A stretch of DNA of 64,000 bases from an uncultured Bacteriovoracaceae bacterium (GTDB lineage Bacteria > Bdellovibrionota > Bacteriovoracia > Bacteriovoracales > Bacteriovoracaceae), in the NCBI GenBank assembly GCA_964012805.1, contig CAXGUD010000009.1:1-64000 (forward strand), written 5' to 3'. The position numbers and the translations under genes were made by a program. Under the pieces are notes generated by a model. The model was not told the origin of the DNA. It made no database searches and saw nothing but the letters and a program-made list of their open reading frames with translations. Of this stretch, positions 1 through 64,000 are shown in pieces. Numbering within the stretch: the stretch's first letter is position 1; the number at the start of each line of letters is the position of its first letter.

Positions 1-58
1 AAAAAGTTTTTTAATTCATGAAAACGATGGCCACACGGTCTGAAAAAGGACGCTGTCC

Positions 59-1777
59 ATGCTCAATTTAATTAGAAAGCTTATTCCCTACATAAAGCCC
101 CACATGGGGAAGGTTGTTGGCTCTCTCCTTTTTTCAATTTTGCTCGCAGCAATCAAGGGTGGCCAAGCCTACTTGGTTAAACCACTTTTTGATACAGGCC
201 TTAGCCCGAGCTCAACAACTCAGGATATTCTCTTTCTTTGCTTGACCCTTGCTGGGTTAGGTATTCTCAATTTTCCAACACGTTTTTTCCATTTCTATTG
301 GATACGCTATGTCGTCGATAGGGCCACGTGCGATATAAGGGAACAAATTTACGAAAAGCTTCAAAAGCTCCCACTCTCTTTTTACACCCAAAAAAAGCAA
401 GGGGCCCTCATATCAAACCTATTCCATGATACCCAAGCCTTCTCGAGTGGCTTTAGAAACTCTGTCGATATTTTGCGGGAACCGTTAACGGCCCTTGTGA
501 TGTTTTGCATTGCCCTTTCAAGAGACTGGCAGCTAACTCTTGTCATTGTCGGCGCCTTTCCCCTTTTCATTTTAATCTTCAATAAAAGTGGAAAAAAGGC
601 GAGGTATATTCAAAGCGATATTCAAGAAAGAATGTCAGAAATGACTCATACTGCAACTGAAGGCATTGCAGGCCAAAAAGTAACGAAGGCCTTTAATCTA
701 CAGAGCTATATCCTTAGGAGGTTCTCAAAAGCCCAGAACCACTTTTTCGATTCACAAATGAAAGCAACGTTTGTAGAAGAAATGGCCCATCCTCTCGTTG
801 AGTTTGTTGGGGCCATGGCCTTTGCTGGCATCATCTTTTTTGCTCACTACCGTATCACTTCAGGACAAATTTCCACAGGTGACTTTGTAAGCTTCATTGC
901 GGCCATGGCGCTTATCATGGACCCCATCCGAAAGTACTCTCAGGCCAACGTCAAACTTAACCAGGCAAGAGCAGCAGGACAAAGAATTTTTGACCTTCTT
1001 TCTATTCCGGAGGAAGAAGATAAAGGTCAAATTCAAACACTCTCATTTAATGAAAAAATTGAGTTTAAAAATGTTAGCTTTAGATACAATGAAGATGGTC
1101 ACGATGTTCTTAAAGACATTTCTTTTACCATCAAAAAAGGTGAGAAAGTTGGACTCGTGGGACTTTCAGGTTCAGGGAAGTCAACCCTCATCAGCCTACT
1201 TCTTTGCCTTTACCCTCTAAGGAAGGGACAAATTCTTATTGATGGTGTTCCTATAGAAGATATAGACCTGAACTCTTTACGCTCCCTTTTTGCACTCGTT
1301 AATCAGGACATCTTTCTTTTTAATGATACAGTTGAAGAGAACCTGACTTTGGGTCTCACACAAACCTATCAGGCCATTGACCAGTCTTTAAATGTTGCCT
1401 ACGCGAAAGGCTTTGTGGAAGAGCTCCCTTCAAAACTTGGCACTGTCATTGGAGACAGGGGAATGAAACTTTCCGGAGGCCAAAAACAAAGACTTACCAT
1501 AGCTAGGGCCTTTTTGAGAGATTCCGATATCCTCCTCTTTGATGAAGCCACATCGGCCCTTGATAATGAATCAGAAAAAATTGTCCAAAAGGCCCTTCAA
1601 AAAATAGCGGGGAATAAAACTGTTTTAGCTGTGGCCCACCGCCTTTCGACAATACAAGATTTTGACAAGATTATTGTCCTTAAAGAAGGTCAGATTATTG
1701 AACATGGGACACACCAGGAGCTTCTAAATAAGTGGGGTGAATATTCAAAACTATACCAGCTTAGCCAAAAGGCTTAA
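59..1777 (+). CDS. msbA: Lipid A/LPS ABC exporter, MsbA-like (TMD + NBD)
   Basis: N-terminal multi-TM domain; Walker A GLSGSGKST, signature LSGGQKQR, Walker B LLFDEATSALD, AHRLST; lies next to LPS glycosyltransferases. Confidence 0.85.
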   Translation: MLNLIRKLIPYIKPHMGKVVGSLLFSILLAAIKGGQAYLVKPLFDTGLSPSSTTQDILFLCLTLAGLGILNFPTRFFHFYWIRYVVDRATCDIREQIYEKLQKLPLSFYTQKKQGALISNLFHDTQAFSSGFRNSVDILREPLTALVMFCIALSRDWQLTLVIVGAFPLFILIFNKSGKKARYIQSDIQERMSEMTHTATEGIAGQKVTKAFNLQSYILRRFSKAQNHFFDSQMKATFVEEMAHPLVEFVGAMAFAGIIFFAHYRITSGQISTGDFVSFIAAMALIMDPIRKYSQANVKLNQARAAGQRIFDLLSIPEEEDKGQIQTLSFNEKIEFKNVSFRYNEDGHDVLKDISFTIKKGEKVGLVGLSGSGKSTLISLLLCLYPLRKGQILIDGVPIEDIDLNSLRSLFALVNQDIFLFNDTVEENLTLGLTQTYQAIDQSLNVAYAKGFVEELPSKLGTVIGDRGMKLSGGQKQRLTIARAFLRDSDILLFDEATSALDNESEKIVQKALQKIAGNKTVLAVAHRLSTIQDFDKIIVLKEGQIIEHGTHQELLNKWGEYSKLYQLSQKA

Positions 1778-1778
1778 T

Positions 1779-2828
1779 TCATAAAAGGTTTTTATAAACT
1801 TCGAGGTATTCTTTAGCAGCGTTTTCCCAACTAAAAAGTAAACTTCTTTCTTTAAGCTTCCTTACTAAAATGGGCTTATTTTCCCTAAAGTCTTTCATCC
1901 CTTTATCATAAACCTCTTTCATTGAATGAGGTTCGAAATCTTCAAAATAATAAGCAAGATCTCCTCCCACCTCAGGCAAGCTAGTCCTGTTAGATAAAAA
2001 GAGAGGTTTTCCAAAGTGCATGGCCTCTGTTACTGGTAAACCAAAACCCTCAAAAAGAGAGGGGAAAATAAACGCTTCACAATTTTCATAATACCAGTAC
2101 TTTTCTTCTTCAGTAACTTCTCCACAAAGAATAAAACGGTCTTCTAAACCTGCTTCCAATATTTTTCTCTTTAAATCACTGGCATAAGAGTGGAAAAGAG
2201 TTCCTGCCAGAACGATTTTCAAATCTTTAAAAAGCTTTAAAAACTCTACAAGCACATGAAAGTTCTTTTTAGGAACTACTGTGCCAATAGAAAAAAGAAA
2301 GCCACCAGCAGGTGCTTTTTTTGGCCTTTCTTGAGAGTGAGCACATTTTTTTAATGATATTCCATTGTGAATTACATAAGAAGGTTTTGATTTTGTAACT
2401 TCTAAAAACTCCTCAACCTGAGTTTTTGTAAACTTAGAAATATAGGTAAGAGCGTCGGCTCGCTTAATTTTCTTTTGAAGGTCTTCAAGGTAAGCCTCAT
2501 CCCTACCTCTCTCAAAGTACCCATTCAAATCGTGGATAGTTAAGACAAACTTCCCCGAACCCTCTCTGGGGATAAAACGGGAGTCTTGATGAACTGAATG
2601 CCAAATTTTAGTTTTAGGAAGAAAAAAAGGTAGTTGACGGTGAAACTTTCTTAAAGGAAAAAGTGGACCCAAGTAAGAGAACTTTTGAAACTTTTCTTTT
2701 GGTAAATAAAACCCCAAAGAAAGAGGGTCCTTATTATTTTGAACGAGTTCATTTCCCAAATGAAGGCACCATTGGCCTAATCCACAGTAAGGGTCTTTAA
2801 TTTTTTCAAACTCTAGGATGACGTCCAT
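1779..2828 (-). CDS. Glycosyltransferase family 4 (GT-B)
   Basis: FIFPSLFEGFGLPVTEAM and SLPEVGG motifs; start moved to ATG 2828 (MDVILEF) to avoid overlap with the upstream gene. Confidence 0.9.
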   Translation of the reverse strand: MDVILEFEKIKDPYCGLGQWCLHLGNELVQNNKDPLSLGFYLPKEKFQKFSYLGPLFPLRKFHRQLPFFLPKTKIWHSVHQDSRFIPREGSGKFVLTIHDLNGYFERGRDEAYLEDLQKKIKRADALTYISKFTKTQVEEFLEVTKSKPSYVIHNGISLKKCAHSQERPKKAPAGGFLFSIGTVVPKKNFHVLVEFLKLFKDLKIVLAGTLFHSYASDLKRKILEAGLEDRFILCGEVTEEEKYWYYENCEAFIFPSLFEGFGLPVTEAMHFGKPLFLSNRTSLPEVGGDLAYYFEDFEPHSMKEVYDKGMKDFRENKPILVRKLKERSLLFSWENAAKEYLEVYKNLL

Positions 2829-2841
2829 TAATACCTTACCT

Positions 2842-3723
2842 TCACAAGAGTTTATAGTTTCTATATTCGAAAACCCTATGGCCTGTCGTATTTTCAATTA
2901 GATCAGAAAGCCAACGGCTTAAAAACCTCAATTGAAATTTAGATTTAAGAGAAAGTACATCGATATCATTTTTATTTTTTTCAATCCAATCTGACATATT
3001 AGCGGGGTGGTCACCTTCAAACTTTTTTAACCCCCAAACCCTGTAGTACTTAAATTTATCCTCATCCACAAAGTCCTTGCCATGATACAACTTGGAAAAG
3101 CTTTCTACTTTTTTTTCCATGACATCAAAAATTCTTGCCCAGCCATAATGATAAACTGTCGCCCCCACAAGCTTGCAAAGAAGTTTTGACCCTCCAGCAG
3201 CTTTAAAACCCTGAGCATCTAGGTGACTGTAAGCACCAATACCATTACGGACAAGACGAACCTCTCTTCTATAAGCATTTCGATTCCTTTTAACAATATC
3301 AGTATTACAATAAAAGTGGAGGTAATCATAAACAAGGCCTTGAATTCTCTTATCCTTCTCCATGGCCTTGACACCACTTAGAATTTTTTCATAGTCATTG
3401 GCATGAAGTACTTCATCCCCCTGAATATATTGGCAATACTTCCCTCTACATTTTGATAATGCAATATTTGTTTGTTGGGCCAGAACCTTTCCACCTTCCG
3501 ACAATGCAGGGTCCCAATAATTTTTCAAAAAAACATAACGTTTGCCCTTAAAATGCTCCCTTAGATAGTCATAAGTCCCATCATCTTTTTGACATGAAGG
3601 ATCATCAAAACCAACATTAATAATAACCTCATCACAAAAAGGATCGACACTCTCAATGCTCTCTTTAAAAGGGTAACCAAGACTCAAACCATTTTTTATG
3701 AACGTAAAACCAGAAATGTTCAT
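2842..3723 (-). CDS. Glycosyltransferase family 2 (LPS-related)
   Basis: MNISGFTFIKN start; DEVIINVG, DDGT, YIQGDEVLH and VYHYGW, typical of GT-A LPS glycosyltransferases. Confidence 0.85.
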   Translation of the reverse strand: MNISGFTFIKNGLSLGYPFKESIESVDPFCDEVIINVGFDDPSCQKDDGTYDYLREHFKGKRYVFLKNYWDPALSEGGKVLAQQTNIALSKCRGKYCQYIQGDEVLHANDYEKILSGVKAMEKDKRIQGLVYDYLHFYCNTDIVKRNRNAYRREVRLVRNGIGAYSHLDAQGFKAAGGSKLLCKLVGATVYHYGWARIFDVMEKKVESFSKLYHGKDFVDEDKFKYYRVWGLKKFEGDHPANMSDWIEKNKNDIDVLSLKSKFQLRFLSRWLSDLIENTTGHRVFEYRNYKLL

Positions 3724-3989
3724 ACAACTCAACCCATATCCTTTTTGTCCAAATAATTATATAAAATCTGCCTTATACAACTTTAAGCCAGCTCCGGGTT
3801 AAGATAGCTTCTCTTTTTATTTTTCGCAAGAAAGTCGGTCACTAATTACCAATAAATGCAATGAATCAATCTTGTTCAATCGGACTTGCTATTATTATTT
3901 CTTTTTTGCATAGTCAAAAATGACTCCATCAATTTGTTATCTAGTGTCAAATTATTCACTATACTGAGGTCCTTCAAAAAAATAAAAAA

Positions 3990-5033
3990 ATGAAGACGAA
4001 ACAAAAGAGAAAAAAAATCCTTATTTGTAAGCATAGAGCTATTGGTGACTCTATAATGGGTCTGGGGGCCATTCGATTTGCAAAAGAGCTTTTTCCAGAC
4101 TCAAAGGTTTACTATGGAGTACCCCACTGGATCACTCCAATCTATGAAGATGTTATTCATGATGCGGACCAAATTTTCCCTTTAAACTTTACAAGTTTTA
4201 AGGAGGCCTTCAAAACATTTCTTAAGCTAAAAGAAGAGTCTTTTGACCTAGTTTTTGAGCTCCATCAGTCTGGAAAAACAAAAAAAATTTTCTCACTACT
4301 TTCCTTTATTAATAGAAATTTAACTTACCACTATCACAACCACCATTTAAAAGAAGGCACTCTCATTAAAGATCAGGGTGTTCCCAAAGAACTTATTCAA
4401 AGAGACCTTGACGGTCTTGCGAGCCTCTTAGGCATTAAAGATCATTGGCCTCATTACCTTTCTTACATACCACGATTACAATCGAAACAAAAAATCCAAG
4501 ACATAAAAAAAGCAAGAATCATTATAGGAATAGTTGCGACCAGAAAAACGAAAATGTGGCCACTTGAATATTATTCTGAGCTCTGTAAAAGGCTCTTGGA
4601 GCTAAGCCCTACTTTAGAAATTGGGATTCCTCTTTCAAAGTCAAAGGAAGATATTAATCTCAAAAGAAAGCTCGACCAAATGATATCTAGTGAAAGAATC
4701 ACTTACCACTTTGAATCCCTTAAGCAACTCCCAAAACTTTTCTTTAATTCGACACTTTATATTGGAAACGACACTGGCCAAAAACACCTGGCAGTCGCCT
4801 GTGGCATAAAGACCTTTACTTTTTTTGGTCCAGAGCCACCCAAAGAATGGCACCCCTATTCAGATGAACATCATCCCTTTTTCTATAAAGATAACCTTGA
4901 GTGCAGAACTAGAAATTCTCACTTCTGTGGCTTATCCGAATGTGAAAGTATGATTTGTCTTAATGAGATCACTCCTGATTTTGTTTTTGAAAAAATTAAG
5001 AATTTAATTTTAGAAACCGCAAACGATAGATGA
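3990..5033 (+). CDS. Glycosyltransferase family 9 (ADP-heptose:LPS heptosyltransferase-like)
   Basis: AIGDSIM N-terminal motif, KMWP, IGNDTGQKHLAVA, FGP, Cys-rich C-terminus. Confidence 0.88.
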   Translation: MKTKQKRKKILICKHRAIGDSIMGLGAIRFAKELFPDSKVYYGVPHWITPIYEDVIHDADQIFPLNFTSFKEAFKTFLKLKEESFDLVFELHQSGKTKKIFSLLSFINRNLTYHYHNHHLKEGTLIKDQGVPKELIQRDLDGLASLLGIKDHWPHYLSYIPRLQSKQKIQDIKKARIIIGIVATRKTKMWPLEYYSELCKRLLELSPTLEIGIPLSKSKEDINLKRKLDQMISSERITYHFESLKQLPKLFFNSTLYIGNDTGQKHLAVACGIKTFTFFGPEPPKEWHPYSDEHHPFFYKDNLECRTRNSHFCGLSECESMICLNEITPDFVFEKIKNLILETANDR

Positions 5034-5101
5034 TATACCTTTTAACATTTAGAAATGTTGCATACTATTTTTAGACTTTATCTTTAAACCTGGATTGACT
5101 T

Positions 5102-6538
5102 ATGATCGCTGGAAGTTTTCTCTGTTTTCTCATTCTTTTTGTTTTGATTGGTCTGGCCTCTACTTTCTATTCCAAAAAAACAGAGGAGGATTATTTAACA
5201 ACTGGCCAGAATACAAAACCTTGGTTAGTGGCACTCTCAGCTGTAGCAACAAATAACAGCGGTTACATGTTTATTGGTGTCATTGGATTCACTTATACAA
5301 CTGGTCTTTCCTCCTTTTGGGTTACTTTTGGCTTTTTCTTTGGGGATTACCTTGCTTCTCTTTTAATTCATAAAAAGCTTCGGGTTAAGTCGGAAGAGAA
5401 AAAGTCCACTAGTTTTGGCCAACTCCTCTCCACATGGCAGGGACAAAATTTCAAAAAACTAAGAATCTTCACAGGCCTCATGACTCTCATTTTTCTTAGC
5501 ATCTACGCTGCCGCTCAATTCAAAGCTGGAAGTAAAGCCCTTCACGTCCTCTTCAATTGGGATTATTCCTATGGGGCCATCATTGGTGGAATCATTGTTT
5601 TACTCTATTGTTTAGCAGGAGGAATGAGAGCAAGTATTTGGACTGATGCTGCTCAATCGTTTGTAATGATTCTTTCTATGGCCTTATTAACCTGGACCGC
5701 CGTTGATTCTTTGGGGGGGATCCAAGCTGTCTATAATAAGCTTTTATCAATTGACCCTAATTACCTTTCACTCACACCGACCTCGATAAAAGGGCAAGGC
5801 TTTTCAGCATTGGCGCTTTTTATTCTGGGATGGATATGCGCTGGCTTTGGTGTCATAGGACAGCCTCATATTATGATGAGGTTTATTACCCTTGATAACC
5901 CTCAAAATATGAAAAGGGCGAGGATTTATTATTACAGCTGGTATGGCGTCTTTAGTCTTTTAACAATCGTCGTAGGTCTTTGCGCTAGGTTGTTAATCCC
6001 TGAAGCAAGTGCCTTTGATGCTGAGCTGGCCCTCCCCACGATTTCAAAAATCCTTCTCCCAGAAGTTCTTGTGGGACTAATTTTGGCCGGTTTATTTGCT
6101 GCGACGATGAGTACTGCCGATTCACAAGTTCTTAGTTGTTCGAGTGCCATAAGCAAAGATATCCTTCCCCAAAAGAAAAACAATCTTTTATTTACAAAGA
6201 TGTCGACAGTTTTTGTAGCAGTTTTCTCTCTTTTAATAGCTCTTTATGGTGGAACGAATGTTTTTAACCTTGTCATTGTTGCCTGGTCTATTTTAGCCGC
6301 CGCCTTTGCTCCTCTTATCACACTTTTCGTTTTTCGCTTTTCACTAACTGAAAATGAATGCCTGCTTATTTCTATCACAGGTGTAATATCAACTTTGTTA
6401 TGGCGGAATTTTGGTCTTTCCTCAACCCTTGCAGAAGTTGGCCCTGGTCTCGCCTCTGGCTTTATTATCTTTGGGATCTGCCAGATGTTAAAAAAACGCC
6501 TTATCTACAAAAAGGAAGGCCTGGATATTGCTTCTTGA
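5102..6538 (+). CDS. putP: Sodium/proline (SSS family) symporter
   Basis: About 13 TM segments; ALSAVATNNSGYMFIG, GGMRASIWTDAAQ, GQPHIMMRF, AATMSTADSQ. Confidence 0.8.
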   Translation: MIAGSFLCFLILFVLIGLASTFYSKKTEEDYLTTGQNTKPWLVALSAVATNNSGYMFIGVIGFTYTTGLSSFWVTFGFFFGDYLASLLIHKKLRVKSEEKKSTSFGQLLSTWQGQNFKKLRIFTGLMTLIFLSIYAAAQFKAGSKALHVLFNWDYSYGAIIGGIIVLLYCLAGGMRASIWTDAAQSFVMILSMALLTWTAVDSLGGIQAVYNKLLSIDPNYLSLTPTSIKGQGFSALALFILGWICAGFGVIGQPHIMMRFITLDNPQNMKRARIYYYSWYGVFSLLTIVVGLCARLLIPEASAFDAELALPTISKILLPEVLVGLILAGLFAATMSTADSQVLSCSSAISKDILPQKKNNLLFTKMSTVFVAVFSLLIALYGGTNVFNLVIVAWSILAAAFAPLITLFVFRFSLTENECLLISITGVISTLLWRNFGLSSTLAEVGPGLASGFIIFGICQMLKKRLIYKKEGLDIAS

Positions 6539-7352
6539 AATTAAACCCCTAAGGCAATATTCTTTTACAATGATGGCAAAATTAAAAAAGTTATACCTAG
6601 ATGGCTTAATAAGTTTAAATGTAAAAAAAGGACTCATTTACGCTTTTTTTCTTTTTCTTTCAATTTTCTCTTTTAATGCAAAAGCAGATGTAGACTTCAT
6701 GATAAGAGGGGGACTTTTATCTGGACTTTGGTCAATAGACGTAAATACTGATGCTTATACTTCAACGAGGAGAGGAAACATAGGTGGAGCGAATGCAGCA
6801 GCTTCTCTTTCTCTAGAAGGGAGTTTTTTTTCTATTGGACTTGAGTATGAACAATCAATTGAAGAACGTTGGTACTATGGGGATGCTTCAGAGACTTCAG
6901 ACGATAATAACTGGGACTCAATGTCTGCCAATAAGAAAAAATATATTGCTTTCTTAGGTCTTGGAACTACGGGCCAAAATATGTTTTCCTTCATTTCAAC
7001 ACGGATAGGTTATGTAAAGGCGAACCTTGACCTTGGGAATAATATTCTTGCTAACAACCCAAAGGCAAGCTATGAAGGAAATGGGGTTAAGTTAAGCTTT
7101 TTCTATAAAAATATTTTTCAAACTCTCGACTGGGGCATCGACCTCTCACTGGACTTAAATTACATTCTTTACGATTCACTTTCAAGCAATGGATCAACAA
7201 CCAAGTTACCCGGCACGATCGGAAATTATACTTACTCTAAATTACAAGAGCTATCAGGTTCTTTAATGCTTGGTATTTCATTTACATTTTTAAAGAATAT
7301 TTTAGAAATGCAACCAGGCGGAGAATTTTTTAAAATGCCAGGAGATAGCTAA
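6528..7352 (+). CDS. Hypothetical exported protein, possible outer-membrane beta-barrel
   Basis: Hydrophobic signal-like segment ending AKA-D, followed by alternating amphipathic beta-strand pattern; true start uncertain. Confidence 0.5.
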   Translation: MLLEIKPLRQYSFTMMAKLKKLYLDGLISLNVKKGLIYAFFLFLSIFSFNAKADVDFMIRGGLLSGLWSIDVNTDAYTSTRRGNIGGANAAASLSLEGSFFSIGLEYEQSIEERWYYGDASETSDDNNWDSMSANKKKYIAFLGLGTTGQNMFSFISTRIGYVKANLDLGNNILANNPKASYEGNGVKLSFFYKNIFQTLDWGIDLSLDLNYILYDSLSSNGSTTKLPGTIGNYTYSKLQELSGSLMLGISFTFLKNILEMQPGGEFFKMPGDS

Positions 7353-7365
7353 CTTTTTATCCCCT

Positions 7366-7812
7366 CTAATCCATTAAAAACTCTTCAAAAAAGAGTGCCT
7401 CAATTTCTTTCATTATTTTTGCCCTCTTTCCAATGTCTGGATCTTGTTCATCAGGCAATTGGATGCCTTTTTTCGCTCCCCAGTTTTTGAGACAGTAATT
7501 AACATAATTGCCATCTTCAAAAACTCCTCCTTCAAAAATACCATCTGAACTTGTCCAAACAATCAAATGAGTTGGGGACTTTTCAATCAATTCCCTAATA
7601 GAGGAATACAAATTTTTATAACAAAAGAGAGGAATATCTATAGTCAGCATCGATTCACTAAATGCTTTTAAATCAGACCCCTCTTCTTTATCCAAAATCC
7701 ACATTCCATCATCAGTGACTTCACCTAACTTCTTTAGTTTTTCAAAAGCGTACTTCACATCATTGAAGTCGTGAAAAACTATGGAGCCACCTATAGTTGC
7801 AAAGATTCCCAT
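7366..7812 (-). CDS. Hypothetical protein
   Basis: ORF 7366..7959; more plausible ATG at 7812 (MGIFATIGG) with a purine-rich GAGAGG upstream. Confidence 0.6.
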   Translation of the reverse strand: MGIFATIGGSIVFHDFNDVKYAFEKLKKLGEVTDDGMWILDKEEGSDLKAFSESMLTIDIPLFCYKNLYSSIRELIEKSPTHLIVWTSSDGIFEGGVFEDGNYVNYCLKNWGAKKGIQLPDEQDPDIGKRAKIMKEIEALFFEEFLMD

Positions 7813-8323
7813 TAACCAAGACCTCTCAACTTTTAGAATGTCACTAAATACTACACCAAAAAAAGGTCTTAGTTTGAGATTTCTGTAAGAAAAAAATAAC
7901 TTATTAATATTACTAATTTTTGAAATAAAAAATAAATAATTTATATTGAAAAAAGCCAAGCCAATTTACTCTTTCCTCAAAAGCTGCCTCTTCGTAAGAC
8001 ACAGAAAGTTCAAAAATAAATTAAGGCTAAGTTCTAACTCATTAAATATTATTCATAGTACTATTTTGGATTTTCATAATTCCTCCATCACAAAACTGAC
8101 TAACCTTACTAACCCAACACACATAAAAAAAGGGAGAAAATTCGCTAAAAAAGTCCAAAAAAAAATAGAGTTTTCTCTTTCAAGGAAATATGCACTCTTT
8201 TTTAACACTTTCACCCATAATTTTATCGACCTTCCCAAAAAAAGCTAATAAAATCCACGAATAGAGGGATCGTTTTTTCGGCTAAGCGAAATTACTGACT
8301 CTAAATTTTAAAAAAGAAGACTT

Positions 8324-8351
8324 AAAAAAATAGGCCCGTAGGGCTTTTTTT
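8324..8351 (+). terminator. Intrinsic terminator-like hairpin upstream of the fabF-like gene
   Basis: AAAAAAATAGGCCC-GTA-GGGCTTTTTTT: GC stem with U-tract, A-tract on the other side. Confidence 0.55.
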
Positions 8352-8423
8352 ATTTCTAAAACACTGAGGCTGAACCTTTCTCATCTTAAAAAAGCCTGGT
8401 GATTTAGTTAAAAGGTAAACGTA

Positions 8424-9662
8424 ATGGAATTGAGAAGAGTCGCTATTACTGGAATGAATTCAATTTCAGGAATAGGCAACAATATAGACGAAATGTGGGA
8501 CAACCTTATCAATGGAAAAACTGGTATCGAAAAGTTTGACCTTTGCGGAGACCCAGATATGGCCCACTTCGCAGCAAGAGTTAAGAACCTTTCTTTTTCG
8601 GAAGAATTCTTTGATCACAAAGATTTGAAAAACCTAGACCTTTTTGCAAAATTTGGTGTTCAGGCCACAATGGATTTACTCCATAATCAGTCCTTCTTTG
8701 AAAAAGACAAATTTGGCTATGACCCTTATCGAATAGGGTGCCTCATGGGTGTTGGTATTTTTGGTATCGAAACAATCAACGATGCTGCTCACAAATACAC
8801 TAATGGAAAGAAAAGGGATATCTCTTATTACCACCTTGCTGCCATGATTCCAAATTCAGTTACAGCTCAAATTTCAATTAAGTCTGGTATAAAAGGAATT
8901 GCAAGCGCAGCTTCAAGCGCATGCTCTTCGGCATCCATAGCAATAGCTCAAGCTGCTCAAGAAATTATGCTTGGATCTCACGACATGATCATTACAGGTG
9001 GATCTGATTCTTCATTTGAAAACTCCTGGTATTATGGCTTTTCTAAACTCGCCTTAACTAAATATAAAGGTGATGATGTAAAAATGGCCTGCAAACCTTT
9101 TGATGTTGATAGAAAAGGAACTGTTTTTGGGGAAGGTGCCGGAATTCTCATTCTTGAAGACTACGAAAAGGCCAAGCAAAGAGGAGCAACTATATACGGG
9201 GAGATTGTAGGATTTGGAAGCACATCAGACGCTTTCCACTCTCTTGCTATGGACCCAAAAGTTGAAGCCCCTATTGCGGCCATGAAAAATGCCTTAAAAA
9301 TGGCCAATATTCAACCTTCCCAAATTGATTGGGTTAGCACCCATTCTCCAGGAACACCCAAAGGGGATATTGGAGAAGCACAGGCAATCCAAGAAGTCTT
9401 TGGTGAAAACCGTCCTCTCATAACAGCTTTCAAGTCTTATTTAGGGCATAGTATGGGTGCTTCTGGTGCCCATGAATTGATTGCCCTGATTAAATCCGTT
9501 AATGAAGGGTATGCAGTCCCCACACTCAATTTAGAAAACGTAGACAAAAACTGCGACCTTAATCATGTCATGGGTGAGCCAATAAAAGTAAAAACCACCT
9601 ATGCCCTCAAAAATGCTATTGGATTTGGAGGAACAAATTCAAGCCTGGTTATAAAATTTTAA
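8424..9662 (+). CDS. fabF: Beta-ketoacyl-ACP synthase II-like
   Basis: RRVAITG, catalytic Cys in SSACSS, GEGAG, His in STHSPGT, KSYLGHSMGA, GFGGTN. Confidence 0.8.
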   Translation: MELRRVAITGMNSISGIGNNIDEMWDNLINGKTGIEKFDLCGDPDMAHFAARVKNLSFSEEFFDHKDLKNLDLFAKFGVQATMDLLHNQSFFEKDKFGYDPYRIGCLMGVGIFGIETINDAAHKYTNGKKRDISYYHLAAMIPNSVTAQISIKSGIKGIASAASSACSSASIAIAQAAQEIMLGSHDMIITGGSDSSFENSWYYGFSKLALTKYKGDDVKMACKPFDVDRKGTVFGEGAGILILEDYEKAKQRGATIYGEIVGFGSTSDAFHSLAMDPKVEAPIAAMKNALKMANIQPSQIDWVSTHSPGTPKGDIGEAQAIQEVFGENRPLITAFKSYLGHSMGASGAHELIALIKSVNEGYAVPTLNLENVDKNCDLNHVMGEPIKVKTTYALKNAIGFGGTNSSLVIKF

Positions 9663-9864
9663 ATTAACTCGAAACAACTGGTTCTCTTCTTAAACAACAT
9701 TAAAGTGTCAAAAGGACACCGCCGGTTCTGCCTGACTTTTTTTTTCATTACCTATTATCTCTTTTCAAAGACTTAGAAGTTTTTGGTAATGGCCTGTTTA
9801 TTGCTTTTTTAAAAAGTAGCTAATACCAGACAAAACCAAGCATGCTGTAACAGGAGAAAGCATA

Positions 9865-11319
9865 ATGACAATAAAAAAGATCTTAACCAGTCTAATCGTT
9901 GGATTACTCATAACCCCAACTCTCTCCTGGTCGTTTTTACACTCCTTTGGAAACAGTGGTTTTTCTGGCAAAAATGGCAAAGAAGGTTATAAGGGTGAAA
10001 AAGGTAAAGATATTACTATAAGGGCGGAAGGACAAAATCAATTTTTAGACCTGTCTGGAAAAAATGGAAATAATGGTGGACATGGTACCTTAGGTGAAAA
10101 TGCTAGGTGGTGTAATCAAACAACACCAGACCATAACCTTGAAGGAGCTCATGGTGGTGATGGCGGCGATGGTGGTGATGGAGGCGATGGTGGCGATGGT
10201 GGAAATACGACCATCTATTACACAAATCCAGGCGACCTTAGAGGAATTGTCGTGGATAGCTCACCAGGACAAGGAGGCCTAGGTGGTTTTGGTGCTGAAG
10301 GTGGATATGGCTGTGAATGCGAAACTTATGAATGGTCCAAATTTGTTACAGAAACAGATACAAAATGGGTAACCAAAAATATTTGTGATGAAAGCAATAA
10401 CTGTACTGAAAAAAGAGAACTTGTTCCCTTTAAGAGAGATGTTAGAAAAACCTATTCATGTGAAGATGGTCAAATGGGTCGCAGAGGAAAAGATGGTAAA
10501 AATGGTTATAGAGGCGTCTTAGGAAAAGTTAAGCTCATTCAAAAACAAACACCACTTGAAAAAGTTTATCCTAATGTCAACGAAAAGCTTTCCAAATTAA
10601 CGAGAGGACCCATTTTATTATCTCGTCATTTATGGGAAATAAAAACAGGAATTCATTCTATTCTAGGAGCAGGAAGCCAGGCAGATGACTACTATAGTGA
10701 ATGGATTGGTCTTTATGAAAGATCTTTTTCTATTATTTGGAATGTTTCAAATAAATCAATCAATCCATATGGACATGTAAATGTAAATCTTAACCTTGAT
10801 TCTACTAAAAATATCAAAATTAAATTTCCTTATAACTTTTGGCCTAGGTACATAACTAAAAATGATAGAGGACAAGAGACGATTGAAATTTACAACGTCA
10901 TGTTTAAGTCTGAAGCTGAAAAAATTAAGCCAACTAACCTTCAAGTTGAAGGGAAAAATACTTACCTCATCATAAAAGACCAGAGTCCTCAAAATAATGG
11001 TTTAAAAACGAGGTTTTATATTTCTGCAGCTTGGACCAGAACAGATGGTAGAGGAAGAGGAGCTTTAAAAAGGTTCAAAGATTATGTTCCGTCACACCTT
11101 ATTGAAAAAAACGGAGGTCAATATAAAATCAAACTTGGGAGTCTTCCAATTAAAAATAAGTATTTTAAAAAGAGATGGCTTGTAGGTCATTATCCAGTCA
11201 AATTAAATTTAACCATTGAAAGAACATTTGGACTTTATTCAACAAAAATTGGTACGTTTAAGATCAAGAAAAAGGCCAAAAGAGGTATTTCTATCAAAAA
11301 GGAAAAGCTCGAAATTTAA
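9865..11319 (+). CDS. Secreted Gly-rich/collagen-like protein
   Basis: Signal peptide, G-x-x repeats (GKNGKEGYKGEKG, (GGD)5, GRRGKDGKNG), Cys-containing insert, beta-rich C-terminal domain. Confidence 0.7.
   Translation: MTIKKILTSLIVGLLITPTLSWSFLHSFGNSGFSGKNGKEGYKGEKGKDITIRAEGQNQFLDLSGKNGNNGGHGTLGENARWCNQTTPDHNLEGAHGGDGGDGGDGGDGGDGGNTTIYYTNPGDLRGIVVDSSPGQGGLGGFGAEGGYGCECETYEWSKFVTETDTKWVTKNICDESNNCTEKRELVPFKRDVRKTYSCEDGQMGRRGKDGKNGYRGVLGKVKLIQKQTPLEKVYPNVNEKLSKLTRGPILLSRHLWEIKTGIHSILGAGSQADDYYSEWIGLYERSFSIIWNVSNKSINPYGHVNVNLNLDSTKNIKIKFPYNFWPRYITKNDRGQETIEIYNVMFKSEAEKIKPTNLQVEGKNTYLIIKDQSPQNNGLKTRFYISAAWTRTDGRGRGALKRFKDYVPSHLIEKNGGQYKIKLGSLPIKNKYFKKRWLVGHYPVKLNLTIERTFGLYSTKIGTFKIKKKAKRGISIKKEKLEI
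10153..10197 (+). repeat. Five degenerate 9-bp repeats encoding (GGD)5
   Basis: ggtggtgat ggcggcgat ggtggtgat ggaggcgat ggtggcgat. Confidence 0.9.
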
Positions 11320-11353
11320 TTTAAAAATTGAGTTAAAATGAATTGAACTATTC

Positions 11354-12082
11354 TTAAGCTAATTTTTCCCAATCAGTGTTTTCTAAAAAAACTCTAAGTT
11401 GAGTTGCATTTTTAAACTTTTTCTTAATTAAAGATTTTTTCAAACCGCAACAAATTGATTTTATAATAGAAGGGCCCTCCGAGTACCTTTTTCGTCCCCC
11501 AACTGATTCATACAAGACCATACAAAGACCTGTCATATCCTCCTGGAAATTTCCTTTTTCTCCTGGGCCAAATTTGAAAATATCAATTAATTTTAAGATA
11601 TATTTTCTCCCAACCTTCTGGATAATAATATTGTCGGTATGCACATCCCCGTGCCACTCCTTATTTATATGAATTTCTTCCACTGCCATAACAAGTGAAT
11701 AAAATAGATGGAGTGCTTGGTAATAATGCATACCTTTAGGGTGAGTTCTCTTCAAATAGGATGATAATGTTTCTCCTTCAACGAAGTCAGAAATCAGATA
11801 GGTCACATTTTGACCTTTGTATCTAAATTTTTCCTTTGAAATATATTTAATAAGAGAGTGACAATTCCTAAGCTTATGCAGCTTTTTAGCATAATGGAAA
11901 ACAGTTCTATTATTTGGGTTTCTTTCGGGATAAAAAAACTTTGCGGCCCTTTCAATATCTGTATCTAGTTCTTTAACAAGATAAACCTCTCCTTCCCAAC
12001 CTTCGCCAAGTTTTTCAATAACCTCATATTTGTCTGATAGGACATTGTCCTCACTAAAATCAAAGTAAAAATCTTTTTTCAT
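11354..12082 (-). CDS. Short Ser/Thr protein kinase-like protein
   Basis: Gly-loop LGEGWEGEVY, AAK, catalytic loop HGDVHTDNII, LIDIF (DFG-equivalent). Confidence 0.8.
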   Translation of the reverse strand: MKKDFYFDFSEDNVLSDKYEVIEKLGEGWEGEVYLVKELDTDIERAAKFFYPERNPNNRTVFHYAKKLHKLRNCHSLIKYISKEKFRYKGQNVTYLISDFVEGETLSSYLKRTHPKGMHYYQALHLFYSLVMAVEEIHINKEWHGDVHTDNIIIQKVGRKYILKLIDIFKFGPGEKGNFQEDMTGLCMVLYESVGGRKRYSEGPSIIKSICCGLKKSLIKKKFKNATQLRVFLENTDWEKLA

Positions 12083-12313
12083 AAACCATCGATCATAAAA
12101 TAAATCAAATATTAAAAGTTTATTCCCTGAACTAATTTATCGGTTTCTATAAAAAAACTAATTAGGAAAACATATCAATTTTGTCATTATTAATTTCCAT
12201 TAAGTTAAACAAAAAAATTTTACAAAACTAAAATAATAATTAGTTAAGTTCGATAAGTGTAACTATAATCGCATAAATAAACTTAGAGTAATTAGTGATG
12301 GGGGTAAACGAAT

Positions 12314-13930
12314 ATGAAAACTAAATCACTTTCAATACCTTTAATATTCATCCTTTTATTATATACATTTAAAGCCTATGGACTAGACCCTTCCCAAAAG
12401 AGATTAAAAAAAGAAAATCAGTGGAAAACTATAACAAATAAACATATGGGTAAGTCAGATAAGTCATTTTGTTCAAAAGATTTATATAAAGTAAACGCTC
12501 CTAAGCTGAGTCCTTTAATGAAAAAAATGATTAAAGATATATCTCCTTATGTAAATAAGGGAACCGTTGGGGCGTTTCGATGGTTCTCAGGAAGAAACTT
12601 TGCCTCAAGAAGAGTTTATAGAACAGGCGATGAAATATTTGAGTTAACAAAAGGATTGATTGAAAATGCCAAGCATGAGGTTTTGCTTCAAACTTATTTA
12701 TATGAAAAGAACTCATTAGGGGTTGTCAAATTAAGAGAAGGTATTGAAGCCCTAGAAGACCGTTTAAAAAAAGAAGAAAAACGTGGTAAAAAAATAAAAC
12801 CTGTCGTTGTAAAAATGCTGGTAGATAATCAAACCGGTATCGTTGGTGCTTTTTTATCAAAACAAGGATGGCTCTTCAAAGGTCTCAATAAAAAGAATCC
12901 TGATGGTCATGATGTCTATGGACTAGGATTCAAGAGAAAAATTGATAAAAAGTATGTTCGCTTCGAAGTTCAACTTTATAACCATAGTTTATTGGGAGCA
13001 AATCACTCTAAGTCATTTGTCATCGATAGAAGTGCTGGAGTTGTCATGGGCGCTAATCTTATGAAATATCATGATAAATTTAAAGAATGGGGAAATATTT
13101 CACCTGAGACAGATCATGGTTTCTTCGTTCTAGGAAGTATTGGGAAAGGTCTTGCAGAAGATTTTTATCATGCATGGAAAAAAGGTGATAAATACTTCAC
13201 AAATGATCCAGGAAATACAAAACCGAAGGAAGGTATGAATGAAATAAAAGGTATGAAGAGGTTCAAAATTCCAAAGGCCGTCCAAAAATGGTTTAGTGGA
13301 AAAATAATAGAAAAAGATGTGCCTATGGCCCTCTTAACAAAAAAATCAGTCAACGTCCCCTGGAAAAGATCATCAAACAACCCCCAAGATCAAGCGATGA
13401 TTTCTCTTTTTAAACATGCAAAAGAAAACATAAATTTTGTCACTCCTAATTTAAATGCTAAACCCATTATGAATGGATTGATGAGTGCTCTCAAAAGAGG
13501 TGTTAACGTCAATATGGTTATGAGTAAGAACTATCAGGATATTATATCAATGATGCCAGGAGTTGGCGGAACGAACTACAAAAACGTCAAAAAAATGATG
13601 AAGGAATTAAAAAAATTTAAAAGAAAAAACCCAAATAAAAAAGTTGGAAAATTTAATATGAGATGGTTTGTCGATAGGAAAGGAAGGTTAAGCAGACAGT
13701 TTGGTAAAACAAAGTCAAAGTTAGATAAATGGACCAGTCACACGAAGTACATGTCTGTAGACAATCAGGTAACAGTTGTAGGCTCGTCAAATATGGATAA
13801 TCAAAGCTGGTATTATTCAAGAGAGCTTAACATTGCTATCGATCATCATGAGATAACCAGAAAGTGGTGTAATAGTGTTTTTAGGACAGACTACTTTAGG
13901 GCAAAACCATTTGACCCTAAAGATAAGTAA
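12314..13930 (+). CDS. Secreted phospholipase D superfamily protein
   Basis: Signal peptide; two HKD motifs (HSKSFVID...MGAN; HTKYMSVD...VGSSNMD). Confidence 0.85.
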   Translation: MKTKSLSIPLIFILLLYTFKAYGLDPSQKRLKKENQWKTITNKHMGKSDKSFCSKDLYKVNAPKLSPLMKKMIKDISPYVNKGTVGAFRWFSGRNFASRRVYRTGDEIFELTKGLIENAKHEVLLQTYLYEKNSLGVVKLREGIEALEDRLKKEEKRGKKIKPVVVKMLVDNQTGIVGAFLSKQGWLFKGLNKKNPDGHDVYGLGFKRKIDKKYVRFEVQLYNHSLLGANHSKSFVIDRSAGVVMGANLMKYHDKFKEWGNISPETDHGFFVLGSIGKGLAEDFYHAWKKGDKYFTNDPGNTKPKEGMNEIKGMKRFKIPKAVQKWFSGKIIEKDVPMALLTKKSVNVPWKRSSNNPQDQAMISLFKHAKENINFVTPNLNAKPIMNGLMSALKRGVNVNMVMSKNYQDIISMMPGVGGTNYKNVKKMMKELKKFKRKNPNKKVGKFNMRWFVDRKGRLSRQFGKTKSKLDKWTSHTKYMSVDNQVTVVGSSNMDNQSWYYSRELNIAIDHHEITRKWCNSVFRTDYFRAKPFDPKDK

Positions 13931-13943
13931 CCTAAAAAAGCCC

Positions 13944-15434
13944 CTAATTTTTTAAAGGTATTTTATTTTCAGTAAGATCGGTAAAAGTTTTTGTTAAATC
14001 TTTACCTACCTCCTTTGGGTACCTTTTTCCGTAAATATAAAGAGATATAACTTTAAAGCTTTTACCCTCAAATGCTTCTCTTGCGATTACGTCCGGAGTA
14101 GTTGTAAACCGACCAACTCTTTTTCTTATATCAAATTTTACATTAGGAAAACTAAAGTGAATAACATCTGAGCAAATTATTTTATCTCCAAAATCAAAAT
14201 CGAAATTAAAATCATATTGTTTACCAACATGCCCTATCGCAATTAGGATTCTTTCCCTTAAAAACTTCTTATCCTTTTTACTTATTTTTCCTTTATAAAA
14301 AAGATCCTTATGTCTCATGATTGATACATCATCCAAATTTCTTAGAAAAAATGGAATTGTGGCCAACCTTACACCCGGTTTATCTGCCTCTAAAAAGGAG
14401 GCCCCCCCCCTTATCTTTTTGTGATAAGGCTTCATTTTAGGATGGTCCCAAATACCAATTTCTTTTAAATCCGATTCAGTACCTATCCATAATGCATTAT
14501 GGGTCCAAAAACCAGGGATCACATATGAAGAGACCTTGTGTCTAATTTTTGAATTCGCAACATCTAAGGGTCTAAGAATTGACTTTAAATGCCCTACAAT
14601 TTTTTTATTTTTCTTTAGTGTACCTTCTCTCCATTGATAGCCCAATACGGTATTACCGAGCGCCTTTGAAACTTTATCAAAAAAGTTATAACCTGCTTCT
14701 TTAGTCAAGTCAGAAGAATTCACTATCCTAACTTTAAACTCTTCGGATAATATTGTTATCTCATCGTAAAAACTATCATCTACAGATATTTCACCATCTT
14801 TATACTTAAAGGAAGATGAGATAATTTTATCTAAAAATTTTCCATCGCGATGCCTAAAGATAAAGGGCAATGACTTCTTGGCCTTATTATAAATAATTGA
14901 GGCTTTCTTTATCTTTTTCTTGATTTTCGCTTTCTTGTACATTTTTGTATAATGATTGAGTTCACCTCGACCTCTTTTAAAAACCTTATCACCCCGGTTG
15001 ATCATCCTTCGAAGTCTGGAGTATTTATTAATTCTTTTTAAAGTAAATCGGTAGTTTTCCTCCATCAAAATATAAGTTGTCATAAGAGTCATAAACTCTA
15101 ATAAAGATGGTATATTCTTAAGCCGAACAAACTTCTCTTCAGCATCTCTCATATCATTTGAGATCTCCTCTAATTCAGATTGAACGGCAAGGATCTTAGC
15201 TGTTGTTAGATTTATCTTTTCATACAAGTCAGCGTCAATTATTCCTTTTTTTCTAACAACCTTAATTGCTTTTTTATAAACATCTCTCCCGTCTTTTTTC
15301 ATTTTCCTTATTTCTGGTATTAAATTGTCTATTCTAAAAAGGCTTTTCTTATATGTGGACGAAAAATTTATTTTTTCTTTCGAAAAAGAAACACTTAAAT
15401 GCACAAAAGTGATAAGAAATAAAATTAATTTCAT
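13944..15434 (-). CDS. Secreted protein with C-terminal permuted papain-like (YiiX/YebB, NlpC/P60) domain
   Basis: IPGFWTHNALWIG (His) precedes YDFNFDF...IICSD (Cys); signal peptide from ATG 15434 (MKLILFLITF). Confidence 0.75.
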   Translation of the reverse strand: MKLILFLITFVHLSVSFSKEKINFSSTYKKSLFRIDNLIPEIRKMKKDGRDVYKKAIKVVRKKGIIDADLYEKINLTTAKILAVQSELEEISNDMRDAEEKFVRLKNIPSLLEFMTLMTTYILMEENYRFTLKRINKYSRLRRMINRGDKVFKRGRGELNHYTKMYKKAKIKKKIKKASIIYNKAKKSLPFIFRHRDGKFLDKIISSSFKYKDGEISVDDSFYDEITILSEEFKVRIVNSSDLTKEAGYNFFDKVSKALGNTVLGYQWREGTLKKNKKIVGHLKSILRPLDVANSKIRHKVSSYVIPGFWTHNALWIGTESDLKEIGIWDHPKMKPYHKKIRGGASFLEADKPGVRLATIPFFLRNLDDVSIMRHKDLFYKGKISKKDKKFLRERILIAIGHVGKQYDFNFDFDFGDKIICSDVIHFSFPNVKFDIRKRVGRFTTTPDVIAREAFEGKSFKVISLYIYGKRYPKEVGKDLTKTFTDLTENKIPLKN

Positions 15435-15768
15435 TGAGAATGCTCCCATTTTTACACTCATGTATTTTAACCTAGATTTAATTTTTATAATGAACAAAGG
15501 TTAATTTTTTATAATCAAATTTGATAAACAAATTTTATTATATATATTTTTTTAAAATATTTTTATTTATGTATAAAGAGATCATTAAAAATTTGCCTAA
15601 ATTAAAGGCCAATTTATTTTTAAGGTTTAGATTTTTTTATATATTTATTTTAAAGTTATAAAAAAATAATCACAAAAAAACCTTTTCTCAATTTGACTTT
15701 ATTTCAAATACAATTTCGACGATAATGCTATCGTATTTTAATCGATTTTAAAAAAAAGAATTAAAGTA

Positions 15769-18339
15769 ATGAACAAAGAAAAAAAGCCCCCAGAAAGTAA
15801 TCGGAGTATACCATTTCATAAAGGGATAAGATTCAAAGTAATTTTAGGGATTGTGAGCATTCTTATTTTTACACTAGTTCCCTTCGGTCTTTTTCAAATT
15901 CAAGACCAAGAAAAGCTTCTCATGGAAGCACTTAGAAATAAGTCAACCACAATTGTAAAAAGTGTTTCTTCTAATTCCCCAGAAGCGATTGAGAATTTTG
16001 ATGATTTAACTCTTCAAAATCTTGTATTCAAAGCGGAAAGTGACAAGGAAGTTGCTTATATCAATATTTTAAATACTGATCAAGAACTCATCGTGGAAGA
16101 TGATTTCACACAAGATGGGAATGTCGTAAAAAAGAAGAAAAAAATTGAAGCTGATAATGTCTTATCCATCAAGACAGATATCGTTAAAACAGTACAAGAA
16201 GGTGAGGAGCCTGAGGTTTTAGGACATGTAGAAGGTGGTTTTTATAAAGATACCGTTATTGAAAAAATTACCCAAAAGAAAATTATATTTTCAATAACAT
16301 TACTAATAATAAGCCTATCTATTGTTATTGTCATGTATCTCTTTTTATCTAGGAGTTATGTTACCCCCGTCTTGAAATTATCTGCGGCAGCCTCTAATTT
16401 AGAAAATGAAAAACTTGAGATTGAAACTAAAAAAAGTGATGAGCTTGGCAACCTAGGTCATATTTTCAAAGAAATGAGATCAACAGTTAACAATCAAAAA
16501 ATCATTCTGGAAAAACAAGTTGCAGAAAGAACTATTGAGTTAAATAAAGAAAAAGATAATGTAACTAAACTTTTGAATAATATGGCACAGGCTGTCTTTA
16601 AGGTTAATAAGAATAAAGAAATATTGGCCCCAATCTCAGCTTATGCTAAAAATTTATTCGGTGATGATATAGAAGGAAAGAATATATTTCAAATTTTATA
16701 CACATCTATAGATCACCATAGTGTCCAATTTTCACAAATGAATTCTGCTTACTCAATCCTTTTTGGAGCTGATGAAATACAGTGGTTTGCATCCGATGGT
16801 CTCCTTCCTGAAAAGGTTGAAATAGAGATAAAAGGCGATTCTAAAATCTTAAAAGTCTTGCATGAGCCTATATACGACGATGCTGATGAAGTTGAATTTA
16901 TTCTTTACGTTATTGAAGACATCACTGAAAGAGTTAAATCAGAAAAAAAGCTTGCTCAAAAGAATGAACAGATGAAAATTGTTCATGAGGAGCTTAGTTT
17001 TGGATCAAGAAAGGATTTGACAACTGTTCTATTGGATTTTTTAGATCTTTTACAAAAGTCTTTTGATATTATTTACAGACTAAAAGAAAGCAAATCTCCA
17101 AAGCAAGAACTTAATGAATTATTCCGCTACCTTCATACAATAAAGGGCGGCTCTGCAGCCCTTAAAGGTATCGGTGGTAAGGCCCACGATGTTGAAAGTA
17201 TTGTGACTACATTAGTTAAAGGAGAGCTTCCTCTTGATAGTGAATTAATAAAGGACTTGCTGAAAAGTTCCCATGAACTTAAAGGACTTATGTTAAAATA
17301 TATTAAAGTTGCTATACAGGAATTGAAGATAAATATTCAACTTACAGATAATATTTTTGGAAATTTAGGTAACATTAATTCAAGCTTAGAAAGTATTATT
17401 TTAAACTTTAAAAAAGAGATTAAGGAATCAAGCCGCCTAATTGAAAAGCTTGCCTCTATTTCTTACATCTTTTCTTCAGTTGATGAAATAAATATTTCAA
17501 ACCAACTTAATGACCTTATAAAAAGAGTTCAGACAAATAAAGAAGAAGGAAGTCTTTACAGTGATAAGGTAAAAGCAGATATTCTTGATAAAGTTAGCTC
17601 TATTAGGAATAAAGCTAATCCCGTTATCGAAAGCCTCAAAAAACTCAAAGAAAGTGGTTTTAGTATAGAAGAATCTTCCATTCCAACAGAAAATATTCAT
17701 TGTTTGAGAAATGAAATTTTAAATCTTATTCAAAGCAAAAAAATATCACCTGAGGATATTGACAATATTTTTAACAAAGTAGAAGAGGGGGAGTCCATTT
17801 TAAAATTAATTAGATCTTTTGATAAAGTGGTCCAGGATACTTCTCAAAAACTAGGAAAAAAAGTTCAAATGGGTGTGGAAGGTAATGATTTACTGATAAA
17901 ACCTGGAACAGCGAAATGTCTTAGAGAGTCCTTAATCCATATTGTGAGAAATTCTGTCGATCATGGTATAGAAGTTCCGGAAGTAAGAAGTTCTCATGGC
18001 AAAAAAGAAATAGGGTCACTTAAAATATCTTTTCAAAACCATGATGAAGAAATTACTTTAAATATTGAAGATGATGGTGGAGGAATTGATGGGCAAAAAC
18101 TATTTTCCAAAGCCATTGAAACAGGGTCTATACAAAACAAAGTTATGAGCGAAGAAGAAAAGTTAGACCTTCTCTTTCTCCCCTCATTAAGTACCAAAGA
18201 AGATATTACTGACGTCAGTGGCAGAGGTGTTGGAATGGACGCAGTTAGATCAGGTTTAAACAACATGGGTGGAAAAATTTCTGTAAAGTCCAAAATTAAA
18301 GAAGGAACTACATTTACAATCACTCTTCCAAATAAATAA
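15769..18339 (+). CDS. Membrane-bound CheA-like histidine kinase (TM-HAMP-PAS-like-Hpt-HATPase, no CheW domain)
   Basis: Two TMs, HAMP (DELGNL), Hpt LFRYLHTIKG, HIVRNSVDHGIE, DDGGGID, SGRGVGMD; protein ends right after GTTFTITLP. Confidence 0.85.
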   Translation: MNKEKKPPESNRSIPFHKGIRFKVILGIVSILIFTLVPFGLFQIQDQEKLLMEALRNKSTTIVKSVSSNSPEAIENFDDLTLQNLVFKAESDKEVAYINILNTDQELIVEDDFTQDGNVVKKKKKIEADNVLSIKTDIVKTVQEGEEPEVLGHVEGGFYKDTVIEKITQKKIIFSITLLIISLSIVIVMYLFLSRSYVTPVLKLSAAASNLENEKLEIETKKSDELGNLGHIFKEMRSTVNNQKIILEKQVAERTIELNKEKDNVTKLLNNMAQAVFKVNKNKEILAPISAYAKNLFGDDIEGKNIFQILYTSIDHHSVQFSQMNSAYSILFGADEIQWFASDGLLPEKVEIEIKGDSKILKVLHEPIYDDADEVEFILYVIEDITERVKSEKKLAQKNEQMKIVHEELSFGSRKDLTTVLLDFLDLLQKSFDIIYRLKESKSPKQELNELFRYLHTIKGGSAALKGIGGKAHDVESIVTTLVKGELPLDSELIKDLLKSSHELKGLMLKYIKVAIQELKINIQLTDNIFGNLGNINSSLESIILNFKKEIKESSRLIEKLASISYIFSSVDEINISNQLNDLIKRVQTNKEEGSLYSDKVKADILDKVSSIRNKANPVIESLKKLKESGFSIEESSIPTENIHCLRNEILNLIQSKKISPEDIDNIFNKVEEGESILKLIRSFDKVVQDTSQKLGKKVQMGVEGNDLLIKPGTAKCLRESLIHIVRNSVDHGIEVPEVRSSHGKKEIGSLKISFQNHDEEITLNIEDDGGGIDGQKLFSKAIETGSIQNKVMSEEEKLDLLFLPSLSTKEDITDVSGRGVGMDAVRSGLNNMGGKISVKSKIKEGTTFTITLPNK

Positions 18340-18352
18340 AGGGAGCCTTAAA

Positions 18353-18736
18353 ATGGAAAAAGTTTTACTTATTGATGACACTAAATCTTATAGAGATAAA
18401 ATGGGGGGGGTTTTAAGAGAAAATGGTCTAGAGGTAGTCGAAGCCTCTTCAGGTGAAGAAGCCTTGGAAAAGCTGGCCAAAGAAGGTGATTCTTTTAATT
18501 TGATTGTAAGTGACCTTCATATGGAAAAACTTAGTGGCCTCGACCTTGCTAAAATCATTAAAAAAGATGGGATTACTGAAGTACCTATTATGATGGTTAC
18601 TACTGAAACAGATGATAAATTGAGAGAAGAAGGTGTGCAAGCGGGAGTTAGGATTTGGCTTATAAAACCTGTTGGAGATCAGAAGTTTTTAAAAACCGTT
18701 CAAATGTTACTTAAGGCCTCAAAGAAAAAAGGTTAA
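18353..18736 (+). CDS. CheY-like single-domain response regulator
   Basis: LLIDD, VSDLHM, MVTTE, IKP; GGGAG RBS; 13 bp after the kinase. Confidence 0.9.
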   Translation: MEKVLLIDDTKSYRDKMGGVLRENGLEVVEASSGEEALEKLAKEGDSFNLIVSDLHMEKLSGLDLAKIIKKDGITEVPIMMVTTETDDKLREEGVQAGVRIWLIKPVGDQKFLKTVQMLLKASKKKG

Positions 18737-18761
18737 GGTTTCTAGTTAATTATAGTCTAAC

Positions 18762-19322
18762 TTAATTTTTTCTATTCTCTCTATAACTTATTCTATAAAG
18801 GACATGCCTACTTAAAGGGCTTTTCCTCTCAACATTAGGGTGATCAAAGTCTCCATTTTTATCTCTTTGCATACCAATTTTTTCCATTAATCCTATTGAT
18901 GGACCATTTATTTTTGAGGTAAAGGAAACAACCTCTTTAAGCATTAAGGAGTAAAAAGCATAGTCTAAAATTGATATAGCCCCTTCAAACCCTAGCCCCT
19001 GACGCCAAAAATTATTGTCTAACCGCCAACCTATTTCAACTGCAGGGGTAAAATGTTCTTTAAAATTAACGTTATTCACCCCCATTGTTCCCACGAACTT
19101 AGAGTTTTCTTTTAATTCTAGTGCCCAAAAAGAGTAGCCCTTTTTGTCGATTTGAGCCGAAGCTTTTTCAACAAAACTATCGCTTTCTTCCCTTGACAAT
19201 AATTTTGGAAAATACTTCATAACTTCAGGGTTAGAGTTCATCCTAAAAAAATAATTTAGGTCTTCTTTCAACCACTGCCTTATAATAAGCCTTTCAGTTT
19301 CTATATAGACTTTGGGCTTCAA
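18762..19322 (-). CDS. GNAT acetyltransferase, RimJ/RimL type
   Basis: ETERLIIRQW, VEIGWRL, WRQGLGFEGA, MEKIGM. Confidence 0.9.
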   Translation of the reverse strand: MKPKVYIETERLIIRQWLKEDLNYFFRMNSNPEVMKYFPKLLSREESDSFVEKASAQIDKKGYSFWALELKENSKFVGTMGVNNVNFKEHFTPAVEIGWRLDNNFWRQGLGFEGAISILDYAFYSLMLKEVVSFTSKINGPSIGLMEKIGMQRDKNGDFDHPNVERKSPLSRHVLYRISYRENRKN

Positions 19323-19427
19323 ATAAACCTCAAAAAAAGATTGACCAAATTTAAGTCATTTTAAGTTCTGACGAAAAGGTTTTTCTTAGGTTATTTTATT
19401 TTTAACTAAAAGGATACAGGGTTTAAG

Positions 19428-19680
19428 ATGTTTATTTTATGTATAATTTTTCCACCTCTTCGCTGCTCTTATAGCCGGAGGTCTCATGTCTGGAATTTTA
19501 AATTTCATCCTAACATTGCTTGGATGGATTCCAGGTATGATTCATGCCTTCATGGTTGTTAATAACAATAATGCCGAAAAAAGAAACCAAGAGCAGATTC
19601 AAGCAATAAAGGAACAAACAGCAGCTCTAAAACAGCGAGACCAAAGTAAAACCAAGGAGTTTCCTGACAAAAGTGAGTAA
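19428..19680 (+). pseudogene. YqaE/Pmp3 family small membrane protein split by a +1 frameshift
   Basis: ATG 19428 gives MFILCIIFPPL; the +1 frame from 19462 continues AALIAGGLMSGILNFILTLLGWIPGMIHAF; joined, these match the Pmp3 pattern IIFPPLA...NxxLTLLGWIPGxIHA. Confidence 0.75.
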
Positions 19681-19767
19681 AATAGGGTTTTGCTATAGAA
19701 TTTAGGATGCGTTTGAACCTATAAACATTTATAAGTAGGAGAACACAAAAAACTTCGCTTGTTATCA

Positions 19768-19854
19768 TGGTGCTCGGGACTGGACTTGAACCAGCACAGC
19801 CTAAAGGCCACATGGCCCTCAACCATGCGTGTCTACCAATTTCACCACCCGAGC
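19768..19854 (-). tRNA. tRNA-Leu(GAG)
   Basis: Reverse complement GCTCGGGTGGTGAAATTGGTAGACACGCATGGTTGAGGGCCATG...GGTTCAAGTCCAGTCCCGAGCACCA; anticodon stem CATGG/CCATG with GAG, long variable arm, encoded CCA. Confidence 0.96.
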
Positions 19855-19955
19855 GGAATGATAAATAACGTAGAAAATTATGTACGAGGTTTCTATCAGT
19901 TTTTTAAAAAGCTGTCTATATAGTTTTTAAAATGCATAGCGCAAAATTCATCACA

Positions 19956-20276
19956 TCAGGATAGTCCGAGAAAAGATTCAAGCTCCCTTATATAGTATTT
20001 TAACCTTTTTTCGCTTTCTTCTAAACTTTCAAGAGAAGACTCAATTTCTAGTTCATAAATTGAAGAATCCTTCTCTTCGGAGCTCCTTCCATTATCCGAG
20101 TCAGGCGAAGCTTTATTTTTTTCAATTGTTGTTTGTGCCAGAATATTCACCTCTTTTTTTTCAGAAGGCCTCGTGCCCTCAGGGAAAAGTAAGATTTTAA
20201 CACCATCTACTGAAGCTGTTTTAAAACTTTGAGGTGCTTTACTCTTCTTAGATTCTTTGCCTATTGATCGTTTCAT
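19956..20276 (-). CDS. Hypothetical protein
   Basis: 106-aa ORF with C-terminal helical segment; no motif recognised. Confidence 0.55.
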   Translation of the reverse strand: MKRSIGKESKKSKAPQSFKTASVDGVKILLFPEGTRPSEKKEVNILAQTTIEKNKASPDSDNGRSSEEKDSSIYELEIESSLESLEESEKRLKYYIRELESFLGLS

Positions 20277-20493
20277 AGGTTTTTATTGTCTCAATTTCAT
20301 GTTCATTGGCCTTCAAAAGCCAAGTTCAACTACTATTCATTTACCCTACCGGATCGTCAGAATGAACTTACGTCTAAAATTATTTTTTTATCCCTAACAA
20401 CAATAAAAATTGAACATAAAAAAAATATGTCTTATTTGGCCATTAATTTCCCTGTTATAATGTCGATATTCCATGGAGTAGGAGGTTATCCCA

Positions 20494-20691
20494 ATGGCCA
20501 CTGACAAACCTGTAAAGTGTCTCAAATGTAAGTATTACTACAATACTTGGAATCCACAAAAACCTAGGGGTTGTAGGGTATTCGGATTTGAATCAGCAAG
20601 CATTCCCAGCTATGCCGTTAAAAGAGAGACAGGTAAAGAATGCGAAGCCTATAAGGAAAGGGAATCTAAACAAAAATCTTCTGGTTATTAG
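20494..20691 (+). CDS. Small four-Cys (putative metal-binding) protein
   Basis: CLKC...GC...EC pattern; strong GGAGG RBS upstream. Confidence 0.75.
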   Translation: MATDKPVKCLKCKYYYNTWNPQKPRGCRVFGFESASIPSYAVKRETGKECEAYKERESKQKSSGY

Positions 20692-20696
20692 GGTTA

Positions 20697-21878
20697 CTAG
20701 GGAGCTATATTTTTTTGAAGGCCTTCTTCTTCCCTTCCTTCCAAATGTAAAGACTTGCCCAGATCTAGATAACTTGGCCCTGGACACTCAATAATGGCCC
20801 CTCCCAAACAGACATCATCTTTATAAAAAACAATGCTTTGCCGAGGCGTTACCGCCCTTTGAGGCTCCTTAAAACTAATATGTAGGACACCATTTTCATT
20901 AATTTTATCAATCCTACACTCTTGGTCTTTTTGCCTATATCTTACTTTGGCCTTACAACTAAATGGAAGATCAAAAGGCTTTTCCCCAGTCACCCACGAT
21001 GCTTCAGAAGCTGTCAAAGTGTCTGTATAGAGAGCGGGGTGTTTTTCACCACGGCCCACATAGACAATATTTTTTTCAACATCTTTTTTAAGGACAAACC
21101 AAGGTTCTCCCGGTCCACCGAGGCCTAAACCTTTTCGTTGTCCAATTGTATAGTAAGATGAACCTGTATGCTCACCTACAACTTCTCCATCAAGAGTTTT
21201 AAAAGGGCCTTTTGTAAAGTGAATGTACTGACCTAAAAAGTTCTTGAAATTTCTCTCACCAATAAAGCAAATACCTGTACTATCCTTTTTATCTTTTGTA
21301 GAGAGGTCGTATTTTTTAGCAATCTCTCTAACTTCCCTCTTCTCTAAATCACCTATTGGAAATAAGACCTTCTCAAGAATAGAGCTTTTAATCGTATATA
21401 AAAAGTAACTCTGATCTTTTGAATTATCCCTTCCCTTTACAAGACGATTACTTTTATTCTGGCAATAATGTCCCGTAGCCAAAAAGTCTGCCCCCATTTC
21501 ATTAATTGCCTTTTCCAAAAAAACTTTAAACTTTATTTCTCGGTTACAAAGTATATCGGGATTTGGTGTATATCCATTTTCATACTCTTTAACGAAATCT
21601 TCGAAAACATTCTTTCTGTATTCTTCAATAAACTCAACGCTATAATAAGGAATGCCTATTTTTTCACAAACAGAAACAACATCTTTGTAGTCCTTGGATG
21701 CCTGACAATTACCGTTTTCATCTTTCTCATCCCAATTCTTCATAAAAAGGCCTATAACATTATAGCCTTGTTCTTTCAGGACAAGCGCGCTCACAGAGGA
21801 ATCAACACCTCCAGACATTCCTACTACCACAGTCTTGGTAGCATTTTCTTCTTTTTCCTTCTCAGTAAACTGTCTCAT
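20697..21878 (-). CDS. mnmA: tRNA 2-thiouridine(34) synthase MnmA (D-type)
   Basis: SGGVDSS, MKNW, TPNPDILCNREIKF, ATGHY, KDQSYFL, DSTGICFIG, TIGQRKGL, KVRYRQ. Confidence 0.95.
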   Translation of the reverse strand: MRQFTEKEKEENATKTVVVGMSGGVDSSVSALVLKEQGYNVIGLFMKNWDEKDENGNCQASKDYKDVVSVCEKIGIPYYSVEFIEEYRKNVFEDFVKEYENGYTPNPDILCNREIKFKVFLEKAINEMGADFLATGHYCQNKSNRLVKGRDNSKDQSYFLYTIKSSILEKVLFPIGDLEKREVREIAKKYDLSTKDKKDSTGICFIGERNFKNFLGQYIHFTKGPFKTLDGEVVGEHTGSSYYTIGQRKGLGLGGPGEPWFVLKKDVEKNIVYVGRGEKHPALYTDTLTASEASWVTGEKPFDLPFSCKAKVRYRQKDQECRIDKINENGVLHISFKEPQRAVTPRQSIVFYKDDVCLGGAIIECPGPSYLDLGKSLHLEGREEEGLQKNIAP

Positions 21879-22015
21879 AGGCCCTTTTTAACAAGTCTTT
21901 GACTTCATGGCAAAAAGGGAGGAACTTTTTAGAAAAAGTTTATAGGCTCCGGACCTGAAAAAGCACCCTTTTCGAACAAATAAAGGAGATGGGCTCCTGA
22001 AGCATTAAATAAATT

Positions 22016-22477
22016 TTATTGAAATAAAGACTGGTTGCGAGGAATGGAATCACAAATTTCTAGACCCTTCTCTAGCCGCTCCAGATATTGGGCAAAAACA
22101 ATAGAAAAAGTTTCCATAAGAGGGGCCAATACTTCCTTCATCCAAGAAGGCGCTTTTTGAAGAGTCAATTTTCTCTTGAGCTCTATGTTTTCAATAAAAA
22201 AAGAAAAAGTTTCATTTTCATCTTTTTCCCAGCCAAACCTATACAAGCTTAAAGAGTAATTTCTTGGGCCGACGGTCGGAGGAGTCTTCCTTCCAGCTTT
22301 CTCAAAAAGCTCCAAAAGGCTCAAAGAGAAAGGAATCTCTATTTGTGAATGCCGAAAGATCCTCTCCCAATAGAGGATTTCTCTGTTTAATTTATCATTT
22401 TTTAAAAAAACACCCTGATTATTAGTGTCACTAATAATGGCATCAACTTTTTCTAATAGGTCCTTTGGAAAGCCCAT
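22016..22477 (-). CDS. Hypothetical protein
   Basis: 153-aa ORF 12 bp downstream of the MnmA paralogue, same strand. Confidence 0.6.
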   Translation of the reverse strand: MGFPKDLLEKVDAIISDTNNQGVFLKNDKLNREILYWERIFRHSQIEIPFSLSLLELFEKAGRKTPPTVGPRNYSLSLYRFGWEKDENETFSFFIENIELKRKLTLQKAPSWMKEVLAPLMETFSIVFAQYLERLEKGLEICDSIPRNQSLFQ

Positions 22478-22489
22478 TTTGTGTCCTTA

Positions 22490-23755
22490 TTAAAAAGTAA
22501 CATCCTTCTCTTTTCGAGGGATTTTTAAAGACAGATCAAGCTCCACTTCACCTTGACCATATATTTCCTCTTCGATTTCTTCTGGGTCTGGAAGGGTACG
22601 GAACTTACCATTTTTGTCAAAGAAACCAAAGGAACTCAGCGTTCCGTTTCCAATAATTTTTGCCCCTGCTCCTAATCCATTATAAATAGCAACGTGAGTT
22701 CCTTTAACCAAAAGTCCGATGACTTCCTCCTGAAACCTCAAAACGACCGTATCATTGTTTTTAAAATAGAGGAAGCAAGGTCTCCTCTTTTCTAATTGAG
22801 CAAACTGAATAAAGACCTTAATTGGAGAAGATATATCATTGTCAGGGTCCTGCTTATAATTAACTACCTCACATATTGAATAACGGACGTTTTTAGTTTT
22901 ACTAATATAAACATTTTTGGTCTTTCTATCTATTTCAACGACCCTAGCATCTTCATCAATTTTTACTTCATCTAATGCTTCCACTTTATCTTGCCCTACG
23001 TAAAAATTATGTACTCCATTATGATCACCAATAGGTGCACCATCTTCAAAAATAAAAATTCCACCATTGTTAAGCATTCCGGGAGGAGCATTCTTTTCTA
23101 TATAATAGGAAAAGTTTTTTTCCTTCATAAAACAAAGGCGGTTTCTCTCGCCCTTTTTAACAAAAGGTATCCCTAGAGATTTGGCTATTTGTTCAACCTC
23201 GCTCCTTCTTATGTCGGCACAAGGCAAAAGCAAATTCTCGAGGTGCTTGCGTTCTAAGCCTGATAAGTAGTAAGACTGGTCCTGCTCCTTATCATTAGCT
23301 GAAATTAGTTGAAACTTCCCAGTTTTTATATTCTTTACAACTTTTGCATAATGCCCTGTCGCTATAAAGTCCGCTCCTAGCTTTTTCGACTTTTCAACAA
23401 GCAAATCAAACTTCAAAAGATTACAGTAGACACAAGGAGAAAAAGCTGTCCCTCCCAACCTTGCAGTCAAAACTCTATCAAGCACTTTTTCCTTAAAAAG
23501 ATGAGAGGCATTGACTCCATAATATGGTATTTCAAGCTTTTCGCAGACCTCCTGAATACTAGAAAGGCTTTTAGTCTGGCATGTCCCTAAGCATTCTTCC
23601 TCGGCCTTTTGAACTGTTACCTCTTTATAAAAATTAAATGTGACGCCAATTGGCTCTAACCCTTGCTTTTTTAATAAATAAGCTGCAACAGTAGAGTCCA
23701 CGCCTCCAGTCATCCCAACTACAACTTTTTTTCTATCTTTCCCTTTATTTACCAT
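22490..23755 (-). CDS. Divergent MnmA-like tRNA thiolase paralogue (CxxC + C type)
   Basis: TGGVDS PP-loop, SPCVYCN, ATGHYA, DQSYYL, RLCF; C-terminal domain divergent. Confidence 0.85.
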   Translation of the reverse strand: MVNKGKDRKKVVVGMTGGVDSTVAAYLLKKQGLEPIGVTFNFYKEVTVQKAEEECLGTCQTKSLSSIQEVCEKLEIPYYGVNASHLFKEKVLDRVLTARLGGTAFSPCVYCNLLKFDLLVEKSKKLGADFIATGHYAKVVKNIKTGKFQLISANDKEQDQSYYLSGLERKHLENLLLPCADIRRSEVEQIAKSLGIPFVKKGERNRLCFMKEKNFSYYIEKNAPPGMLNNGGIFIFEDGAPIGDHNGVHNFYVGQDKVEALDEVKIDEDARVVEIDRKTKNVYISKTKNVRYSICEVVNYKQDPDNDISSPIKVFIQFAQLEKRRPCFLYFKNNDTVVLRFQEEVIGLLVKGTHVAIYNGLGAGAKIIGNGTLSSFGFFDKNGKFRTLPDPEEIEEEIYGQGEVELDLSLKIPRKEKDVTF

Positions 23756-23955
23756 GAGGGATACTCCTTAAGCCTCTTATAAAGTTGAGTTCTACCTTAT
23801 AGTTTAAAAACTGGTTCAGGATTTGTTTCGCTACGAAAAATTATAACTTTTCCTTTTACGACAAACAAGATTGGCCTTGCTCGCCTAAAATGATTGACAT
23901 GACTCGTCTGTTAAAAAGATAATGTCGTCTTGTTAAAAATTATTTGGGTCACTTG

Positions 23956-25173
23956 ATGAGTAAGAGAGCAACACAACAAAAAGCAAAAAAGGAAAAATTA
24001 AACTTCTTGGATATTTTCTCAGGAGCAGGCGGACTTTCCTGTGGCTTAGAAATGGCTGGAATGAATTGTATTTTAGGCATTGAGTGCGATAAAAATGCAA
24101 TAAAAACCTTCGATCATAACCACAAAAATGCAACTACCTTTTGTGGCGACATACAAAATCTAACAAAGCCTGTCCTAAAAGAACTCATAGGAGGTCAAAA
24201 GGTCCATGCTGTTGTTGGTGGGCCCCCATGCCAGGGCTTTTCTACTGCAGGAGCTGGCGACCCCTTTGATCAAAGGAACTCTCTCTTCCTACAATTTGTT
24301 AAAATTGTTAGATACACACTCCCTAATTTTATTGTCATTGAAAATGTAACGGGACTTCTTGCCAAAAAAAATGAAAAAACATTGAAAGCCATTTTTTCTA
24401 AGTTTATCCCTTTAGGCTATAAAATGGGTGTGCAAGTACTCTCATCCCAACACTACGGAGTTCCAGAAAGACGCCGGCGCACAATTATTATTGGAACAAA
24501 GGTTAATGAAGCTCCCCTCTTTCCACTTCCGACTCATGATATAGAGAAAAATGGCCGCTACATTCCTCCCATTACAGTTGGAGAAGCTCTTTCTGACCTA
24601 AAAACCAGAAAGGGAGAAACCTTAAACCATGATCTTGGCTTAGCAACAATAACAAAGCCACTAGATAAAAAGAGGATAAAATGCATTCCTGAAGGGAAAG
24701 GAATCCGCTACAAAAAAGATGAAATGAAATACCTAAAACCAAGCCTTAGAATGGGTGTAGACTGGGATCAACTAAGAGAAAAAAGGTTCCGCCAAACCCG
24801 TTTACAAAGGCTGGATAGATCCTTGCCAAGCCCAACGATAATGACCCATCGTCATAGCTATTATCATCCAACAGAAGACCGGTTTCTTACACAACGAGAG
24901 GCTGCAAAATTTCAAAGCTTTCCTAATGATTTCCTCTTTTTTGGTCCACTAACATCCCAGTGGCGCCAAATAGGAAATGCAGTGCCACCACTAATGGGCA
25001 AAGCCATCGGCAAAACTCTTTTAAAGATGCACCAAAGCCAAATAAAAGAAGAAACAAATTTACACTCAAAAGCCTCCTTTTCCCAAAAAGGCGATAGTAA
25101 AAAGGCCATAAGTGATAGTATTACTCAGTTTAGAAAGAGGGCATTCATCTACAAGAAGAAGAAGAAGAAGTAA
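23956..25173 (+). CDS. DNA (cytosine-5) methyltransferase, orphan
   Basis: Motif I FSGAGG, IV GGPPCQGFS, VI ENV, VIII-like PERRRR, IX REAA..QSFP, X QIGNAVPP. Confidence 0.93.
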   Translation: MSKRATQQKAKKEKLNFLDIFSGAGGLSCGLEMAGMNCILGIECDKNAIKTFDHNHKNATTFCGDIQNLTKPVLKELIGGQKVHAVVGGPPCQGFSTAGAGDPFDQRNSLFLQFVKIVRYTLPNFIVIENVTGLLAKKNEKTLKAIFSKFIPLGYKMGVQVLSSQHYGVPERRRRTIIIGTKVNEAPLFPLPTHDIEKNGRYIPPITVGEALSDLKTRKGETLNHDLGLATITKPLDKKRIKCIPEGKGIRYKKDEMKYLKPSLRMGVDWDQLREKRFRQTRLQRLDRSLPSPTIMTHRHSYYHPTEDRFLTQREAAKFQSFPNDFLFFGPLTSQWRQIGNAVPPLMGKAIGKTLLKMHQSQIKEETNLHSKASFSQKGDSKKAISDSITQFRKRAFIYKKKKKK

Positions 25174-25220
25174 AAATTCTTTCCCTTGAAAACTTTTTGG
25201 ATGGGCCTTAAACTGAAAAT

Positions 25221-25607
25221 ATGAAACACAAAGTCCTAGTCGTAGATGACGAAGAATACATAAGACAAATTATCAAAGAGATCCTTACGGATGATTTATC
25301 ACTAGAAGTAGAAGTTGCACATAATGGCATGGATGGCCTTGTGTATGCTTCGGAGACAACCTACTCAATTATAATTACTGACATTAGAATGCCTAGGATG
25401 ACAGGCCTAGAGTTTGTGAGAACTCTTAGATCTCGTGAGATCCCAAATAAAAATACGCCGGTTATAATACTTTCCGCTTATTCAGACTCAATGAAGAAAG
25501 AAGTTGAGAGTATCCCTAATACAATTATAGCCGAAAAGCCCCTAGCAATTAGAAGTATTCTTGATACAGTTGAATCAATAATCAAAAAAGCAAATCAGCA
25601 AGGATAG
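25221..25607 (+). CDS. Single-domain response regulator
   Basis: VLVVDDE, ITDIRMPRMTG, LSA, EKP. Confidence 0.9.
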   Translation: MKHKVLVVDDEEYIRQIIKEILTDDLSLEVEVAHNGMDGLVYASETTYSIIITDIRMPRMTGLEFVRTLRSREIPNKNTPVIILSAYSDSMKKEVESIPNTIIAEKPLAIRSILDTVESIIKKANQQG

Positions 25608-25677
25608 TGTCCTCGCTGATCATAGAAAACCAACAATTATTCCAAGAAAAGCTCTCTAAGTTGCCGCTGAACACTTT

Positions 25678-28600
25678 TTACTCAAAAGCGTAGTCTACCT
25701 TTGGAACAGAAAACTGATCATCCTTAACAGTCTGAGAAAGGTTACTTCTATTTTGCGGAAATAAAGCCATAAGGTCTTCACTCCCTTCACCACGAACAAG
25801 ACTTAGATTCACGGCTTTCCCAGCAGGAACCTCAATGGTCTCTGGCATACCTCTATAGCTCATTGCTTGAATTGAAGGATCTATCTCATACCACTTTGTT
25901 TTATGGTCAGACAGATAATCATCCATTTCTACAGCGCTCCTACTCTCGTGAAGTGCCGATATTTTAATGGCCAATTTGCCCTGGTCATTTCTTTTTAAAA
26001 GAGAAAGATCTACCTCAACAATTCCAACAGTGGACTGCTCATAGAACTTCATCATTGAAATTCCCTCTAAGGCCTGCTGGTAGTTTTGGGATGTTTTAGG
26101 CTTTTTATCAGCGATATCTCTTTCAAACACCGCTCTTAGCTCCCTCGCTTTATTTGCATTAAGTAAAATCGAATAAAAACCATTAGGAATTTTTGAAAAC
26201 CCAGGCACATACATGTTCCTGGTTCCTACGAGCTCCTGATCAGCTTTATTGTCTCCGTTAGAGTCAATCTGAACATTTAGCTCACAATGATGCCAAGTTG
26301 TAAGAGGTCTATAAAGCTTAAAACCTACCTGAAGGAACTCTTTATCCTGCCCAGAAGAATTTCTTCTTACAATACGGTACCCAGCAGCTTGCAAATCACA
26401 AATATCACTTTTAGAAAGGCGGTTCCTATCTTTGATCGGCTTCCTCTCATCTTTGCCAAGGAGGTTAAAAATTAGGGCTTCACCTTTATTTTTTCCGCTA
26501 TTCTTTAAAGTCAGGTTTGCCATTGCCTCTTGAGAGTCAGCTTCAGAAGTTGATTGAATTAAAATATTTTCAACACCTATTCTTGAAACTCGTTGAGATA
26601 TACCCAAAAACGGAACTCTTGAAACCTCAACTTTCGTTTCACTATCAATGAGGAAGATAAAACCACTAAGTTCTTCGAAGTCAGAATCACCTTTAGGAGC
26701 CTCATAAACAAACTGAACCATAACTTTTTTCGTTTCACCTGGGTTTAAAGAAACACTTTCTGGCAAAACCAATTTAAGTCCTTTAGGAGTCTCAGATCCG
26801 AACTTAATTGTTTTAACTTTTTCACTAATATTTTTTACTTCTAAGGTTTTCACACCAACTTTTTTAGACTCAACTAAAATGTTCCCTAAAGAAAGGCCGT
26901 AAGGAAGGACAACAAGAGGAGTCGTTGCTGCTTTGTAGGTTTGAACTCTACCAGCACCCTGCATAGAAACAGGATAAACTTTCTTGTCCTTACTTGCTAA
27001 AGTTTTAGCAGTATTCATAAGAATACCTTTTAACTCTTTAGGTGAAAGATCTCCTCTATACTGTTTTAAAAGTGCCATAACCCCTGCAATATGAGGACCT
27101 GACATAGAAGTTCCACTAAAGGCAACTCCTAAATCTCCTTTACCAACAAAAGCTGAAACAATCGCTTCACCTGGAGCCGTAATTTCAGGCTTTATGAGTG
27201 AGTCAATGGATCTAGGACCTCTTGAAGAAAAGTTAGTTAAAGTATCAATTAACTCACTTTTGATTATTTTTTTATCTGATCTAAATTTCAAAGTCACCGG
27301 ACCTTTTTCCATTTCACCTTTAAGGATATCGCCCTGAGACTGAGAAATCATAATTGCCGGAAAGTCTACTTTGCCCTCTCCCCCCATCATTATTGGAGCT
27401 CCAGGCTTATTATTAACAACCAAAGCTCCATTCGCTCCAGCTTTAAAGGCCCTCTTAAGCTTGTCAACAAAGGATACCTTTCCTCTATCAATAACAGCAA
27501 CTTTTCCCTTCAATTGAGAAGACTCTTCTTCCGTAAAGTCCCGAGCTGCGTCTGCATTGTCTTTAATATAAACTAATTCAAGAGGGCTAGAATCACTGCT
27601 TCTTATTGGTCTAGAAATACTCCCTTGTACAACTTCAACAAGAAGTGAGAAACCTTCAACTCCTGCAAAAGAGGAGGCTTCAAACTCTATGTTATGAGTC
27701 ATGTTGTCCACTGAGGCAGCAACGCTAATCGCTTCATCGGAAGTACTTGGAGAGCCAACGATATAGGGTGAGTGACCAGCATTTCCTGCAGAGGCAACAA
27801 CAACTGTCCCTCCTTCAACTAAGTTTTTAACGGCTTCACGATATAAGCTATGCGGTTCCCCAAAGCCGCCACCCAAAGAGAGGTTAACAACATCAAGCTG
27901 ATCATCTAAATTCAAATCTCCGTTAGGGTCAGCCGCATACTCAAGCCCAGCTATAACAACTGTGTCACCTGTTGAGCCATTTTTACCAAAGACCTTTATC
28001 GCGTGTAACGAAGCATCTGGTGCAACCCCAGAATATGTTTTTGTCCCATCTCCAATTCCTGCAACAGTTCCAGCTACATGGGTACCATGACCACTTTCGT
28101 CAATTGGATTTTTATCCGGCTTAGGGATTCGATCTTGTGGATTTGGAGAAGACAAATTGTATGAGCTTCCAACTAGATCAATACCGCCAACAACTTTCTG
28201 ATTTGGAAATTGGTCACTAGGCAAACTTGGATCAACCTCTTTATAAGCTTCAACCGTTCCCACTCCGCCAAGCATAGAGTGTGTATAATCAATACCACTA
28301 TCGATTACACCTACCGACATTCCACGACCTCTAACAGCACTTTCTTCACCGTCAGAAGAAGTTACCTTTAAATTTTCATGGACCTTATGAGCATTTATGA
28401 ATCTTACTGAATTCTTTTCCTTAAGGTTCAAGAATTTATTCTCTGAATTATCTCCGTCTTTTGGGTCTACGGTTTTATTAATATACGCTCTAGCAAATCG
28501 CCCCTCTTTCTCTAAACTCTTTATATGTGGCAACTTAGAGAGCTTAGACTGTGTATCTGGGTCAACAAGTAAAGCGAAAGCGTTCAAAACCATTCTATAC

Positions 28601-28929
28601 TTGTAAATTACTTTGATATCTGGAGAGATTTCCTTAACTGCTTTTAAAAACGCTTCTTGCTCTTTCAAAAGAGCTTCTTTCGACCTCTCATCAACTTTAG
28701 TTACACCATTAACCCTTTTAGCGACAGTAAGAAGGGGAGGTGAAGTCAGTTTAAAAAGCTGAACTGACGCTGACCGTTTTTGAGGCCTAATTGAAATGAC
28801 GTCACCTGGAGTAAAAGTCGCATCGTCTTGAACTTGTTGAGGATTCCCACAAGAGTAGCCCAATACAAGACAGGATAGTAGTAAAGAAACTTTAAAAAAC
28901 TTTTTAAAATGAAATATTGTCAACATCAC
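25678..28929 (-). CDS. S8 (subtilisin/Vpr-like) serine peptidase with I9 prodomain and PA domain, probable lipoprotein
   Basis: VIDSGIDY, HGTHVAG, SAGNAG, SGTSMSGPHIAG; PA insert (DRGKVSFVDK); lipobox-like LGYSC. Confidence 0.92.
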   Translation of the reverse strand: MMLTIFHFKKFFKVSLLLSCLVLGYSCGNPQQVQDDATFTPGDVISIRPQKRSASVQLFKLTSPPLLTVAKRVNGVTKVDERSKEALLKEQEAFLKAVKEISPDIKVIYKYRMVLNAFALLVDPDTQSKLSKLPHIKSLEKEGRFARAYINKTVDPKDGDNSENKFLNLKEKNSVRFINAHKVHENLKVTSSDGEESAVRGRGMSVGVIDSGIDYTHSMLGGVGTVEAYKEVDPSLPSDQFPNQKVVGGIDLVGSSYNLSSPNPQDRIPKPDKNPIDESGHGTHVAGTVAGIGDGTKTYSGVAPDASLHAIKVFGKNGSTGDTVVIAGLEYAADPNGDLNLDDQLDVVNLSLGGGFGEPHSLYREAVKNLVEGGTVVVASAGNAGHSPYIVGSPSTSDEAISVAASVDNMTHNIEFEASSFAGVEGFSLLVEVVQGSISRPIRSSDSSPLELVYIKDNADAARDFTEEESSQLKGKVAVIDRGKVSFVDKLKRAFKAGANGALVVNNKPGAPIMMGGEGKVDFPAIMISQSQGDILKGEMEKGPVTLKFRSDKKIIKSELIDTLTNFSSRGPRSIDSLIKPEITAPGEAIVSAFVGKGDLGVAFSGTSMSGPHIAGVMALLKQYRGDLSPKELKGILMNTAKTLASKDKKVYPVSMQGAGRVQTYKAATTPLVVLPYGLSLGNILVESKKVGVKTLEVKNISEKVKTIKFGSETPKGLKLVLPESVSLNPGETKKVMVQFVYEAPKGDSDFEELSGFIFLIDSETKVEVSRVPFLGISQRVSRIGVENILIQSTSEADSQEAMANLTLKNSGKNKGEALIFNLLGKDERKPIKDRNRLSKSDICDLQAAGYRIVRRNSSGQDKEFLQVGFKLYRPLTTWHHCELNVQIDSNGDNKADQELVGTRNMYVPGFSKIPNGFYSILLNANKARELRAVFERDIADKKPKTSQNYQQALEGISMMKFYEQSTVGIVEVDLSLLKRNDQGKLAIKISALHESRSAVEMDDYLSDHKTKWYEIDPSIQAMSYRGMPETIEVPAGKAVNLSLVRGEGSEDLMALFPQNRSNLSQTVKDDQFSVPKVDYAFE

Positions 28930-29294
28930 TTATAGGCTCCTTCGTCCTCTTAAGAATTTAAAGCGAAACTCTTATAAAGGAATCGATCTCTTCAGTGGAT
29001 AAACTCGTCCGGGCCTTAAACCAAGATACTTACTTCCACGAAACAAGGTAACTTAACTCAAGGAGTAAGATTTTGAAAGTCCCGCTGAATCAAAGCACAA
29101 CAAAATGCAGACAGTCACAAGAAGTTCTTCTAGTAAAATCAGATAATTATACTTTTGTCTGCCAATCTATGATTTTTTAACACTGTTTAAATGATAAAAA
29201 AAGTCAAAAATTGGCCGTTTCCAAAGGCCATATGGAGACATTTTGACACCACTTATCTCCTTTACAGATAGGAGCTAAAGTCAGTTTAGGATGT

Positions 29295-32200
29295 TTAGTC
29301 TTTCTTTTTTGGTAAAAAGAAAGGGTGACAATACTTTGCGAAAGTCGAGTAAATTTCCTTACCACTCACCTCTTCATCTACAATCTGATTAATAAGTGGT
29401 TGGATTCTATTTATGAGGCCTTTTGTTTCGTAATCGTTTAAAACTACAATAATAGGTATCCTATAATTTTGGTTATTACGATCTCCCCTCACCTCCTTAA
29501 CGATAAACTCCCCGTGCCCTTTGGCCAATTTCATATGCGTAATCAAACAATGAAATTTTTGGTTTTGTAAAAACTTGACGGCCTGGTGCGAATGAGAGGT
29601 AGAAAAAACTTTAATCTTTTCATCATTAAACTTTTCTGAAAGCCTTACCGCGGTTCCCTTATCATTCACAGCGATAAGGACTGACAAAGGGCTATTACCC
29701 ATGTAAGTGTGCTCTGGTTTTATATTTTCAGATTTATTTTTATTAAGTGCAATAGAAAAGTCCCTGAGACCTTTCTGGGGCTTTTTTGCGACTTTTTTAA
29801 CTTGTTTCTTAGAGGCCTTTTTTGCTTGAATCCCAGAACCTCCTTTAAGAAGCGCCCCCTCATTTTCAACTGGCTGATCACCAATGACTGCTTCTTCACC
29901 AATGACTGCTTCTTCACCAATGACTGCTTCTTCACCAATGACTGCTTCTTCACCAATAACTTCGTCAGCATCATTTTGGTAGGGGTCTAGTTCTTTATCC
30001 GTGAAGGAAACTTCTTCATCTTTTAAATCTGAGCCCTCTGATTCATAAAAACCCTTAAGAAGTCTGCATACCTCTTCTCCATCAATATCACTTTCTTCTT
30101 CTTTCAATGAAAGGTCTTTCCTAAATTGATTAAATATTTCAAAGGCCATGGGGTAAGAATTCGACATGCTTGGTGTCGTTAATTTAGAAACGTCGTCCAA
30201 GATGTAAAGAGAAATGGCTTCTATTTCCTTCGCCTCTGATAAGTAGTTAAACCAAAAACCAGATGAAGTGGAACATATATTTTTCCAGGATGTCTCATCA
30301 CTTATCCATGCTTTTGCAGAGTTTATTCCTGTTTTCCACCTAAGAGAAAAAGCAAGGTAATTCTCGAAACTACTCATTTGAATACTAACAACGCGACCCT
30401 CGTTCCCTGACTCTTTCTTTACAAAGTTCAAAATGCTTTTTATGGCCAGGTTTAGTTTTAATGAAAAATCTTTGAGGTCTACTCCCTCTTTTTGGAGATT
30501 ATTAAAGAGAGCTTCAAGGTTTCCTTTAATCCGATCTTTATCATCACACTGAAATTCAGTCGTAAATATTTTTTGCCCTGACGGAAAAATGCTATAAATT
30601 CCACCATAGAAAGGTCTCGCAAGAAGAGTTAGAAAGTTTTTAAATACTGTACGCCCTCTATCTATTGGAATAAATAAACCTGGTACAAAGCTATTGGCAG
30701 GATCATGCTTTTTGTTGAAACTTATTATTCTTAACTCACCCCTCTCAATTCTTTTTTCAAAATTTGTGGGAAGTTGAAATGGCAGCTCTCTCAGCCAAGC
30801 TGGAGGAACCAAAACGGAAAAGATACCTTCCATTTTCATCCGGCTCAACTCTACAACCCAATCTATTTGCTCTATGTTCCAAAGTTTAACAACATTGTAT
30901 CTTGCACTTTTTAATAGTATTTCGGTAAGTTCTTTTTCGTTAAAAGAATAATGGTCAAAAACTTTTTTTACATACAAAATGGTATGAGTCTTTTTGTTCA
31001 ATAAAGCCTGTTCAGGCTGGATCTCGATTTCTTCATCACCCAAACTTAGCTCTTCCCTTTCATCTGTTTCAGTTAGAACCGGTCCATCCAATTCAATTTC
31101 CTCTTCCTCGAAATAGAGATTGACAACCTCTTTATCAAAGTTAGATGGAAGTGCCTTTTCGGTTGTTGTAGAAACGAGTATTTCTTGAGTTGTCTCTTTC
31201 TCCTCGACCTTATCTTGCCCCTTCAGCCTCATCTCTGTAAAGATATCGACACCAAGAGAATAAGCATTGTCTATGGCCGGAACTGAGTTCTCACCATCGA
31301 TCGCAAAACTGTACAAAATAAGAGCTTCCACTTCACTTGTTTTAGGAAAAAAGTTAAACCAGCTACCGGAAGTCGAAGAGCATATTTTCTTCCAAACTGG
31401 TATATCCTTTGACCAATCCAAAACAGAGTTTTTGCCTGTCTTCCATCTTATTGAGAGAGCAAAAAGGTTATTAGCATAACCCATTTTCATTTCTACATTT
31501 TTAGGAGGGTTTGGTTCAATCATTGTCACAGCGTGAAGAATAGTTTTTGCACCAACTGCTACTTTAGTTTTATGAAGCATAAGCTTTCTAGCTTTCTTCA
31601 TTAAACTATCATATAAGGTATCCAAAGACTTTGAAGCTCTGTTCAACTCAGTTGTTTTGGCCATTGAATAAATATTTGTATTAACTGGAAACAAAGCATG
31701 AATTCCAGAGTAGTGAGCTTGACCCACAAGAGGAACCATCCCTTCTAATATTAAACTTCCTCGATCACTTGGTATGGAGAGAATCGGTAACTTAAAATAG
31801 GGTAACTCGCCCTTTTTTTGAAGACAAGAAATCCTTAATTTTCCATCTCTAACATGCTTGATAAATAAATCTGGCTCATTCTTTCCTTCAAGAAGCCAAA
31901 GTGAGGGGACAAAAAGAGTAACGACTTCATCCCCAACAAGGGAGACAGCCTCGTTCATCCAATTCTCTTGAGTTGCATTCCAGTTTTGTATCTTAACACC
32001 GCCGCTAGCTTCGATAATAGAGCTCAAATCCTTTAGAGTTACCCCATGCCCTGAAATTGCAGTTTTCACGACATAAATACCATGGCCAGTTCCTATTTCC
32101 ATTTTTTCTGTTTCTGGTCTTACATCACGTTCTTCTAACTCTTCTTTTTTAATTCCAACATACTTCTTCAAAATTAAGTTTTGGGAATCAGCGATCCCAA

Positions 32201-33095
32201 AAGTTTCAATTAATGAGTTAACTGAACTGCCACCCACAGGAAAAATTTTTAAACCTAAAGAGTAAGCATTCGTAATTTGTGGAAAAGAGTTTTGAGCGTC
32301 CATTGCAAAAGAAATTAACCCAAAAGCCTCAATAGTATTATTTTCTGGAAAAAAATTAAACCAAAGAGAACTGGTGGATGAAGCAATTCCTGTTAAAGAA
32401 TTATTTTCCTCAACTAGCGCTTTAACATTAGATAAACTCGTTTTCCAGCGGCATGAAAAGCCAAATAAGTTATTAGCAAAACCTAAACTTATTTCTATTT
32501 TATCAGGCCTTTTTGCTTCATGATCATAAATCCATCTTATGAGTGACTTTAAAGCGATACTTACCTTAACTTTGTGAAGCATTAGCTTTTTAACTTTTTT
32601 AAGAAATTCTTTAAAAAGTTGTTCTAGATCAAATGAGAGTGTCTCTAGACCCGTTATATTATTATGGGCCAAAACTTCTGTTTGTTGAGGAAAGAAAGAG
32701 TGTAAACCTCTATCTACACTATCTCCCATTAAATTTACCATGGCTTCAAGAATTAAACTTCCCCTATCGCTAGGTATACTTAAACTAGGAAATGTGTAAT
32801 TAGGGGCATCAAGCTTTTTATTAAAATAAACAATTCTAACCCTTCCAGAATTCAAAGCATCAAGAAAGTCTCCGGGAAGACTATCGGGAGCAGTTAGGGC
32901 CCAAACAGATGGAATGATTACAGTTGAAACACCATTACTGACAAGGTTGGAGATCTCTTTAACCCAATTACCCTGGTGAGCATTCCACTCAACTATCTCT
33001 ACATCTTCAATAGTCTCTAGAAGCAAATTAAGGTCTTGAAAACTAATTCCTTGACCTAAAACAGACCTTTTACTTACATAGATTGTATGGTTCAT
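29295..33095 (-). CDS. 1266-aa protein with three ~285-aa internal repeats and a C-terminal pseudo-receiver domain
   Basis: Repeated motifs W-N..W, (V/I)P.xW, IP(S/I)DRG, RWKT, WFN and N(A/S)Y at aa ~3-285, 338-619 and 704-988; C-terminal SVLIAV...CLITHMKL...IPIIVV resembles REC. Confidence 0.8.
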   Translation of the reverse strand: MNHTIYVSKRSVLGQGISFQDLNLLLETIEDVEIVEWNAHQGNWVKEISNLVSNGVSTVIIPSVWALTAPDSLPGDFLDALNSGRVRIVYFNKKLDAPNYTFPSLSIPSDRGSLILEAMVNLMGDSVDRGLHSFFPQQTEVLAHNNITGLETLSFDLEQLFKEFLKKVKKLMLHKVKVSIALKSLIRWIYDHEAKRPDKIEISLGFANNLFGFSCRWKTSLSNVKALVEENNSLTGIASSTSSLWFNFFPENNTIEAFGLISFAMDAQNSFPQITNAYSLGLKIFPVGGSSVNSLIETFGIADSQNLILKKYVGIKKEELEERDVRPETEKMEIGTGHGIYVVKTAISGHGVTLKDLSSIIEASGGVKIQNWNATQENWMNEAVSLVGDEVVTLFVPSLWLLEGKNEPDLFIKHVRDGKLRISCLQKKGELPYFKLPILSIPSDRGSLILEGMVPLVGQAHYSGIHALFPVNTNIYSMAKTTELNRASKSLDTLYDSLMKKARKLMLHKTKVAVGAKTILHAVTMIEPNPPKNVEMKMGYANNLFALSIRWKTGKNSVLDWSKDIPVWKKICSSTSGSWFNFFPKTSEVEALILYSFAIDGENSVPAIDNAYSLGVDIFTEMRLKGQDKVEEKETTQEILVSTTTEKALPSNFDKEVVNLYFEEEEIELDGPVLTETDEREELSLGDEEIEIQPEQALLNKKTHTILYVKKVFDHYSFNEKELTEILLKSARYNVVKLWNIEQIDWVVELSRMKMEGIFSVLVPPAWLRELPFQLPTNFEKRIERGELRIISFNKKHDPANSFVPGLFIPIDRGRTVFKNFLTLLARPFYGGIYSIFPSGQKIFTTEFQCDDKDRIKGNLEALFNNLQKEGVDLKDFSLKLNLAIKSILNFVKKESGNEGRVVSIQMSSFENYLAFSLRWKTGINSAKAWISDETSWKNICSTSSGFWFNYLSEAKEIEAISLYILDDVSKLTTPSMSNSYPMAFEIFNQFRKDLSLKEEESDIDGEEVCRLLKGFYESEGSDLKDEEVSFTDKELDPYQNDADEVIGEEAVIGEEAVIGEEAVIGEEAVIGDQPVENEGALLKGGSGIQAKKASKKQVKKVAKKPQKGLRDFSIALNKNKSENIKPEHTYMGNSPLSVLIAVNDKGTAVRLSEKFNDEKIKVFSTSHSHQAVKFLQNQKFHCLITHMKLAKGHGEFIVKEVRGDRNNQNYRIPIIVVLNDYETKGLINRIQPLINQIVDEEVSGKEIYSTFAKYCHPFFLPKKKD
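29878..29957. repeat. Perfect 18-bp tandem repeat (4 copies + partial) encoding EEAVIG on the minus strand
   Basis: TCACCAATGACTGCTTCT x4 followed by TCACCAAT. Confidence 0.95.
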
Positions 33096-36000
33096 TCTTT
33101 TCCCTCTAAATCAACCTTTTTTGAAAAACTCTCAACAGCTTTAACACCCTCCTGAAACTCTTTTTCAGAGACTGATAAAACAAAACGGCAATAATCAGGT
33201 ATACCTGTCCATTCACTACCATTTATAAGGATACCTGTAGAGAAAAAGAATGCCTCGTAAAAATTTTGTGAATTTAAAATATAATTTTTTTCTTCGGAAA
33301 AGTGACTAGAATTAACTGTTATTTTCTTCCCAAAATAACTTCTTGGAGCAGCCACTAAAAAAAGGCCTCCTTCCGCAGGAAGCACATCCCAGCGGGCTTC
33401 CTTAAGCTTTTTAGTTAAAAACAAAGCTCGATTTCTTAGAAGAGATCTTTGCTCGGCCAGAAATGTTACAAGTGAGGGATGTGAATCATTAAACTTCTTT
33501 ATAATCTTCTTCACTGCGTAAAGTGTAGCGAAATGAGGCTCAAATGAATTCATTTCGCTTAAGTTTTTGGCAATTTCTGAATGAGAACAAAGGGCATAAC
33601 CAAAACGTAACCCACCAGCTGCGAAAAGCTTTGAAACACCTCCAAGCATTACCCATTCAAAATCATCATTAAGAACTTTTCCAATTTTTGTCATTTTAAT
33701 TGTAGAATCAAACTCTAAACCATTAAAAACATGGTCCAAAATAAGCCTTGCTTGATGGGACTTGATGACTTCAATAAGCTCAATAATCTCCTCTTCTCTA
33801 TAAAGGGCTCCAGTTGGGTTTACTACTGGAAAGTTTAAAAATACGTATGCTCCTTTTTTATTTTCTAAGGCCTTATTAAGAGCTGATGGGGTAAATTTAA
33901 ATGAATCCTTCTCTTCGGTTGAAAAAGTAGAAGCATCCGCTCCCACAAATCCTGCACAAGCGACAAATTCTCCATAGGCACCCTGTGGAAAAATTATAGG
34001 ATATTTCTCTATTGCACAAATTTTACTCAGGGAGTGAAAAAGTGGCGCAATACCATTGCCATAAATAAATGATTTTTTGTGCAGTTCTCCTCTAGTGAAG
34101 CCAAAAGACTTTTCAAACATTCTTTTTAGATCTTCATCAGGTTCATAATCTTGTTTGTTTAAAGAAAATGGATTTCTTAAAAAGCCTTCAAACAAATCAA
34201 TTCTTAAATCCTTCGGAATAGGAAAACTATTTTCTCCATAGTCAAGCCTTACTGTCTTATCATCACGAGGCAATCTCTCTCTCGCCATTGAAGGGTGCTC
34301 CATCATTTCAACAGCATCTACTGCCAAGGGCTTAAATTTTTTTTCAATATCGTTCGAAACACCTCTTTTAAGAGAAACTTCTTTTTTTTGTCCATCCTCT
34401 AAAAGTCTAAAACTTAATAGTTCATCGAGAAGAACTTCATAATAAAACTGGGTTAAAATTGGTGTTCGACTATAAGATAATTCTGCGGCTGAATTCAACT
34501 GCTGTACTAAAGGAGCGTTTCCAATTAGGGAAAAACAAAGCCTTAAATTTTCATAAACCCTATTTTTAAATAAGTCGCAATTTATAATCACATGATCTGG
34601 CAAAGACTTTTCTCTTAAATAGGAAAGGATTGCATTCTTTTGTGGCTGACTTGAAATATCAAAATAATCAGACATATCCAGGATAAGGCGTGTAGAATTT
34701 TCTTTCGTTACATTAAAAATTCTTTCAACATTTTCTTCCAACTCATTTTCAAAAGTATTAAAAAAACAAACAAGTAAATCTGGTTTTAATTTTTCAACTA
34801 AGTCTTCAATCAACTTTACTCTTCTCGGGCAAGCGAACGACTCTACTTCCCAGGGGTAAAACTCACTCATTCTTTTTAGTTGTGGATCTTGATCAAAAAG
34901 AACTTCATCTATAAGAACTAATTTGGGCCTGTAAAGGAGAAGAATATTATTTATACACTCGTGCCTCGATGGAGAAATTAAAATTTGATCTTGATTGACA
35001 GGCAAATGATAATAAGAAGTCAGAAAGCGCGACAGTTTCATTCTCAATTCAGATCGGCCTTGAGTTTTCTCATAGGGGAGAAGTGAAGGTGATCTTAATA
35101 CTTCAGATAGTTCAGATAAAAAGTTTACTCTTTCCTCAAAAATATCTTTCTCATTAGAGTAAAGGTCCATAAGCTGCTTTGCTTCTGAAAAAGAATCACT
35201 CTCTAAAAAGTTTAAAATGTTCTTCACTTCTCTTCTTTTGGGAAGATGGGCTTCATAAACACTTAACGAATGTGCTATTCTTCCACCATTTTTAGAAAAG
35301 ACCTCTGCTGTTTGGGCATTAATAGGCTCTCTTGCATCAAGACCCATAAAAAACTCAAACTTATGACCCGTCCTTTTTTCAATTTCTACAAGGACTTTAA
35401 TATCAGTATCTTCGGCTTGAAGAACCTTTGTTGACCATAGTTTATTTACTGTAAAACCTCTTCTCTTAAAGAGTTCTTCCAAAATAGCTGTCCCAGGTCT
35501 CCCTCCCAAATTCATTATAACAGACCCTCCTGCCTTGAGAACTTGTAGTGACTCCTCAAGTGCCGAGGCGATTAGCCCTAAACCGAACTCATCTTCAAGG
35601 TGACCTTTGATACTGCAATAATTACTTAAGTCGTAAAGCTGTTCATCGCTTGAATGCTCAGAAATATTTTGGATTAATTTTTCTGGATCAGGGCTTAAAA
35701 CCTGGGGAATACACCCAATAACCTTATCAAGAAATATTTCTTTTTCAATTATGAGAGAAAGAAGGTCACTTTCTTCAAAAAGGACACTCTCCCATAAATT
35801 TTTCCCTGAATAAGTTTTAGCTGCTTTACCATCTTGATCAAACGAATTAAAAGCTAAGTTTAGTTTTGCACAAATTATGGCCCTTGGGTTTATGTCCAAA
35901 CCATAAATAAAATCTAAGTCTGTATTTAAAGCAAGAGATAAACATATCCAGCCATTTCCACAACCCAATTCAGAAATTTTCTTCCCTGTAAAAGTCGAGT

Positions 36001-36319
36001 GCGGCAACCTGGATAAACCTTCATAAAAAGTAAATGACCACTCCTCAGGGGAAAAGATACTAGGGAATTGAATCAACCTAAGTTTATTTCTGTGACCTCC
36101 CAAAAGAATCGTTTTAAAATTAAAGTGATACTTCTCTAAAAAGATGTCTTTATCATTCTCTTTTTCATAGAATTCAAAAAGAAGATTAAGGCACTCGTAG
36201 GTGTTTTTAATTTCCTCTATCTCAGAAGATTCGAATAGAATTCCCTTAAAAGCTTCATAAGCTTTTTGACTGGATAATTCACACTCTTTAAGAAAATTTT
36301 CAATAGAAAAATGGGTCAT
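33092..36319 (-). CDS. Plant-type methionine S-methyltransferase (MMT-like: SAM methyltransferase + PLP aminotransferase-like domains)
   Basis: PSIFSPEEWSFTFYEGL, ELGCGNGW, GLDINPRA, ESDLL, IGCIPQVL, LSNYC, EDEFGLGLIA, GGRPG, QAEDTDI, FEFFMGL, IAHSLSVY match plant MMT; C-terminal NPTG and GGVSK..GGLRFG; 1075 aa. Confidence 0.88.
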   Translation of the reverse strand: MTHFSIENFLKECELSSQKAYEAFKGILFESSEIEEIKNTYECLNLLFEFYEKENDKDIFLEKYHFNFKTILLGGHRNKLRLIQFPSIFSPEEWSFTFYEGLSRLPHSTFTGKKISELGCGNGWICLSLALNTDLDFIYGLDINPRAIICAKLNLAFNSFDQDGKAAKTYSGKNLWESVLFEESDLLSLIIEKEIFLDKVIGCIPQVLSPDPEKLIQNISEHSSDEQLYDLSNYCSIKGHLEDEFGLGLIASALEESLQVLKAGGSVIMNLGGRPGTAILEELFKRRGFTVNKLWSTKVLQAEDTDIKVLVEIEKRTGHKFEFFMGLDAREPINAQTAEVFSKNGGRIAHSLSVYEAHLPKRREVKNILNFLESDSFSEAKQLMDLYSNEKDIFEERVNFLSELSEVLRSPSLLPYEKTQGRSELRMKLSRFLTSYYHLPVNQDQILISPSRHECINNILLLYRPKLVLIDEVLFDQDPQLKRMSEFYPWEVESFACPRRVKLIEDLVEKLKPDLLVCFFNTFENELEENVERIFNVTKENSTRLILDMSDYFDISSQPQKNAILSYLREKSLPDHVIINCDLFKNRVYENLRLCFSLIGNAPLVQQLNSAAELSYSRTPILTQFYYEVLLDELLSFRLLEDGQKKEVSLKRGVSNDIEKKFKPLAVDAVEMMEHPSMARERLPRDDKTVRLDYGENSFPIPKDLRIDLFEGFLRNPFSLNKQDYEPDEDLKRMFEKSFGFTRGELHKKSFIYGNGIAPLFHSLSKICAIEKYPIIFPQGAYGEFVACAGFVGADASTFSTEEKDSFKFTPSALNKALENKKGAYVFLNFPVVNPTGALYREEEIIELIEVIKSHQARLILDHVFNGLEFDSTIKMTKIGKVLNDDFEWVMLGGVSKLFAAGGLRFGYALCSHSEIAKNLSEMNSFEPHFATLYAVKKIIKKFNDSHPSLVTFLAEQRSLLRNRALFLTKKLKEARWDVLPAEGGLFLVAAPRSYFGKKITVNSSHFSEEKNYILNSQNFYEAFFFSTGILINGSEWTGIPDYCRFVLSVSEKEFQEGVKAVESFSKKVDLEGKE

Positions 36320-36495
36320 GAAATCTTAATCCTTTTCATTCTAATATGCTCTCTTCAGGACAGAAAAAAATCAAGAAAAACCTAGGCTTACAATTTTTCA
36401 ATGGCAATTTAGTCAAGTTAAATATTGTGCTTGATTCATACTTTTTAGTTTCAGCAAACTACTAAAGAATCCGAATATAACTCGGAGAGAACTGA

Positions 36496-37962
36496 ATGAT
36501 TGAATCACTACAAAAACTTTTCAAGTCAACTATAGGAAGAGCTCTTATTTTAAGGATTCTAGTTTTTAGTGGCCTTGTGACTCTTTTTATAAGTATTTAC
36601 CAAGTTTATGATGATTATTCGCATGCAATTTCATCAATTGAAAAAGAAATTGGTCAAATTAAAAAGGCTTACCAAAGCCCTTTAGCGCATAGTCTATGGA
36701 ACTTTAATACAAACCAAATTAAACAAATTATAAGTGGGCTTGCAAACTTTCCGTCAATTACCTTTATCGAGGTCACAGACAGTGCTGGAGATTTTCAGTT
36801 CTCAGCTGGGTCTAAGGAATCAAACATCCTGATTTTTGAATTTCCGCTTTTCTTCAGCTCCAAGTACAGCAAAAAACAAGAAGTTGGTTCAATCTACATT
36901 CAATCTTCTAAAAAACCTGTTTTAGAAAAAATTAGAAATAGAGTGTTAATAATATTATTTTCACAAGGTATTAAAACTTTTATTGTCTCTATATTTATTA
37001 TCATACTCATTAAGGTTAGTATCACAGACCATCTTCACGATATATCTGAGACCCTAAGTCAATTTAAAACAGGGGACATTAATACTTTCCAAAAAGACAA
37101 TAAATTTAGTGTCATTTCTCTTCAAAAGAAAACCCAGGATGATGAAATTGATATCGTTGTAGAAAAATTGAACATTTTCATAACTGAACTTTATAAGTCA
37201 ACGGCTGAAATCCATTCTCTTAACTTCAATCTCGAAAAACTAGTGGATTTAAAAACTAAGGAACTCAGATCGGCCCTTCTTCAAAATGAAAACCTAATTA
37301 GAGTTCTTATACATGACATCGGAAACCCATTGAGTGGAATAATTTTTTCAATTGATCGACTTACTAGACAATATACTTTAAAGGAGCCCATACAAGGGTC
37401 TAAGCTAAAACTAGCCCAGGAAAGCTGTGACAAGATTCTAGAAATCATTAACTTTGTCAAAGATATAAAGTCTTTAGAGTCTGGGAAAAAACAACTTACT
37501 CTTAGCAAAATTGACTTATTTCCCATTATTGAAAATATTAAAGAGAATTTTCACCACCAATTTAGAAATAAAAAGCTAGAACTTAAAACAATATATTCCA
37601 AAAAGCCTTTTTTTGTTATGGCCGAACGAATTAGCTTATCAAATAGCGTTCTATCCAACCTTGTTTCCAACGCTATCAAATTCTCTCACTTTGGATCAGT
37701 AATCACCATCGAGTGCTTTTTTATGGAAAATAAAGCTTTTGTAGCAATAAAAAACTTAAATGCAAAAATTCCACCCGAAATTTTGACCAACCTCTTCGAC
37801 TTTCATAAAGCGACAACAATTAAAGGCCTTGCAGGAGAAGAGGGTACAGGCTTCGGCCTTCCTATTGTAAAGATGTTTGCGCAATACAATAATGGCGATA
37901 TCACAGTAAGTTCAACAAAAGAGGAAACAGTCTTCACTCTAAGCCTTCAATTGGCCAAATAA
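36496..37962 (+). CDS. Membrane sensor histidine kinase
   Basis: Two TMs, periplasmic domain, H-box LIHDIGNPL, NLVSNAIKFS, GTGFGL. Confidence 0.9.
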   Translation: MIESLQKLFKSTIGRALILRILVFSGLVTLFISIYQVYDDYSHAISSIEKEIGQIKKAYQSPLAHSLWNFNTNQIKQIISGLANFPSITFIEVTDSAGDFQFSAGSKESNILIFEFPLFFSSKYSKKQEVGSIYIQSSKKPVLEKIRNRVLIILFSQGIKTFIVSIFIIILIKVSITDHLHDISETLSQFKTGDINTFQKDNKFSVISLQKKTQDDEIDIVVEKLNIFITELYKSTAEIHSLNFNLEKLVDLKTKELRSALLQNENLIRVLIHDIGNPLSGIIFSIDRLTRQYTLKEPIQGSKLKLAQESCDKILEIINFVKDIKSLESGKKQLTLSKIDLFPIIENIKENFHHQFRNKKLELKTIYSKKPFFVMAERISLSNSVLSNLVSNAIKFSHFGSVITIECFFMENKAFVAIKNLNAKIPPEILTNLFDFHKATTIKGLAGEEGTGFGLPIVKMFAQYNNGDITVSSTKEETVFTLSLQLAK

Positions 37963-37989
37963 AATTAGTCACTCAAAAGTTTCAAAGTC

Positions 37990-38694
37990 TTATTTCACTT
38001 TCGGACAGTTATCGTCTTTTCTCTTCTCTAAGTCCAAAACGACAGCTTTTTTAAATGGATGCCCTTCATCCAAAAGATAACTTAAGCTTTCTTTGTAATC
38101 TTTTATGTCACAAACCTCAATGTTCAAAAAAAGCGTTTTAAAAATCTTCGGAAAAAGTTGCCCAGGAGTTTGAACATGATGAAGGCCTCCACTATAAATA
38201 AAGCCAATTTTTCCTTCATCAAGCCTTCTTATAATATCTGAAACCCCGGCCCTCATAGACATTTCATTTCCATAAAAATCAAGACCTGTTTTCCTCATCA
38301 TTCTACCTTCAGGTGCTATAAGAATGATATCGTCGCTTTTCATTTGAGATAAAAAGTTATCCCAAGTGTGATCTCTCTTTCTTGAAATTGAAACCATCCT
38401 TGGAACTAAGTTTTTGTAAAACCATCCTACGATTGGCCTCTCAAGAGTTTTATCAGCTCCAGGAGCTAGAAATCTTGATGAACCAAGCCACAATAAATTA
38501 ACAGGCGCAACTCCTAAAAAAAGCGGTTCATAAAGACTCGTATGGTTTATAAGCATAATTAACTTTAATTTCGTCCAGTCCGGATCCTGATCACCAATAT
38601 ATTTTCCCTCAAACTTGTAAAATATCTGACTTATGAATTTTACGAAAAGAAGGATAAAAAATATTGAAAGCCGTTTAATTATTTTTAAAACCAC
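37990..38694 (-). CDS. Lysophospholipid/glycerol-phosphate acyltransferase family protein
   Basis: NHTSLYE (motif I variant), APEGRM (motif III). Confidence 0.75.
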   Translation of the reverse strand: MVLKIIKRLSIFFILLFVKFISQIFYKFEGKYIGDQDPDWTKLKLIMLINHTSLYEPLFLGVAPVNLLWLGSSRFLAPGADKTLERPIVGWFYKNLVPRMVSISRKRDHTWDNFLSQMKSDDIILIAPEGRMMRKTGLDFYGNEMSMRAGVSDIIRRLDEGKIGFIYSGGLHHVQTPGQLFPKIFKTLFLNIEVCDIKDYKESLSYLLDEGHPFKKAVVLDLEKRKDDNCPKVK

Positions 38695-38848
38695 AACCTC
38701 TACCCCTTGCTACCGCTAAAACCAGGAACTGGAGAAGCCTAAGACTGTAAAACAACAAAAGCCCAAGTGCAAGAAACGCTTCACAATGTAGATAATCGAA
38801 TAGATCATTTAAAGAATACAATCTCATTTAAATTTAGGAGTTACAAAA

Positions 38849-39130
38849 TTGAAAACTTGGAAACTTATTGTGCATGGAAGGGTTCAAGCCGTTGGCTATA
38901 GACAAAGTGTCGTAAACTTTGTGAAGTCTTATTCTAACCCCATTTTCGGTTACGCGAAAAACCTGAGAGATGGAACGGTCGAGGTCTTGGCAACTGGAGA
39001 AGAAAAGTCTCTAGAGGATCTTGTCAGATCTTGTTACAAAGGGAGTATTATTTCAAAAGTCACAACTATCGATGTTTACAAAGACGCAGAAAACAAAAAC
39101 CATTTGGATGACTTTAGGATAGAGTACTAA
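38849..39130 (+). CDS. acyP: Acylphosphatase
   Basis: VHGRVQAVGYR, GYAKNLRDGTVEV; TTG start with AGGAG RBS. Confidence 0.9.
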   Translation: MKTWKLIVHGRVQAVGYRQSVVNFVKSYSNPIFGYAKNLRDGTVEVLATGEEKSLEDLVRSCYKGSIISKVTTIDVYKDAENKNHLDDFRIEY

Positions 39131-39157
39131 CAACACGCAAAATAGGATAAGAATCAG

Positions 39158-39382
39158 TTACTCTTTTTCATGCACGCTATCAAGGTCTCTGTTTAAACAG
39201 GGGTCTGCTCCACACTCCAAAAGTGAAATGAGAGAGTCTGTAGCGTCATGAACCATAGCTTTTTGAACTGGGCGTAGCCCACATGGAAGCACCTCATCTG
39301 GATCTCTACCATGATTTAGGAAGTGCTCCACACCTCTTACCTCATCTCTTTTGAGAAAATACTCAAACAAATCAACAATCAT
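39158..39382 (-). CDS. Small ankyrin-repeat-like protein
   Basis: VEHFLNHGRDPD...GLRPVQKA...LLECGADP; GGAG RBS before ATG 39382. Confidence 0.55.
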   Translation of the reverse strand: MIVDLFEYFLKRDEVRGVEHFLNHGRDPDEVLPCGLRPVQKAMVHDATDSLISLLECGADPCLNRDLDSVHEKE

Positions 39383-39522
39383 AAAAAGTTGCTCCAATAA
39401 ACATCTATGACATGAAGTTTAAAGAATGTAATGAAAAGTATCTTAAAAGAAAAGTTTTTTCTCTTGAGCCTTGGGTAAAAATACTTTCTGTTTATTTTCT
39501 TAAACTAAAGTAAATCACCTCC

Positions 39523-40644
39523 TCAATCTTCAAGGTTTAAATAATAGTTCACTAATTCATCATGAGATTTAAAGCAAGGAGCCGTAGCTCCATCTAAAGG
39601 GTAACGCCCTTTAATAAGGTTTGCCTTTAGCCCCCTCAAAGAAATAATATCAGTCAATTTATCTCCAATCATAAGACTTTTCTCCAGGTGGACCCCATAC
39701 TTTTCAGCAGCACTTAACAACATTCCTGGATTTGGCTTTCTAAATAATGAGACCCCTTTTAAAAGTTCATCTTTTGCTTTGGGGTGAAAAGGACAAAAAA
39801 ACCATCCGTCAACCTCTGCACTTCTCTTTTTCATTTCTAAGTCCATCCACTTATGTAGAGAGACCACATTTTCTTCAGAGAAAAAGCCTCTTGCAACTCC
39901 AGATTGGTTAGTTACAACAAAAACCCACCACCCTTTTTCTTTAAACAGTTTAATAAGAGGGAAAACACCTTCAATAAAATGAACCTTATCCTTCGAACTT
40001 ATATACCCAAGGTCTTCATTTATGATCCCGTCCCTATCCAAAAACAAAGCCGGCTTCTTAGAGGTCTTTTTGATCAATTCATTAGTTTTTTTTGGTAGAG
40101 GAATACCTTCAACAAAACAACAGTCACTAAAAAAGGAATCTGTAAATAAAAACCTATCCGTTAATTGGCTGCTGGAAGAAGCAGCTTTTTTTAAGGTTTC
40201 AACCTTCATCCAAGCAATACCTATTTCTCTATAACAATCTTTATACCCAATACTCTGTTGATGAACCCTTTTTAATCCATCTTTTTGACCACCTACAAGC
40301 TCGTTATTTAAATCTAAAAAGCCTGGGTTGCTTCCATCATTTTGCTCGATGGAAAAACCTAATAATTCAATAGAGGATGTTCTGGACACATGGAGAAATA
40401 AGTCCAAATCATAAGAGAAAGCATTAGAAAAGACTTTTAAAGAAGGAAAGTCAAAACTACTAAAATCACTTTGGATTTTAGCAAGACAAAATGGTCCTTT
40501 TGCTTTCGAAGGTTCATAAAAAAATAAAAACTTCTCACTTGGATTACGGTTATCCAAAAATTCACAAAAGTCTTTGCTTGACTTGAAACTTAAAACTTCT
40601 TTATTTTTGCTCTCCAAACTCAAACTCCTTAAAAATTTGGCCAA
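39523..40644 (-). CDS. gmhB: D,D-heptose 1,7-bisphosphate phosphatase (GmhB-like HAD IIIA) with ~190-aa N-terminal extension
   Basis: ALFLDRDGIINED, VTNQSGVARG, CPFHP, RKPNPGM, MIGDKLTD. Confidence 0.8.
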   Translation of the reverse strand: MAKFLRSLSLESKNKEVLSFKSSKDFCEFLDNRNPSEKFLFFYEPSKAKGPFCLAKIQSDFSSFDFPSLKVFSNAFSYDLDLFLHVSRTSSIELLGFSIEQNDGSNPGFLDLNNELVGGQKDGLKRVHQQSIGYKDCYREIGIAWMKVETLKKAASSSSQLTDRFLFTDSFFSDCCFVEGIPLPKKTNELIKKTSKKPALFLDRDGIINEDLGYISSKDKVHFIEGVFPLIKLFKEKGWWVFVVTNQSGVARGFFSEENVVSLHKWMDLEMKKRSAEVDGWFFCPFHPKAKDELLKGVSLFRKPNPGMLLSAAEKYGVHLEKSLMIGDKLTDIISLRGLKANLIKGRYPLDGATAPCFKSHDELVNYYLNLED

Positions 40645-40648
40645 ATTT

Positions 40649-41695
40649 TTAACTCATTTTTTTTACCGAACAATTAACCTTCATGGCCGGGACAGTAAAT
40701 ATGTTCATAGGTTTTACCCTTATCTGAAGGACAAAGCTTTTTAACCTTATTTCAAAAGAACTTAAACCCTTCTTAAGTTTTTCAATTGTAATATTTTCTA
40801 GTTCTTGAGAGATTTTTTGATTCGTTACAATATCAATTTCCTTCAACTGATACCTTTCTTTTTCACCCTTTAAGCACTTTTCTCCATGATAGCAGGTTAT
40901 TTGAATTATATTTTCAAGACCCATTCCCAACAAAGGAAAAAGGGCCTTTTTAAACTTCTCTTTATCTTTTTTAAAAAACACTATAAACGCGTTATAAAAC
41001 TCTTGGATTACTCTATGATAATGTCCCTGAACTAAAACGAGGTCATCCTTAGACAACTGACCTGGAAGAGAGCTTTTTCCCGCTTCTTCCCACTCTTCAC
41101 CAAATTTTCCTTCAAAAGTGAGGCCTACCTTGTCGTAAAGCTGATAGCTCATCTCTAAAAAGCTTTGCTCAACAAATTGAGAGACTTTTTGCTGTAAATT
41201 TGAAGCTTCTTGGAACTCCGAAAAGTATTTTCCAATGAAGCTCCTAACACCACCGCTTTTAGTATTTACAAAAGCTTTCGTCTTACATAGCTTCAAGCTC
41301 AATAAATGTTCTTTTCCCTCATCAGTTATGGCCAATAGGTCTGCTTCCTTTAATCGGTCCCTTCTTTTAAACTCTGGACACTTTCCCACCACAAAAATTT
41401 GATGGATATTTTTCGGGAGTATAGAAAAAGATTCTTCAGCAGTTTCTCGAGCAAGTATTGGGAGGCGTTTAACAAGCTCTGGGTCATACTCTCTGAGGTA
41501 TTTCTCATAAGTAATGAGTTGAGACCTTAAAGGACCCCCAAACCCCTTCAAAAACTGAGATTCCCTAAGATACTTCCTCGACAACCAGGAACCGACCAGA
41601 AATTCAAATAAATTTCCTTTAAATTCATTGATCGCTGCTTCCTTTTGACTCAAGGTTGCTTTGCCTACCCCTGAAAAATTTAAAGGCCTTTTCAC
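40649..41695 (-). CDS. Hypothetical protein, possible PD-(D/E)xK nuclease fold
   Basis: KGNLFE helix, EADLL, LSLKL arrangement. Confidence 0.5.
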   Translation of the reverse strand: MKRPLNFSGVGKATLSQKEAAINEFKGNLFEFLVGSWLSRKYLRESQFLKGFGGPLRSQLITYEKYLREYDPELVKRLPILARETAEESFSILPKNIHQIFVVGKCPEFKRRDRLKEADLLAITDEGKEHLLSLKLCKTKAFVNTKSGGVRSFIGKYFSEFQEASNLQQKVSQFVEQSFLEMSYQLYDKVGLTFEGKFGEEWEEAGKSSLPGQLSKDDLVLVQGHYHRVIQEFYNAFIVFFKKDKEKFKKALFPLLGMGLENIIQITCYHGEKCLKGEKERYQLKEIDIVTNQKISQELENITIEKLKKGLSSFEIRLKSFVLQIRVKPMNIFTVPAMKVNCSVKKMS

Positions 41696-41808
41696 TTTTT
41701 GGACCTCATCTGAAAAAAGATGTTTTCAATGCCTCAACCCTGTTTTAGACTACGCGGGATTGAATTTCCAGAGATTGGGCATCATATAGAGGCCCAAAGG
41801 ACAAGGTA

Positions 41809-42765
41809 ATGAAGCCCTTTCCACTCATTTTGGAGTCCATAAAAGACCTCAGTGAAGGTCAGGTCCAAGATGTTTTTAAGCTTGCCAAATCCTTTAAAAA
41901 TGGTTCTGAACCAGAGGGGGCTCCTTTTTCTTCCAATCTGCCTAAGACAGGAAAAGCTCACTTTCAATCAAAAACTCCTCTTATAGCTACTTTTTTCCAA
42001 GAGCCATCAACTCGAACAAAAAACTCTTTTGCCATTGCAGCAAAAAGGTTAAAAACAGACTATGTCGACTTAGCACCGCAGTCTTCAAGCCTTAAAAAAG
42101 GTGAGGACTTGGAGCAAACCTTCATAACCCTTAAGTATCAGGGTGTTAACCTACTTATTTGCCGATCACCTTTGGAAAAAATAAGTAGTAGGGTCAAATT
42201 ACCAAACGTAGCTTATATAAACGGTGGGGATGGAAAAAATGAACACCCTACCCAAGCCCTCTTAGATGCTTTTTCCATTATAGAAAGCGGTTTGGACCTC
42301 TCTAGGACTACCGTTGCTCTGATTGGAGATGTCCTCCACTCTAGAGTGGCCCACTCCCTGATGAAACTCATCCCTAAATTGGGAGGAAAAGTTTTAATTT
42401 GTGGCCCTAGCGACTGGCTCCCAAAAGAAGACTTAGGACCCTCTATTGAAAGTGTTTCTTCACTTGAAGAAGCCATTCTAAGAGCAGATGTCCTTTATCC
42501 TCTTAGGATACAAAAAGAGAGGCACAAAGGCACCGTTCAAAATGAAGAGTATTTTATTAAGCATTTTAAGGTCAGCTTGAAAAAGCTTAAAGATATGAAT
42601 AGAACCCCTCTTGTCTTTCACGCGGGGCCTTTTAACATAGGAGTAGAAATCGACCAAGACCTTCTCGATTCACCCTTATTTCAAGCATATAACCAAATTG
42701 AAAACTCAATATATATTAGAATGTCCATCATCCAACTCATGTTACAAGAGTTTGGACAATCCTAA
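41809..42765 (+). CDS. pyrB: Aspartate carbamoyltransferase catalytic subunit
   Basis: FQEPSTRT, SSLKKGE, INGGDG.NEHPTQALLD, GDVLHSRVA, RIQKER, HAGP. Confidence 0.92.
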   Translation: MKPFPLILESIKDLSEGQVQDVFKLAKSFKNGSEPEGAPFSSNLPKTGKAHFQSKTPLIATFFQEPSTRTKNSFAIAAKRLKTDYVDLAPQSSSLKKGEDLEQTFITLKYQGVNLLICRSPLEKISSRVKLPNVAYINGGDGKNEHPTQALLDAFSIIESGLDLSRTTVALIGDVLHSRVAHSLMKLIPKLGGKVLICGPSDWLPKEDLGPSIESVSSLEEAILRADVLYPLRIQKERHKGTVQNEEYFIKHFKVSLKKLKDMNRTPLVFHAGPFNIGVEIDQDLLDSPLFQAYNQIENSIYIRMSIIQLMLQEFGQS

Positions 42766-42777
42766 AAAGGTAAGATC

Positions 42778-45700
42778 ATGACAACGAAAGAACAATTATT
42801 TTTAGAGTCTTTGGAAAAGACTCCTGGTTTTTTGCACTTTGAAGATGGAACTTCTTTTTCTGGAACACTCAATATTGAAAGCAATGACCCCCGTTTAGAA
42901 AAAGGAATATGGGGGGAAGCTGCTTTTACGACAGGCATGACCGGATACCAAGAAACAATGACGGACCCATCTTTTTTGGGACAACATATTATTTTTAGCT
43001 CACCCCATATTGGGAACTATCCTTCCGATGAAAAAGTAAACCAATCAAATAGTTGTCATGGAACATCGATTATAGCCAAAAGCTTTTCTCCAAATAAGTT
43101 TCTTATGGAATGTGAAGCCCCACTTTTTACATGTCATGATACCAGGGCACTTGTTAAGTTTATAACTGGAAAGAAAGGCAATCATAAATCTGTTATTACA
43201 GTTAACTCGAAAAGCCCCAGTTCCGAAGAGTTTGAGAAAGAGGAACTTAAATGCAACCGATTAGACTTGGTAAGTTCGGAAGGACCCTCAAAAGTCCTTA
43301 CGCCTGGAAAAAACCCTATTGTCCTCATTGATTATGGTTGTAAAAAAGCCATCATAAATAATCTAAAAAACCTAGGGTTTCCTCTCGTTATTGTAGGACA
43401 CAAAACAAAAGCTTCAGAAATTTTAGATTTTAAACCAAGAATGATTTTCCTCTCCAATGGACCTGGAGATCCAAGGTCCTACTCAACTCAAATCGAAGAG
43501 GTAAAGAAGCTGCTCACTTTTCAAATTCCAATAAGAGGAATTTGCCTTGGTCACCAATTAATCACTCTAGCTCTTGAAGCATCTATAATAAAATTACCAT
43601 TTGGCCAAAGGGGTGTTAACCATCCTTGTATCGAACATGAGACTGGTAAAGTTATCATAACCAGTCAAAACCATGGTTACGCTGCTTCAAAAGAAGAACT
43701 TACGAGCAAATTTTCTGCCGAAAATAATATCTTAGGTAAAGAACTTTTTATTTCATATACATCTCTCTTTGATAACTCAGTAGAAGGCATCTCATCAACC
43801 GATCATTTTCTCAAAACAGTTCAGTTTCATCCTGAAGCTTACCCTGGTACACATGATGGAGATGGTTTTTTTAAAGAAATAAAAAATTACCTAACTGAGA
43901 AACAAAACCCAATTGAAGTTTCTAGTCTAGAGAAAGTAGTAGATTTAAGCTCAGGCTACAAGAAAGAAGTCCCTTATTCAAAGGTCCTAATTATTGGTTC
44001 CGGGCCTATAAAAATTGGCCAAGCTTCTGAGTTTGATTATTCAGGAACTCAAGCCTGTAAAGTTCTAATGGCCCTGGGAATAGAGGTTGTTCTTTTAAAC
44101 TCAAACCCCGCGACCATTATGACCGATTCAGAAATGGCCACCAAAACCTACCTTGAGCCTATTACCAAAGAAACGCTCAAAAAGATTGTTGAAAAAGAAA
44201 ATATCCAAGCTGTTCTTTCCACCTTGGGAGGTCAAACGGCACTAAACCTTTGTATTGACCTTGAAGAAGAAGGCTACTTTAAAAAGAACAATGTCGCTCT
44301 TCTTGGCGCGAATACGGATACCATTAGAAAAACAGAAGACAGAGAGCTTTTTGCAAAAGAACTTTTAACACTTGGTTATCACACAGGAGAAAGGTACTCA
44401 GCTTTTAGCCAAGAAGAATGTATACAACTAGCTCATGACCAAGTTGGTTTTCCCCTCATCATTAGAAGAGACTTTGCTTTAGGAGGGAAAGGAGCTGCCC
44501 TTGTTTACAATGAGAAGGAACTTGTCGAAGTCTTTTCAAGCGACATCAAATTTCCCATTACTCTTGAGCGGTCTTTAGTTGGCTGGAAAGAGATTGAACT
44601 CGAAGTCATGGTTGATAAAGAAAAAAATGGGGTTATAATTTGCTCCATTGAAAATATCGATCCATGTGGTGTTCATACTGGAGATAGTATTACAGTTGCT
44701 CCTGCTCAAACGATAAGTGATCAACTATATCAAAACCTTAGGACGATGGCCCTTAATGTAGCAAAACACATGGGTGTTGTTGCCGGCGGAGCAAACGTTC
44801 AGTTTGCTATCAATCCTCATAATGATGATGATATTGTTGTTATTGAAATGAACCCGAGAGTCTCAAGGTCTTCAGCTTTGGCTTCCAAAGCGACTGGTTA
44901 CCCGATTGCAAAAATTTCGGCCCTACTCTCCCTTGGGTATACTCTTAAAGAAATTCTTAACGATATAACAAAAGCCTCTCCAGTAGCTTTTGAACCGACA
45001 CTTGATTATGTAGCTGTAAAAATACCTCTTTTTCCTTTCAGCAAATTTCCAACGTCTTCTAAGGTATTAGGTCCTCAAATGAGATCTGTGGGAGAAGTTC
45101 TGTCACTGGGAAGTACCTTTAATGAAGCTTTTATGAAAGCACTAAGGAGTCTGGAACTAGGACTTGAAATTCCTGAACTTTCAAGGATTCCCAATATACC
45201 ACTTGATTTGAATCAGGACTTTCTAACAAAAAGACTATCTTCGCCCCATCAGTTATCCTTACTAACTTGTATGGAAGCTTTAAGAAAAGAAGTAAGCTTG
45301 AATAAAGTCCACGAGCTTACCCAAATTTCGCCTTGGTTTTTAGAGCAAATTAATGTTCTCGTTAATGCTGAAAATAAAATCAGAAACAGAAAAAATAAAG
45401 AAATTAAAAACATTACCAAAGAAGAGATGCTTTGCTACAAAAAACTAGGGATGAGTGATAAGCATATTGCGACCCTCCTTGAGAAAACTCAAAAAGAGGT
45501 CCTCTCCTTTCGCTTAGAAAATAACCTATCTCCTGTTTATAAAGCAGTTGATACATGTTCAGGGGAATTCTTCGCTGAAACTCCTTATTTTTATAGTACT
45601 TACACCCAAGTTTGTGAAGCATCTCCTTTAAGTAAAAAAGGGAAATCTGTAGCTGTCCTAGGATCAGGTCCTAATAGAATCGGTCAAGGCATCGAGTTTG

Positions 45701-47253
45701 ATTATTCTTGTGTTAAATCGTGCCAACGACTTAGAGAAAAGAATACTCAAGCCATCATGATTAACTCAAACCCAGAAACAGTATCAACTGATTATGATAG
45801 TTCTGACCGCCTTTACCTTTCACCTCTTTACTCGGAAGATATTTTTGATATCCTTCTTCACGAAAAGCCTGACGGTATTATAACTCCCTTTAGTGGTCAA
45901 ACAGGTATTGCTATAAGAGAACACATAGAAAAGAGCTTTAGAAAAGAATTCGCATCCTTTAATTTTTTAGGACCGAACCTTGAAAGCCTCCAGTTGACAG
46001 AAGACAGAAAACTTTTTAGTGACCTTCTAAAAAAAGTTAATATTTCCCAAACAAAAGCGGTGGAGGTTAAGGGCCATAAAGCTCTAATGAACGCAATTAT
46101 AGATGACATAGGCTTACCTGCTATTATTAGACCCAGTTATGTTATAGGTGGTGAATCCATGTATATCTTTAACTCCTATGAAGATACCCGAAAGCTTCCA
46201 CCATCCTTACTTGAACAGCTTGAAAAAAAGGAGACCGTTTTTCAAGTTGAAACTTGCCTCGAAAGAGCAATTGAATACGATGTTGATCTTGTAAGAGACG
46301 AATTTGGAAACACTCTTTTTACAATATGTGAACATATCGAACATGCAGGTGTTCACTCGGGAGACTCAGGAATGATATCTCCCCCAGTAAAATTAACAGA
46401 AAGTATGCTCAAACAAATAGAATCAATCTCAATTCAACTTTCAGAAGCACTCAATATTATAGGACCAATTAACTTTCAATATGCCGTAAAAAATAACGAA
46501 GAAATTTATTGTATTGAAGCTAACCCTAGAGGTTCTAGAACTCTTCCTTTCTTAAGTAAGGCAAATGATATAAGTATTCCTGGAATCGCCACAGATGCCA
46601 TGCTAGGTGAAAGTATTAAAGAATATAAAAAGAAAGATGATCCTCCTTTTTGTGTGAAGCAGTCTACTTTTCCATTTGATAGATTCCTTCAAGACAAATC
46701 AATTCTAGGCCCAAAAATGCGCTCTACTGGAGAAACTTTTGGGATGGATATTGATAAAGAGCAATCCGTCCTTAAATCTTATCTTGGAAATTACCCAAAC
46801 CTACTAGGACCGGGAAAACTGCTGATCTCTCTTGCAGATAAAAATAAAACGGTGATTTTGCCTTACATAAAAACCCTTCATCAAATGGGTTATCGATTTA
46901 TGGCAACTCAAGGAACTTACCAATTTATAAAGAAACAGGGACTCCCTTGTGAAAAAGTAACCAAAATTGCCGACGATACTGGTCTTTCCATTTTAGAAGC
47001 TCTTAAAGATTCGAAGCTTAAAATGGTTCTAAATACCCCGATGAACCCAAAGTCATCTAAATCAGACGGAGAAGAAATAAGAAATACTGCTATTGCTTAT
47101 GGTATTCCATGCTTTACCCGACCAGAAAATATAATCGCCATTATAGAGTCTCTTATTGGCTCTAAAGGAAGTGAGCTTATACCAATAAGCCTCCAGGAAA
47201 AGTTTTTTACACCATCAATAAATAACAATCAGACAACTGAAGGCACAATCTAA
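42778..47253 (+). CDS. carAB: Carbamoyl-phosphate synthase, fused small (CarA) and large (CarB) subunits
   Basis: CarA motifs (TGYQE..TDPS, LSNGPGDP, GICLGHQ, SQNHGY, QFHPE) continue in frame into CarB (GSGPIKIGQASEFDYSG, GVHTGDS, EMNPRVSRSS, GPNRIGQGIEFDY, MGS domain). Confidence 0.95.
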   Translation: MTTKEQLFLESLEKTPGFLHFEDGTSFSGTLNIESNDPRLEKGIWGEAAFTTGMTGYQETMTDPSFLGQHIIFSSPHIGNYPSDEKVNQSNSCHGTSIIAKSFSPNKFLMECEAPLFTCHDTRALVKFITGKKGNHKSVITVNSKSPSSEEFEKEELKCNRLDLVSSEGPSKVLTPGKNPIVLIDYGCKKAIINNLKNLGFPLVIVGHKTKASEILDFKPRMIFLSNGPGDPRSYSTQIEEVKKLLTFQIPIRGICLGHQLITLALEASIIKLPFGQRGVNHPCIEHETGKVIITSQNHGYAASKEELTSKFSAENNILGKELFISYTSLFDNSVEGISSTDHFLKTVQFHPEAYPGTHDGDGFFKEIKNYLTEKQNPIEVSSLEKVVDLSSGYKKEVPYSKVLIIGSGPIKIGQASEFDYSGTQACKVLMALGIEVVLLNSNPATIMTDSEMATKTYLEPITKETLKKIVEKENIQAVLSTLGGQTALNLCIDLEEEGYFKKNNVALLGANTDTIRKTEDRELFAKELLTLGYHTGERYSAFSQEECIQLAHDQVGFPLIIRRDFALGGKGAALVYNEKELVEVFSSDIKFPITLERSLVGWKEIELEVMVDKEKNGVIICSIENIDPCGVHTGDSITVAPAQTISDQLYQNLRTMALNVAKHMGVVAGGANVQFAINPHNDDDIVVIEMNPRVSRSSALASKATGYPIAKISALLSLGYTLKEILNDITKASPVAFEPTLDYVAVKIPLFPFSKFPTSSKVLGPQMRSVGEVLSLGSTFNEAFMKALRSLELGLEIPELSRIPNIPLDLNQDFLTKRLSSPHQLSLLTCMEALRKEVSLNKVHELTQISPWFLEQINVLVNAENKIRNRKNKEIKNITKEEMLCYKKLGMSDKHIATLLEKTQKEVLSFRLENNLSPVYKAVDTCSGEFFAETPYFYSTYTQVCEASPLSKKGKSVAVLGSGPNRIGQGIEFDYSCVKSCQRLREKNTQAIMINSNPETVSTDYDSSDRLYLSPLYSEDIFDILLHEKPDGIITPFSGQTGIAIREHIEKSFRKEFASFNFLGPNLESLQLTEDRKLFSDLLKKVNISQTKAVEVKGHKALMNAIIDDIGLPAIIRPSYVIGGESMYIFNSYEDTRKLPPSLLEQLEKKETVFQVETCLERAIEYDVDLVRDEFGNTLFTICEHIEHAGVHSGDSGMISPPVKLTESMLKQIESISIQLSEALNIIGPINFQYAVKNNEEIYCIEANPRGSRTLPFLSKANDISIPGIATDAMLGESIKEYKKKDDPPFCVKQSTFPFDRFLQDKSILGPKMRSTGETFGMDIDKEQSVLKSYLGNYPNLLGPGKLLISLADKNKTVILPYIKTLHQMGYRFMATQGTYQFIKKQGLPCEKVTKIADDTGLSILEALKDSKLKMVLNTPMNPKSSKSDGEEIRNTAIAYGIPCFTRPENIIAIIESLIGSKGSELIPISLQEKFFTPSINNNQTTEGTI

Positions 47254-47996
47254 TGAATCAAGTGAACTCCAAAGAGAGCTTAAACAAGGTTATTTTGGCA
47301 GTTGATAACATGACTCAAACCGAAGTAAGAGACCTTTTAAAAAATTGGCCATCCCAAAAAATGCCAGTGGTCAAGATAGGCTTGGAACTTTTTTTAAAAT
47401 ACGGGCAACCATTGGTTCTCGACCTTTTTCATGAGTTTGGAGTAAAGATTTTCTTGGATCTAAAGCTTCATGACATTCCAAATACGGTTGCAAAGTCAAT
47501 ACGAAGCTTAAAAGGTCTTCCCATAGAGTTTTTAACAATACACCTCTCCGGAGGCAGGGAAATGATTCAGCGCGCTCTTAAAGAGGCGAAACTAAACCTT
47601 CCTCACACAAAAGTGCTAGGGGTTAGCCTCCTAACTTCCCTGGATAAAAATGATTTTAAAGAGCTTTGGGACTTTTCTGGAAACCAAGTTGAAAATACAT
47701 TTAAAAACCTCTTTTCCCTTGCTCTAGAACTAGAAGTTCATGGAGTTGTCTGCTCTCCGGTTGAATTAAATTTAATTACATCTTTAGAAAAAAAACATCA
47801 ACGCTCTCTTTTAAAAGTTACCCCTGGGATCCGGTTTGAGGATGAGATTCTCATAGGCTCTATTGGCGACCAAAAAAGAGTCTTATCTCCTGAAGTAGCG
47901 ATTGGTTCCGGAGCTAATTACTTGGTTATTGGCAGATCTCTGACTGAATCCGCTCAACTTGACAAAAGAATTGAACACCTTGCAAACTTAGACTAG
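47253..47996 (+). CDS. pyrF: Orotidine-5'-phosphate decarboxylase
   Basis: VKIGLEL, FLDLKLHDIPNTV, TPGIR, DQKR, VIGR. Confidence 0.95.
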   Translation: MNQVNSKESLNKVILAVDNMTQTEVRDLLKNWPSQKMPVVKIGLELFLKYGQPLVLDLFHEFGVKIFLDLKLHDIPNTVAKSIRSLKGLPIEFLTIHLSGGREMIQRALKEAKLNLPHTKVLGVSLLTSLDKNDFKELWDFSGNQVENTFKNLFSLALELEVHGVVCSPVELNLITSLEKKHQRSLLKVTPGIRFEDEILIGSIGDQKRVLSPEVAIGSGANYLVIGRSLTESAQLDKRIEHLANLD

Positions 47997-48022
47997 GTCT
48001 AAAAAAATGGGGTGTTTACAAT

Positions 48023-48220
48023 ATGAAAGGGCAGGAACACAACAAGGGAACTCTCAAAGAACTAAAAGTTAATATTGAAGAGAAAGTAGTCGATGACTTC
48101 GAAATGATGGCAAAAAACACAGGAATTCCTATGGCAGACCTAGTTGTTATAGCATTGAAACGCTTTGCTTCCAGCCATTCGGACTATAAAGGAAGTACAC
48201 CTCCCGCGACAACAAAATAG
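48023..48220 (+). CDS. Small hypothetical protein, ribbon-helix-helix-like
   Basis: Beta-strand ELKVNI followed by two short helices; 65 aa. Confidence 0.55.
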   Translation: MKGQEHNKGTLKELKVNIEEKVVDDFEMMAKNTGIPMADLVVIALKRFASSHSDYKGSTPPATTK

Positions 48221-48229
48221 AAAAAGCTA

Positions 48230-49144
48230 ATGAGGTTCCACCACCTTCAATCCTTTTTGTCAGTACTATGCTTATTATGGGTCTTATCCTCAATTAGTAA
48301 TAACGCTCACTCAGCCCAATTGGTAACAGTCTCTACTTCAAGGGCCATTATCTATGCTGACAAAGAACTAACTCTACCATTAGGGTATGTGACTATGGGT
48401 AAAGAGTTAACCGTTGGTGAAGTGGCCCGAAAAGGCGGCCAAGTTCTCCCACTCATTGTTTCCGGCAAAATTGCTTATATTCGTGTAAGTGACATATCAG
48501 TTTCAAAAGAGGGCAACAAAAAAGGTTACTCTCGCTACTATCAAAAAGATGAAGACCCTATAGATTTCGAATATCTTCATGAACTCAAAAGTAATCTTCA
48601 AAAAAACAATTATTTAACTAGTTCTTATGGTTTTTTTAACCCTGGTGAAAGCTGGCATTACTTAGCATCCTCTACTGGAAGTATAGAAAAGGAGTCAATT
48701 AAAACTATCTCAATCACTTTAGAACATAGAGACCCCCTTAAAAGATTAAGTTGGGGATTAGGTTTTAAGTTGTATACCCTGACTCAGGAAAGTCTTAAGA
48801 CACTTTCCCTCAACTTTGAAGTACCTTTTTACTACAATAATCTCTATAAGATAAAAACAGTTTCATTTGATGGCATTATAGGCGTCAGTGTTACAAGCTC
48901 AGTTAAGATCAAAGTTTTAGATACGCCAGGTTATTACAAAGCTTTTCAGTATGGTGGTCTTCTTGGATTACGAAGTAGAGTTCCCCTTACACCCAAATGG
49001 GGAATGCTTTTTACATTAAGCTACAAGCTACTGAATATAGATTCCATGCAACCAATATCTATAAAAGGGCCTCCCACTAAAAAATATACAATAAATGCTT
49101 TTTCTGGAACCCACCTTACTTTTGGTGCCAGCTATAGGTTTTAA
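48230..49144 (+). CDS. Exported protein, SH3-like N-terminus plus probable outer-membrane beta-barrel
   Basis: Signal peptide, AIIYAD...LGYV..G..L.V SH3b-like segment, terminal GASYRF beta-signal. Confidence 0.6.
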   Translation: MRFHHLQSFLSVLCLLWVLSSISNNAHSAQLVTVSTSRAIIYADKELTLPLGYVTMGKELTVGEVARKGGQVLPLIVSGKIAYIRVSDISVSKEGNKKGYSRYYQKDEDPIDFEYLHELKSNLQKNNYLTSSYGFFNPGESWHYLASSTGSIEKESIKTISITLEHRDPLKRLSWGLGFKLYTLTQESLKTLSLNFEVPFYYNNLYKIKTVSFDGIIGVSVTSSVKIKVLDTPGYYKAFQYGGLLGLRSRVPLTPKWGMLFTLSYKLLNIDSMQPISIKGPPTKKYTINAFSGTHLTFGASYRF

Positions 49145-50437
49145 TTATTCGACAACTAGCTCTTCATCTTCTTCATCTAAGTTACTACCTTCGGCCTTAG
49201 CTTCCTCCAAATAAGTTTTCATCTTTTCTTTTTTGTCGGTAAACTTTTCATCAGGAAGAATGACTTCTCTTTCTCTCTCTGTTTTAATAAATTCTTCTTC
49301 TTCTTTTTCAATTTTTCTTTTTAGTTTGATCATCTGTGTTTCTTTCAAAAACTCTTCCCTTCTAGAAAAAGTGGTCCCAAACTCTTTAAATGAGTATCTA
49401 TATAACTCCTGAAGAACAAGATTATTACGCTTGCTTCTTTCCAAAAACTGGATCATTTCCCTAACAAAGCCTTCATTACTTAATAAATGGGACCAGGCTG
49501 AAAAAAGGAAAACAGTCCCCTTTGAAGAAATTTGCTCATTAAAAGTTAAGTCTTTAAATTTTTTATATATAACCTTCGCCATTCTCTCGTTTGTAGGTTT
49601 ATATTCTAGAGCATTTAAAATTCTTAGTTTAAGATTTCTACCTTCTTTCTTTTTATCATCGTAGCGAACAAACAAAGTCCGAAAATAACCTCTGTTAAAA
49701 ATAAAAACCTTTATTTGTCTATATTCGGATCCTTCCTTTTTAGGTAAGATCACAACCCCAAGTTTCCTTTCACTATCATAATAAAAGTCCTCAAACTTTT
49801 TACCAATAACAGTTCTCCTAATTTCTAATAGAAAAAGGTTATAAACATACTCATACATATTTCCTTGAAGAATCCGGTCAATTGTTTTTTTTGAAAAGGT
49901 TTTTCCTCTAAAAGGATTTATGTCTTTTAGAAAAATATCTCTCGCTATTTTTTTGTCAGATATTTTTAAAAGATAATTTTTAAAAATAGGTAAATTATAT
50001 AATTTTTGATTTTTAAATGGCAGATTCAAAGCAATCTTCTCTCCTGAGAAAAATTGACCAAAAAAAATGCCTTTATTGTTAACAAACTTTGCCCCAGGCT
50101 CTTTACTTAATTTCCCATCCATCACAACAGGTATTAAATTATAAACCGGATGATAAACTGGAAAAGGAAGAATGAAATTTTTTAAATGGAAATTCTTCCA
50201 TTTATCCTGGTTAGATTCCAAAATCTTCTGCTCAAATTTCGAAAGGCCAATTTCTTTTCCTTTTAACAATTCTCTTTTTTTTACGATAATAGACACTAAA
50301 CGAGAGTGATAACCTTCATCAATAATTTTTTTGTAAAAAAAATAGGGAGTAAAAAGAATGCCACCTAAAAGCAAAAATCCTATTAAGCAAAATATAGTTA
50401 AAGATAACAAAGTTCTCATAACCTTCTTCTCGTCCAA
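49145..50437 (-). CDS. Hypothetical membrane-anchored protein
   Basis: Single N-terminal TM; 430-aa ORF. Confidence 0.65.
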   Translation of the reverse strand: MDEKKVMRTLLSLTIFCLIGFLLLGGILFTPYFFYKKIIDEGYHSRLVSIIVKKRELLKGKEIGLSKFEQKILESNQDKWKNFHLKNFILPFPVYHPVYNLIPVVMDGKLSKEPGAKFVNNKGIFFGQFFSGEKIALNLPFKNQKLYNLPIFKNYLLKISDKKIARDIFLKDINPFRGKTFSKKTIDRILQGNMYEYVYNLFLLEIRRTVIGKKFEDFYYDSERKLGVVILPKKEGSEYRQIKVFIFNRGYFRTLFVRYDDKKKEGRNLKLRILNALEYKPTNERMAKVIYKKFKDLTFNEQISSKGTVFLFSAWSHLLSNEGFVREMIQFLERSKRNNLVLQELYRYSFKEFGTTFSRREEFLKETQMIKLKRKIEKEEEEFIKTEREREVILPDEKFTDKKEKMKTYLEEAKAEGSNLDEEDEELVVE

Positions 50438-50578
50438 AAGATCAACTAACTGAGTAAATGTAAAATAAACTTACAAATAAAGTCAGAATTAGGAAGGTAA
50501 GAAACGACAATTAGACGACAACAGCTAAAGTAATTAGAATAGAAAAAGTTAAAACGTTCCTACCTATTTGGATAAAGC

Positions 50579-51136
50579 ATGAAAATAACATTTTTCGTCC
50601 TAATAAATATTTTCTTAATAGACTTATCACTATGCTATGGAAACCTCAACTTGGAAAAAGCAGGCTGTTTAGAAATAAAAGGAAAAAAAGCGCGTTTTAA
50701 GTTTGAACACAAACTATTAGGGAAATTCTCTATTTGCCAATCTAAAAATGAAGATAAAATAATATTCTTCAAAAGTAAAAAGAGGTTTCTAAACAATAAG
50801 TTTTGTTTTATACCAACTCATGAAAGAATCAATAAATCTTTTTATGTTGGTGAACCAAGGTGTCTTTTTTTAAATGACAGTGAAAAAGTTTTTAGAATTA
50901 ATTTCCTTAAAAATAGACCTGGTAATTATGTGGACTTCCCAATAAATGGCACCCTCATTATCCCAGATAAATTTATCAACTTTCCAGACCCTTTTAATAA
51001 AGAAATAAAAATGGGTATTCCAGAGGCTTACCTCAGGTGCATGAAAGAAATAAATAAGAGAGAATCAAATACCTCATTTTGTGAATCATTCAAAAAGGCA
51101 AATAACTTCATCTATGTCCCTCTTGCAAAGAGATAA
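50579..51136 (+). CDS. Hypothetical secreted Cys-containing protein
   Basis: Signal-like N-terminus, several Cys. Confidence 0.6.
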   Translation: MKITFFVLINIFLIDLSLCYGNLNLEKAGCLEIKGKKARFKFEHKLLGKFSICQSKNEDKIIFFKSKKRFLNNKFCFIPTHERINKSFYVGEPRCLFLNDSEKVFRINFLKNRPGNYVDFPINGTLIIPDKFINFPDPFNKEIKMGIPEAYLRCMKEINKRESNTSFCESFKKANNFIYVPLAKR

Positions 51137-51138
51137 TA

Positions 51139-52029
51139 TTAACTTTTAAGATTCCCGGATATTAACTTACCCTTCCGGTAACTATTATAAGTGTCACCAT
51201 CTTGCGATGGAAAACCAAGGATAGGAAGTATCGTATCACCGGCTTCTTCTATGGAAGGACCTATATTCATACATATCACAAAATAATAAAAGCTTTTTCC
51301 ATCTTTTTCATGTGCTTTTATATAAGTAAAAAGATCGTCCCCATCTCGATCCCTTTCAGTATAGACTTCATCTGGACCTTCTAAAGTATCCTCCATAAAG
51401 ATGTCGTAACAATAGAAATCCTCATAAGGAATATCTTTACTTGATCGTTGCTCAAGTAAAGAAGCTAAAAATGCGGACTTTTTACTTTCAATTGTTTCAA
51501 AAACTTCTGAAGATATTTGTCCATCTGAGCCGCTCTCTCCGCCATCATTTTTTAGAAATTCTTCTAGATTCTCTAGTTCTTTTCCAATTCTAAACTCATT
51601 TAAAAGAGAAACTTCCTTGGTTGCAGTGACAAGAAAAATAAAAGAAGGTTTATTTTCAAAAACTAAGCAAAGGGAAGCTAAGTAGAAAGTGCCATCCATT
51701 TCTCCATCAAACTTTGAAATAAAAGAAAAAACCTCTTCTCCAAGAGAGTTTTGATTCCTCCATATTTCATCTGGCTCTGCAAAAAGTTTTTCCAAAAAAG
51801 AAGGATCCGAAATAAAATCACTTAAATTTTCTGTTTCACATTTATATTTCTTTCTTAGATCATCTTCACATTTCTCATAATAATCAACAATGGGTCCGTA
51901 AAACTCTTTTATACAAATTTCAGAACAGAAGCCGCGGGGGATGACACTCTCAACAAAGTAGAGGCTTTCAGGATCATCCACAATTTTTTTACAATTATTA
52001 CAAAAATAGAAGTTTTCTTTTAATTTCAA
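51139..52029 (-). CDS. Zn-finger plus duplicated PBECR2-like (PDEI/VW/Y) domain protein
   Basis: CNNC...FCSEIC; LFAEPDEIWR and TLEGPDEVYT repeats. Confidence 0.55.
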   Translation of the reverse strand: MKLKENFYFCNNCKKIVDDPESLYFVESVIPRGFCSEICIKEFYGPIVDYYEKCEDDLRKKYKCETENLSDFISDPSFLEKLFAEPDEIWRNQNSLGEEVFSFISKFDGEMDGTFYLASLCLVFENKPSFIFLVTATKEVSLLNEFRIGKELENLEEFLKNDGGESGSDGQISSEVFETIESKKSAFLASLLEQRSSKDIPYEDFYCYDIFMEDTLEGPDEVYTERDRDGDDLFTYIKAHEKDGKSFYYFVICMNIGPSIEEAGDTILPILGFPSQDGDTYNSYRKGKLISGNLKS

Positions 52030-52036
52030 GATTTTC

Positions 52037-52945
52037 TCATATGTTTAAGTTAATCTTTGTAAAAACAGAATTACCATAAAAACCTTGGTGAGACCAAAGC
52101 CTCGCTCTCCTCAATTCCTCTTCCTTACGGACCTTATTTGTTCTAAATACTGCACCCAAAACAAAATCAAACTTTTTAGATAAGTTCAGGAATAACCAAG
52201 GAGATAGGTGCCCACTCGACACTTTATTTTTCAATGAATCATTACTTTTAGACGTTGGTGAAACCTCGTAATGCACAGCTTCAATTGCAAAGTTAATATC
52301 CGGTGTTACTTTCCAGCCCAAAACACCATAATATTTTCTAATATCGCCAACTGCTAGCTCCCCTTGGTTCTTGGGTCTTCCTGTCATATGGTACTCATGA
52401 CCTAATGAGAAAATTAAATTTGAAAAATTCCTCGAGGTTTCAAAACCGATCATCTTATCAGTCCTTGAAGAACCGAAGTTTGAGCTACTTTCTTTCAGAC
52501 TAACTCCAGCAAACAAATCCAGTTTTGAGTTAAAAGAACCATTAGACCAACTCAACCAATTAGCAACTACCCGAAAATCTAAATTGCCCTTTCTAGATTG
52601 ATTTTCATTAAGGTTTAATGAATCTGCAAAACCAAAGTAATATCCAAGTTTTAAATAGAGGTCAGATTGTGGCCGATAATAAAGATTCATTTTATAAAAA
52701 GAAGCATTATCATTTTTTGAAAAGCTGTCAACATCAACAGATTCAATGGTGCCTTCGAAAGTCCAGCTGCCAAATCCACTTTTTGTAGTGGCTTTTGAAG
52801 AAGATCTAGAAGAGTCTGCACGCTTTTCATTTTTTTTTCTTCTTTTCTTTTTAGTAGGAATTTCTTCTGTATAATCTGGAGGAGCCGATAAGAGAGGCAC
52901 TGAAAAAAGGGCAAGCAGGAGGATTACTGAAATTTTTTTTTTCAT
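52037..52945 (-). CDS. Putative outer-membrane beta-barrel protein
   Basis: Signal peptide, amphipathic beta strands through to the C-terminus. Confidence 0.6.
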   Translation of the reverse strand: MKKKISVILLLALFSVPLLSAPPDYTEEIPTKKKRRKKNEKRADSSRSSSKATTKSGFGSWTFEGTIESVDVDSFSKNDNASFYKMNLYYRPQSDLYLKLGYYFGFADSLNLNENQSRKGNLDFRVVANWLSWSNGSFNSKLDLFAGVSLKESSSNFGSSRTDKMIGFETSRNFSNLIFSLGHEYHMTGRPKNQGELAVGDIRKYYGVLGWKVTPDINFAIEAVHYEVSPTSKSNDSLKNKVSSGHLSPWLFLNLSKKFDFVLGAVFRTNKVRKEEELRRARLWSHQGFYGNSVFTKINLNI

Positions 52946-53306
52946 AACAAGCCTCTCCCTTCTCGCATTTTTAATTACAACAAAAGTTACGCTATACGTT
53001 CATTAGACCAAAGAAAAAAAATTTTTTCAACTAATACTTTAAAAGCAAAAGAGAATGTCCCTTCACGAAAAAAGAGGGAAGGTTCAAAAATCATCTTTCT
53101 GATTTCAAGAGTGAGAACCTTAGGATGTACTTACTTTTTAGAACCACAAAAGACTCTATGCAATGAGTAATTTCATTTGATGGAGAGCTTCATAGTACTA
53201 TAGATGACCCTTTTAAAACCATATCAAAGGAAAAACCTACCTCTTAGCCTGAGACTCATTAATCATATAAAATTAAATTAAAAAATAGAGCAGGAAGGAG
53301 GTTTTT

Positions 53307-53615
53307 TTGGATTTACAAAAATGGAGAAATAATCCTGAAATAGCTTCACTTGTAGAGATCGGAACAAAAGGATTCTACCCTCTTTTTTATCCCCAATGGC
53401 TCCATGAAGTTTCCAATCTGCAAAGTAACCCATTTTCAAAACAAGAAGAGGAAAAAGCAAAGAAGATATTAAAGCAGCTTCAAAAGCACAAAAGCTTAGA
53501 TAGAAAAAAAACACTCCTGTCTTCTTTAGAAAAAGAGGATCGAATTCTATTTATAAAAACATTCCTAAAAGCGGTTGAAGGAAAAATTCTAGACGAGAAA
53601 CCAGAACTTCAATGA
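53307..53615 (+). CDS. Hypothetical protein
   Basis: TTG start with GGAGG RBS; ATGA overlap with the next gene. Confidence 0.65.
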   Translation: MDLQKWRNNPEIASLVEIGTKGFYPLFYPQWLHEVSNLQSNPFSKQEEEKAKKILKQLQKHKSLDRKKTLLSSLEKEDRILFIKTFLKAVEGKILDEKPELQ

Positions 53616-53917
53616 AAAAACTTAATACAATTCTCTTTAATTTTATATTTGGTACTTTTTTTTTATTGCCTATGCAAGCCCAAGCGGAATACAGAGTCTA
53701 CCAATACTTTGTAAAATCTAAATTTAACCTACCTCAAGACAAAGAAGGACATCTTGTAACCTCCACACTAGATCCAGTTAGCTATATAGCTTATCACGGT
53801 GGTCGACAGTCAATTGAAATAGACTTGCTAAGAACATGGGTTTGTAAAGGTCACACAGGGTACTTTAAAAAATTTTGCGATTCCCCGCTCGACAAACTGA
53901 AAAAAACAAAAATCTAA
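53612..53917 (+). CDS. Small secreted hypothetical protein
   Basis: Signal peptide ending AQA-EYRVY; STLDP, TWVC motifs. Confidence 0.7.
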   Translation: MKKLNTILFNFIFGTFFLLPMQAQAEYRVYQYFVKSKFNLPQDKEGHLVTSTLDPVSYIAYHGGRQSIEIDLLRTWVCKGHTGYFKKFCDSPLDKLKKTKI

Positions 53918-53941
53918 ACTAACATTCGGAGGAATTTTCAA

Positions 53942-55117
53942 TTGAAAATAACTCAAGGTCAAAAAGATTTCGAACAAACCCTAAAATTTATAAAAGAGAA
54001 GAGGAAAAGAGAAATCAAACGAGGCCAACAAGAAGTTAAAAATATAAAAGATTATTACGATAAAGCTGTATCCACAACGAAAACAGATGGAGAAAAACGG
54101 TATTATGAAGCAAAATTAAAAAATGAAAGTAAATTAGACCAAGCCTATAGAGAAGGTCTAAAAAACTTTGAGGAAAAACAAGGTGTTTTTGAAGGAGATC
54201 TTGAAAAAGTGAAGGATGCTTTTGAAACTAAAAAAAAGCTCTACCAAAATAGACTTAGAGAACTCAACAGAAGATTTAATATCAAGCTTCTAGATAGAAA
54301 CGAATACGCAGAAGACATACTTTCAAAGATAGACGGGGAGCATAGAGAAGCAATTCTAAATTTAGAGGAGGTAAGTTCTAGAGAATTAGCTGAAGCAGAA
54401 ATGAGGGCCCTTAAAAGAATAAAGAGTAATCAACTCAGAAATAGAATAAAAATGGAAAGGCAAAAAAATGATTTTATGAAAAAAATGGGAGATGAAGGCT
54501 TATTACTTGATGAAAAACTAAAAAATGAGAGGTTAAAAAGTAAAAAGAACCTTGATGATCTCGTTAGACTCCAAGATATAAAAAGACAGCAAGCCGTTAA
54601 AAGACATCACGAAATTCTTGAAACAAAAAAAGACCAACATGCGGAAAAAATTAAATCAGAAGATAAATCTTTTAAGCAAAAATTTAGTATTTTAAAAGAA
54701 AACCATCAAGAAGTTCTTGATAGAGTTAAAAAGCTATTCGATAAGCAAAAGATGGAGCTTATTAAATCCCACTCGAAAATAAAACAGACTCTAGATAACA
54801 AACATGAAGACGATTTCTATCATGTAAAAGTTATTGAGCCCAAACTAATTGATAATGAGAAAGAATACTTACTCTACATCAAAGTTCCACCTCATGAGAA
54901 AGAGACAACACATGTTGCAGCGAGAAACAGAAAAATTAACATCACCGTAGCAAGACGCTTTGAAGATAGAGTTCAAAATGATGACGGAACAATAGATAAA
55001 TCTCGTAAATCAGAAATTTTCGGCAAGACAATCTATACGGATGATCTAATGGACCATAATGGAATTACTCAAAAGTATGAAAATGGTCACTTAATTTTTA
55101 AAATCCTAAAAAAATAA
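53942..55117 (+). CDS. Coiled-coil protein with C-terminal Hsp20/alpha-crystallin-like domain
   Basis: About 300 aa charged heptads, then DNEKEYLLYIKVP...INIT...YENGHLIFKILK; GGAGG RBS. Confidence 0.65.
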   Translation: MKITQGQKDFEQTLKFIKEKRKREIKRGQQEVKNIKDYYDKAVSTTKTDGEKRYYEAKLKNESKLDQAYREGLKNFEEKQGVFEGDLEKVKDAFETKKKLYQNRLRELNRRFNIKLLDRNEYAEDILSKIDGEHREAILNLEEVSSRELAEAEMRALKRIKSNQLRNRIKMERQKNDFMKKMGDEGLLLDEKLKNERLKSKKNLDDLVRLQDIKRQQAVKRHHEILETKKDQHAEKIKSEDKSFKQKFSILKENHQEVLDRVKKLFDKQKMELIKSHSKIKQTLDNKHEDDFYHVKVIEPKLIDNEKEYLLYIKVPPHEKETTHVAARNRKINITVARRFEDRVQNDDGTIDKSRKSEIFGKTIYTDDLMDHNGITQKYENGHLIFKILKK

Positions 55118-55169
55118 GTGATCTCTTTTCTTTCAGAATAAAAAATCTTATAATCTAAAGAAAAGAGTC

Positions 55170-56315
55170 ATGAAAAGACCACAAATAGTTCACTTCATTA
55201 CAATTATATCAGACGACTTTATTAGTCTAAAGGCTGCAGTCGGATTATCGAGGAAACCCAGTATCCTCCAAGAACCCGGTCTAACACCCATATCAAGTTT
55301 AGAAAGTGATATTGCAAGTTTCCCAATTCAATCCTTTAACCTCCTCAACTCCCATGATTTTCAAATCAAAATTATTGGCCTGGATAAAGATCATAAAGTT
55401 GTATTTGAAAAAGAATATGAAACGGATACTTACGGTAAGTTAAATTTCAAAATCCCCTTAACCAAAGAAACTTTTAAAATAAAGAGTTTTCAACTATACG
55501 AAACAAGTCGCCTACCTCAGGTCGAACTTCTTCTTGGAAGCTTTATTCCTCTTAAAATCCAAACCCCTAGAAAAATTGTCATTTGCGACTTTGATAAGAC
55601 CTTAGTTGATACAAAATACTCCACAACAAAAGAAGTATATGAGTCTTTAACAAAACCCCTTAAGGATTTTCCAAATGTCAAAAAAAGCATAGAGCTTTTG
55701 AAAAGCTATACTAAACAAGGCTTTCATCCTTTTATTCTTTCAGCATCTCCTCACTTTTACGAAAATGCTATTCGAGACTGGTTATATCAAAATAAAATTT
55801 TTACGGCCGGCATTTTCCTTAAAGATGTTCGTCAAGTTTTTTCTCTTTGGGATGGTGATTTAGGCCCTAGAGATATAACTCATCAGGGTCTCTATAAATT
55901 AAATCAACTACTAGACATTATAAATATGACTGACATTCCTGACGAACTTGTCCTTATGGGCGACAACTTTGAATCAGATCCCGTGATATATTTATCCTTT
56001 TCTCAAATGATCCAAAATAAGGAGGAGCCATGGGTTATTTGGAAAAACCTCAAAGACCAAAAAGACTTCTCCATTGGAAAAAAACAAAACTCTAAGTTTC
56101 TAAGTAAAATTTTTCAGATTAAAACTCTTCTTAATAACAAAAAGCAAAAAAGTAACAAATTTCAGATTAAATTGAAAATTTTTATTCGAAAAAAACATCC
56201 AGATGAAGCCTTAAAAATCCCTTCAAACCTAAAAACTGAAGTAACAAGCATTGAAACCTACGCAACAGATACAACACCTAATGAGTTACCATCAAGCAAT
56301 AATCAGCCAGAATAA
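55170..56315 (+). CDS. HAD-superfamily phosphatase, App1/phosphatidate phosphatase-like
   Basis: ICDFDKTLVDT (DxDxT), LSASP, LMGDNFESD. Confidence 0.7.
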   Translation: MKRPQIVHFITIISDDFISLKAAVGLSRKPSILQEPGLTPISSLESDIASFPIQSFNLLNSHDFQIKIIGLDKDHKVVFEKEYETDTYGKLNFKIPLTKETFKIKSFQLYETSRLPQVELLLGSFIPLKIQTPRKIVICDFDKTLVDTKYSTTKEVYESLTKPLKDFPNVKKSIELLKSYTKQGFHPFILSASPHFYENAIRDWLYQNKIFTAGIFLKDVRQVFSLWDGDLGPRDITHQGLYKLNQLLDIINMTDIPDELVLMGDNFESDPVIYLSFSQMIQNKEEPWVIWKNLKDQKDFSIGKKQNSKFLSKIFQIKTLLNNKKQKSNKFQIKLKIFIRKKHPDEALKIPSNLKTEVTSIETYATDTTPNELPSSNNQPE

Positions 56316-56581
56316 AAGCTCTGTAATAAAGAAAGTTAAGTAACCAATTGCAAGAAAAAGTCCTAGCCGATGAATTCGCTCAGGTTTCACTTTGCTTTCA
56401 CTGATTGAAATTAACATCTTGCCCAAAGGCAACTTACTAAAATTTAGAGGCAAAAACTCCAAAAAAACTCTAAGAAGTGATAGGATCAAAACACAATATT
56501 CCGAATTTTGCTTTAGGAAAAAAGGCATGAAATCAAAACTCCTGACCATAACATTCACAATATAAAAAGGCTTATTACCTT

Positions 56582-58264
56582 ATGAACTTTATTCATCTTA
56601 TCGGTGATCCAGAGGAAACCTTTTATCAATTAGGGCTAAAGGACAAAACTACCTACAGGCCACTCTATGATCAATTAAGAAAACTCACTCATCTAAACTC
56701 GAAAGTTCTCGATCATTTAATGGATGAAATTTTTAATTGGGGTGGTTATGCCTTAACCTTAAAATCTTCTAACTTTAGAAAAAAAGTTAAAGCCTACAAT
56801 GAGGCTATTGGCCTAAAAGAAAGAGAGATGATAACCTCTTTTATTATACCAGAACTTCTTTCTTGCTTATCTAAATGGATTCCTGGTTTACCTCCCCAAC
56901 TTTTTGGCTGTTCAAGCTATTTCATGTTGAATGAATTAGGCCAAACACTACATGGAAGAATTTTAGATTTTCCTTTAGTTGGGACATATGAGAATGAAGA
57001 GAGAGCTTTAAGGTGGGACGTGCCAGGTGTTAATAATCAAATTTTTTCCTATTCTTCTTCAGGGCTCCCTTTTTCCTCTTTGACTGCAATGAATTCATAC
57101 GGAGTATCAGTTGCTCTCCATCAAAAATACACAGATCACTTCAATATAAAAGGAACACCTATTTTTGAAATTGCAGAAGAAATGCTTCTAAAATGTGGTG
57201 ACAAAAAATCTGTCTTAAGCTTTTTAAAAAATAGTGAAAGTTTAACAACATGGGGCCTCTATATTGGTTTTGCTGATGGACAAGTATTAGAAGTAGATCT
57301 AAGAGGTGAAGAGATTTTTATTAATGAGTTCCGACTTGAAGAAAATCAAATCCTATACTTTAACAATATAAATTTAGGGAATCATACAGAAGAAGATGAT
57401 TCCTATTTTATGCCTTATGGCGTTCCCTCTTTTTGTCAAATGAGGAAGGACACAGCCGAAGAAGAAATTCAAAGCTTCTTCGAAACCAAAAAAGAAAAGA
57501 GCTCCTTAAATCTATTAAAACTAATGAGTTTCCCCAAAAATCAAAAAACGAATCTAAAAGACTGGAAATTATCCCCTATCACTCAATCAAGCATTTCATG
57601 CTCAACTTTTAATTTAAATGATGAAGAATCTTTATTCATTCCAGGGCCTGCACCAAAGTATATTAGAAAAGAGATTTCTCAATTTAAAAATATTTGGTCT
57701 AGAAAGCCATTGCAAGAAAAGGTTACTTTAAAGTCAGATAAAAAACTCTCTTTTATAACTAATAAATACCACCAAGGTATGAAAGAATTAATCTCAGCAC
57801 AGACTTTTTATGATAAACACGATTTCCACATGGCCTATCACTTCATCCAAGCAAGTATAGAAACCTTAGATAAACTACCTGAGAAATTTATTGCAAAATT
57901 CTTTTTTGCTGTCTTCGAATTTATCCACGAACCACATACTAAAGCAAGAGGACTCATTTTACAGGAATTTAAAGAGCTTAAAGGAAAACTCCCATCCTAT
58001 TTAAACGACCATTGCCTGCTATTTATAAACAGACTTCAGGTCTTAATCTCCGGGTACTCTAGCCTCTCACCGATGAGAATTAACCATATTGGTTTAAGAG
58101 AGGTTTTTTATTTTGAAAGAAATATTCCCAGGATCCTATTATACAAGACCATTTCCCCTCTTATGAGGCCAAGAATAGAACTTCTAGATGTTATTTATGG
58201 CCATATATCTCCCCCCATCAAAATCAGAAAGCCTAAGATTGATGAGGGAAGCCTATCTTTATAA
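56582..58264 (+). CDS. C45 family Ntn-hydrolase (autoproteolytic acyltransferase/peptidase) with helical C-terminal extension
   Basis: YQLG N-terminus, FGCSS nucleophile (Cys110), HGRILDF, AMNSYGVSV. Confidence 0.72.
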   Translation: MNFIHLIGDPEETFYQLGLKDKTTYRPLYDQLRKLTHLNSKVLDHLMDEIFNWGGYALTLKSSNFRKKVKAYNEAIGLKEREMITSFIIPELLSCLSKWIPGLPPQLFGCSSYFMLNELGQTLHGRILDFPLVGTYENEERALRWDVPGVNNQIFSYSSSGLPFSSLTAMNSYGVSVALHQKYTDHFNIKGTPIFEIAEEMLLKCGDKKSVLSFLKNSESLTTWGLYIGFADGQVLEVDLRGEEIFINEFRLEENQILYFNNINLGNHTEEDDSYFMPYGVPSFCQMRKDTAEEEIQSFFETKKEKSSLNLLKLMSFPKNQKTNLKDWKLSPITQSSISCSTFNLNDEESLFIPGPAPKYIRKEISQFKNIWSRKPLQEKVTLKSDKKLSFITNKYHQGMKELISAQTFYDKHDFHMAYHFIQASIETLDKLPEKFIAKFFFAVFEFIHEPHTKARGLILQEFKELKGKLPSYLNDHCLLFINRLQVLISGYSSLSPMRINHIGLREVFYFERNIPRILLYKTISPLMRPRIELLDVIYGHISPPIKIRKPKIDEGSLSL

Positions 58265-58275
58265 AGTTGCTGAAC

Positions 58276-60003
58276 TTAGTTTTTTATACTATCAATTCGA
58301 AGAGAAGGGTCTCCTAAAAGGTGATACCATTTTAAATTGTCGATAACTTCTTTTTTAGTGGAGTGCTTTTTAAAAAGCTCCATTTGACCATTAAAAAGTA
58401 ACTTCCCCAGGTGAGTACTCTTACCCTTTGCTAAAATCTGGTTAATAATAACTGCCATTTTGGCCGGTGGATGCCAAGATATATCTACACTTCCACCATA
58501 ATACGCAACAGCTCCAATCAAAGAGTCATTCCCTTTTGTCTCATTGAGAAACCTCTCACCTAGTCTATTATCAAAAGAGAAACGTCCGTTCTGGCAGGCA
58601 ACATCAATAATAACTGGTTTAACCTTCCCCTTTCCATCTATGTTTTTCACGTCGTTAGAATGATAACTTCTTGAATGGAGGCTAGGCCAAGTGCTCCCTT
58701 CACCGTGACCAATATAGTTAAGCCAAATAGCTCCCTTATTTAGTACCTTATTAATGTTTTCTGGAGTTGAATTTATTTTTTCCTGCAGAAACTTATAAGG
58801 TCGCAAACCAAAAGCTTTTTCAAGTGGATTTTGCATATTTTTTAAATATTCTACATCAGTAGGATCATACCCTTCGTCAGATGCAATACCAATTTGCCTC
58901 TTATAACCAGATTTATTAGCATAAGCTCCTTTCTCAAATTGAATCGTTTTAAGAACTTGTACTTCAAGGTCCTGCAAACTATCGACAACAAATCGACCAT
59001 AAAAAACGTCAGGAATGTTATCTCTTAGGCCCCCCATAGTAAAATAATCTAAATCAGAAGGAGTTTTGTCATGAGAGTCTGTTTTAACATAATTTGTCGG
59101 CATGATTTCTTCATGCCCCAAAAGAAGCGCCCAAGAAAAAGCGTCCCTTTTGTATTCAGAACGAAAAAATGATTTTACATCCTTAGCACTTTGACCAAGG
59201 CCCTCTAAAGATATTAATTTAACTTTAAACCCTTGTTCCTCTTTCCACTTCTTCCACGGCTCAAGAGCTTCAAAAAACCTTTCAGGACCCACAACAACAA
59301 ATTTTTTATTTGTAACAGAGTCTACTTCCAATAAATCTTTGACTTCATGAGAGGCCACAATATTTTTTGATTTATCAAAGATAGAAAACTCAATTTTAGG
59401 ATAGACAAATAATTCTCTATCCATCCCATCATAACGGGAGGGGTACAGCTTAATTCTAGAGATCTCAATACCTCTAAAATCACCTAGGTAGTCAATTTCA
59501 TACAGCTCATTGAATTCATCCTCATAAGTTTCTCTATCAAGTGGTTCAATTTCATCTCCCTCTTTTAAGCATCTACATGGTAACTTCAAGTTTGGTCTGG
59601 GAAGAATATTCGACACCTTCTTGACGGGGCCTTCACGCACATCCACTATAAAATCTGATGGCCTTCCCTCCATAAAAAGGGCCAAATAAGGAAGTCTTGG
59701 CTTATTAATTTCATCAGTGTTCTTTAGCCTTGGAAATACCAGGTCGGTAAATTTACCGTCTCCAAGAAATTTATTACTTTTAGAGTCCATTAAATTGGCT
59801 GATTTAAGAGAAAACCTCACTCTTTTTCCCTTCAAACCACGATTTTCTATATTTGCGATGGTCATTCTATTGGCAATACCACCAGTTTCATTAAAATAAA
59901 TGGTCTCGGATAAAGCTGGATTAGAAAAAATTATTAAAAAGGTAAAAACTCGCAAAAAAAGCCTTGAATTAAAATTCTCCATTGGAAAATTCTTTTTTTT
60001 CAT
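58276..60003 (-). CDS. C25 (gingipain-like) cysteine peptidase with propeptide
   Basis: WKEEQGF, SDLDY, PDVFYGRF, NYIGHG (His), DVACQNG (Cys), LLGDPSL. Confidence 0.88.
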   Translation of the reverse strand: MKKKNFPMENFNSRLFLRVFTFLIIFSNPALSETIYFNETGGIANRMTIANIENRGLKGKRVRFSLKSANLMDSKSNKFLGDGKFTDLVFPRLKNTDEINKPRLPYLALFMEGRPSDFIVDVREGPVKKVSNILPRPNLKLPCRCLKEGDEIEPLDRETYEDEFNELYEIDYLGDFRGIEISRIKLYPSRYDGMDRELFVYPKIEFSIFDKSKNIVASHEVKDLLEVDSVTNKKFVVVGPERFFEALEPWKKWKEEQGFKVKLISLEGLGQSAKDVKSFFRSEYKRDAFSWALLLGHEEIMPTNYVKTDSHDKTPSDLDYFTMGGLRDNIPDVFYGRFVVDSLQDLEVQVLKTIQFEKGAYANKSGYKRQIGIASDEGYDPTDVEYLKNMQNPLEKAFGLRPYKFLQEKINSTPENINKVLNKGAIWLNYIGHGEGSTWPSLHSRSYHSNDVKNIDGKGKVKPVIIDVACQNGRFSFDNRLGERFLNETKGNDSLIGAVAYYGGSVDISWHPPAKMAVIINQILAKGKSTHLGKLLFNGQMELFKKHSTKKEVIDNLKWYHLLGDPSLRIDSIKN

Positions 60004-60256
60004 AAATTGCTCCTTATATGTCTTGATAATTTGAAATGGGCCTAAATCTTTAATTAAAGGCCAAAACTGAAGCCTCCATCGATTTATTGGGTAAAAATAA
60101 TAAGAAGCTGTGAACTTTTTTCCTGTGGATGAAAATTTTTCCCCTCAAAATAAAAATCCTCCTTTTTCTAAGGTTTATTTCTCTAAAAATTACGGATGTT
60201 TTGACTTTTTTGGGTATATTTCATAGGAAAAAGGTCTATATGAACTGAGGTATTGA

Positions 60257-61012
60257 ATGAATCCAAAAAACCTTTTTTCCCTAGGGGAAAATACTCACAT
60301 TCAAGGTGATGCCACTTCAAAGGAACCTTACTTTCAAGTTTTAGGGGAAAGAAAGGTGAGTCTTATCCTTGCAGATCCTCCCTACTGTCTTCTCACCAGG
60401 AGGAGAAAAGATGGGAGATTACGGGATCCCAAAAGGGCAAAAATCGAGCATGAAGCCGTTAGGCGATTTGAAAACGGAAAGGAATATACAAAGTTCACTT
60501 TATCTTGGATGGAAAAAGCAATTTCTTATCTTGAAGAAAGCGGACATTTTATAATTTGGACTAACTTTCTGGGAAAAGCTCCTATAATGAAAGTTGCTGA
60601 AGATATTGGCCTCTTTTTCCATGGGGAATACACATGGGCAAAATGGTCAAAAGGAGGCAGCGGCAATGAGAGGCTGGCAAGGGCATACGAGGTAGCTCTT
60701 ATCTTCGGAAAATATCAGGTCAAAGAATTAAAGGATACCGACAGTTGCCCCCCTCGATTTTGCATTAATAATTATGATGAGGAAAAAGAAGGGCTTAAAT
60801 GGGGTAATCATCCTAATCACAAATCCTTTTCTGTTCTTGAGCCTCTGATTCGCTTTTACACAACTCCGGGAGATTGTGTTTTAGACCCCTTCACTGGCTC
60901 TGGGTCAACTCCTGCAGCTTGCTTAAAACTAAAGAGGTCAATAGCTGGAATAGAGCTAAGACCACAATGGGCCGAAATGACACAATTAAGACTGAAGAGC
61001 TTTCAAGGATAA
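60257..61012 (+). CDS. Site-specific DNA methyltransferase (N6A/N4C, beta class), orphan
   Basis: LILADPPY (motif IV) before HPNHK and VLDPFTGSGST (motif I). Confidence 0.85.
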   Translation: MNPKNLFSLGENTHIQGDATSKEPYFQVLGERKVSLILADPPYCLLTRRRKDGRLRDPKRAKIEHEAVRRFENGKEYTKFTLSWMEKAISYLEESGHFIIWTNFLGKAPIMKVAEDIGLFFHGEYTWAKWSKGGSGNERLARAYEVALIFGKYQVKELKDTDSCPPRFCINNYDEEKEGLKWGNHPNHKSFSVLEPLIRFYTTPGDCVLDPFTGSGSTPAACLKLKRSIAGIELRPQWAEMTQLRLKSFQG

Positions 61013-61298
61013 CAATAAAATTTATTGAACTTTCAAAAAGGGTAAAAGAAAATCCCTTAAACCCTGCTCTATTATGAGCTTTTTCCAAAGATTTTGCCTT
61101 AAAGGCCCATAATTATGGCAATTTCATATTGTAAAGGTATGAAAAACAGAGTAACTTCATCCTACCTTTTTGGGGACTGTTTGAGATTTTGGATAAATAG
61201 TCTAGAATCAAGAGTTGATAAAATAAGGGGACTCCTTTTTAGAGTCCTGCATTAAGTGATAATTTATAACTAAAAAAACAATAAAAGGAAGAGAGTAC

Positions 61299-61526
61299 AT
61301 GAGTTCAGAATCAGCTATTAAGGTTGTCATTGATGGAAGCCGTTTTGGTGTAGAAGGGTCTTTAAAGAAGTTTAAAAGGCTCTGTGAAGCTGCTGGAGTA
61401 CTCAAAGAGTATAGAAAAAGAAAAGAATTCAAAAAGCCTTCTGTTAGAAAAAAAGAAAAAGTTGAAGCTGCGAACAAAAGAAAAGCCAAAGACAAGGCCA
61501 AAGCAAAAAGAAATACCAAAATTTAA
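61299..61526 (+). CDS. rpsU: 30S ribosomal protein S21
   Basis: LKKFKR...GVLKEYRKRKEFKKPSVRKK. Confidence 0.93.
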   Translation: MSSESAIKVVIDGSRFGVEGSLKKFKRLCEAAGVLKEYRKRKEFKKPSVRKKEKVEAANKRKAKDKAKAKRNTKI

Positions 61527-61575
61527 GAATTTCTTAAATAATCAATAAAATAAACGTTTAAAAGGGTTCGAATTA

Positions 61576-62160
61576 ATGGGCCTCCTGTTTGTTATGCCTG
61601 TTTCGGAAAAAGAAACTGATAGAGTTTCGATTTCCGACAACGGGAAATCCTCCTCGAAAATTACACTTAAATCTTATGGGCTTCCTCTGATTTTCTGGGG
61701 CTACTGTCTCGGAATCTTAGTCACACTCTTTATTATGTACACGGCTGCTTCAAAACCTCTGATTAAACTTGGGAACAATGGGGATATTTACAGCCTTTTA
61801 ATTTATTACGCTGTATGGCTAACCTTTTCTGCGATTCCTCTAGTTCTTGTTGTTGCGCTTTTTTATGAAAAGTCCTTTATAAAGTCTGACCTGTCTCTTT
61901 CTATAAAGCATAAAGTCATGGGGATCCCATTATTTTGGAAAAACATAACCCTAAGAAGCAAAGACTCTTTTATTGTTGAGCATTATATGGACACCCCCAA
62001 CGTCGCCAGGAAAAAGCAGGTGGAAAAGCTCAGAGCATTTCAAAATCAAGGCCACTTCGTGCTCAAGGCCCATTTAGAAAATGATAAATTTCTCTTGATT
62101 GATAGACATAGTAGGAGGGCCGACTTGAAAAAGATCGCGGCCCTTTTGTCAAAGTATTAA
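61576..62160 (+). CDS. Hypothetical membrane protein
   Basis: Two TM segments followed by a soluble domain. Confidence 0.7.
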   Translation: MGLLFVMPVSEKETDRVSISDNGKSSSKITLKSYGLPLIFWGYCLGILVTLFIMYTAASKPLIKLGNNGDIYSLLIYYAVWLTFSAIPLVLVVALFYEKSFIKSDLSLSIKHKVMGIPLFWKNITLRSKDSFIVEHYMDTPNVARKKQVEKLRAFQNQGHFVLKAHLENDKFLLIDRHSRRADLKKIAALLSKY

Positions 62161-62191
62161 AAGAAGACAACTCTTTAGGTCTTTTTTCTTT

Positions 62192-62932
62192 TTATTTTTT
62201 CTTTAAAGGCTTGTTGAATTTTTTTGAATCAGAAGGCCGGCTTTTCGAATAACTCTTACCTTGAGAACCATTAATCCTTCTTTGGTTTGAGGTTTTGCGG
62301 TCCCTATTTGTTTCTGTGTGCCTACCACTATCTGGAGTCTCGTTCCTCTTTGGCTCATCGGAACCTTCCAGGTCGTCAGTTTTAAAACCTTTTGGCCTAC
62401 GGTATCCACCAGAAGAAACTTTAGAAAGAAGTGAAACTTCATCTTCTGTTACTTCTTTATTCTCATCCCAAGTTCGAAACCATTTCTTCTTATTCTCAGT
62501 TCTTTTCTGAGCTGACTCTGTTCGTCTCTGCTCCTTAGTCTCGTCTATACTCGTATTTTTTCTAACCCTTGTTGAAGGTTTCTTAAAGCCGCCCTTTTTC
62601 ATTTTGTTTCTAAGTGCCTCGTTATCTTTTTTCTTATCATGCTCAGAGAGGTCGAGAATGACGATTTCATCACCACAAATCTTAGTCTGGCAAGAAAGCC
62701 TCTCTTTGGTAATATGAAAGACATTACCTAAAAGCTGCACTTCTTCAAAAGGAGGAGTTGTAAGAGCATCTTCTCCAGCTATCACTTTTACCCGACAATC
62801 TGTACAACTAGCGACACCTCCACAACTAGACTTTATATACACTCCCTTCTCTTTTAAGGCCTCAAGAATAGATTTATCCTCATCTATTTCAAACTCCTGG
62901 CCAGAAGGCTTCAGCATTACTTTTTTGGTCAT
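62192..62932 (-). CDS. 2Fe-2S ferredoxin domain protein with long basic disordered tail
   Basis: CGGVASCTDC...RLSCQ; ATG 62932 (MTKKVMLKPSG). Confidence 0.85.
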   Translation of the reverse strand: MTKKVMLKPSGQEFEIDEDKSILEALKEKGVYIKSSCGGVASCTDCRVKVIAGEDALTTPPFEEVQLLGNVFHITKERLSCQTKICGDEIVILDLSEHDKKKDNEALRNKMKKGGFKKPSTRVRKNTSIDETKEQRRTESAQKRTENKKKWFRTWDENKEVTEDEVSLLSKVSSGGYRRPKGFKTDDLEGSDEPKRNETPDSGRHTETNRDRKTSNQRRINGSQGKSYSKSRPSDSKKFNKPLKKK

Positions 62933-62977
62933 AGAGTTTCCCCCTAACAATGATATCTTTGATATCTTATTTAAAAA

Positions 62978-63262
62978 CTACAACAAGTTCCTAAGTCCAT
63001 CTTCTAGGCCCTTAGAAATCTTTGAACTCAAAGGTTTAAGCAAAAAGGAAAGAGATATTTCAACCACACATCGATCCTCTTGGAAGATAAAAGAAGCTTT
63101 AAACCCTTTCCCAGTCCCCTCTATAAAACCTTTTTCTTTATCAAACTCAATTTTTATCTTTAGCTTAAATTGGGATAAGAAGCTTGGATCTATTTTTTCT
63201 TTAACAAGATCAAAAGCCTCATCACCGTTATTTGCGACTTGATAAGGTATCTCCAACTTCAC
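62978..63262 (-). CDS. Small protein resembling the 'polyhydroxyalkanoic acid system' family
   Basis: GKGFKA...VEISLSFLLKPLSSKI pattern; 94 aa. Confidence 0.55.
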   Translation of the reverse strand: MKLEIPYQVANNGDEAFDLVKEKIDPSFLSQFKLKIKIEFDKEKGFIEGTGKGFKASFIFQEDRCVVEISLSFLLKPLSSKISKGLEDGLRNLL

Positions 63263-63276
63263 TTATTCTCCCATTT

Positions 63277-63744
63277 TTAAAGGTGACCTGTGGAACCAAA
63301 TCCTCTCGTACCTCTTTCTGTCTGACTCAATTCACCATCCCACACTTTAAACTCTGCTCTCCAAACAGGCGCGAGAACAATTTGTGCGACTCTTTCACCA
63401 TGAGCTATAACTTCTTCATTAGTACCGAGGTTACCCAAAATAACCTTCAGCTCTCCACGATAATCCGAGTCAATCGTCCCAGGTGAGTTTAAAACCATCA
63501 GGCTTGTTTTAAAGGAAAGGCCCGACCTAGGCCTTACTTGAACTTCATAACCCTCTGGAATTTCTAATGATAGACCAGTTGGCAAAAGAGCTTTTTCTCC
63601 AGGTGCTAGAGTCAAAGACTCTTTATCAGGAAAGGAAACTCTCAAATCAGCTCCAGCAGCTTGCAAACTTTCATAAGCCGGAAGACAAAAGCTAGAATCA
63701 AAGTGACTCAGCTTTTTAACTTTTACGACAACTGACCTTTCCAT
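63277..63744 (-). CDS. dut: dUTP diphosphatase
   Basis: AAGADL, RPRSGLS, NSPGTIDSDYRGE, RVAQ, RGTRGFGSTG; AAGGAG RBS before ATG 63744. Confidence 0.95.
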   Translation of the reverse strand: MERSVVVKVKKLSHFDSSFCLPAYESLQAAGADLRVSFPDKESLTLAPGEKALLPTGLSLEIPEGYEVQVRPRSGLSFKTSLMVLNSPGTIDSDYRGELKVILGNLGTNEEVIAHGERVAQIVLAPVWRAEFKVWDGELSQTERGTRGFGSTGHL

Positions 63745-63769
63745 AAATTGCTTATCTCCTTTAAAATGC

Positions 63770-63800
63770 AAAAAGGCGGCCCTGACAAAGCCGCCTTTTT
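63770..63800. terminator. Intrinsic terminator (symmetrical) after pnp
   Basis: AAAAAGGCGGC-cctgacaaa-GCCGCCTTTTT perfect 11-bp inverted repeat. Confidence 0.85.
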
Positions 63801-63837
63801 ATGCTCCAATTAAGGAATTTTTCAAACCTATTTTAAT

Positions 63838-64000
63838 TTAGCTTTTTTTACCAAGCGGCTTAACAGCTTTGGCAGAAAGCTTAATTTTTCCCATTCTATC
63901 GACATCTAGGACTTTAACCTCTACCTCGTCTCCTTCACTCAAGTATTCATGAATGTCGTTGACTCTTTCATTAGCAACTTCTGAAATATGAACAAGTCCC
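63838..64000 (-). CDS. pnp: Polyribonucleotide nucleotidyltransferase, C-terminal S1 domain (partial; not in the ORF track)
   Basis: Reverse strand reads GLVHISEVANERVNDIHEYLSEGDEVEVKVLDVDRMGKIKLSAKAVKPLGKKS*. Confidence 0.85.
   Translation of the reverse strand, partial: GLVHISEVANERVNDIHEYLSEGDEVEVKVLDVDRMGKIKLSAKAVKPLGKKS

What the first reader, a model, noticed from the sequence alone, without database searches (positions are those of the whole stretch)
29295..36319. Candidate new system: plant-type Met S-methyltransferase translationally coupled to a giant triple-repeat pseudo-signalling protein
Seen: the MMT-like stop and the start of the 1266-aa gene overlap as ATGA (33092-33095), so the two look like one translationally coupled operon. 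A sensor kinase is transcribed divergently from 36496. Known: MMT makes S-methylmethionine (SMM), a methyl/sulfur store and a DMSP precursor. Inference: an SMM-producing enzyme may be physically or regulatorily linked to a multi-module scaffold or sensor. I know of no described system with this pairing.
Basis: partly seen in the sequence, partly recalled or inferred. Interest (0 to 1): 0.8.

Follow-up and report, generated by a model that had tools for sequence, protein, structure and literature searches.

The report
Known methyltransferase beside disabled signalling repeats
A bacterial copy of the plant enzyme that likely makes S-methylmethionine overlaps a gene built from three copies of an unnamed module predicted to be a disabled signalling switch, but the two were found side by side in only one genus, so they likely do not form a new system.

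Summary
In detail: two intact minus-strand genes (1075 and 1266 aa) overlap as ATGA, with a divergent sensor kinase. Gene 1 is a Group III (plant-like) methionine S-methyltransferase, a kind already reported in Oligoflexia and Deltaproteobacteria (45% identical to the Pseudobacteriovorax enzyme); it keeps a PLP lysine that plant-like copies lack. Gene 2 is three copies of a ~285-aa module plus a pseudo-receiver. The module is predicted to fold as receiver + RsbW/SpoIIAB-type anti-sigma domain, like Leptospira LvrC, but lacks the phosphorylation and ATP-binding motifs. The pair occurs only in near-identical relatives (88-100%): 1 of 40 clusters of metagenomic MMT loci, 2 of 237 family genomes. 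Other MMT genes abut unrelated genes just as tightly. The module's relatives elsewhere lie upstream of HD-type and another unnamed receiver-like gene. One genome has both genes, unlinked. Two paralogues in this genome lie away from MMT. Verdict: likely a genus-restricted juxtaposition, probably co-transcribed. The unnamed pseudo-receiver/pseudo-RsbW family is the more interesting by-product.

The parts
33092..36319 (-). Group III (plant-like) methionine S-methyltransferase gene, 1075 aa (P0001)
35240..36091 (-). MmtN-like SAM methyltransferase domain (about aa 77-360): GCGNG 119-123, D142, SDL 184-186, C203
   Evidence: PDB 7vvv match E 2e-10 over aa 89-322; these columns invariant in 45 of 45 rows of A1
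33110..34282 (-). C-terminal class I/II aminotransferase-fold domain with PLP-site residues N834, D862, K897, R905, R1045
   Evidence: PF00155 E 9e-30; fold matches, target TM about 0.8; residues; role of the residues recalled from the fold-type I family
33092..33095 (-). ATGA stop/start overlap, preceded by a GAGGG run inside the MMT gene
29295..33095 (-). 1266-aa protein (P0002): three pseudo-receiver/pseudo-RsbW modules, acidic linkers, C-terminal pseudo-receiver; no clear membrane segment
32241..33095 (-). Module 1 (aa 1-285): predicted receiver-like 1-128 and RsbW/SpoIIAB-type Bergerat fold 133-265; catalytic motifs absent
31236..32087 (-). Module 2 (aa 337-620), 42% identical to module 1
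30129..30992 (-). Module 3 (aa 702-989), 28-30% identical to modules 1 and 2
29851..29973 (-). 18-nt tandem repeat (six-residue unit) in the third, acidic linker; source of the weak hexapeptide hits
29298..29693 (-). C-terminal pseudo-receiver domain (His at the phospho-Asp position, read from the motif register)
   Evidence: PF00072 E 2.6e-4, below cut-off; dN/dS 0.011
36496..37962 (+). Divergent CHASE5-HisKA-HATPase_c sensor kinase; syntenic in G001 and L052 only; not regarded as part of a system

Best explanation
The two genes overlap by four bases and are likely co-transcribed, but they were found together only in this genus and likely work independently: the first likely makes S-methylmethionine, and the second, three copies of a module predicted to fold as a receiver plus RsbW-type anti-sigma domain without the catalytic motifs, likely acts as a phosphorylation-independent binding scaffold. 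MMT: SAM + Met -> SMM (inferred from family membership), with an intact-looking PLP site that may run a second, unknown reaction (inferred). It is a patchily distributed gene that sits in many unrelated operons, probably by repeated transfer (inferred). Partner: descended from a single-module Bdellovibrionota gene that normally lies upstream of HD-type phosphohydrolase and another unnamed receiver-like gene (shown); in this genus the module occurs in one-, two- and three-copy paralogues at three unlinked loci (shown). It most likely binds a sigma factor or STAS protein as RsbW/SpoIIAB do, or an HD-GYP-type partner, without phosphorylating it (inferred; about equal odds).
For: Pair found in 2 of 80 metagenomic MMT loci (L051 100%, L052 92% identical); of 47 full-length loci with >=1 kb downstream, 45 lack the module with the widest profile, i.e. 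39 of 40 clusters at 90% (one of the 45, L100, is plant-like). Family: MMT in 3 of 237 genomes, module in 3 of 237, both in 2 (G000, G001). G004 (34% MMT, 75% complete) has a convergent ACPS-family gene downstream. Phylum sample: MMT in 5 of 401; downstream genes are pfk (1-nt gap, G077), proB-proA-proC (G343), aconitase (G226). ATGA coupling to an SDR gene in L112 and L117. Module relatives G264, G328, G348, G353 lead HD-type/X clusters; 5 more (of 20 regions fetched upstream of X) lie 13-20 nt upstream of X; none of these 9 had an MMT match. G343 has both genes on different contigs, the module 10 nt upstream of an HD-motif gene. Paralogues on C36 and C52 have no MMT nearby. Fold: pLDDT 81.5; LvrC best Foldseek hit, E 4e-6; the six rows with Z >= 8.8 among 48,161 chains are all RsbW/SpoIIAB-type (Z 8.8-10.5, rmsd 2.7-3.4, 103-127 aligned); N-terminal part matches receivers at Z 5.1-5.5; Atlas neighbours of the relative P0133 carry HATPase_c_2. 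No ExxxNA, DxG or GxG in 15 of 15 modules; Pro or Ser/Glu at the phospho-Asp position.
Against: Both genes are rare in the family (3 of 237 each) yet meet in the same genus, and the ATGA overlap and GAGGG run persist across dS of about 1.0-1.4. Genomes without a match are samples and some are incomplete. In G077 an intact-looking 336-aa Bergerat protein lies about 7.5 kb from MMT, six genes away; it does not score against the module profile. The receiver assignment rests on middling Z scores (about 5.4), and motif loss was read from secondary-structure register, not a residue-level superposition. No expression or binding data.
Confidence: 0.72

Rival explanations
1. Genus-specific co-regulation without contact: the juxtaposition began by chance but is now selected, because both products are needed under the same condition (for example osmotic or sulfur stress) and share one promoter, perhaps set by the divergent kinase.
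For: Overlap, GAGGG run and the 176-177-nt divergent spacer are conserved in G000, G001 and L052; both genes are rare in the family yet adjacent here; MMT sits beside proline-synthesis genes in two other MMT clades, hinting at a stress role.
Against: The flanking protease and kinase are equally syntenic and equally diverged, so the conservation is what ordinary synteny at 85-92% identity gives. Promoter and terminator scans are at chance level (20 vs 19.2; 7 vs 5.1).
Confidence: 0.2
2. One reading: the three-module protein binds or regulates MMT directly, tying SMM (and possibly DMSP) synthesis to a signalling network.
For: Translational-coupling-type overlap; both products look cytoplasmic; the MMT groups with the one Group III strain reported to make DMSP; pseudo-enzymes often act as scaffolds (own knowledge).
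Against: 39 of 40 MMT locus clusters lack the partner; module relatives have other conserved neighbours; G343 has both, unlinked; two paralogues of the module are unlinked in this genome.
Confidence: 0.06
3. The 1266-aa gene is a decaying or functionless duplication product.
For: All recognisable catalytic motifs are absent; no Pfam family over cut-off.
Against: dN/dS 0.019-0.048 in each module and 0.011 in the C-terminal pseudo-receiver; the motifs are absent in all 15 modules of the family, so the loss is old; confident predicted fold.
Confidence: 0.02

Closest known systems
Bacterial Group III (plant-like) MMT of Peng et al. 2022 (PMC9135737), e.g. Pseudobacteriovorax antillogorgiicola WP_132317935.1 (P0005)
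   Same: Methyltransferase + aminotransferase architecture, 45% identity over 1027 aa, same clade with support 100 in a FastTree tree; not linked to DMSP or Met-cycle genes, as the paper states for Group III.
   Different: Different host family within the Bdellovibrionota-type predators; downstream gene is the module protein. Activity not tested here.
Plant MMT (EC 2.1.1.12), represented by four plant-like loci L094, L095, L100, L102
   Same: Same architecture, 34-36% identity, same SAM-site motifs.
   Different: These four lack the PLP lysine and the following arginine that P0001 keeps (K897, R905). Their plant origin is inferred from the tree and the lack of neighbouring genes.
MmtN of Roseovarius indicus (PDB 7vvv)
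   Same: N-terminal domain homologous (E 2e-10); GxGxG, Asp69 and Cys121 equivalents kept.
   Different: MmtN is a 305-aa single domain in DMSP gene clusters; its Met-binding Glu127, Arg132, Glu250 align to S209, K214, K320.
LvrC of Leptospira (PDB 9qih; PMC13269768), receiver + RsbW-type Bergerat anti-sigma domain
   Same: Same predicted two-domain order and size (about 290 aa); best Foldseek hit, Bergerat part Z 8.8-9.1, rmsd 3.1-3.2 over 119 residues.
   Different: LvrC has a canonical phospho-Asp and was crystallised with ADP; the module lacks those motifs, shares only 10-11% identity, and is repeated three times with an extra pseudo-receiver.
RsbW / SpoIIAB / UsfX / SiaB anti-sigma kinases (PDB 6m36, 1l0o, 8ih8, 6kko)
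   Same: Fold of aa 133-265, Z 9.3-10.5.
   Different: No N-box, G1 or G2 motif in any of 15 modules; no sigma or STAS gene beside it in the stretch read.

Membership tests
Group III (plant-like) MMT | About 115 kDa, MmtN-like N-terminal domain plus C-terminal aminotransferase domain | tested here: met
Group III (plant-like) MMT | GxGxG and SAM-binding residues (MmtN Asp69, Ser101/Leu102, Cys121) | tested here: met
   G119/G121/G123, D142, C203 invariant in 45 of 45; SDL 184-186 at the Ser101/Leu102 position, register inferred
Group III (plant-like) MMT | Met-binding residues (MmtN Glu127, Arg132, Glu250) | tested here: inconclusive
   Align to S209, K214, K320; the first two columns vary across all 45 Group III-type rows, and an invariant E322 lies two residues on. 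The paper's Supplementary Fig. 11 was not seen.
Group III (plant-like) MMT | Groups with named Group III members | tested here: met
   Clade with P0005, SH-like 100, FastTree on 64 rows, midpoint root
Group III (plant-like) MMT | SAM-dependent Met S-methylation activity | not testable with these tools
   needs an enzyme assay
Group I/II MmtN pathway clusters | Linked DMSP-synthesis, NRPS or homocysteine S-methyltransferase genes | tested here: not met
   Neighbours are the module protein, a subtilase, a sensor kinase and an acyltransferase; the only PF02574 match in the genome lies in a 1236-codon frame, read as MetH
LvrC-type receiver-anti-sigma regulator | Receiver domain followed by RsbW-type Bergerat domain | tested here: met
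   Predicted model only: Bergerat part Z 8.8-10.5, receiver part Z 5.1-5.5
LvrC-type receiver-anti-sigma regulator | Phospho-acceptor Asp, acidic pocket and conserved Lys in the receiver | tested here: not met
   Pro62 after strand 3, S-K-R after strand 1, Ile107 in module 1; no Asp at the Pro62 column in the 10 rows that fill it
LvrC-type receiver-anti-sigma regulator | ATP-binding N, G1 and G2 boxes | tested here: not met
   No ExxxNA, DxG or GxG in 15 of 15 modules; Trp/Phe mostly at the G1 Asp position (motifs recalled)
LvrC-type receiver-anti-sigma regulator | Dimer through the Bergerat domain | not tested
LvrC-type receiver-anti-sigma regulator | Binds a sigma factor or STAS protein | not testable with these tools
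   partner unknown
Conserved MMT-scaffold system (proposed) | Adjacency kept across independent lineages | tested here: not met
   1 of 40 MMT locus clusters; 2 of 237 family genomes, one genus; unlinked in G343
Conserved MMT-scaffold system (proposed) | One transcript across 33092 | tested here: inconclusive
   No RNA holder listed; two short contigs only

The most novel reading that the evidence does not exclude
In this marine predator-lineage genus a triple pseudo-receiver/pseudo-RsbW protein has been recruited as a dedicated, phosphorylation-independent switch for a two-site MMT, so that a sigma-factor or cyclic-di-GMP stress network controls synthesis of S-methylmethionine and of a PLP-dependent product on the way to DMSP; this would be the first regulator of a bacterial plant-type MMT and the first function for an unnamed Bdellovibrionota module family.
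Probability: 0.07. Interest if true: 0.75.

Novelty: new variant of a known kind. Interest (0 to 1): 0.3.

Why it matters
As a system it probably does not matter: the enzyme class is described and the pairing is local. Two by-products have value. First, the module defines an apparently unnamed Bdellovibrionota family (no Pfam match over cut-off; not found in literature searches) with LvrC-like architecture but no catalytic motifs, usually upstream of HD-type or another unnamed receiver-like gene, which gives a testable entry into signalling of predatory bacteria. Second, this MMT is a close relative of the one Group III strain reported to make DMSP and keeps a PLP site, which bears on the open question, stated by Peng et al., of what SMM does in these bacteria.

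Tried and rejected
RNA evidence: no RNA holder listed; four metatranscriptome runs gave two short matching contigs, none across the junction; uninformative. Promoter and terminator scans at chance level; a hairpin plus U-run after the partner's stop (29195-29240, z -2.2) has a broken stem in G001, so no terminator is claimed. Sequence searches of the module against PDB, Pfam, NCBIfam and the Atlas with module 1 itself (44) gave nothing usable; coiled-coil hits and G407 come from tail columns of A3 and were dropped. P0142 and P0144 were rejected as repeat-driven hits. Hexapeptide/LpxD hits are due to the 18-nt repeat. The genome-contig scan with a single query found only G001's record. The last protein search covered only 1177-3360 aa and found none; weak. 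Codon use and GC3 of both genes are within the genome's range, no sign of recent transfer. The IQ-TREE run did not finish; FastTree was used, and G004's partial sequence is a long branch of unsure place. Testing joint insertion of the pair in G002 failed because of a contig end. An SMM cycle closed by a stand-alone homocysteine methyltransferase was not found in this genome. The recalled intact Bergerat family of Myxococcota/Bdellovibrionota had no motif match in this genome and no significant score to the module, so descent from it rests on the fold and Atlas neighbours only.
Full report
Observation. The window is contig C9 of a 4.47-Mb genome; the nearest record with a title is a Halobacteriovoraceae MAG. 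Two minus-strand ORFs, 33092-36319 (1075 aa, P0001) and 29295-33095 (1266 aa, P0002), overlap as ATGA. A GAGGG run precedes the second start; both features are kept in G001 and L052. A CHASE5 sensor kinase diverges from 36496 and a subtilase follows 365 nt downstream. Such overlaps are common here: 106 of 1688 co-directional ORF pairs allow ATGA (crude ORF calls). Against G001 both genes are under purifying selection (dN/dS 0.059 and 0.049; dS 1.0 and 1.4), like the flanking protease and kinase.

Gene 1. P0001 has an N-terminal domain matching MmtN (7vvv, E 2e-10) and a C-terminal aminotransferase fold. A search returned 839 relatives at E <= 0.001, the best 120 full length at 37-92%, many named methionine S-methyltransferase. 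P0005 is the Pseudobacteriovorax antillogorgiicola protein, 45% identical over 1027 aa and in the same clade (support 100, FastTree). Peng et al. 2022 (PMC9135737; passages, section 14 whole; figures and supplements not seen) state that some Deltaproteobacteria and Oligoflexia carry plant-like Group III MMT, that it is not linked to DMSP, NRPS or Met-cycle genes, and that only P. antillogorgiicola of four tested strains made DMSP. GxGxG, D142 and C203 are invariant in 45 of 45 aligned rows; the MmtN Met-binding residues do not map cleanly. P0001 keeps N834, D862, K897, R905 and R1045, while four plant-like loci lack the Lys and R905 equivalents; earlier AI notes prompted this check and are not independent support. 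The genome's only PF02574 match is in a MetH-sized frame.

Gene 2. P0002 holds three modules (aa 1-285, 337-620, 702-989; 28-42% identical), acidic linkers and a weak C-terminal receiver. Module 1 folded at pLDDT 81.5, pTM 0.82 from 18 sequences. Foldseek's best hit is LvrC of Leptospira, then SpoIIAB, UsfX and RsbW. Among 48,161 chains the six rows with Z >= 8.8 are all RsbW/SpoIIAB-type over aa 133-265 (Z 8.8-10.5), the next is 6.6; aa 1-128 match receivers at Z 5.1-5.5, a middling score. LvrC is described as a receiver joined to a Bergerat anti-sigma domain, phosphorylated on Asp53 and crystallised with ADP (PMC13269768, passages). Atlas neighbours of the relative P0133 (score 0.87-0.92) are Myxococcota/Bdellovibrionota hypothetical clusters and HATPase_c_2 or receiver-HATPase_c_2 proteins. 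The module has Pro at the phospho-Asp position, Ile at the Lys position, and no N, G1 or G2 motif in 15 of 15 family members (motifs recalled, register from predicted secondary structure). So it is built like LvrC but fails membership: a pseudo-receiver/pseudo-kinase.

Is the pair conserved? No, beyond one genus. Of 80 metagenomic MMT loci kept from 131, only L051 (100%) and L052 (92%) carry the partner. Restricting to 47 full-length loci with at least 1 kb downstream and using the widest module profile, 45 lack it: 39 of 40 clusters at 90% identity (one is plant-like). In 237 family genomes MMT matched in G000, G001, G004 and the module in G000, G001, G002. G004's MMT is followed by a convergent ACPS-family gene. 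In 401 phylum genomes MMT matched in 5: downstream lie pfk (1-nt gap), proB-proA-proC, aconitase, and nothing module-like on G296's 5-kb contig. Neighbours of 45 scanned flanking ORFs are heterogeneous, and L112 and L117 show ATGA overlaps with an SDR gene. The divergent kinase is not kept outside the genus either.

Where the module belongs. This genome has two more paralogues: two modules plus ankyrins on C36, one module plus acidic repeats and a pseudo-receiver on C52, neither near MMT. Outside the genus a profile found single-module genes in G264, G328, G348 and G353 (G407 dropped as a tail match). In three an unnamed receiver-like, Trp-rich gene (X) lies within 2 kb downstream, in two with an HD-domain gene between; in the fourth the next gene begins like those HD proteins but has no Pfam match. 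X matched in 99 of 401 genomes, not in G000. Of 20 regions fetched upstream of X, 5 had a module gene 13-20 nt upstream and 15 did not (selected on X, so not an unbiased count); these 5 had no MMT match. Of 5 MMT-positive genomes searched, G343 has a module gene, on another contig and 10 nt upstream of an HD-motif gene.

Against this reading. Both genes are rare in the family yet meet in one genus, and the junction is conserved at dS about 1. The best tests were out of reach: P0004's locus (64%) could not be fetched and G002's contig ends inside the protease. An intact-looking Bergerat gene lies 7.5 kb from MMT in G077, unrelated by profile. No RNA evidence and no complex model were obtained.

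Mechanism. Shown: intact genes, overlap, repeats, motif loss, neighbourhoods. Inferred: MMT makes SMM from SAM and Met and may use its PLP site for a second step; the partner binds other signalling proteins (a sigma or STAS protein, or an HD-GYP-type enzyme) without phosphoryl transfer; the two share a transcript because MMT came to lie upstream of one paralogue. I put this at 0.72, selected co-regulation at 0.2, direct linkage at 0.06.

Novelty. The MMT is a new member of a known kind. The pairing was not found in print but is not a conserved system. The module family was not found in Pfam, NCBIfam, PDB sequences or two literature searches (listings and abstracts only), and is best called a new, catalytically disabled and tandem-repeated variant of the receiver-RsbW architecture. 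Williams et al. 2019, cited by Peng et al. for the strain tests, was not read. Interest 0.3.

Noticed in passing
L150 105-8775; L152 6888-10991; L151 7451-11290; L153 6065-11652; L210-L214; L230 3-2373: Recurrent Bdellovibrionota cluster: single-module pseudo-receiver/pseudo-RsbW gene with coiled-coil tail, HD-type phosphohydrolase gene and an unnamed receiver-like Trp-rich gene X (99 of 401 phylum genomes, no Pfam match). Looks like an undescribed signalling unit and deserves its own look.
   Followed up: partly
G000:C36:19943-22939 (-) and G000:C52:1772-4486 (+): Paralogues with two modules plus ankyrin repeats, and one module plus long acidic repeats and a pseudo-receiver; the C52 orthologue in G001 is interrupted by a stop after the module (L049 2121-3101, 3117-4835).
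   Followed up: partly
window 33629-33631 and surroundings: PLP lysine K897 with D862, R905 and R1045 kept in P0001 (K in 44 of 45 rows of A1) but missing in four plant-like loci; possible second reaction.
   Followed up: partly
L137 5825-11725; L076, L077, L078, L080, L085: MMT lies beside proline-synthesis genes (proB, proA, proC) in two separate MMT clades, a hint at an osmoprotective role for SMM.
   Followed up: partly
L104, L105, L115-L117, L119, L122, L125-L128: A distant MMT clade (about 29% identity) keeps a TPR-caspase gene upstream and an SDR gene downstream, often overlapping.
   Followed up: no
window 29851-29973: 18-nt in-frame tandem repeat in the partner's third linker; G001's protein is 7 aa shorter, perhaps by copy number (not checked).
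   Followed up: no
window 25678-28929 (-): 1083-aa subtilase (I9, S8, PA, Fn3-like) with a lipoprotein-like start, 365 nt downstream of the partner; present in G001 and G002.
   Followed up: no
L179 4545-5552 (+): 336-aa protein with intact-looking N-box, DxxG and GxG motifs and no Pfam match in the part scanned, 7.5 kb from MMT in G077; probably the active kin of the module fold.
   Followed up: partly
P0061, P0121: MMT proteins named from Rotaria (rotifer) assemblies group among bacterial sequences in the tree.
   Followed up: no

Follow-up and report, generated by a model that had tools for sequence, protein, structure and literature searches.

On the reverse strand of the window (the whole stretch of DNA that was analysed, 64,000 nucleotides), which belongs to a marine Halobacteriovoraceae genome, lies an ORF for a protein of 1075 amino acids that begins with ATG and has no internal stop (Table 1). 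Seven motifs of plant methionine S-methyltransferases (MMTs), on which a first-pass annotation had drawn, are all present: PSIFSPEEWSFTFYEGL at residue 86, GCIPQ at 202, LSNYC at 231, EDEFGLGLIA at 242, GGRPG at 272, QAEDTDI at 301 and FEFFMGL at 321, each being seen in 99-120 of the 120 plant-set MMTs when two of the seven patterns are relaxed by one position. Pfam places methyltransferase families at residues 102-233 and Aminotran_1_2 (PF00155, E 9e-30) at residues 749-1060, bearing out the aminotransferase-like C-terminal region of that annotation. Since an orthologue at 89% with the same neighbour genes occurs in a same-genus genome, and at least half of the gene's words are found in 10 of the 23 sequencing runs listed (four of them flagged as a possible source), an assembly artefact can be dismissed. 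At the 20th percentile for GC3 and the 74th for codon use, the gene is typical of the 1868 genes compared, and recent transfer was rejected. Promoter and terminator scans at the gene gave chance-level results, while the 151-258-base contigs that alone cover it in three metatranscriptomes do not demonstrate transcription.

Table 1. Location of the MMT gene and its predicted domains within the window
Feature	Position	Strand	Evidence
Group III (plant-like) methionine S-methyltransferase gene, 1075 aa	33092..36319	-	sequence matches; AF2 model mean pLDDT 91.7, pTM 0.89
N-terminal helical segment, residues 1-77	36089..36319	-	DSSP of AF2 model
Class I SAM-dependent methyltransferase domain, residues 78-360, MmtN homologue; GxGxG 119-123, D142, S184/L186, C203	35240..36088	-	Pfam and sequence matches
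Degenerate aminotransferase large domain, residues 375-645; conserved Y416, E613-x-x-Y616-S617-R618	34385..35197	-	hhalign, profile match, Foldseek, complex model
Complete fold-type-I (class I/II) PLP subunit, residues 660-1070; R691-D693-E696, G756, Y782, N834, D862, F865, S896, K897, R905, R1045	33110..34342	-	fold match, alignments
K897 codon, predicted PLP Schiff-base lysine, motif GGVSKLFAAGGLRFG	33629..33631	-	aligned to SK...G.R.G lysine of solved aminotransferases

Relationship to known methionine S-methyltransferases

By its sequence the protein is a Group III (plant-like) MMT, in agreement with the earlier family call. It has the length of this group (~1000-1100 aa) and its C-terminal aminotransferase domain, an N-terminal MmtN-like domain with the GxGxG motif (G119/G121/G123) and the SAM residues, and a place inside the branch that holds both the plant and the Pseudobacteriovorax antillogorgiicola MMTs, in trees made up without Group I or Group II MmtN sequences. 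Group III MMTs have already been published for the Deltaproteobacteria and Oligoflexia, in the sections covered of Peng et al. 2022 (PMC9135737), so a gene of this kind is no surprise; new here is the extension of the group to the class Bacteriovoracia, marine bacteria of a predatory lineage, in which the gene is rare (3/238 genomes). The first-pass annotation was right that deltaproteobacterial or oligoflexian homologues exist (PMC9135737), but "a few" is too low, with 642 proteins of similar length matching among 7986 candidates scored and with named homologues in, among others, Bacteroidota, Cyanobacteria, Acidobacteriota, Kangiellaceae, Oligoflexia and bdelloid rotifers.

The Pseudobacteriovorax enzyme is homologous over its full length (45% identity over 1027 columns), shares E784 and L898 and likewise lacks linked DMSP or Met-cycle genes, differing in the class of its host. 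The branch joining the two has SH-like 100 and SH-aLRT 94 support and is open in the methyltransferase-only tree. Land-plant MMTs (EC 2.1.1.12; e.g. Selaginella, rice) share length, domain order, all methyltransferase motifs and 34-36% full-length identity, but are paired with an HMT, which the present genome lacks. Group I MmtN (Roseovarius indicus, PDB 7vvv, the top PDB sequence match of the protein, E 2.3e-10, residues 89-322) and Group II MmtN have a homologous SAM-binding domain, but are single-domain proteins of ~305 aa. Unlike the gene under study, Group I genes stand in DMSP gene clusters and Group II genes often beside an HMT gene, and the P169/R183 trimer phosphate pocket of Group I is L241/E255 here. 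The SAM-binding residues named for MmtN in the part of PMC9135737 covered map to D142, S184/L186 and C203, the S184/L186 mapping resting on the motif where the HMMER alignment is loose, and are common to 120/120 plant rows. The methyltransferase domain further agrees with 61/61 positions fixed in non-plant rows (95% or more of these rows) and with 125/178 fixed in plant rows. Synthesis of SMM by the protein is thus likely on sequence grounds.

Two aminotransferase-fold domains and the predicted PLP site

Three domains and conserved PLP-site residues are evident from sequence and models. The C-terminal subunit matches 6f77 (VIA Z 41.7, rmsd 2.6 Å, 385 residues), and its nearest folds are prephenate and aspartate aminotransferases (Z 40-42), with C-S lyases and ACC synthase behind (Z 36-37). 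No NCBIfam family attains its cut-off for the protein, and the top match, a GntC cyclodehydratase, was rejected as generic, an ordinary aminotransferase of the same genome matching at 5e-83. The degenerate middle aminotransferase domain, like the PLP site kept here and lost in plants, had been missed by the first-pass annotation; BLASTP finds no match between the middle and C-terminal domains, but profile methods do (hhalign E 4.5e-5, 180 columns). The middle domain also matches the profile of the aspartate aminotransferase 2gb3 (E 7e-7), and Foldseek with this domain alone returns PLP-fold entries only. A complex model of both domains with PLP scores 0.92 against 0.00 for the best control, a mark attained by 116/157 solved complexes and 2/215 mismatched pairs; this score may mirror likeness, because the two halves of one protein resemble solved aminotransferase dimers. 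The runs share at least 93% of contacts, with partner pLDDT of at least 82, and the modelled interface sets Y416 and residues 613-623 against E696, G756, E784, S896 and residues 900-905. The two domains are accordingly modelled as a one-chain pseudo-dimer, in which the middle domain is predicted to act as the partner half and a single PLP site to form between them. Class I/II aminotransferases (6f77, 1gd9), ACC synthase (1b8g), GnmY and LmbF/CcbF resemble the C-terminal domain in fold and in PLP-binding residues, but at 17-20% identity; the present protein differs from them in the prediction that one chain gives both homodimer halves and in having Phe three residues past the PLP aspartate, where Tyr is usual.

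When aligned to solved enzymes, the aminotransferase site set K897, D862, N834, R905, R1045 and Y416 is complete, presumably serving as Schiff-base Lys, ring Asp and Asn, phosphate Arg, carboxylate Arg and partner-subunit Tyr, respectively; R1045 is the likely alpha-carboxylate arginine. An alignment of 172 non-plant and 120 plant rows separates the two sets sharply at K897 (168/172 vs 0/120), G756 (171 vs 0), Y782 (170 vs 1), S617 (166 vs 2), R691 (168 vs 3), R618 (170 vs 7) and R905 (171 vs 8), and land-plant MMTs are mostly without the RLDYGEN and YSR motifs. The four non-plant rows without the lysine include two named eukaryotes (Rotaria, Mastigella) and one apparent alignment slip. Plants retain D862 (119/120), R1045 (115/120, vs 170/172 non-plant rows) and Y416 (101/120), and in 59/120 the residue directly after the K897 position, mostly Glu in bacteria, is a lysine. 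Among the positions fixed in non-plant rows, plants have lost 10/29 in the PLP domain, 2/10 in the middle domain and 2/61 in the methyltransferase domain, the last two both conservative. The decayed PLP site, a land-plant trait as derived from this alignment rather than from a published definition, is absent from the protein under study. Since the residues are kept in bacteria and lost in plants, the enzyme of bacteria likely has two functions, and the tail of plant MMT is likely a site that has decayed. Residue F865 is Phe in 170/172 non-plant rows, and Tyr in four of the five solved aminotransferases aligned (Phe in 3ftb), which argues for non-standard chemistry. No assay of a bacterial Group III PLP domain was found in the literature covered, and the sections covered of PMC9135737 describe two domains, with no discussion of the PLP site or the middle aminotransferase-fold domain.

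Candidate reactions at the PLP site

The reading we tentatively prefer is that the protein methylates Met to SMM and then transaminates SMM at the single PLP site, land-plant MMT being a descendant with a decayed site. Homology suggests that the first step, Met + SAM -> SMM + SAH, very probably takes place, and the conservation of the C-terminal domain that it probably binds PLP and is catalytic. Given such catalysis, the fusion and the want of another SMM sink make SMM a fairly probable substrate. Transamination of SMM to 4-dimethylsulfonio-2-oxobutyrate (DMSOB) would be the weakest link. DMSOB, which is unstable, would then either lose DMS or, if some further enzyme decarboxylates it, be carried on to DMSP by the betaine-aldehyde-dehydrogenase-like (BADH-like) enzyme of the genome. 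A shared fold alone does not yield a reaction, and no NCBIfam family is over its cut-off. Transamination is favoured by the aminotransferases at the top of the fold list and the retention of R1045, as well as by the Novosphingobium mmtN cluster, whose genes in the part of a supplementary table covered include those for a PLP-dependent aminotransferase and a hydroxyacid dehydrogenase. A weak observation also counted for transamination is the fusion, in two rotifer gene models, of a Group III enzyme with an FMN hydroxy-acid dehydrogenase.

The main rival to transamination is that the same bifunctional enzyme cleaves the C-S bond of SMM by alpha,gamma-elimination, giving DMS, 2-oxobutyrate and ammonia, or DMS and ACC. 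ACC synthases are among the top profile matches of the C-terminal domain (E 4e-30), and ACC synthase and bacterial GnmY, both of the aminotransferase superfamily, expel a sulfonium leaving group from SAM (PMC1282579, PMC10491745, both as far as covered), while Phe236 of the C-S eliminase LmbF lies three residues past the PLP aspartate, like F865 after D862 (PMC11794154, in the part covered). Elimination is also consistent with the three of four strains without DMSP, the absent partner genes and the absent HMT. True aminotransferases, however, score higher in both sequence and fold, the GntC cyclodehydratase match is generic and the ACC synthase profile match left its Glu47 region uncovered; E696 lies in a GE motif also found in ordinary aminotransferases. 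Elimination is rather unlikely; if true, it would let a single chain serve as an overflow valve for methionine/SAM, and DMS would have a new source. Comparably unlikely is a real PLP site for which SMM is not the substrate, the domain acting on another amino acid (e.g. Met) or as a PLP/amino-acid sensor that regulates the methyltransferase, as in MocR/GabR. Lysine conservation speaks for cofactor binding rather than for a given substrate, the folds closest to the middle domain include GabR and PdxR, and the retention of the whole domain without the lysine in plants fits a structural or regulatory role; but Pfam found no DNA-binding domain, and fusion order and all active-site motifs persist in the four distant relatives of 1243-1599 aa looked at, which fits coupled chemistry.

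That the protein works like plant MMT, with SMM as end product or osmolyte and the tail idle, would agree with the shared domain structure and with the onium-osmolyte genes of the genus (betA, the BADH-like enzyme and a BetT-like carrier), but is improbable, as K897, R905, Y782 and G756 are held at 98-99% across homologues of 28-45% identity, which is not expected of an idle site, and the genome has no HMT for a plant-type cycle. A methyltransferase substrate other than free methionine is no more probable: the Met-binding E127 and R132 of MmtN are S209 and K214 here, its P169/R183 pocket is not conserved and its E250 aligns to K320 (E322, two residues further, being kept in 120/120 plants), but the domain is ~52% identical to plant MMTs on average, and these share departures from MmtN (N and A in place of E127 and R132) yet are active in vitro (PMC11464771, in the part covered).

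The gene alone extends a published group to another class; what matters is the residue contrast. According to the part of Peng et al. (PMC9135737) covered, it is difficult to predict what SMM production does for Group III bacteria, and the intact PLP site makes this question addressable with one protein and one mutant. PLP activity, if true, would assign a function to the aminotransferase-like tail of MMT, would account for the plant tail as an enzyme that has decayed, and could give bacteria a further route to DMSP or DMS, so far uncounted.

Evolution and genomic context

At the level of the family, the plant-bacteria link proposed by the first-pass annotation is real; the protein under study, however, is nearer to Pseudobacteriovorax than to plants. 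Land-plant MMT is likely the descendant of such a bacterial gene; transfer from bacteria to plants is favoured, not proven. Tests of the root differ with the data: a sister position of plants to the whole remaining ingroup is rejected at full length (p-AU 0.0039) but not with the methyltransferase domain alone (p-AU 0.43). A clade of plants with the protein under study is not rejected (p-AU 0.126), yet occurs in no free tree. A fuller scenario, which we consider doubtful, has the two-step form as ancestral for bacterial Group III, with SMM made and then consumed at the pseudo-dimer PLP site; E784/L898, in place of the usual Y/E that the freshwater Silvanigrella enzyme has, would in the marine branch with Pseudobacteriovorax mark a version feeding DMSP or DMS, and land plants would have taken the gene from bacteria and lost the lysine, turning SMM from intermediate into end product. 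Of four Group III strains tested, Pseudobacteriovorax alone made DMSP, according to the part of PMC9135737 covered.

DMSP synthesis by this bacterium, raised as a possibility by the first-pass annotation, is possible but unsupported, and the search for SMM-cycle (mmuM) or downstream DMSP genes that it proposed gave neither a stand-alone HMT nor DMSP-pathway genes beside the gene. The sole PF02574 match in the 100%-complete genome is MetH, and a plant-type SMM cycle is thus unlikely. The gene is flanked by a histidine kinase, a genus-specific repeat protein and a subtilase, with no DMSP or NRPS cluster. When 598 ORFs from 88 loci were clustered all against all, no conserved operon partner emerged, only lineage-level synteny. 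Co-occurrence with the BADH-like enzyme was also rejected as a link: the enzyme is limited to the same genus (3/238 genomes), but betA is present, so that choline-to-betaine conversion explains it. Three PF02784 matches, considered as SMM decarboxylases, were rejected and are best read from length and neighbours as speA, lysC-lysA and a lysA-like gene beside an aspartate kinase; the one scanned is under both cut-offs. A PF16867-type DMSP lyase was found in 0/5 genomes, and for dsyB there were weak PF00891 matches only. A 2026 review (PMC13360808) names mmtN and burB under the methylation pathway, the parts covered making no mention of the Group III form. Among 47 neighbours, selected at roughly one for each set of similar loci, Pfam detected no HMT, decarboxylase or NRPS; it did return one aldehyde dehydrogenase adjoining an amino-acid kinase, a pair that looks like proA/proB.

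Domain architecture and affiliation of the methyltransferase

The locus that the first-pass annotation described as a full-length plant-like methionine S-methyltransferase (MMT) gene was recovered as a single ORF with exactly the same coordinates, and all seven of the motifs listed for it are present. The identity of the product (P0001) stands, but its novelty does not: Group III, as defined in the available text of Peng et al. 2022 (PMC9135737), comprises the plant MMTs and dual-domain bacterial homologues, and a plant-like MMT in a bacterium is therefore an already published kind, of which the gene in the window is a further member. Group III MMTs are noted in Deltaproteobacteria and Oligoflexia in the same text, as the annotation had indicated. 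DMSP production is reported there for one of four tested Group III strains, Pseudobacteriovorax antillogorgiicola, and the Group III gene is described as unlinked to DMSP or Met-cycle genes. Related literature includes PMC1282579, PMC10491745, PMC7497351 and PMC13360808, as far as their accessible text extends.

Features of P0001 (residues) and of the window (nucleotides)
Feature	Position	Strand	Length	Remarks
MMT gene (P0001)	33092-36319	-	1075 aa	single ORF
MmtN-like methyltransferase domain	residues 78-360			
Second, degenerate aminotransferase large domain	residues 375-645			profile and fold matches
Whole class I/II aminotransferase subunit	residues 660-1070			fold match Z 41.7, rmsd 2.6 Å, 385 aligned
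Repeat-protein ORF	29295-33095	-	1266 aa	downstream of MMT, overlaps its stop by four bases
MnmA-like gene	20697-21878			tRNA thiolase
MnmA-like gene	22490-23755	-		tRNA thiolase
Fused carbamoyl-phosphate synthase	42778-47253	+	1491 aa	small and large chains

The AF2 model of P0001 is confident (pLDDT 91.7, pTM 0.89). Residues 375-645 show profile matches to both the C-terminal domain (E 4.5e-5) and the aspartate aminotransferase 2gb3 (E 7e-7), and when modelled alone they also resemble aminotransferases by fold. When the middle and C-terminal domains were modelled as separate chains together with PLP, their docking score was 0.92 (best control 0.00), with a contact agreement of at least 93% and a partner pLDDT of at least 82; among solved complexes, 116 of 157 attain the docking mark, as do two of 215 mismatched pairs. 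As the docked domains belong to a single polypeptide and have a likeness to solved dimers, the score demonstrates that likeness rather than binding. In this pseudo-dimer, the middle domain is predicted to present Y416 and residues 613-623 to the PLP loops of its C-terminal partner. The partner subunit in aminotransferase dimers faces these loops in like manner.

The window represents contig C9 in the host genome (4.47 Mb, rated 100% complete). This genome is one of three among 238 genomes of the class with MMT matches, the others being one of two same-genus genomes (orthologue at 89%; the completeness of the second, which gave no match, is just 68%) and a 75%-complete genome with a divergent two-piece match. 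The gene is thus rare in its lineage, and a sample of the phylum gave four matching genomes among 400 others. Named homologues belong to Oligoflexia, Bacteroidota, Cyanobacteria, Acidobacteriota, Kangiellaceae and bdelloid rotifers. Part of the gene is present in 19 of 23 listed sequencing-run rows, spanning 12 studies, and the MMT-bearing runs with a stated habitat are marine or seawater metagenomes. The composition of the gene gave no sign of recent transfer.

Predicted PLP site and probable direction of transfer

The PLP site was compared between 172 non-plant rows (the 120 best matches and another 52, each 900-1150 aa long, from a set of 150; at least three named eukaryotes are included) and the 120 best matches of a Selaginella query, comprising 93 named land plants and 27 rows taken as plants from 52-62% identity. 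The methyltransferase residues are common to both sets, but the predicted Schiff-base lysine K897 is kept in 168 of the 172 non-plant and none of the 120 plant rows, with like contrasts at R905 (171 versus eight), Y782 (170 versus one), G756 (171 versus none), R691 (168 versus three) and R618 (170 versus seven), counts which are not independent since the rows are related. Among positions fixed in non-plant rows, plants have lost ten of 29 in the PLP domain and two of 61 in the methyltransferase. The contrast is tempered by the retention in plants of D862, R1045 and, mostly, Y416, by a lysine one position after the K897 site in 59 of the 120 plant rows, and by F865 of P0001, which stands where tyrosine is usual. 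E784 is combined with L898 (or F or R at 898) in P0001 and its branch, and Y with E in 109 of 173 rows. No account of the intact PLP site, the pseudo-dimer or the decay of the site in plants turned up in the literature searched, which covers few subscription papers. The locus adds its placement beside the sole DMSP producer among the tested Group III strains, the E784/L898 signature shared with that strain, and a complete genome without a stand-alone homocysteine S-methyltransferase (HMT).

The annotation had also proposed an evolutionary link between plants and bacteria. In each of three trees, the plants are a single well-supported clade nested among the non-plant rows. The MMT of the window is not especially close to them. 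With four N-terminally extended relatives as outgroup, plants as sister to all others were rejected on 952 columns (LG+G4, p-AU 0.0039) and not rejected on the 283-column methyltransferase domain under a mixture model (p-AU 0.43). A plant and window clade was not rejected (p-AU 0.126). In its intact form, the PLP site agrees with those of ordinary aminotransferases and of the outgroup, and was hence taken as ancestral. Together with the absence of MMT from the algae examined and its appearance in the land-plant ancestor, as given in the accessible part of PMC6284425, this favours a transfer that probably ran from bacteria to plants.

The MMT homologue on an amoebozoan transcript (Mastigella, P0214) has a degenerate PLP motif, possibly a second loss of the site, in a eukaryote. 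Full-length Group III MMTs of the bdelloid rotifer Rotaria (P0058, P0109, P0158 and P0163) branch with Bacteroidota and may be contaminants; the PLP lysine is present in most and is Glu in one. In two scanned Rotaria gene models the MMT is joined to an FMN hydroxy-acid dehydrogenase, which may reflect merged models or contamination. A distant family of 1243-1796 aa (P0279, P0294, P0299, P0313 and similar rows) shares the methyltransferase and PLP domains, which are preceded by an N-terminal extension of 300-900 aa that gave no Pfam match, and the PLP motifs are kept in all four members examined.

Putative function and genomic context

The single chain would make S-methylmethionine (SMM) and would then transaminate it, a reading that is tentatively preferred because aminotransferases are the closest fold matches, the arginine for the carboxylate is retained and mmtN occurs together with a PLP aminotransferase in a Group I cluster. 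The title of a cited paper reports an unusual transamination of SMM during DMSP synthesis by plants. The main rival, C-S elimination at the PLP site, appears unlikely; ACC synthase among the matches, a Phe at an LmbF-like position (PMC11794154, in its available text) and the tested strains without DMSP production speak for it. Another substrate, or a sensor role, for the PLP domain is about as doubtful, and an idle tail or another methyl acceptor for the methyltransferase is improbable.

The search for SMM-cycle genes suggested by the annotation returned no stand-alone HMT in the complete host genome, where metF-metH is present. The genome also encodes betA, a BADH-like (betaine-aldehyde dehydrogenase) enzyme (657 bits, cut-off 669) and a BetT-like carrier, none of them tied to the MMT. 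In plants, DMSP-aldehyde is a substrate of such aldehyde dehydrogenases, according to the available text of PMC11464771, so the last step of a DMSP route is not blocked.

A divergent histidine kinase lies upstream of the MMT. The downstream 1266-aa ORF consists of three units of approximately 285 aa, with a weak receiver-domain match below the cut-off (E 2.6e-4), no NCBIfam match and no Atlas match for its first unit. Relatives were detected only in its own genus, in three of 238 genomes, and paralogues lie on contigs C36 and C52; the ORF is probably unrelated to MMT function. Across the other MMT loci, no neighbour was common to different lineages. A proB-like amino-acid kinase adjoins the MMT in one marine lineage and a Bdellovibrionota genome (L038, L046, L051 and L088), once with a proA-like dehydrogenase, possibly indicating an osmotic-stress link. 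A short-chain dehydrogenase follows the MMT at ten loci of one deep branch (L068:9092-9982 and nine similar), which may be plain synteny. Elsewhere in the window, two MnmA-like genes lie near each other, that at 22490-23755 having no match for the C-terminal domain, and the fused carbamoyl-phosphate synthase gene follows pyrB.
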